Positions 1 to 22,818 are shown, counted from the first letter of the stretch. The stretch: 22,818 bases of DNA from Armatimonadota bacterium (GCA_037446215.1 JBBIJB010000030.1:1-22818); one strand, 5' to 3'. Notes: generated from the letters alone by a model not told the origin. A program made the numbers and translations.

Positions 1-27
1 GTCCGCGGCATTCCTGCGGAGTTCCAT

Positions 28-56
28 TTGCTGTTCCGAGGGCCCTGTTGGATAAT
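28..56 (+). promoter_or_regulatory. Putative sigma70 promoter for the HEPN-MNT-helicase unit
   Basis: TTGCTG (28-33), a 17-nt spacer, then GATAAT (51-56); followed by AGGAGG SD (65-70) and GTG at 78. Confidence 0.45.
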
Positions 57-77
57 GATGGCGCAGGAGGGGTCACC

Positions 78-470
78 GTGAACCGGTACCGCGACTGGAT
101 CGAGCAAGCCAGGATCAACCTATCACACGCTGAACGGAGCGTGGAGATGGGCGATTACTCCTGGGGGTGCTTCGCCGCGCAGCAGGCCGCCGAGGCCGCG
201 CTCAAGGGCCTGCACCTTCGACTTGGCCAGGTGGCGTGGGGGCACTCGATCATCGACCTGCTCGCCGCCCTGCCCACGCAGGCGAAGCCCGCGGACGCTC
301 TGCTGGAGCAAAGCCGGATGCTGGACAGGCACTTCATCCCTACGCGGTACCCTGATGCCCACCCGGCAGGGCCGGCCGCCCGTCACTACACTGCCACAGA
401 AGCCCAGGACGCTGTGAGGGTCGCCCGCGAGGTGCTCGAGCACTGTGAGCGTCAGAGTCTGGAAGCGTGA
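78..470 (+). CDS. HEPN domain protein (COG2250-like), putative toxin
   Basis: DWIEQA..L..A, WGCFAAQQAAEAALKG, WGHSIIDLL and LDRHFIPTRYPDAH match this HEPN family. GTG at 78 follows an AGGAGG SD, so it is preferred over the TTG at 48. Confidence 0.9.
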   Translation: MNRYRDWIEQARINLSHAERSVEMGDYSWGCFAAQQAAEAALKGLHLRLGQVAWGHSIIDLLAALPTQAKPADALLEQSRMLDRHFIPTRYPDAHPAGPAARHYTATEAQDAVRVAREVLEHCERQSLEA

Positions 471-825
471 CCACGGCGCCGCCCTGTCGCTGCTCCGAAC
501 CTGGGCGGAGCAACTGGGCGAGGACCCCGCGGTCCTGGCCGTGGTGCTCTTCGGCTCACTGGCCCGGGGCGAGGCCACGGCCGCAAGCGACGCCGATGTG
601 CTGATAGTCCTTCGCGACTCATCGGAGGAGTTCGACGAACGCATCGTGCGCCACAAGCCGGTCGGGCTCGGGGTGAGCGTGGAGGTCTTCCCCTACACGC
701 TGGGCGAGGTGCGCAAGGCGCTCGCCGACGGCGCGGGAGTAGTCGGCGTTGCGCTCCGGGAAGGGCTGGTGCTGCACCCCAGAGGATGTAGCCGGGAGGC
801 CGTTGCCGAGCTCATAGGCCTATGA
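445..825 (+). CDS. Minimal nucleotidyltransferase (MNT), putative antitoxin partner of HEPN
   Basis: Pol-beta NTase signature LFGSLARGEATAASDADVLIV; 126 aa; overlaps the 3' end of the HEPN gene. Confidence 0.9.
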   Translation: MSVRVWKRDHGAALSLLRTWAEQLGEDPAVLAVVLFGSLARGEATAASDADVLIVLRDSSEEFDERIVRHKPVGLGVSVEVFPYTLGEVRKALADGAGVVGVALREGLVLHPRGCSREAVAELIGL

Positions 826-2282
826 GCCAACAGGCGCGGATCCGCTTCGACCGCGGCTCGCTGCGCCTCGACGCACCCAGGTCCGCGCGCCTCCCATCCT
901 ACTTCGTCTGGGACGCGCGCGTGCACGCCTGGCGTACAGAGGCGATGCGCTATCCGCGCGTGCGCGAGGATGCCGCCGCCTACCGCGTAAGCCTCGATGA
1001 CGAGGCCGGCCGGTTCTTCGACTGCCCGCCGCTCTGCCCCGCGCTGCCGCGCCTGCGGCCCGACCAGAAGGCCGCCCTCGAGGCCTGGGAAAGGGCCGGT
1101 TGCCGGGGCGTTGTCGTCAAGCCCACCGGGACCGGCAAGACAGAGATCGCTCTGGCCGCCATCGCCCGGTGCCAGGTCCCGGCGCTCGTCGTGGTACCCC
1201 TGCGCGACCTGATGTACCAGTGGCAGCGCCGGATCCGGCTGGGGCTGGGCTTCGACCCGGGCGTGCTCGGCGACGGCCGGCATGAGGTCTGGCCCATCAC
1301 CGTCACCACTTATGACAGCGCCTACATCCACATGAAGGAAGTCGGCAACCGCTATCGCCTCATCGTCTACGACGAGGCGCACCACCTGCCCGCGCCCACG
1401 CTGCGCGCCCACAGGCGGAAGCTGGCCATCACCCAGCGTTCGGCCGAGAAGCTCCGGGTGGTCGAGGACATACTCCGGCTGCACCCCGGTGACCCGTGCG
1501 TCATCTTCACAGCCTCCAACAGGATGGCGCTGGAGGTCTCGGCCCGGTTCCTGATCCCGGCCCTGACAGCGCACTCAGACAAGAAGGAGCGTAGCGCCAT
1601 CCTCGACCTCTTCGCGGCGGGCACGCTGCGGGCGCTGGTGGCCTGCCAGGTGCTCAACGAGGGATGGGACGCGCCCGCGGTGAAGGTCGGGGTGGTGCTG
1701 GGCGGCGAGGGGGGCACGAAGGAGGCGGTCCAGCGGCTGGGCCGGCTGCTGCGGCGCACGCAGGCCTACGGCGTGGACTTCGCGCGGTTCCTGTCCGGGC
1801 TCGCCGGCGTCCGCGGCTGGACGATGAGCGCGGAGATCGCGCTGCGAAAGGGGAGGCGGCCGGCTGTCTTCACGCTCTCCGATGAGGACGGCCTGCGCTC
1901 GCGCGTGGCCGCGCCCTCCCTGTTCGACTCGAAGCTCGAGGAGGCCCTGGCGCGCAAGTTCGGCGCCAAGCGCGACGGCTGGCGGATCGCGCGCGAGGCC
2001 TTGATCCTGGAGTCAGGTGAGGCGCTCGTGGTGCCCGACTTCCTCTTCACGCACGACGACGGCACCGAGGTTGCCCTGGAGATCGTGGGCTACTGGGCGC
2101 CCGAGTACGTCGCCGAGAAGTTCTCCAAGCTCGCCCGCACCGCCGGCGGCTGGGGATCTCCCGATGGAGCGCACGGCTCACCTTGGTACGGAGTAGGCGG
2201 CCGTCGGGAAGGACCTTCTCGTAGTACCAGTGGTCCGTTGAGCGAACGAACGCCCAGTGATCGCGCTCGCAGAACCGCTTGA
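822..2282 (+). CDS. XPB/Rad25-like SF2 helicase fused in-frame to a DUF790/Bax1-like nuclease fragment; deletion-scarred, probably a pseudogene
   Basis: Walker A PTGTGKT, Walker B DEAHH, motif V LNEGWDAP and motif VI QRLGRLLR are present, but motif III (LGLTATP) is absent. TQAYGVDFARFL...FDSKLE...VVPDF...LEIVGYWAPEY (DUF790-like) follows directly. After about 2148 the ORF reads antisense through another gene. ATGA overlap with MNT. Confidence 0.75.
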   Translation: MSQQARIRFDRGSLRLDAPRSARLPSYFVWDARVHAWRTEAMRYPRVREDAAAYRVSLDDEAGRFFDCPPLCPALPRLRPDQKAALEAWERAGCRGVVVKPTGTGKTEIALAAIARCQVPALVVVPLRDLMYQWQRRIRLGLGFDPGVLGDGRHEVWPITVTTYDSAYIHMKEVGNRYRLIVYDEAHHLPAPTLRAHRRKLAITQRSAEKLRVVEDILRLHPGDPCVIFTASNRMALEVSARFLIPALTAHSDKKERSAILDLFAAGTLRALVACQVLNEGWDAPAVKVGVVLGGEGGTKEAVQRLGRLLRRTQAYGVDFARFLSGLAGVRGWTMSAEIALRKGRRPAVFTLSDEDGLRSRVAAPSLFDSKLEEALARKFGAKRDGWRIAREALILESGEALVVPDFLFTHDDGTEVALEIVGYWAPEYVAEKFSKLARTAGGWGSPDGAHGSPWYGVGGRREGPSRSTSGPLSERTPSDRARRTA

Positions 2283-2304
2283 GGTCACGGAACGTGGAAG
2301 GCAC
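2152..2304 (-). pseudogene. HicA-like toxin, C-terminally truncated
   Basis: GTG at 2304 overlaps the antitoxin stop (TAGTG). MPSTFRDLKRFCERDHWAFVRSTDHWYYEKVLPDGRLLRTKVSRALHREIP has a HicA-like layout with the His after the first strand. Similarity ends abruptly at REIP, where it meets the opposite-strand DUF790 sequence. Confidence 0.6.
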
Positions 2305-2640
2305 TAGAGGCCCAGCAGTTCGCCGCGGAGCTCTTCCTCGTCGCGGGCGAGCGCGATCTTGAGCACATACGGAAAGTGAGATCGGCGGTTGGGCGCGCGA
2401 AGGAATAGCGGCGCTCGCCGCTTCCTCGGCCGACGCGGCGTTGACGGCCCAGTCCAACTCGTCCACCGTTATCGTCACCGAGCCGTCGTCCTCGCACAGG
2501 ACCCTAGGCCGCAGGGTGAACGCTGCCAGAAGCGCATCGAGGTTCTCGCGGCCAATGAGCGCCGCCTCCTGCCGGGCGCCCCGGCGGACCAAGACCGGCC
2601 GCAGCTCTTCCACGGCCTCGTCGAACAACCGGATGTACAA
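2304..2640 (-). pseudogene. Type II antitoxin (Phd-like N-terminus, HicB-like C-terminus), frameshifted by deletion
   Basis: One frame reads RLFDEAVEELRPVLVRRG...EDDGSVTITVDELDWAVNAASAEEAA. A second frame from about 2411 reads PLFLRAPNRRSHFPYVLKIALARDEEELRGELLGL* and ends at TAG 2304-2306, coupled to the toxin start. No clean start codon or SD. Confidence 0.6.
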
Positions 2641-2985
2641 ACTGCACAGAGATTGTTGGGGTGGCCGCCCTGGCTGCCCGGGGCCTCAGCCGGGCCGGGC
2701 CGCGGGAGGTGTCCAGGTGCCGAGCCACTTCACGTTGGGGAGTCTGCCTTGCACGGCCTGGTGGAATAGTGCCGCCTAGTCCCTGTCAGATTGGGCGAGT
2801 GCTAGGCGGCTGGGACCTGGCGCGAGGGCATCTCTGACGATGGCCCGGCAGCCGACCCCGAAAACGCGGAGAGAACCACAGAGCAGGGCTTTCCCACCAT
2901 CTGATGAAGAAGGATGTGAAGTTGGAGCTCGGCGCGCACAGGGTCGGACGCAGTTGATCCCAAGGCGCCACGGCAAGGGGGCAAT

Positions 2986-3873
2986 ATGAAACTGGGCTTG
3001 GTCTTCCCACAGACAGAGATAGGCAGCGATCCCGCGGTGATCCGCGACTTCGCTCAGGCCGCCGAGGAGATGGGCTACGACTACCTGCTGGCATACGACC
3101 ACGTCTTGGGAGCCGACACAAGCAACAGGCCGGGCTGGCTGGCGTACCGTCTCGAGGACATGTTCCACGAGGTCTTCGTGCTGTTCGGCTATCTGGCGGG
3201 CTGCACGAAGCGGATCGGGCTGGCGACCGGAATCCTGATCCTACCTCAGCGCCAGACCGCGCTCGCCGCGAAGCAGGCGGCCGAGGTGGACGTGCTGAGC
3301 GGCGGGCGGCTGCGCCTGGGGGTCGGCCTGGGATGGAACTCGGTGGAGTACGAGGCGCTGGGGACGAACTTCCGAAACCGCGGCGCCCGGATCTCGGAGC
3401 AGATAGAGGTGATGAGGGCGCTGTGGACCCAGGAGGTCGTCACCTTCAGCGGCCGCTGGCACACGATAGTCGAGGCCGGGATCAGCCCGCTGCCGGTGCA
3501 GCGGCCGATCCCGATCTGGATGGGCGGCGCGTCTGACCCCGCCCTGGCGAGGGCGGCGCGGGTGGCCGACGGGTGGATCCTGGGCGGCTCGGCACGGGAC
3601 CCATACAGCCGCCTGCCGGCCAAGGGCAAGCAGGAGGTCGTGGAGTTCCTGCGCGGGGAGGCCCGCAAGGCGGGAAGAGACCCTCAGGCCTTTGGCATAG
3701 AGGGACGAACCTACGCTCACGCGGGAGGCCCGGATGAGTGGCGGCAGCAGTTCGAGGAGTGGCGCGCGCTCGGCGCCACGCACTTCAACTTCGGCACGAT
3801 GAACGCCGGGCTTGAAACGCCGGATGCGCACGTTGCCAAGGCAAGGGAGTTCCTGCAGGCGGTTGGGGGCTAG
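2986..3873 (+). CDS. LLM-class (luciferase-like) oxidoreductase, probably F420-dependent (Rv2161c-like family)
   Basis: MKLGLVFPQTEIG, AEEMGYDYLLAYDHVLG, ILILPQRQTALAAKQAAEVDVLSGGRLRLGVGLGWN..EY, PIPIWMGG, ADGW; G-rich SD upstream. Confidence 0.9.
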   Translation: MKLGLVFPQTEIGSDPAVIRDFAQAAEEMGYDYLLAYDHVLGADTSNRPGWLAYRLEDMFHEVFVLFGYLAGCTKRIGLATGILILPQRQTALAAKQAAEVDVLSGGRLRLGVGLGWNSVEYEALGTNFRNRGARISEQIEVMRALWTQEVVTFSGRWHTIVEAGISPLPVQRPIPIWMGGASDPALARAARVADGWILGGSARDPYSRLPAKGKQEVVEFLRGEARKAGRDPQAFGIEGRTYAHAGGPDEWRQQFEEWRALGATHFNFGTMNAGLETPDAHVAKAREFLQAVGG

Positions 3874-4892
3874 CCCCTGCCCGGAGCCGACGCACCCGGC
3901 GCCAGCGTTCCCGCGAAGTGACAGAGCGCCTTCTGCCCCTCGCCTGTCTCGAGCAGGGGCGGGAACTCCCTGCCGCAGATCTCCGCAGCCACCGGACAGC
4001 GCGGGTGGAACGGGCACCCAGGAGGCGGGCTGACGGGAGAGGGCACGTCGCCGGGAAGTATGATGCGGCTCCGGAGACGGGCCCGGCGCGGGTCCGGGAT
4101 CGGCGTCGCGGAAAGCAGCGCCACGGTGTAGGGGTGCAGCGGCGTCGCGAAGACCTGCTCGGTGCGCCCCTCCTCCACGATCCTGCCGAGGTACATAACC
4201 GCCACCCGCTGCGCGACCGAGCGCACGACCGCCAGATCGTGGCTTATGAACAGGTAGGCGACCCTGTGTTGCTTCTGCAGGCGCTCCATCAGGACGAGTA
4301 TCTGCGCGCGCACGGATAGATCCAGGGCAGAGACCGGCTCATCGGCGATGATGACCGCGGGCTCGGTGGCGAGTGCCCGCGCGACGTTGACGCGCTGCCT
4401 CTGGCCTCCGGAGAGCTGGTGGGCAAAGCGCGCCAGGAACGTCCCGACCGGCTCCATCCCGACCTCGGCGAGAAGGCGGGCCGCGGCCTCGCGGCGCCGC
4501 GCCGGGGCCATGCCGCGCGCTGCCAGCGCGACATCGAGGGTCTGCCCCACGGTCTTCCTCGGGTTCAGGGAGGCCTGCGACTCCTGGAAGACCATCTGGA
4601 CGCCGAGACGGTAGTCGCGTCGGGAGGCGCCGCCGGTCCGTGGCGCCGCTCCCATGCTTCCTGCCACATGACGGCCTCGGAAGAGCACCTGACCCGCCGT
4701 GGGCACCTCTATCCCGGCGAGAATCCTTCCGGCGGTCGTCTTGCCCGAGCCCGACTCCCCAACGAGCGCCAGGGTCTCGCCCTCTGCCACCTGCAGCGTG
4801 GCCCCCTCCAGGGCGCGCACCCAGGCGCGGACCCCTGTGAGAGACCTCCCCCAGGGGAAGCGCTTGGATAGGCCGATGCCCTCAAGGATCAT
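3870..4892 (-). CDS. Dpp/Opp-family ABC transporter ATP-binding protein (DppF/OppF-like)
   Basis: GESGSGKT, LSGGQRQR, IIADEP, and the C-terminal HPYT...PPPGCPFHPRC..C..P..CH extension. True start is the ATG at 4892 (ATGA overlap), not 5492. Confidence 0.93.
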   Translation of the reverse strand: MILEGIGLSKRFPWGRSLTGVRAWVRALEGATLQVAEGETLALVGESGSGKTTAGRILAGIEVPTAGQVLFRGRHVAGSMGAAPRTGGASRRDYRLGVQMVFQESQASLNPRKTVGQTLDVALAARGMAPARRREAAARLLAEVGMEPVGTFLARFAHQLSGGQRQRVNVARALATEPAVIIADEPVSALDLSVRAQILVLMERLQKQHRVAYLFISHDLAVVRSVAQRVAVMYLGRIVEEGRTEQVFATPLHPYTVALLSATPIPDPRRARLRSRIILPGDVPSPVSPPPGCPFHPRCPVAAEICGREFPPLLETGEGQKALCHFAGTLAPGASAPGRG

Positions 4893-5917
4893 GCCGGCGA
4901 CTCCCCGCACAGCCAGCAGGCGGCCATCTGGCCCTCGGCCACGGCGAACTCCGGGGGCGGCTGCAGCGCGCAGCGATCCATGACCTTCGGGCAGCGCGGA
5001 TGGAACCGGCAGCCCGAGGGCAGGTTCGCGAGGTCGGGCACCGTGCCTTCCATCACGGCGACGACCGGCCTCGCCTCCTCTATCGTCAGCGCGCCGGCCA
5101 TCAGCCCCTGCGTGTAGGGATGCGCGGGCGAGACCAGAACCGACCCCACCGGGCCCGACTCGACGATCTTCCCGGCGTACATCACGTAGACGACCTCGCA
5201 GGTCTCGGCGACGATCCCGAGGTCGTGGGTTATCAGCAGCAGGGCCGTGCCGAGCTCCTTCCGCAGGCGCGCCAGAAGCTCGAGGATCTGCGCCTGGATG
5301 GTGACGTCCAGCGCCGTGGTCGGCTCGTCCGCGATCAGCAGCGACGGGCCGCAGACCGTCGCCATCGCGATCACCGCCCGCTGGCGCATTCCTCCTGAGA
5401 GCTCGTGAGGAAAGCGTCCGTAGACGGCCTCGGGATCCGGGAGCCCCACGGTCGCGAGCGCCCTCACGGCGCTCCGGCGGGCCTCGCCCCATCCGGACCG
5501 CATCGCGTAGGCCTCGGCGACCTGCCTGCCCACCGTCAGGACCGGGTTGAGGTAGGTCGCCGGGTCCTGGAAGATCATCGCGACCTCCCCGCCGCGCACG
5601 CGACGCATCTCCTCCTCCGAGAGCCGCAGCAGATCGCGCCCGGAGAGCCGTACGCTCCCGGAGATCGTGCGCGCGCCGGCGGTCGGGAAGAGCCGGAGGA
5701 TCGAGAAGGCGGTCATCGACTTACCTGATCCGGACTCCCCCACGAGCCCCACCGCGCCGCCCTGCGCGACCTCCAGCGAAATCCCGTCCACGGCGCGCAC
5801 GACGCCCCTGGGGGTAACGATGTGGGTGTAGAGGTCGCGGATCTCCAGCAGCGGCTCTCCTGTGGGCGCGGCCTGCGCGCCCGAAACCTTGGCTCCGCTC
5901 AACCCGTCGCTACGCAT
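4889..5917 (-). CDS. Dpp/Opp-family ABC transporter ATP-binding protein (DppD/OppD-like)
   Basis: [56 protein letters not shown] at 5917 overlaps the upstream permease stop. Confidence 0.93.
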
Positions 5918-6740
5918 CGAGCCGCGGGTTTGCCGCATCGTTGAGGCCGTCCCCAAGCAGGTTGAATCCGAGTACGGTTATCGAGATCGCCAGCCCGGGG
6001 AAGACGCTCATCCACCACGCCTGCCGGAAGTGGGCCTGCGCGTTGTTCAGCATCATGCCCCACGAGGCGAGGTTGGGATCACCCAGCCCGAAGAAGCCGA
6101 GGCTCGCCTCCAGCAGGATCGCGGCCGCCACGTCCAGCGATGCGATGACCACCACGGGCGCGACGACGTTGGGCAGGATCTCGGAGAAGATGATGCGCGC
6201 GTCGCGCAGTCCCAGCACCCGGGCGGCGTCAACGTAGGCGGCGCCGCGGAGCGCCATGAACTGCCCCCGGACCACGCGCGCCGCCTGCGGCCACGAGAGG
6301 ATCCCTATGACCAGCACCAGCTTCCAGAGCCCGCTGCCGAACAGCGCGACCACCAACAGCGCCAGCACGAAGCGCGGGATCACCTGGAAGAGCTCGGTGA
6401 CACGGCCGAGCAGCGCGTCGATCCATCCCCCGTAGTATCCCGAGGTTGCGCCTATCGCTATGCCGAGCGTGACCGCGGTCGCCGCAGCGCAGACGCCTAC
6501 GGTCAGCGACGCGCGGCTGCCCCAGAGGACGCCGCTGAGGATGTCACGCCCGAGATCGTCGGTGCCCAGCGGGTACCCGGGGGTGCCGGGCGGTCCCTTG
6601 GTCACGAGCGAGGTCGTGTGGGGATCGCGGGGCGCGAGGGCGGGCGCGGCAATAGCCACCCCGATCACCAGCGCGACCAGGCACAGGCCCAGCACGCCCG
6701 CGCGGCTGCGGAAGAAGCGGCGGGCGAACTCGCGGCCCAT
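5910..6740 (-). CDS. Dpp/Opp-family ABC transporter permease (DppC/OppC-like)
   Basis: PLGTDDLGRDIL, EAA-loop variant YVDAARVLG, ILPNVVAP, SWGMML, FNLLGDGL. ATG at 6740 (TGATG coupling). Confidence 0.93.
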   Translation of the reverse strand: MGREFARRFFRSRAGVLGLCLVALVIGVAIAAPALAPRDPHTTSLVTKGPPGTPGYPLGTDDLGRDILSGVLWGSRASLTVGVCAAATAVTLGIAIGATSGYYGGWIDALLGRVTELFQVIPRFVLALLVVALFGSGLWKLVLVIGILSWPQAARVVRGQFMALRGAAYVDAARVLGLRDARIIFSEILPNVVAPVVVIASLDVAAAILLEASLGFFGLGDPNLASWGMMLNNAQAHFRQAWWMSVFPGLAISITVLGFNLLGDGLNDAANPRLDA

Positions 6741-7726
6741 CAGTACCTCACCCTCGGGTCGAGCGCCGCGTAGAGCAGGTCGGTCAGCAGGTTCACGACG
6801 ACGAGCGCGGCTGAGACCATGACCAGTATGCCGAGCAGCACCGGCGTGTCCCGCTGGAGGATCGCGTCGTAGAGCAGGCGGCCGACGCCGGGCCATCCGA
6901 AGACCGTCTCCACGAGCGCCGAGCCCGCCAGCACGAACGCGAAGTTGTAGCCGATCACGGTGACCACCGGCAGCGCGGCGTTGCGCAGACCGTGCGAGAC
7001 CAGCACCGAGAGCTCAGGGACGCCCCTGGCGCGGGCCGCCAGTATGAAGTCCTGGCCCATCACCTCGAGCATGGAGGCCCGCGTCAGGCGTGAGATCAGA
7101 GCCATGTAACGGAACGAGAGCGCCGCAGCCGGGAGCACCAGGTGGCGCGCGACGTCGAGCGCCGCGGCGAGGCCGGTGTGCTCGACGCGAACCGACCTGA
7201 TCCCCTGCGCCGGCAGCCACCCGAGGAAGACCGCGAAGAGCAGCACGAGCAACTGGGCCAGCCAGAAGTCGGGGATCGAGTAGCCGGCGAGCGCAACCCC
7301 TGTGGAGGCCGAGTCGAGGGCCGATCGCGGCCGCCGGGCCGCTATGACGCCCAGCGTCACCCCGACAACCGCGGCCAGCGACAGCGCGGTCGCCATCAGC
7401 AGGATGGTGTTGCCGAGCCGCTCGGCGACCAGCCGTGCCACGGGCAGTCGGTAGGCGAACGAGTAACCGAGCTGGCCGCGCGCCACGTTCCACGCGTAGA
7501 GGGCGAGGCGTACAGGCGCCGGCCGGTCGAGCCCGTACTCCTGCCGCAGCTGCGCCACGTACTCGGGAGGCGCGGGATACTCCCCGAGGAGCGTGGTCAC
7601 AGGATCTCCGGGAGCGGCGGATACGAGCAGGAAGTTGACGACTATGACTCCCAGCAGCAGCGGGACGGCCTGTGCCAGCCGTCCCGCCGCGTACCGCCAG
7701 AGCGGCGCGCTACCCGTCGTCACCAC
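6740..7726 (-). CDS. Dpp/Opp-family ABC transporter permease (DppB/OppB-like)
   Basis: APGDPV, YGLDRP, SIPDFWL, FILAARARG, LRNAALPVVT, VETVFGWPGVG, LYAALDPRVR; GGAG SD before GTG. Confidence 0.93.
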   Translation of the reverse strand: MVTTGSAPLWRYAAGRLAQAVPLLLGVIVVNFLLVSAAPGDPVTTLLGEYPAPPEYVAQLRQEYGLDRPAPVRLALYAWNVARGQLGYSFAYRLPVARLVAERLGNTILLMATALSLAAVVGVTLGVIAARRPRSALDSASTGVALAGYSIPDFWLAQLLVLLFAVFLGWLPAQGIRSVRVEHTGLAAALDVARHLVLPAAALSFRYMALISRLTRASMLEVMGQDFILAARARGVPELSVLVSHGLRNAALPVVTVIGYNFAFVLAGSALVETVFGWPGVGRLLYDAILQRDTPVLLGILVMVSAALVVVNLLTDLLYAALDPRVRY

Positions 7727-7768
7727 AACTCCGGCGCCGCCATCGCCCTTCGCGGCTCTGCTGTCTGG

Positions 7769-9346
7769 CTACTTCTGTGCCCAGACCGCGTCCCAGCGGT
7801 CGCGGGCCTCTGCACCGATCCAGATGCCCTTCAGCGTGGTCCTGGCCGCGTCCACGCCGATCTCGTCGAAGAGCATGAGTACCGGTATCTCCGCCGCCAG
7901 CGTCTTTGAGACCTGGGCGTAGATCTTGCCGCGCGCCTCCCGGCTCGGGACCTCAGCCGCCTGGGTGAGCAGCCGGTCCACCTCCGGGTTGGAGTATCCG
8001 GTCGCGTTCACGAAAGGCGTGCCGGGCGGCGCCGACGCGTAGATCCTGTGGTAGCCGATCGCGGGGTCGCCTCCGCTGGTGAACGTCTGCACCGTGATCT
8101 CGTAGTCGGGCCTGGTGTAGACACGGTCGATCATCACCGCGCGGTCCATCGGCTGGAGATCGGCGGTGATCCCAACCGCCCGCAGGTTGTCCCTCATGAT
8201 GGCGGCCGCCGCGACAAGTGGAGCCCGGGCCGCGTCGTAGACGATCCGCAGCCGGACCGCCCTCTCACCGCCGGCCCCGCGCGCCAGGCCCGCCTCGTCC
8301 AGCAGCGCGTTTGCGCGCTCGGGGCTGTGCGGGTAGAGCCGGTTGTAGTCGGAGTCGATCGAGAACGCCCACTTGAAACCGTCGCCGAACGGTCCCCTTG
8401 CAGGGCGGGCCAGGCTCCCCATCGCCTGGGTCACTATCTGGACGCGGTTGATCGCCAGGGCCAGCGCCTGCCGGACCTTGGGATTGTCCAGGGGTGGCTT
8501 GCGCGTGTTGATGAAGATGAAGCCCATCGACGGAATCGGCTGGCCCAAGCGCACGCGGATGTTCGGGTTCTTCCTCAGCCGGTCAACGTCGGTCTTGGGC
8601 AGGTAGAAGTCGGCGATGTGATCGACCTCGCCCACCTCCAGCGCGGTCACCCGCAGCGCGGCGCTCGGGATGATGCGGAAGACCATCCTGTCGAGGTAGA
8701 CAGGGTTCCAGTAGTCGGGGTTCCGCTCCAGGACCACGCGGTCGCCCCTCACCCACTCCCTGAACTTGAAGGGGCCGGTCCCGACCGGGTCGTTGTTGCG
8801 CGGGTGCCTGGGGATCTCCTCGCCGCTGCCGTAGATGTGGCGAGGCAGGATCGGGCAGTCGAAGACTGTGAGCAGGCGCAGGAAGGGAGCGTAGGGCTTC
8901 TTCAGGGTGACCGTCAGCGTGTTCGGCGACGAGGCCACGATCCTCTCGAAGTTCGCAAAGGCGGTTCGGAACCGCCCGTGGAAGGGCCCCGTCACCTGCT
9001 CCATCGTGAACTTGACGTCCTGGGCTGTGAACGGGCGGCCGTCGTGCCACTTCACGTTGCGGCGCAGCTCGAACGTGTAGGTGAGCCCGTCCGGGGAGAC
9101 GGTCCACGACGCGGCGAGGTCCGGCTTCAGGTCGCCCCTCGCATCCACCCACACCAGCCCGCTGAAGATGCTGCCGGCTACCGCCCCCACAGCGTAGCCG
9201 GTCGTGATGCCGAGGTTTAGGGTCTCGGGATCGCCCCCGATGGCGGTCACGGCGGTCCCGCCCCTCTGGGCCTCGATCGGCGCGGCCGCCGACGGGGCCG
9301 CTACCAGCAGGACAGCAACGAAGAGAGCCGCTGCTCTAGTCCACAT
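7769..9346 (-). CDS. ABC transporter substrate-binding protein, family 5 (DppA/OppA/NikA-like)
   Basis: Sec signal peptide (MWTRAAALFVAVLLVAAPSAAA), PDLAASWTVSPDGLTYTFELR..VKWHDG..FTAQDVKFT, PVGTGPFK, KVRQAL; SD GGAGG upstream. Confidence 0.93.
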   Translation of the reverse strand: MWTRAAALFVAVLLVAAPSAAAPIEAQRGGTAVTAIGGDPETLNLGITTGYAVGAVAGSIFSGLVWVDARGDLKPDLAASWTVSPDGLTYTFELRRNVKWHDGRPFTAQDVKFTMEQVTGPFHGRFRTAFANFERIVASSPNTLTVTLKKPYAPFLRLLTVFDCPILPRHIYGSGEEIPRHPRNNDPVGTGPFKFREWVRGDRVVLERNPDYWNPVYLDRMVFRIIPSAALRVTALEVGEVDHIADFYLPKTDVDRLRKNPNIRVRLGQPIPSMGFIFINTRKPPLDNPKVRQALALAINRVQIVTQAMGSLARPARGPFGDGFKWAFSIDSDYNRLYPHSPERANALLDEAGLARGAGGERAVRLRIVYDAARAPLVAAAAIMRDNLRAVGITADLQPMDRAVMIDRVYTRPDYEITVQTFTSGGDPAIGYHRIYASAPPGTPFVNATGYSNPEVDRLLTQAAEVPSREARGKIYAQVSKTLAAEIPVLMLFDEIGVDAARTTLKGIWIGAEARDRWDAVWAQK

Positions 9347-9383
9347 CGCCTCTTCCCTCCAAGGGATACCGGTGAGACACCAG

Positions 9384-9405
9384 GCAGGATCGTAGCAGGA
9401 TCGTA
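9384..9405. repeat. Perfect 11-bp tandem direct repeat upstream of the SBP gene, overlapping a candidate extended -10
   Basis: GCAGGATCGTA at 9384-9394 and 9395-9405. On the minus strand it reads TACGATCCTGC x2, which contains TG-C-TACGAT. Confidence 0.6.
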
Positions 9406-9688
9406 TGTCGTTCGGTGTCTCTTTGACAGAGGAGAGGCGCCTCCCTTCCCCTGTCCGCCACCGGCTGCCCTCGAGGCTCGATTCGCCCGCTCGCCCTCAA
9501 CCGCCAATCCCAGCCCGATGGAAGCCCGACCTGAAGGGCGTGGTCCTCCATGACAGGACGAATGCCAGGAGCTTCCAGGCCGGCGGAAGGACAGAGTTCG
9601 ACCTCTTCTCGGGACTCACCGCCGCGGGCGCTGTCTTGCCTGCGGGATCGGTCTCTGTCTCGACGGTGCAGCCGGCGCCGTAGCACCG

Positions 9689-10168
9689 CTATCCAAAGCG
9701 CCCGTCCGACCTGCGGCTGGCGACCCTCCGCCGCGCCCTCTCGAGCCACCCTGTGCGCACCTGCGTCGGCTCATCGAAGTCGGGCACGTAGGGTTTCACG
9801 TCGAGCAACGGCGTGCCATCGAGGATGTCCAGGTCCTCGATGTACATGGTGCGGCCGCGAACACGGCGAAGGCGCACGACCGATATGCCTATCGGGTTCG
9901 GCCGCCTCGGCGCCCGGGTCGCGAACACGCCGCGCGGCCTGGAGTCCAGGAAGGGGACCACGTGAAGCGTGAACCCCTTGCTACGGTGGAGGTGGTAGAC
10001 GAGGATCACATGCGAGAACCCCTGGAGGTCCTTCAGGCCGGCCCGGAACTCCTCAAAGATCTCGACCGTGCCCCTGACCCCGGCAGCCCCCGCGGGCTGG
10101 ATGGGCATGCCCTCGGTCCGCGCGAAGGGCGAGTGGACGATGCCGATCGGCCTGTACTCGATCCTCAT
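9689..10168 (-). CDS. trmO: tRNA m6t6A37 methyltransferase TrmO/TsaA family (single SAM-binding barrel domain)
   Basis: PIGIVHSPF, GLKDLQGFSHVILVYHLH, GVFATRAPRRPNPIGISVV, LDILDGTPLLDVKPY; strong SD AGGAGGGAG. Confidence 0.9.
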   Translation of the reverse strand: MRIEYRPIGIVHSPFARTEGMPIQPAGAAGVRGTVEIFEEFRAGLKDLQGFSHVILVYHLHRSKGFTLHVVPFLDSRPRGVFATRAPRRPNPIGISVVRLRRVRGRTMYIEDLDILDGTPLLDVKPYVPDFDEPTQVRTGWLERARRRVASRRSDGRFG

Positions 10169-10174
10169 CCCGGG

Positions 10175-10779
10175 TCACTCCCTCCTGCCGGCCGGCAGCG
10201 GCTCCTGCCCGTCGAGCACAACGACCGCGCGCAGGAGAACCTCGGCGCCCAGCGCGGCATCTTCGGGATTGGTCTGCTCGCGCGGGGAGTGGCTGATGCC
10301 GCCGATGCTCGGGACGAAGATCATCCCGGCGGGGACGCGCTTAGCCAGAACCATCGCATCGTGGCCGGCGCCGCTCGGCATCTGATAGGGCTCGAAGCCC
10401 CGCTCCGAGATGGCTTCCAGAAGGGTGTCGCGGACGCCGGCATCCAGCGGCACCGGCTCCCGGAGGTCCCAAGGGTCCATGCCGCACTCCAGCCCGCTTC
10501 GCTGCCCGGCGGCCAGAAGCTCCTCGCCCGCCTCGTCACACAGCAGCAGCGCGCCGACTGTGCCGGCTGAAGGTGGGCCAGGGCGGCTCGCCGGTCCGTG
10601 CTCTGTGTGCAACTCGAGATGGACCCCGATGTCGCGGGGAATGCCGCAGTCATGCTTCCTTCAGGCACCATGCCGAGGTGGGGGGGCAGCGCTATCGAAG
10701 GCCATCGTTGGCGCGCGATCGACGTCCAGCAGGCAACGGTCGGGGACATCACACCAGTTGATCCTCGCGACGCCCTCAC
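10175..10779 (-). pseudogene. M20-family N-carbamoyl-amino-acid/allantoate amidohydrolase (HyuC/AllC-like), heavily deleted
   Basis: C-terminus is intact (MPSGAGHDAM, MIFVPSIGGISHSPRE). Degenerate DIGVHLELHTEHGP (cf. LELHIEQGP) at about 10592-10633, and AGTVG. Only about 600 bp remain where such enzymes are about 410 aa, and there is an in-frame stop upstream. The 5' boundary is approximate. Confidence 0.8.
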
Positions 10780-12359
10780 GTGAATGCGGGACGCCGCAGC
10801 GCCCGCCCCGCTCTGGCTCCAGTGTCCTCGCCACCGTCGATCACGAGTTGCCCGTTCACCACAACATCCACGACCCCTTCGCAGAACTTGTGGGGGTCCC
10901 GATACGTCGCACGCTCCGAGATCTTCTCCGGGTCGAAGACAACGAGGTCGGCCTTGAATCCGGGGCGAACGAGCCCCATGTCGTGGGCCCGTAGACGTCT
11001 AGCCGGGAGAGATGTCATCTTGCGCACTGCCTCTTCCAGGGTCAGAACCTGCTCGTCTCTCACGTACCTGCCAAGAACCCTCGCATATGTACCGTAGCTG
11101 CGAGGGTGCGGCTTGCCGCCAGCTTTCGGGCCAAGCGTCCACCCGTCGCTTGCGACCGACACCATGGGGTGCCGCATCACGGTACGCACATCTTCCTCGG
11201 ACATGTTGAATGAGATCATCTGTGTGCTGCCTCGCTCAGCCTGCAAGAGGTAGAGAGCGGCGACGGCCAGAGGTTCGGCCCGTAGGGCAGCAATGTCCTT
11301 CAGCATCATCCCTTCGTACTGTTTGTTCGGACCGACTGATAGGTGGCCAATCATGACCGTGCCCAGATCGAAGTCGGTCCTAAGCTCGGCGACGTCCTTG
11401 GCTACAAGTGCATGCTCTTTCGGATCCTGAAGGCGCGCTAGCATTCGCTCAATGCCGCCTTCCAACAACCTTTGCGGCAGCACCGCTGTCAGGGTTGTGC
11501 TACCCGCCGCATAGGGATGTTGGTCCGCCATTACATCCTGGCCTTTGCTCCGGGCTCGATCAATCATGCCCAGGGCCTCTTTGGCGCGTCCCCAGTTCCT
11601 CTTGGCCGAGGCCTTCAGGTGGCTGATCTGCACGGGCACGTCGGCCGTGCGGCCTACGATCAGCGCCTCGCTAATGGCTTCCAGCAGCAGGTCTCCCTCG
11701 CTTCGAACGTGAGTGGAGTAGAACCCTCCGTACCTCGAGGCGACGCTCGCTAGGGCCACAAGTTCGCCGGTGGAGGCATAGCTGCCGGGAGGATAGACCA
11801 ATCCCGAGGACAGCCCAAAAGCGCCTGCCTCCATCCCGCGGGCGACGAGGGCTTCCATTCGGGTGAGCTCAGAGGGCCGCGGCTCGCGGGACTCAAAGCC
11901 CATCACCGCAATCCTGACCGCTCCGTGACCGACCTGGAGGGCGATGTTGCACGCAAGCGGCAGCCCCCCGAGAAGCACGAAATAGCCGTCAGCATCATTC
12001 CAGTCCCACGATAGGCCCGCGTCGAGGAAGGAGGTGTGGGAGCGCAGAAGGTCGAGTCGATCACTGCTCAGAGGGAACGGAGAGAAGCCACAGTTGCCCG
12101 CGAGCTGAGTCGTGACGCCCTGGCGCACCATGGCCTCGGCACGTGGGAACACAGGCAACGTGAAGTCCGAGTGAGTGTGAAGATCGACAAACCCCGGCGC
12201 TAGCACGTTGCCCGCGACGTCAACCGTCCGTTTTGCCCTGGAGCTCGACATCGCCCCAATTGAAGCAATCCGGTCGCCCTCGACAGCAACGTCAGCTTGG
12301 AATCGCGGGGCCCCGCTGCCGTCAACAACGCAGGCGTTCTTGAAGAGCAGATCAAACAT
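10776..12359 (-). CDS. N-acyl-D-amino-acid deacylase (D-aminoacylase) family amidohydrolase
   Basis: APGFVDLHTHSD, GVTT..GNCGFSP, GLSSGLVYPPG, THVRSE, ISHLK, ASDG, PHPRSYGTYARVLG, LEEAVRKMTSLPA. Confidence 0.9.
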   Translation of the reverse strand: MFDLLFKNACVVDGSGAPRFQADVAVEGDRIASIGAMSSSRAKRTVDVAGNVLAPGFVDLHTHSDFTLPVFPRAEAMVRQGVTTQLAGNCGFSPFPLSSDRLDLLRSHTSFLDAGLSWDWNDADGYFVLLGGLPLACNIALQVGHGAVRIAVMGFESREPRPSELTRMEALVARGMEAGAFGLSSGLVYPPGSYASTGELVALASVASRYGGFYSTHVRSEGDLLLEAISEALIVGRTADVPVQISHLKASAKRNWGRAKEALGMIDRARSKGQDVMADQHPYAAGSTTLTAVLPQRLLEGGIERMLARLQDPKEHALVAKDVAELRTDFDLGTVMIGHLSVGPNKQYEGMMLKDIAALRAEPLAVAALYLLQAERGSTQMISFNMSEEDVRTVMRHPMVSVASDGWTLGPKAGGKPHPRSYGTYARVLGRYVRDEQVLTLEEAVRKMTSLPARRLRAHDMGLVRPGFKADLVVFDPEKISERATYRDPHKFCEGVVDVVVNGQLVIDGGEDTGARAGRALRRPAFT

Positions 12360-12463
12360 CTGCTAAGCCTCGCAAGGGTACCCTCAGGGGCACGGGGTAG
12401 CACTCCCTTTGGGGAAGGGCAGGCGATCACCCAGAGCCGAAGGTTGCATCAGCTACGCCGGCA

Positions 12464-13378
12464 CTAGGCCTCGCGAGGCAGTGAAGGGTGGTGCTCCAGC
12501 CAGTGCCTGGCAATGTCGACGCGACGGCAGATCCACACTTCGCTGTGCCGCTCAACGTGGTCGAGAAACCGCGCTAACGCCGCCAATCGGCCCGGCCGTC
12601 CAGCTAGGCGCGCGTGGAGGCCGACGGACATCATTTTCGGCGAGGTCGCTCCTTCAGCGTAGAGCACATCAAACGAGTCCTTCAAGTAGGTGTAGAAGTC
12701 GTCGCCCGAATTGAACCCTTGTGCTGTTCCAAACTTCATGTCGTTGTTGTCGAGGGTGTAGGGGACCACAAGATGCTGACGGCCGGAGACCTCTACCCAG
12801 TACGGCAGGTCATCGTTGTATGCATCCGAGTCGTAGAGGAACCCTCCCTCTTCCACGACAAGCCGGCGCGTGTTGGGGCTGATTCTTCCCGTATACCAGC
12901 CAACCGGCCGATTGCCTGAAGCTCTCGTGATGCAGTCTACCGCCAACCTGATGTGCTCGCGCTCGATATCCTCCGACATGAACTGGTAGTCGATCCAGCG
13001 CCAGCCGTGGCTGACGATCTCGTGTCCGGCTTCGACCATCGCCGCTGCGGCATCTGGGTGTCGCTCGAGGGCCATAGCGACGGCGAAGAAGCTGATCTTG
13101 ATCGACCGCTCTTCGAAGAGGCGCAGCAACCTCCAGAACCCGACGCGGCTGCCGTACTCGTACACCGACTCGACCACCAGGCTCCTGGCACCCCGCAGAG
13201 GCTCCAGCCCGACGACCTCGTGCAGGTACACCTCGGAGCACTCATCGCCGTGGAGTATGGAGCGCTCACCGCCCTCCTCGTAATTGACCACGAATTGAAC
13301 GGCAAGGCGGGCGCCGGCCGGCCACTTCGGGTCTGGAGGGTTCCGGCCATACCCTACAAGATCACGCGGGTAGCGCAT
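12464..13378 (-). CDS. puuE: Allantoinase PuuE (polysaccharide-deacetylase fold)
   Basis: MRYPRDLVGYG..PPDPKWP..ARLAVQFVVNYEEGGE, YEYGSRVGFWR, HGWRWIDYQ, GWYTGR.SPNTRRL, YDSD.Y.DDLPYW, PYTLDNNDMKF. ATG at 13378 follows AAGGAGG inside the 3' end of hydA. Confidence 0.93.
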   Translation of the reverse strand: MRYPRDLVGYGRNPPDPKWPAGARLAVQFVVNYEEGGERSILHGDECSEVYLHEVVGLEPLRGARSLVVESVYEYGSRVGFWRLLRLFEERSIKISFFAVAMALERHPDAAAAMVEAGHEIVSHGWRWIDYQFMSEDIEREHIRLAVDCITRASGNRPVGWYTGRISPNTRRLVVEEGGFLYDSDAYNDDLPYWVEVSGRQHLVVPYTLDNNDMKFGTAQGFNSGDDFYTYLKDSFDVLYAEGATSPKMMSVGLHARLAGRPGRLAALARFLDHVERHSEVWICRRVDIARHWLEHHPSLPREA

Positions 13379-14762
13379 AGTCGCCTCCTTCGAACCGGGC
13401 TCGACGCAGAAAGCGTCCAAATCCATGTTGCCCCACGAATTGATCACCATCAACAATCCTTTGACCGCGCACCCATACCCCCGTGGGCGCTCCGCGCACG
13501 CGCATACCCTCGAAGAGATTGTAGTCAACCGCCATGTGGTGGGTTCTCGCAGTGATGGTACGGTCGATGCGCGGGTCGAAGAGCAGAATGTCGGCGTCGG
13601 CGCCGACAGCGAGGGTGCCTTTGCGCGGGTAGAGTCCAAACAGCTTGGCAGGATTGGACGCAGTCAGTTCGACGTATCGATTGAGAGAGATCCGCCCCTG
13701 TCCCACACCGATCTCATGGAGGACCATCATCCGATCCTCGATGGCCGGAACCCCGGTAGGGATATGCTCAAAACTGCCCCGCCCCAGGGTCTTCTTAGTG
13801 TCAAAGCTGAAGGGGCAGTGGTCTGTTGAGACAACGGCCAGCGACCCGTCACGAAGCCCCTCCCACAGCACCTCCTGGTCGCGTACCGTCCGAAATGGCG
13901 GAGAGCATACGTACTTGGCCCCTTCAAACCCCGGCTGGTTAAGGTCGTCCACTGTGAAGCGAAGATACTGGATACAGGTCTCCGCCCAAACCCGAGCGCC
14001 TCGGGACTGGGCGGCACGAACTTGTTCCAAGGCCAGTTCGCATGTCAGATGCACGACATAGAGCGGGGCCCCTGCAACGGCCGCAAGAGCAATTGCCCTT
14101 CCGGTCGCCTCACCCTCCAGTTCAGGGGGTCGGGTCAGCGCATGGAAGACCGGAGAGGAATTACCCGCAGCGAGGGCATCGCCAACAAGGACATCGATCA
14201 CATCACCGTTCTCCGCGTGGGCCATGACAAGAACTCCGCCTTGACTGGCGTACCTCATCGCCTTGAACAGCGAAGCATCATCGACCTGCAGGCTGCCCTT
14301 GAACGCCATGAACAGTTTGATAGAAGGAACACCCCATTCCGAAAGCAGAGGTATCTCGCGCAACACGGAAGGGGTGGGATCAGTCACGGCTACGTGGAAA
14401 GCGTAGTCGATGCACGCCTTTCCCTTGGCCTTCGTGTGCCAGAGGTCGAGTGCTTGGCGTAGACTAGCCCCCTCGGGCTGAATGACGAAGTCGATGTGCG
14501 ACGTTGTCCCGCCAAAGGCAGCTGCTACATGACCGGTATGAAAGTCATCGGCCGTGGTGGTGCGGGGAGTGGGCATATCAAGGTGCGTGTGGACGTCAAC
14601 ACCCCCTGGCAGGAGATACTGACCCCGGGCGTCCACAACCACCGCATTGGCGCTCGGAAGGCCGTGCCCAACAGCGGCTACGCGTTCGCCTTCGATCAGA
14701 AGGTCTGCCTGAAAGGCCTTGTCCGGGGTCACAATGGTACCGTTCACGAGAAGGGTGCGCAT
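13362..14762 (-). CDS. hydA: Dihydropyrimidinase / D-hydantoinase
   Basis: PGGVDVHTHLDMP, AAFGGTT, SIKLFMA (carbamylated Lys position), AHAENG, YVVHLT, AKYVCSPP.R, STDHCPF, NPAKLFGLYPRKG. Confidence 0.93.
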   Translation of the reverse strand: MRTLLVNGTIVTPDKAFQADLLIEGERVAAVGHGLPSANAVVVDARGQYLLPGGVDVHTHLDMPTPRTTTADDFHTGHVAAAFGGTTSHIDFVIQPEGASLRQALDLWHTKAKGKACIDYAFHVAVTDPTPSVLREIPLLSEWGVPSIKLFMAFKGSLQVDDASLFKAMRYASQGGVLVMAHAENGDVIDVLVGDALAAGNSSPVFHALTRPPELEGEATGRAIALAAVAGAPLYVVHLTCELALEQVRAAQSRGARVWAETCIQYLRFTVDDLNQPGFEGAKYVCSPPFRTVRDQEVLWEGLRDGSLAVVSTDHCPFSFDTKKTLGRGSFEHIPTGVPAIEDRMMVLHEIGVGQGRISLNRYVELTASNPAKLFGLYPRKGTLAVGADADILLFDPRIDRTITARTHHMAVDYNLFEGMRVRGAPTGVWVRGQRIVDGDQFVGQHGFGRFLRRARFEGGDYALPA

Positions 14763-14797
14763 TTGGGCTCCCTGAGCACCATGGACAAGCTCAATCT

Positions 14798-14808
14798 AGA
14801 ATACCACA
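14798..14808 (-). promoter_or_regulatory. Extended -10 promoter element for the hydA-puuE operon
   Basis: Minus strand reads TGTGGTATTCT (TG-n-TATTCT), about 35 nt upstream of the hydA ATG and its AGGGAG SD. Confidence 0.5.
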
Positions 14809-15129
14809 GGGCGAGGAATGCGCGCAGAGCGCGCGATGCCTCATCTGAAGTCGACCCCCAGTAGGGGGTGTTGGATCGATTCTGCGACATGCCTCGGCGA
14901 GGCTATGCCGTCTCCCCAGTGGCTCTGAAGACTCCGGCGACAGCTTGGCAGGCACACTGATAGGAACCTCGGCAGCGCTCGGCGGATTCCTACCCCAGCC
15001 GTTGGCCGCCTCCTCCCATTCGCGGCCATACGCAGGGCCACTCTCTCTGGAAGCCGGAAGAAGGACTTGGAGGGAAAAACGCCGAAAGTCCACACGCGCT
15101 TGTGAAAGCCGCCGAAGAGCGACCATGCA

Positions 15130-15145
15130 CGGCGTTCTTGCTGCA
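15130..15145 (+). promoter_or_regulatory. Possible sigma54 (-24/-12) promoter for the Liv-carbamoyltransferase-fix operon
   Basis: CGGCGTTCTTGCTGCA has GG-N10-GC spacing (GG 15131-2, GC 15143-4), about 40 nt before the ATG. The match to TGGCACG-N4-TTGCW is only partial. Confidence 0.25.
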
Positions 15146-15185
15146 CTCCCAGCTCGATACGTAGTCCGGTGGGAGGGTGATACTC

Positions 15186-16424
15186 ATGCGAAAGCCGGCA
15201 CTGTACGTCTTCGCGTGCCTACTGATCCTCATTCTCGCTCAGTCGTGGTGGCCGGCAGGTGCACAGCCACCAGGGGAAGTCCGAATCGGCGTATTGCTGC
15301 CCCTGTCGGGGCCGGATGCGATAGATGGGGAGAACCAGCGGCGCGCCTTCGAGATGGCCGCTGAAGACATCAACGCGCAGGGCGGCATCAAGTCGATGGG
15401 CGGCGCGCGTGTCCGGATGCTATATGGGGACACTCTCGGCCGGGCTGAGGTCGGCATAGCCGAGACCGAGCGCCTCATCACTCGCGAGCGGGTGGCGCTC
15501 CTTATGGGCACCTGGCATAGCGGGGTAGCGATCTCGGCAACGCTCGTTGCAGAACGCTACCGCGTACCGTTCCTGGTGTGCAATGCCCTTGTCGACGCCA
15601 TTAGCGAACGTGGCCTCAAATATACCTTCCACACGGTTTCGAGAACCAGCCAGTTCGCCGGTGACTCGGGGGCCTTTGTCAAGGCAATAGGAGACAGGAC
15701 CGGGAAGCGCGCCAAGCGCGTGGCAATTCTAAACGCGGATACGTTCTTCGGCCGCGAGGTTGCCCGGTTCTGGCGCAGGTTGCTGCCCGAACAGGGATAT
15801 GACCTGGTAACAGACGTTGCGTACGCCTCACCATCCACGAGCCAGATTGAGTCAATCCTCAAACTGCGGGCCGGACGACCTGATGTGGTGTTCATGTCGG
15901 CAAGCGTCGCGGATGCTACGATGACGGTTCGGCAGATGAAGGAAATGAGATACTGGCCGGAACTCGCAGTTGTCGCAATCGGAGGGGGCCCCAGCCACCC
16001 CACCTTCGTCGAGAACGTGGGGGAACTGGGTGAGGGCCTCTTCGCGGTAAACGACTGGTTCCCAAGTATCCGGCGGCCTCAGAGCAAGGAGCTAAATGAC
16101 CGCTTCCGCAAGAAGCACGGCGCGGACATGACCGGCAATGCCAACACCACATATGCTGCAGTCTGGATCGCCAAGGACGGGCTTGAGCGTGCCGGAACCG
16201 TTGACGGCGAGCGTCTCCGCCAGGCGATTGCGGACACTGACATCCGTACCGGCGTTCCCATGTTCATGTATGATCGAGTGAAGTTTGACGAGGCAGGGAA
16301 GAATGCATACGCTTTCAATGTCGTAGCCCAGCTGCAGAAGGGTTCTTTCCACGTCGTTCACCCGGTGCGTGTGGCCGTGGCAACAGCCCAGTGGCCTGTC
16401 CCGAACTGGGACGCCCGCCGGTGA
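15186..16424 (+). CDS. HAAT/Liv-family ABC transporter substrate-binding protein
   Basis: Signal peptide; VRIGVLLPLSGPDA..G, A.EDINAQGGIKSMGGA, ETERLI. ATG at 15186 follows a GGAGGGTGA SD. Confidence 0.9.
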   Translation: MRKPALYVFACLLILILAQSWWPAGAQPPGEVRIGVLLPLSGPDAIDGENQRRAFEMAAEDINAQGGIKSMGGARVRMLYGDTLGRAEVGIAETERLITRERVALLMGTWHSGVAISATLVAERYRVPFLVCNALVDAISERGLKYTFHTVSRTSQFAGDSGAFVKAIGDRTGKRAKRVAILNADTFFGREVARFWRRLLPEQGYDLVTDVAYASPSTSQIESILKLRAGRPDVVFMSASVADATMTVRQMKEMRYWPELAVVAIGGGPSHPTFVENVGELGEGLFAVNDWFPSIRRPQSKELNDRFRKKHGADMTGNANTTYAAVWIAKDGLERAGTVDGERLRQAIADTDIRTGVPMFMYDRVKFDEAGKNAYAFNVVAQLQKGSFHVVHPVRVAVATAQWPVPNWDARR

Positions 16425-16478
16425 CCATAGGAAAGGGTGTCCGGAGGCGGCCCACAGCCGCTTCCGGATCCTAACCGT

Positions 16479-17357
16479 ATGCAGACCGACCTCCTGACAT
16501 TCCTGCAATATGTTGCCAACGGCATAGTTCTCGGTGGCGTGTACGGCCTTGTCGCTGTGGGTCTGACGCTGATCTACGGGGTGCTCAAGATCATCAACTT
16601 CTCCCACGGCGAACTCGTCATGGGGGGGATGTACGTATCCTACTGGTGCTTCGTTCTCTGGCGGATCGATCCGTACGTCTCAGCCGTGATCAGTATGACT
16701 CTCTTCTTCTGCATCGGTGCGGTGTTGCAGCGTTATGTTGTAGAACCGATCATGCCGGCCCCTCAGATAAACCAGATCCTGCTAACGATCGGCGTCGGGT
16801 TGTTCCTGACCAACCTCGCTATGGTGCTCTTCTCGCCGGACACCCGCACGATTCACGTGAGCTACGCGACAACAACGATCTCGTTTTGGGGGGTCCTTGT
16901 CAGCATACCCCGCTTGGTGTCCTTCGTTGTCGCGATGGTGCTCAGCCTGGGGCTCTATCTCTTCCTGCGGGCCACTAGGCTCGGGAAAGCTGTCCGCGCT
17001 GCGGCCCAGGACCGAGAAGGTGCACAACTGGTGGGGATCGGGGCTCGCCAGGTCTTCATAATCGCGTTCGGCATTGGGGCAGGGATGGCAGCTGTCGCCG
17101 GTTCGCTGCTGACACCCTTCTATAACGTGCAGCCCACGGCCGGGGTGCCGTTCGTGCTAACGGCGTACGTGATCGTAGTGCTTGGAACGATGGGGAACTT
17201 CCTAGGAGCGCTCGTGGGCGCACTTCTAATCGGGGTTGCCGAGTCGGTGGGATCGTATCTCTTCTCGCCAGCCCTGAGGCAGCTTGTGAGCTTCAGCATC
17301 TTCATAGGGGTCCTGTTGTTCAAGCCCGAGGGGCTCTTCGGGGGCAAGGCCTCATGA
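16479..17357 (+). CDS. livH: Liv-family ABC transporter permease (LivH-like)
   Basis: NGIVLGGVYGLVAVGLTLIYGVLKIINFSHGE, TRLGKAVRAAAQDREGAQLVGI, LLFKPEGLFG. Start is ATG 16479 or GTG 16437. Confidence 0.9.
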   Translation: MQTDLLTFLQYVANGIVLGGVYGLVAVGLTLIYGVLKIINFSHGELVMGGMYVSYWCFVLWRIDPYVSAVISMTLFFCIGAVLQRYVVEPIMPAPQINQILLTIGVGLFLTNLAMVLFSPDTRTIHVSYATTTISFWGVLVSIPRLVSFVVAMVLSLGLYLFLRATRLGKAVRAAAQDREGAQLVGIGARQVFIIAFGIGAGMAAVAGSLLTPFYNVQPTAGVPFVLTAYVIVVLGTMGNFLGALVGALLIGVAESVGSYLFSPALRQLVSFSIFIGVLLFKPEGLFGGKAS

Positions 17358-18361
17358 GAGTGACAAGCTGGCCCGAGGCGGAGAGAGCCATCACCCTGTT
17401 GCTCCTGGTGGGGCTGGCCCTGGTGCCACTCGCGCGCCCCGCCCCATATCTGCTGCACGTCCTGATAGCCATGATCCTCTACGCGGCTGTTGGCCAGGCG
17501 TGGAACCTCCTTGGCGGATACGCAGGACAGCTCTCGATCGGCCACATCATGTACTTCGGCGTCGGAGCGTATGCAGCGGGATACCTGTGGACGGCGTTTG
17601 GCGTTTCCCCATGGGTCGGGATCCTGATAGGGGGCGCGCTCGCCGCGTTCCTCGGGTTGGCGGTATCGCTAATCAGCCTCCGATATGGGCTCCGTTTGGA
17701 CTACTACGCGCTGTTCACTCTCGCTGTCTCACAGATTCTCCGTACGATCGCCTTGAACACGGAAGCAGTTGGGGAAGCCATGGGGATCTACATCCCCGGG
17801 GGCAGCCATAACCCCCTGATGATGCAGTTTGAAACCAAGACCCCGTACTACTTCATCAGCCTTGGGCTGCTTGCGGCGATTACCTTCGTGATCTATGCAA
17901 TACACCGAACCAAGATGGGGGCGTACCTAGCGGCCATCCGCGAGAATGATGCCGCGGCAGAAGCATCAGGCGTAAACACAGTGTTCTACAGAGCCGCGTG
18001 CACCTCCCTCAGTGCGGCACTGACGGCGGCCGCCGGCGCTGTGTTTGCGGTATACACGACGTTCATAGACCCTGACCTGGTGCTGGGCATAGGACCCAAC
18101 TTCGAGTTCCTACTAGTGGCCATCGTCGGCGGTCGTGGAACGCTGTTCGGCCCCATCCTGGGAGCGGTGCTCCTCAGGTCAATAAGCGAGACCAGCCGGG
18201 TTGCGCTGGGTGCCGCCCCGGCAGGCTTTCACCTAATGGTATACGGCGCTGCGCTGATCGCGGTCGTTCTCTTTGTACCCCAGGGGCTGGCTGGGGTGGT
18301 GAGGGCGGTTTGGGCCAACATAGGCCGGCGTGGAGTTCGAGATAATCCTCAGGTGACCTAG
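17354..18361 (+). CDS. livM: Liv-family ABC transporter permease (LivM-like)
   Basis: WNLLGGYAGQLSIGH..FGVGAY, AIRENDAAAEASGVN, GGRGTLFGPILGA, PQGL; ATGA overlap with livH. Confidence 0.9.
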   Translation: MRVTSWPEAERAITLLLLVGLALVPLARPAPYLLHVLIAMILYAAVGQAWNLLGGYAGQLSIGHIMYFGVGAYAAGYLWTAFGVSPWVGILIGGALAAFLGLAVSLISLRYGLRLDYYALFTLAVSQILRTIALNTEAVGEAMGIYIPGGSHNPLMMQFETKTPYYFISLGLLAAITFVIYAIHRTKMGAYLAAIRENDAAAEASGVNTVFYRAACTSLSAALTAAAGAVFAVYTTFIDPDLVLGIGPNFEFLLVAIVGGRGTLFGPILGAVLLRSISETSRVALGAAPAGFHLMVYGAALIAVVLFVPQGLAGVVRAVWANIGRRGVRDNPQVT

Positions 18362-18363
18362 CC

Positions 18364-19089
18364 ATGTCGCTGCTAGCGGTAGAACACCTCACCAAACGGT
18401 TCGGGGGGTTGGTGGCTCTCTCCAATGTCACGATTACCGTCAACCAGGGAGAGATCGTGGGCTTGATCGGCCCAAACGGTGCTGGAAAGACCACGCTCTT
18501 TGCTGCCATCTCGGGGTTCCTCCGCCCCGACATGGGATCGGTTAGGTTCAAGGAACACGACATCACCGGCCTACACCCACATCGGATCTGCCAACTCGGC
18601 ATGGCTCGTACGTTCCAGTTGGTGCAGCCGTTCGTCGGCCTGTCGGTTCTAGAGAACGTTACCATCGGAGCCTTCAATCGCACCGGCAGCACGCTCGCCG
18701 CGCGGAGTCGCGCCAGCGAGATCCTAGAGATGGTGGGCCTGAGTCAGCGCCAGCACGACACGGCGTCGGCCCTTACACCGGCGGAGAGAAAGCGGCTTGA
18801 GGTTGCCCGGGCCCTGGCTACTGCGCCCGACCTGCTGTTGCTCGACGAGGTGATGAGCGGCCTGACGCCAGCAGAAACCGCCCAGGTGATGGATCTGGTG
18901 CGTCAGATCAGGGATCGCGGCATAACCGTGATGACTATCGAGCACGTCATGCAAGCGGTAATGAAGCTGGCAGACAGGGTTGTGGTGCTCCACCACGGAG
19001 AGAAGATCGCGGAGGGCACGCCTGCGACAATAGTGCAGGACCCCGCAGTGATCGAAGCCTACCTTGGTCAAGGGGATAGTCGTGCTTGA
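18364..19089 (+). CDS. livG: Liv-family ABC transporter ATP-binding protein (LivG-like)
   Basis: KRFGGLVAL, GLIGPNGAGKTT, ARTFQ, LLLLDE, IEHVM, VIEAYLG. Confidence 0.92.
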   Translation: MSLLAVEHLTKRFGGLVALSNVTITVNQGEIVGLIGPNGAGKTTLFAAISGFLRPDMGSVRFKEHDITGLHPHRICQLGMARTFQLVQPFVGLSVLENVTIGAFNRTGSTLAARSRASEILEMVGLSQRQHDTASALTPAERKRLEVARALATAPDLLLLDEVMSGLTPAETAQVMDLVRQIRDRGITVMTIEHVMQAVMKLADRVVVLHHGEKIAEGTPATIVQDPAVIEAYLGQGDSRA

Positions 19090-19783
19090 GGTTAGAGGCG
19101 CAACGGCAGGATACGGGGAAGTAATGATTCTCCGGGAGGTCACCCTGACGGTTGCCCCCGGCGAACTCGTCGCCCTCGTTGGCAGCAATGGGGCGGGTAA
19201 GACAACGTTGCTGCGCACGATCTCGGGCTTCCTGCGACCGCGGGGCGGGACGATTGCCTTCCTTGGAAGGCGGATTGACAGCACTCTGCCTCATGAGATC
19301 GTCTGCGCGGGCCTGGCCCACGTCCCCGAGGGGAGGCGGCTGTTCCCCGAGATGTCCGTGTTGGAGAACCTGGAGATGGGCGCGTTTACTCGCGGCTCCG
19401 CCGAGATGAAGTCGTCCATGGCGTGGGTGTTCGAGCTTCTGCCGGTCCTTAAGGATCGGAGGGAACAGCGCGCCGGCACCCTCAGCGGAGGGGAGCAGCA
19501 GATGCTCGCAATCGGCCGCGCCTTGATGGCTCACCCGCAACTACTGATGCTCGACGAGCCTTCCCTCGGACTTGCCCCCCTCGTCGTCCGACGCGTACTG
19601 GAGACAATCGAGACGATAAGCGCCCAAGGCGTGGCCATCCTCCTCGTGGAGCAGAATGTGAGCCACGCCCTGCGCCTAGCTTCCCGTGCATATGTCCTGG
19701 AGAACGGGACCATCGCAATGACCGGCACAGGGAAAGAGCTCCTCTCCAGCGACCACGTGCGGCGGGCGTATCTGGGGCTGTAG
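19082..19783 (+). CDS. livF: Liv-family ABC transporter ATP-binding protein (LivF-like)
   Basis: GSNGAGKTT, HVPEGRRLFP, TLSGGEQQMLAIGRALM, LDEPSLGLAP, LVEQN, AYLGL. Likely start is the GTG at 19082, overlapping the livG end. Confidence 0.92.
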   Translation: MLEVRGATAGYGEVMILREVTLTVAPGELVALVGSNGAGKTTLLRTISGFLRPRGGTIAFLGRRIDSTLPHEIVCAGLAHVPEGRRLFPEMSVLENLEMGAFTRGSAEMKSSMAWVFELLPVLKDRREQRAGTLSGGEQQMLAIGRALMAHPQLLMLDEPSLGLAPLVVRRVLETIETISAQGVAILLVEQNVSHALRLASRAYVLENGTIAMTGTGKELLSSDHVRRAYLGL

Positions 19784-19850
19784 GCATCCATCAACGTACG
19801 GCCGAAGCAGAAAGACCACGTGCGCATATCCTGGTAGCAAGGGGGGCCAG

Positions 19851-20900
19851 ATGATTACACAGAATCTCAAGGGCCGGGACTTCATATCACTCCGCGACTT
19901 CACCAAGCCCGAGATCGAGAGCATGCTCGACGTCGGCCTGCAACTCAAGGCCGACAACGCGATGCGTCGTCGCCACGGCGATATCTTGCCCGGTAGGACG
20001 CTCTTCATGATGTTCTTCAACCCCTCACTCAGAACGCGGAACAGCTTCGAGGCGGGCATGTTCCAACTCGGCGGGCATGCCCACTTTCTCGAGCCCTCGT
20101 CCGCTCGACTGCCGGCTCTCGAGGGTGAAGAGATCGCATACCAGACCGAGCGCATCTCCGACGTTGCCCGCGTTCTCTCCAGCATGGGGGATGCCATTGC
20201 GATTCGCATACTAGGCGATCCCGTCGGCTGGGAGTACGAGAAGGCCCTCAGGATAATCCGGGAGTTCGCGAGGTGGTCTGACATACCCGTAATCAACATG
20301 GAGGACAACATCTACCATCCGTGCCAGGGGATGGCAGACGTGATGACGTTGTGGGAGATGTTCGGGAGAGATCTTCGCGGCCGCAAGCTCGGCGTGAGTT
20401 GGACTTACTCACCCAGCACCAAGAAACCCATCGCCCCCCACCACGACTTCATGTACGCGGCCAGCCTCTTCGGACCAGACATCGTGTACGCTCGACCGCA
20501 AGAGATGCGAATAGACCCCGAAGTAGAAGCCGCAATACGGGCGAACGTGGAAGCCAGCGGGGGTTCGTACACGGTGGTCGAAGAGATGGAAGAGGCGTGC
20601 AGCGGTGCCGACGTGGTCTACGCAAAGAACCACGTGTGCCTGGATCTGCTCCCCCCGTACGCTCCGGCTCCGAAGCACGATGAGATGGCGAAGTTGTTTG
20701 CGAAGTACAAGGGATGGATTGCTGACGAGAGTCGGATGAAGCTCGGCAAACCGGACGTGAAGTACATGCACTGCCTCCCCTGCGAGCGTGGCTTTGAGGT
20801 TAGCAACGAGGTCATGGACGGACCCTGGAGCGCGGTGTTTCAGGAGGCGGAGAACAGGCTGCACGCTCAGAAAGGCGTAATGGCGCTCACTCTCCCGTAG
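19851..20900 (+). CDS. Carbamoyltransferase of the knotted YgeW/N-acetylornithine carbamoyltransferase group; substrate unknown
   Basis: Carbamoyl-phosphate-binding motifs FFNPSLRTR, AIR, HPCQ and MHCLP; proline-rich loop SWTYSPSTKKPIAP; EAENRLHAQK. Lacks the OTCase DxxxSMG ornithine motif. Confidence 0.85.
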   Translation: MITQNLKGRDFISLRDFTKPEIESMLDVGLQLKADNAMRRRHGDILPGRTLFMMFFNPSLRTRNSFEAGMFQLGGHAHFLEPSSARLPALEGEEIAYQTERISDVARVLSSMGDAIAIRILGDPVGWEYEKALRIIREFARWSDIPVINMEDNIYHPCQGMADVMTLWEMFGRDLRGRKLGVSWTYSPSTKKPIAPHHDFMYAASLFGPDIVYARPQEMRIDPEVEAAIRANVEASGGSYTVVEEMEEACSGADVVYAKNHVCLDLLPPYAPAPKHDEMAKLFAKYKGWIADESRMKLGKPDVKYMHCLPCERGFEVSNEVMDGPWSAVFQEAENRLHAQKGVMALTLP

Positions 20901-20959
20901 ATCCAAGCGGAGGCGCGCAGACCACCTGACTCATGCAGGGCTCGGGAGGCCTCTAGCCC

Positions 20960-22255
20960 GTGGAAGAGTTTGAAGTAGCGGTTATCGGCGCGGGACCTGC
21001 CGGGGCTACGGCGGCCTATCTGCTTGCGAAGTCGGGCCTGAGCGTCTTGCTGATTGAGCGCGGAACGTATCCGGGCAGCAAGAACGTATCGGGAGGTCTC
21101 ATCTACACGGAGGTCCTGGGCCAGGTCTACCCTGGGTTCTGGGAAGAGGCACCTATTGAGCGACCGATTACGGGGCATGATATCGTTCTCCTGGGCGGGG
21201 ACGCAGCGGTCGCTCTGTCCTTCCGGAAGGCCGCGGTAGAATCCGCGGCCCCACCGCACAACGCGTACAGCGTCCTCAGGGCAAGATTCGACCCCTGGCT
21301 GGCGGGAAAGGCGGAGGCGGCCGGCGCGACGCTGGTGACCGGAGTCACGGTCGACAAGCTCGTTATCGAGAACGACCGGGTGGTAGGAGTCCAGGCTGGT
21401 CCGGACAGGGTCGCGGCGAACGTCGTGGTCGACGCGGAGGGAACACGGGCGCTGCTCTTGAGGCAGGCCCGGTTGATTGGGCCCTTTCACTCAGGCGAGG
21501 TGTCTCTGGGCATAAAGGAAGTCATACGGCTCCCCGAGGGTACAATCCACGAGCGGTTCCTCTGTTCCCGCCAGACAGGAACGGCTCTGACAATGATTGG
21601 TCACACTCTGGGGGTTTCGGGCGGAGGCTTCCTGTACACGAACCGCGACTCGCTCTCGGTGGGGGTCGTGGCCAAGCTTGACTCCCTTCACAGGAGCGGG
21701 CGACGCCCTCACGAGATCCTGGGTGAGTTCAAAGCCCACCCCTTCGTCTCCAGGCTGGTTGAAGGTGGCGAGGTAGTGGAGTACTCTGCCCAGACAGTCC
21801 ATCAGGGAGGGCTACATCACTCATCGACGCTGTGCGGGGATGGCTACGTGGTCGTGGGCAGCGCTGCCCGCCTGATACTGAATAACCTCTTCACACTCCG
21901 CGGCATGGATCTTGCCGTGGTCTCTGGCGTGGCGGCAGCGCAGGCGGTCCTAGAGGCACACCGCCGCAACGACTTCTCCGCCTCGGCCCTATCGGTCTAT
22001 CGAGACTACCTGAGAAGCACCCCCGTGTACCAGGACATGGAAACATTCCGCGGCGCACGTTCCGTGCTGAGCAACAGGAGATTCTTCGAGATCTACCCCG
22101 ACCTTGCATGCGCAGTGACGGAGGAGTTGTTCGCCGTCCACAAGACGCCCAGCACAAAGCTGTTCAGGATACTAAGGGACAAAGCAAAGGGGAAGGTCTC
22201 AGGCCTAGACCTCGTTAGAGATGCCGCTGCACTCGCGCGGGTGCTGGCAATATGA
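20960..22255 (+). CDS. fixC: FixC-family FAD-dependent ETF:quinone oxidoreductase
   Basis: VIGAGPAG, ERGTYPGSKNVSGG, FWEEAPIERPI, YSVLRARFDPWL, GGGFLYTNRDSLSVG, EYSA, RGMDLA. Confidence 0.9.
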   Translation: MEEFEVAVIGAGPAGATAAYLLAKSGLSVLLIERGTYPGSKNVSGGLIYTEVLGQVYPGFWEEAPIERPITGHDIVLLGGDAAVALSFRKAAVESAAPPHNAYSVLRARFDPWLAGKAEAAGATLVTGVTVDKLVIENDRVVGVQAGPDRVAANVVVDAEGTRALLLRQARLIGPFHSGEVSLGIKEVIRLPEGTIHERFLCSRQTGTALTMIGHTLGVSGGGFLYTNRDSLSVGVVAKLDSLHRSGRRPHEILGEFKAHPFVSRLVEGGEVVEYSAQTVHQGGLHHSSTLCGDGYVVVGSAARLILNNLFTLRGMDLAVVSGVAAAQAVLEAHRRNDFSASALSVYRDYLRSTPVYQDMETFRGARSVLSNRRFFEIYPDLACAVTEELFAVHKTPSTKLFRILRDKAKGKVSGLDLVRDAAALARVLAI

Positions 22256-22545
22256 CGAGCGAGCGGTCGACCCTAGACCACCTGCTGGGTTTCGACAAGT
22301 TCGAGATCGACAGGTCGAGTCACATAACGATAGACCAAGCCAGGTGCGCATCCTGCCCTCAGATGCCGTGTCTTACAGTCTGCCCGGCAGGGGTGTACAG
22401 ACAGGTTCATCAGAACGTCGTCGCCGCCCATGAGAACTGCCTTGAGTGCGGCGCGTGCAAGATCTCGTGCGACTCAGACGGAAATGCGGGGATCACATGG
22501 CGAAATCCTAGCGCAGGATTCGGCATTATCTTCCGATTCGGCTAG
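22252..22545 (+). CDS. fixX: FixX ferredoxin-like protein
   Basis: SHI.I, CASC...PCLTVCPAGVY, NCLECGACKISC, W.NP..GFGI.FRFG; ATGA overlap with fixC. Confidence 0.9.
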   Translation: MTSERSTLDHLLGFDKFEIDRSSHITIDQARCASCPQMPCLTVCPAGVYRQVHQNVVAAHENCLECGACKISCDSDGNAGITWRNPSAGFGIIFRFG

Positions 22546-22572
22546 AACTAGGCCGCCAGAGGGCAACACTCA

Positions 22573-22818
22573 ATGAAGATCGCAGCCTGCGTCAAGTACT
22601 CTCTAGATGTGGCGGAGATCCGGGTTGACGTCCCCACCCGAAAGCTTCTGTTGACAGGGGTACCGAGGAAACTCGGCAACGTCGACAAGAACGTCTTGGA
22701 GACTGCCGTTATGCTGAAGGAGGCCCATGGCGGTAGTGTCCATGCGCTGGGCTTTGGACCACCAGAGGCAAAGGACGCACTGCTGCGAGAGGCCCTTGCG
22801 ATGGGGGCGGATGAAGCG
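22573..22818 (+). CDS. fixA: Electron transfer flavoprotein beta subunit (FixA/EtfB), truncated by the window end
   Basis: Not in the ORF track. Manual translation gives MKIAACVKYSLDVAEIRVD...NVDKNVLETAVMLKEAHGGSV.ALGFGPPEAKDALLREALAMGADEA, the typical ETF-beta N-terminus. Confidence 0.9.
   Translation, partial: MKIAACVKYSLDVAEIRVDVPTRKLLLTGVPRKLGNVDKNVLETAVMLKEAHGGSVHALGFGPPEAKDALLREALAMGADEA

Follow-up and report, generated by a model that had tools for sequence, protein, structure and literature searches.

The purine cluster of Rubrobacter xylanophilus (Rxyl_2847), as described by Barba et al. 2013 (PMC4016543), combines an allantoinase with a "pseudo-ATCase" and a carbamate kinase, and the carbamoyltransferase converts allantoate and phosphate in vitro to ureidoglycine, a labile compound, and carbamoyl phosphate. 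In the oxamate branch reported for Escherichia coli and Streptococcus allantoicus (AllB, AllC, AllE, AllD, AllFGH and AllK; PMC11326118, PMC12535856), allantoate is processed through ureidoglycine, ureidoglycolate and oxalurate to oxamate, and ATP is gained via carbamate kinase. The reductive uric acid, or 2,8-dioxopurine, pathway is described as encoded by ygeW-ygeX-ygeY-hyuA-yqeA and ygfK-ssnA-xdhD (PMC12507026; bioRxiv 10.1101/2025.04.24.650524). Here we compare these systems with a gene island of an Armatimonadota bacterium that, on balance, probably breaks down allantoin, a waste product of purines, and gains ATP from the two urea-like groups of this molecule. One half of the island corresponds to the enzyme route demonstrated in 2013; the other is a gene module of wide distribution with a predicted function.

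The window analysed, a stretch of 22,818 nucleotides, breaks off within fixA where a stretch of 10 N begins (contig positions 22819-22828), and its operon runs 4 kb further on the same contig (C30). Profile matches located all genes named in the preliminary description where it had placed them, tightly packed with small or negative intergenic gaps. The two divergent operons and their common spacer also stood, although the spacer spans 14763..15176 (414 nt) rather than 14763-15185; it held no Rfam family and no sigma-70-like, promoter-like or terminator-like site, and its repeats were only short and at chance level. Beyond the window, fixB and a flavin dehydrogenase had been anticipated and were found, the latter as a DAO-family flavoprotein (DAO), together with a second carbamoyltransferase (CT2) and an (S)-ureidoglycine aminohydrolase; the carbamate kinase and regulator anticipated with them were absent from the island, as was a KARI-like gene. 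The operon thus encodes two carbamoyltransferases, not the single one previously described. The aminohydrolase gene is split between contigs: its start occupies the final 57 nt of C30, and the remainder is read from the reverse complement of the terminal part of a second contig (C21). A 9-nt overlap links the two contigs, and a conserved N-terminal motif spans the join. An apparent frameshift in fixA was traced to the scaffold gap, the two halves matching one ETF-beta homologue in different frames. Two carbamate kinase genes were found elsewhere in the genome, one on C100 (NF009007 383.6, above the cut-off of 266; TIGR00746 equivalog 352.7, just below 358.25) and one, by tblastn match only, on C118.

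The left arm lies on the minus strand. Its first gene encodes HydA, a D-hydantoinase/dihydropyrimidinase (13362..14762; TIGR02033 591 versus a cut-off of 393) that shares 69% identity with a paralogue of the host on C83 but only about 30% with the AllB allantoinases of related loci. It is followed by a PuuE-type metal-independent allantoinase (12464..13378; TIGR03212 499.7 versus 424.6), whose ATG at 13378 is preceded by an AAGGAGG ribosome-binding site and overlaps the end of hydA, and by an amidohydrolase of the D-aminoacylase family (Amidohydro_3; 10776..12359; PF07969). The best solved relatives of the latter are D-aminoacylase 1m7j (313 bits) and N-acyl-D-glutamate deacylase 3gip/3giq (282 bits); its identity is 62-65% with a paralogue on C48 of the host and with genomes of the same genus, and at most 45% with the other 79 loci found. 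PuuE would open allantoin to allantoate, and HydA and the D-aminoacylase-like enzyme would form an accessory set hydrolysing hydantoins and N-carbamoyl compounds.

The right arm, on the plus strand, begins with a HAAT-family (Liv/Urt-like) ABC importer, consisting of a substrate-binding protein (15177..16424; Peripla_BP_6, 177 bits), livH- and livM-like permeases (16437-17357 and 17354-18361; BPD_transp_2 twice) and livG- and livF-like ATPases (18364-19089 and 19064-19783; ABC_tran twice). The binding protein scored far under the UrtA and LivJ cut-offs, and the permeases and ATPases (16437-19783) all fell below those for LivHMGF and UrtBCDE. By a wide margin, the nearest solved homologue of the binding protein was 8WCH, the structure of SAR11_0655 with bound L-pyroglutamate (175.6 bits, the next best reaching 75.8). 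In the island, this importer would take up a ureide.

Downstream of the importer, the first carbamoyltransferase (CT1; 19851..20900, plus strand; OTCace_N and OTCace domains) had been called YgeW-like, a label that does not hold, as it scored 108 and 100 bits versus YgeW cut-offs of 453 and 500. CT1 resembles N-acetylornithine carbamoyltransferase instead, with a score of 253.6 for NF003384, below the cut-off of 288, and an AlphaFold model (pLDDT 95.7) that best fits 3m5c (TM 0.88/0.93, 36% identity). We propose that CT1 cleaves oxalurate or another ureido acid with phosphate. As an oxamate transcarbamylase it would be unprecedented, because AllFGH of E. coli, presented in PMC11326118 as the only one identified so far, is unrelated to CT1's enzyme family.

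CT1 is followed, also on the plus strand, by a FixC-like flavoprotein of the ETF:quinone oxidoreductase family (20960..22255), a FixX-like ferredoxin (22252..22545) and the 5' part of the ETF-beta gene fixA (22573..22818; PF01012), which continues across the 10-N gap. The FixC-like protein contains PF21162, the ETF-QO ubiquinone-binding domain (39 bits, above 27.7), and scored below cut-off for NF007450 (362.9 versus 466) and for NF007542 (FixC; 343.6 versus 610); the ferredoxin matched Fer4 families and Fer4_ETF_QO, with 43 for NF011993 against a cut-off of 166. AlphaFold modelled the substrate domain of DAO poorly (mean pLDDT 71; under 50 for residues 230-328). Among solved structures, DAO lies closest to amine oxidoreductases (Pyrococcus 1y56_B, dimethylglycine dehydrogenase and glycine oxidase), not to hydroxy-acid dehydrogenases, an observation that counts against ureidoglycolate oxidation.

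CT2 carries the motifs STRT, HPTQ and HTLP, and G-C-S where ATCase has R-x-Q, all invariant in 8/8 aligned orthologues; such motifs are given as pseudo-ATCase/UGTCase signatures in PMC4016543 and PMC4581275. Among the 24 loci inspected out of 77 further ones, AllB adjoins CT2 in all 10 that come from Actinomyces, Trueperella, Cellulomonadaceae and Bifidobacteriaceae, and carbamate kinase is also present in 8 of these 10. The characterised relative and the gene context thus support CT2 as a "pseudo-ATCase" of the ureidoglycine carbamoyltransferase kind. Just after CT2, the (S)-ureidoglycine aminohydrolase scored 264.7 for TIGR03214, above the cut-off of 200. The published motif assignments conflict at one position: Table 1 of Barba et al. 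puts H[ST]LP in a pseudo-ATCase subgroup other than that of the assayed enzyme (PMC4016543), whereas according to Shi et al. the assayed Rubrobacter enzyme itself has H(T/S)LP, and this conflict counts against the CT2 assignment.

Orthologues of CT1 (67-81% identity) were found at 63 loci of different phyla, and they group as one clade (support 100/100). A DAO gene is present in 43 of the 63 and lies on the same strand as CT1 in 42 of these; the two genes are adjacent in 7 loci and, in 35, separated by no recognised genes except ETF, FixCX and carbamate kinase. Their usual partners are AllB, ureidoglycine aminohydrolase, a racemase, CT2 and carbamate kinase. Among the 32 full loci (at least 19 kb of sequence, CT1 at 60% identity or more), we counted DAO in 25, ETF in 22-23, the aminohydrolase in 22, carbamate kinase and CT2 in 20 each, a KARI-like gene in 19, and FixC and AllB in 18 each. 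Neighbouring genes exceeded curated cut-offs for AllB (521.7 versus 357.85), the aminohydrolase (248.7 versus 200) and carbamate kinase (385.6 versus 358.25). The right arm is therefore a widespread gene module conserved across phyla, and its fix genes track with CT1 and a DAO-family flavoprotein, not, as the preliminary description had considered, with an unrelated acyl-CoA dehydrogenase operon. No such conservation is seen for the left arm (hydA-puuE-aminoacylase) next to it: in the same 32 loci, PuuE (at least 40% identity) occurred once, dihydropyrimidinase-type HydA (at least 35%) four times and the aminoacylase never, so that the arms do not travel together as had been supposed, and for the left arm as such the lack of co-occurrence that the preliminary description had named as speaking against its proposal is what we found. 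Nevertheless, an allantoinase function is usually present beside the right arm in the form of AllB, which is unrelated to PuuE. CT1-like genes (73-78% identity) also adjoin formiminotransferase and GcvT genes, and xanthine dehydrogenase, and these neighbours count against an allantoin model.

Under the route we favour, allantoin would pass through allantoate, ureidoglycine, ureidoglycolate and oxalurate to oxamate, with release of two carbamoyl phosphates. After PuuE, CT2 would use phosphate to cleave allantoate, giving (S)-ureidoglycine and carbamoyl phosphate, the aminohydrolase would convert ureidoglycine to (S)-ureidoglycolate, DAO would oxidise the latter to oxalurate, and CT1 would split oxalurate with phosphate into oxamate and the second carbamoyl phosphate. 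Electrons from DAO would pass to ETF (FixAB) and then via FixCX to quinone, and carbamate kinase, which most other genomes encode within the cluster, would turn both carbamoyl phosphates into ATP. Family-level tests support the predicted PuuE, aminohydrolase and carbamate kinase steps; we infer the substrates of the importer, DAO and CT1, and the direction of electron flow. Because the KARI-like gene is missing from the island, DAO is its sole candidate for consuming ureidoglycolate. In 2 of 6 DAO-less loci examined (L058 and L025), a short-chain dehydrogenase lies directly before CT1, which fits an alcohol oxidation feeding CT1. The KARI-like reductase, where present (19 of 32 loci), is without a role in this model. 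The general logic previously proposed fits the evidence: a cyclic ureide would be imported and its ring opened by hydrolysis, carbamoyl phosphate would be released by phosphorolysis, and a redox step would run through ETF/FixCX. The pathway is not without precedent, as allantoate phosphorolysis was published in 2013 (PMC4016543).

An unlikely alternative is that only CT2, PuuE and the aminohydrolase serve allantoin, and that CT1 and DAO form a separate module acting after a hydantoinase/dihydropyrimidinase. HydA would then yield N-carbamoyl-glycine, -sarcosine or -beta-alanine, CT1 would release carbamoyl phosphate and the amine, and DAO/ETF/FixCX would oxidise the amine. A full-scoring D-hydantoinase indeed adjoins the operon, and DAO resembles sarcosine and glycine oxidases. 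Moreover, two delta-proteobacterial loci (L044 and L045) carry CT1, carbamate kinase, DAO and ETF beside a dihydropyrimidinase-type enzyme without allantoin genes; in L044, where the order is ETF-DAO-carbamate kinase-CT1, this enzyme reaches 481 bits on TIGR02033, an aldehyde:ferredoxin oxidoreductase lies nearby, and CT2, AllB and the aminohydrolase are absent within 21 kb. Glycine-cleavage genes occur in 11-12 loci, and formiminotransferase and GcvT flank a CT1-like gene in L057, but such neighbours are few. The ring-opener beside CT1 is AllB in 18 of the 32 full loci and a dihydropyrimidinase-type HydA in only 4, and CT1 and DAO co-occur with the allantoin-specific aminohydrolase in most loci.

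Somewhat more doubtful is a variant in which DAO oxidises an amine, turning (S)-ureidoglycine via an imine into oxalurate and ammonia, with CT1 cleaving oxalurate and the aminohydrolase (with the KARI-like enzyme where it occurs) forming a parallel branch. The solved relatives and NCBIfam matches of DAO, which are glycine, sarcosine, dimethylglycine and proline-type oxidoreductases, agree with this variant; the DAO-CT1 coupling would be the same as in the allantoin route above, and the KARI-like gene would gain a role as a separate ureidoglycolate dehydrogenase. Ureidoglycine, however, is reported as labile (PMC4016543), the aminohydrolase present in 22 of 32 loci would compete for it, and ureidoglycolate made in the island would have no consumer. 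The short-chain dehydrogenase found in the DAO position also points to an alcohol substrate.

It is improbable that the island encodes a modified lower half of the reductive urate pathway, following the YgeW analogy of the preliminary description, with HydA acting as HyuA and with both carbamoyltransferases and the aminoacylase stripping the ureido groups of 2,3-diureidopropionate. HydA does belong to the HyuA family (TIGR02033), and the aminoacylase shares a family with UacY, described as the YgeW substitute of C. difficile (PMC12507026). Yet the island has no homologue of SsnA, Xdh, YgfK or YgeX, CT1 scores far under the YgeW cut-offs, and the conserved partners (AllB, ureidoglycine aminohydrolase and racemase) are allantoin-specific. 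An SsnA-like gene and Xdh-like genes were found elsewhere in the host genome, which has its own SsnA/Xdh/tandem-carbamoyltransferase cluster on C17/C100. Allantoin is a likelier substrate than 2,3-diureidopropionate, on which the YgeW pathway acts, and is the most likely one overall.

A single horizontally acquired island of about 19 kb takes up everything from ~10.7 kb to the end of C30, plus the final ~3 kb of C21. Its G+C content is 0.61 versus 0.687 (sd 0.017) for the genome, comprising the lowest 5-kb windows, and CT1 has a best match of 44% identity among 40 relatives and one of 81% in an Anaerolineales genome. At the left edge, an M20 fragment (10175..10612, minus strand) matches carbamoylase/allantoate amidohydrolase models at profile positions ~305-417 of 418 only. 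Its DNA has a host-like G+C (~0.68-0.70) and aligns, with internal deletions, at 74.5% identity to the 3' end of an intact M20 gene that adjoins trmO in a same-genus genome (G001). Rather than a degenerate member of the operon (the "dead M20"), the fragment is the displaced, decayed 3' end of a host hydantoinase/carbamoylase-family gene, left by the insertion, and the island is a real insertion between the M20 gene and trmO. Although the sharp G+C shift at ~10.7 kb, the position of the block as compositional extreme of the bin, its absence from all 40 relatives searched and the 10-N scaffold gap could suggest an assembly chimera or bin contamination foreign to the genome, this is very improbable given that both junctions occur on two contigs, each joined to host-type DNA adjacent in G001, that the host M20 gene is split as integration would do, with its original 3' end on the far side, that the C30 and C21 ends meet within one gene, and that HydA (69%) and the aminoacylase (62-65%) are nearest to the lineage's own paralogues.

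Taken together, these results set the island beside known systems as follows. With the Rubrobacter cluster it shares allantoinase, pseudo-ATCase and carbamate kinase functions and the proposed phosphorolysis of allantoate, CT2 being likened to Rxyl_2847 through family motifs and the gene context of orthologues. The island differs in having PuuE instead of an amidohydrolase-type allantoinase and carbamate kinase outside its borders; the Rubrobacter cluster, as described, has one carbamoyltransferase and is without the DAO, ETF, FixCX and CT1 module. The 2,8-dioxopurine pathway, in the accounts cited above, is similar in that a hydantoin ring is opened, a ureido group is removed with phosphate by a knotted-type carbamoyltransferase and carbamate kinase yields ATP, with the D-aminoacylase-family UacY as a hydrolytic alternative; it differs in its substrate, 2,3-diureidopropionate from reduced urate, in its ssnA, xdhD, ygfK and ygeX genes, which are not in the island, and in that CT1 is no YgeW orthologue. 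The Xanthomonas N-acetylornithine carbamoyltransferase (PDB 3kzc, 3m5c) is the best sequence and fold match to CT1, which can be aligned across the extended 80's and 120's loops as well as the proline-rich loop and retains SxRTR, HPxQ, HCLP and the YAK-motif Lys, albeit at 36% identity and below the family cut-off; the context of CT1 is catabolic (ETF, DAO, carbamate kinase and allantoin genes), whereas the Xanthomonas enzyme serves arginine biosynthesis. As in FixABCX and ETF:quinone oxidoreductase systems, ETF-beta, ETF-alpha, a quinone-binding FixC-like flavoprotein and a FixX ferredoxin lie beside a flavin dehydrogenase, but here FixC and FixX are below the curated cut-offs, and they are paired with a DAO-family enzyme of a ureide cluster rather than one linked to nitrogenase or carnitine. 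Finally, the proposed route would share its intermediates, from allantoate to oxamate, and ATP formation via carbamate kinase with the oxamate branch of E. coli and Streptococcus allantoicus. In E. coli, as described, the first ureido group is removed by hydrolysis (AllC, an M20 enzyme), ureidoglycolate is oxidised by the NAD-dependent AllD and oxalurate is cleaved by AllFGH, which lies outside the transcarbamylase family; in the island, CT2, DAO/ETF/FixCX and CT1, respectively, would act. If this route is true, the island would yield two carbamoyl phosphates, compared with one in E. coli.

All genes named in the preliminary description were found in the window by ORF calling and Pfam/NCBIfam profile scans; the window covers positions 1-22818 of a 26798-nt contig (C30) within a 2.16-Mb draft genome of 149 contigs. 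The minus strand carries an M20 fragment (10175-10612), a D-aminoacylase homologue (10776-12359), the metal-independent allantoinase PuuE (12464-13378; TIGR03212 equivalog-domain score 499.7 against a cut-off of 424.6, over model positions 1-296 of 297), and a D-hydantoinase/dihydropyrimidinase (HydA; 13362-14762). The divergent plus-strand operon encodes a Peripla_BP_6 binding protein (15177-16424), two permeases and two ATPases of Liv/Urt type, a carbamoyltransferase termed CT1 (19851-20900), a FixC-like flavoprotein with an ETF-QO quinone-binding domain, a FixX-like ferredoxin, and, at the window end, the 5' part of the ETF-beta gene (fixA). The spacer between the two operons spans 414 nt, and a search of it for riboswitches or other Rfam families, a consensus promoter, a terminator, and a convincing operator repeat returned none of these.

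The operon continues on the same contig. A run of 10 N lies in fixA at contig positions 22819-22828 (L001, 13820-13829), directly after the window stops, and the reading frame differs between the gene halves on either side of it; a frameshift was rejected, since the break is a 10-N scaffold gap. The rest of ETF-beta and then ETF-alpha follow, succeeded by a 388-aa DAO-family flavoprotein (DAO), a second carbamoyltransferase (CT2; 25697-26695) that is ATCase-like but scores below all ATCase cut-offs, and the first 19 codons of an (S)-ureidoglycine aminohydrolase, which take up the contig's final 57 nt. The end of contig C21, once reverse-complemented, begins with 9 nt identical to the final 9 of C30, the reading frame continues across the join, and a family-conserved N-terminal motif of the aminohydrolase spans it; the C21-encoded part of this protein, whose N-terminus lies at the end of C30, scores 264.7 with the TIGR03214 equivalog (cut-off, 200). 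Among the genes that the preliminary description proposed to look for past 22818, fixB (ETF-alpha) and a flavoprotein (DAO) were thus located, while the carbamate kinase lies elsewhere in the genome. All four FixABCX components are present according to Pfam (ETF, ETF_alpha, ETFQO_UQ-bd, and Fer4/Fer4_ETF_QO), but the scores remain below the cut-offs of the curated FixC (NF007542, 343.6 against 610) and FixX (NF011993, 43 against 166) models.

Near 10.7 kb, G+C content drops from ~0.69 to ~0.61, and it remains low through the end of C30, with an equal drop over the last ~3 kb of C21, and these windows have the lowest 5-kb G+C in the genome (mean, 0.687; sd, 0.017). In a same-genus genome (G001), an intact gene of the M20 hydantoinase/carbamoylase family directly adjoins trmO. 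In the host, the low-G+C block separates M20 from trmO, and the two lie on different contigs: the M20 gene on C21 is full-length but departs from its G001 counterpart over the last third, while C30 retains, next to trmO, a decayed copy of the M20 3' end only. The C30 fragment is the closer of the two to the G001 gene (74.5% DNA identity; 69% in protein alignment versus 63% for the C21 copy). This is the pattern of an element that integrated into a gene and brought its own replacement end, and the "dead M20" first listed as an operon member is therefore an integration scar and not a degenerate member of the pathway, the 3' end of M20 having been split off. A chimeric contig was rejected after both junctions were located and the gene order was compared with G001; the low-G+C block genuinely belongs to the genome and is of foreign origin. 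Best matches to an EF-Tu fragment of the host reach only 66-75% identity and are scattered over many phyla. None of 40 relatives, down to the level of order, has a CT1 match above 44% identity (the set includes two unpublished genomes, G015 and G024, and the result is independent of both), and the best public match comes from an Anaerolineales genome (81% identity). The island shows that the whole gene set is able to move as a unit between distant lineages. At its right end on C21, after the hybrid M20 gene and convergent with the aminohydrolase gene, lies a low-G+C SBP_bac_5 binding protein gene (30705-32297; L091, 6706-8298) with weak GsiB/NikA-like matches and without accompanying permease genes.

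Other genes of the window were also recorded. A 486-aa ORF (822-2282, and 3-825) combines an XPB damage-recognition domain, ResIII, Helicase_C, and a piece of DUF790, which is Bax1-like and normally forms a partner protein of its own; a HEPN/nucleotidyltransferase pair lies just upstream. Between 2986 and 9346, a luciferase-like (PF00296) oxidoreductase sits beside an Opp-type ABC transporter (SBP_bac_5, two permeases, and an ATPase). Uricolytic clusters of Chloroflexota with a luciferase-family, putatively F420-dependent enzyme are reported by Li et al. 2025.

CT1 had initially been described as YgeW-like, an assignment that the profile scores contradict (NF005538, 107.9 against 453; TIGR03316, 99.9 against 500), and YgeW itself (3q98) ranks low among the solved-structure matches. 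Its best family is N-acetylornithine carbamoyltransferase (AOTCase; NF003384), to which we do not assign it given a score of 253.6 against a cut-off of 288 and neighbors that comprise ETF, DAO, carbamate kinase, and allantoin genes. The AlphaFold model of CT1 (pLDDT 95.7) superposes best on the Xanthomonas AOTCase (TM 0.88/0.93, 36% identity), and the pairwise alignment is gap-free over the extended 120's loop and the proline-rich loop, with CT1 SWTYSPSTKKPIAP aligning with AOTCase TWTYHPKPLNTA. These two loops are the criteria given for knotted transcarbamylases in the consulted sections of Shi et al. 2015 (PMC4581275), and CT1, judged by its sequence, has the loop features of that group (AOTCase, SOTCase, and YTCase).

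A scan with CT1 yielded 80 loci, 63 of which carry an orthologue of at least 60% identity. In a maximum-likelihood tree, 16 sampled orthologues (67-81% identity) form one clade with a long stem and 100/100 support that mixes Chloroflexota, Actinomycetota, Spirochaetota, Thermodesulfobacteriota, and one Asgard bin. Neighboring ORFs were clustered all against all and then scanned with Pfam and NCBIfam, revealing a recurrent set composed of CT2, the amidohydrolase-type allantoinase AllB (521.7 against 357.85), the aminohydrolase (248.7 against 200), an Asp/Glu/hydantoin racemase, a KARI-like reductase, CT1, FixC, FixX, ETF-beta, ETF-alpha, DAO, and carbamate kinase (385.6 against 358.25). Among the 32 loci with at least 19 kb of sequence, DAO occurs in 25, ETF in 22-23, the ureidoglycine aminohydrolase in 22, carbamate kinase and CT2 in 20 each, the KARI-like gene in 19, FixC and AllB in 18 each, and the racemase in 12. 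CT1 and DAO share a strand in 42 of 43 loci and are directly adjacent in 7, and in 35 loci the interval between them holds no recognized genes except ETF, FixCX, or carbamate kinase. The fix genes thus belong with CT1 and DAO, which bears out the proposed tie to the carbamoyltransferase. The idea of both arms as a single system did not survive the same comparison: PuuE (at ≥40% identity) was found in 1/32 loci, dihydropyrimidinase-type HydA in 4/32, and the aminoacylase in 0/32, which makes the left arm a peculiarity of this island.

Several loci differ in their surroundings. The KARI-like gene, seen in 34 loci in all, has the aminohydrolase and CT1 as its flanking genes within the allantoin module (L005, 8438-9949), and in L005 a Thioredoxin_9 protein comes next; it scores 280.6 with TIGR00465 (cut-off, 226) and 325.8 with NF004017 (cut-off, 336), and it is absent from this island. 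A delta-proteobacterial locus (L044, 4043-19559) encodes ETF-beta, ETF-alpha with an N-terminal ferredoxin domain, DAO, a GntR regulator, carbamate kinase, and CT1 (67%), together with a dihydropyrimidinase-type enzyme, a Liv-type importer, a ferredoxin, and an aldehyde:ferredoxin oxidoreductase; CT2, AllB, and the aminohydrolase were not found within 21 kb. CT1-like genes of 73-78% identity also occur between formiminotransferase and GcvT genes (L057, 8389-12279), beside a xanthine-dehydrogenase pair (L032, 5631-11050), and, in a soil actinomycetotal locus (L058, 8986-12230), between a short-chain dehydrogenase and a 47-51% CT1 paralogue.

CT2 (P0002) keeps the carbamoyl-phosphate motifs FFQPSTRTR (STRT) and EHPTQ (HPTQ) but has HTLP (H291-P294) where ATCase has HPLP, and G250-C251-S252 in place of the aspartate-binding R-x-Q; STRT, HPTQ, HTLP, and G-C-S are invariant in 8/8 orthologues. 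It is not a true ATCase (TIGR00670, 200.6 against 236.95; NF002032, 187.3 against 263), and a role in arginine or pyrimidine biosynthesis was rejected for both CT1 and CT2 on the basis of sub-threshold scores and gene context. STRT, HPTQ, HTLP, and loss of R-x-Q are "pseudo-ATCase" signatures in the portions consulted of Barba et al. 2013 (PMC4016543), where the Rubrobacter xylanophilus member, encoded between allantoinase and carbamate kinase genes, is reported to convert allantoate to ureidoglycine with arsenate and to form carbamoyl phosphate with phosphate. According to Shi et al., the assayed Rubrobacter enzyme has the motif H(T/S)LP, as opposed to HP(L/G)P in ATCase (PMC4581275), whereas Table 1 of Barba et al. 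places the pair of HTLP and lost R-x-Q in subgroup 2 (PMC4016543). A scan with the CT2 alignment recovered a 69%-identical protein adjoining carbamate kinase in a Rubrobacteraceae genome of a species other than R. xylanophilus, as well as orthologues (59-62%) in racemase-carbamate kinase-AllB-CT2 clusters of cultured Actinomyces and Trueperella pyogenes. These clusters lack CT1 and DAO, and related loci hold AllB-CT2 with or without carbamate kinase and racemase, which ties CT2 to allantoinase independently of the second module. In the island, this context takes the form of PuuE and the aminohydrolase, with carbamate kinase elsewhere in the genome. By motifs and context, CT2 is probably a ureidoglycine carbamoyltransferase (pseudo-ATCase) and is predicted to phosphorolyse allantoate.

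PuuE fills the allantoinase step served by AllB in other genomes, and the most likely role of HydA and the D-aminoacylase-like enzyme is to let a broader range of hydantoins and N-carbamoyl compounds be opened by hydrolysis. Unlike CT1, HydA and the aminoacylase are closest to the lineage's own paralogues (69% and 62-65% identity, respectively); an aminoacylase scan for a donor of the left arm returned 79 loci, whose identities span 34-45% and which all lack the operon. One aminoacylase paralogue lies beside XdhC and MobA on contig C48. On contig C83 (L331, 4763-8109), two PHO4-family phosphate transporter genes lie between an Xdh-like gene and a HydA paralogue, with an asparaginase after the latter; such a phosphate supply adjoining ureide enzymes would suit phosphorolytic decarbamoylation. 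The host also has its own anaerobic purine cluster with two tandem carbamoyltransferases (C17: L093, 1-17000; C100: L092), one of them cut at the end of C17 and resuming on C100 ahead of carbamate kinase; the cluster further encodes adenine deaminase, an Xdh-like molybdoenzyme plus its FAD subunit, and an SsnA-like amidohydrolase that scores 423 bits (cut-off, 444). The tandem pair recurs in same-genus relatives, where its members are 41-44% and 32-36% identical to CT1.

The binding protein is distant from LivJ as well as from UrtA, and its closest solved homologue is SAR11_0655 (PDB 8WCH; 175.6 bits, the next at 75.8). SAR11_0655 is reported to bind L-pyroglutamate, a five-membered lactam, with a Kd below 5 nM (PMC11485210, in the part consulted), so the ligands of this subfamily extend beyond branched-chain amino acids; we treat L-pyroglutamate as a lead to the ligand of the island protein and not as evidence. 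Among solved structures, DAO is closest to the beta chain of a Pyrococcus "sarcosine oxidase," dimethylglycine dehydrogenase, and glycine oxidase, and its AlphaFold model is poor in the substrate domain (mean pLDDT 71).

Taken together, we propose a scheme in which an imported ureide would be opened by PuuE (allantoin to allantoate), CT2 would convert allantoate to ureidoglycine and carbamoyl phosphate, and the aminohydrolase would yield ureidoglycolate. DAO, with ETF and FixCX, would then oxidize ureidoglycolate to oxalurate and pass electrons to quinone; CT1 would split oxalurate into oxamate and a second carbamoyl phosphate, and carbamate kinase would make ATP from both. Oxidation by DAO and cleavage by CT1 are supported indirectly by the very tight CT1-ETF-DAO linkage, by a short-chain dehydrogenase at the DAO position in 2/6 DAO-less loci examined, and by the lack of another ureidoglycolate consumer in the island. 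Against the scheme stand the amine-oxidase ancestry of DAO, the KARI-like gene left without a role, the delta-proteobacterial variant with CT1/DAO beside dihydropyrimidinase and no allantoin genes, the CT1-like genes adjoining formiminotransferase and glycine-cleavage genes, and the fact that AllFGH, the sole identified oxamate transcarbamylase, is unrelated to CT1. Among the island ORFs, FdrA, YlbE, and YlbF (AllFGH-type) had no Pfam match. Given the points for and against, we regard the full scheme, from import to ATP from both carbamoyl phosphates, as on balance probable, with the remainder shared by rival readings; it is the sole one that gives each main-operon gene a role.

The first of these rivals retains the allantoin route but has ureidoglycine oxidized, a substrate to set beside the amine-oxidase relatives of DAO, on the one hand, and the recurrent aminohydrolase, on the other. 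CT1 and DAO could also form a separate module converting an N-carbamoyl amino acid to an amine that is then oxidized, a reading to be weighed with L044 and with the frequent presence of CT2 and AllB at CT1 loci. A variant of the reductive urate pathway would draw on HydA and the D-aminoacylase-like enzyme, whose families are those of HyuA and UacY (PMC12507026, in the part consulted); the markers ssnA, xdhD/xdhA, ygfK/uacX, and ygeX are all missing from the island ORFs, in agreement with the absence of SsnA, Xdh, and YgfK noted initially for the window, and SsnA-like and Xdh-like genes lie on host contig C17. An assembly artefact would explain the sharp G+C shift but fits poorly with the two located junctions.

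Within the full allantoin scheme, the CT2 half is known in kind, while the CT1-DAO-ETF-FixCX half is conserved and widespread. We propose, with somewhat more doubt than belief, that CT1, DAO, ETF (FixAB), and FixCX constitute an undescribed harvest of the second ureido group of allantoin, formed by an ETF-linked flavoprotein ureidoglycolate/ureidoglycine dehydrogenase and a transcarbamylase-family oxamate carbamoyltransferase. In the open-access library searched, we found this module linked neither to allantoin or oxalurate nor to another substrate, no link of allantoin or oxalurate with an electron transfer flavoprotein, and, under UGTCase and its synonyms, no biochemistry newer than 2018. 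The island makes both predicted activities, the transcarbamylase-type oxamate carbamoyltransferase and the ETF-linked ureide dehydrogenase, directly testable.

Purine breakdown in soil, sediment, and animal hosts yields allantoin and related ureides as major nitrogen-rich products, and textbook bacterial routes hydrolyse their ureido groups and waste the energy. The gene for an oxamate carbamoyltransferase outside enterobacteria has been sought since the 1960s. If both groups were removed with phosphate, allantoin would become an energy source for anaerobes and facultative soil bacteria, the module together with the ureidoglycine carbamoyltransferase giving two ATP by substrate-level phosphorylation plus respiratory electrons. 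Such a module would occur widely, in Chloroflexota, Actinomycetota, Spirochaetota, and further phyla, and would be mobile between them; it would also supply functions for two large mis-annotated clades, "N-acetylornithine carbamoyltransferase" and "FAD-dependent oxidoreductase / glycine oxidase." CT1 would then represent a second, unrelated oxamate transcarbamylase solution besides AllFGH of E. coli. The intermediates of the scheme are the same as those of the oxamate branch described for E. coli and Streptococcus allantoicus in the consulted parts of two reports (PMC11326118, PMC12535856), whereas the first decarbamoylation, the oxidation, and the cleavage of oxalurate would here be carried out by other enzyme types.
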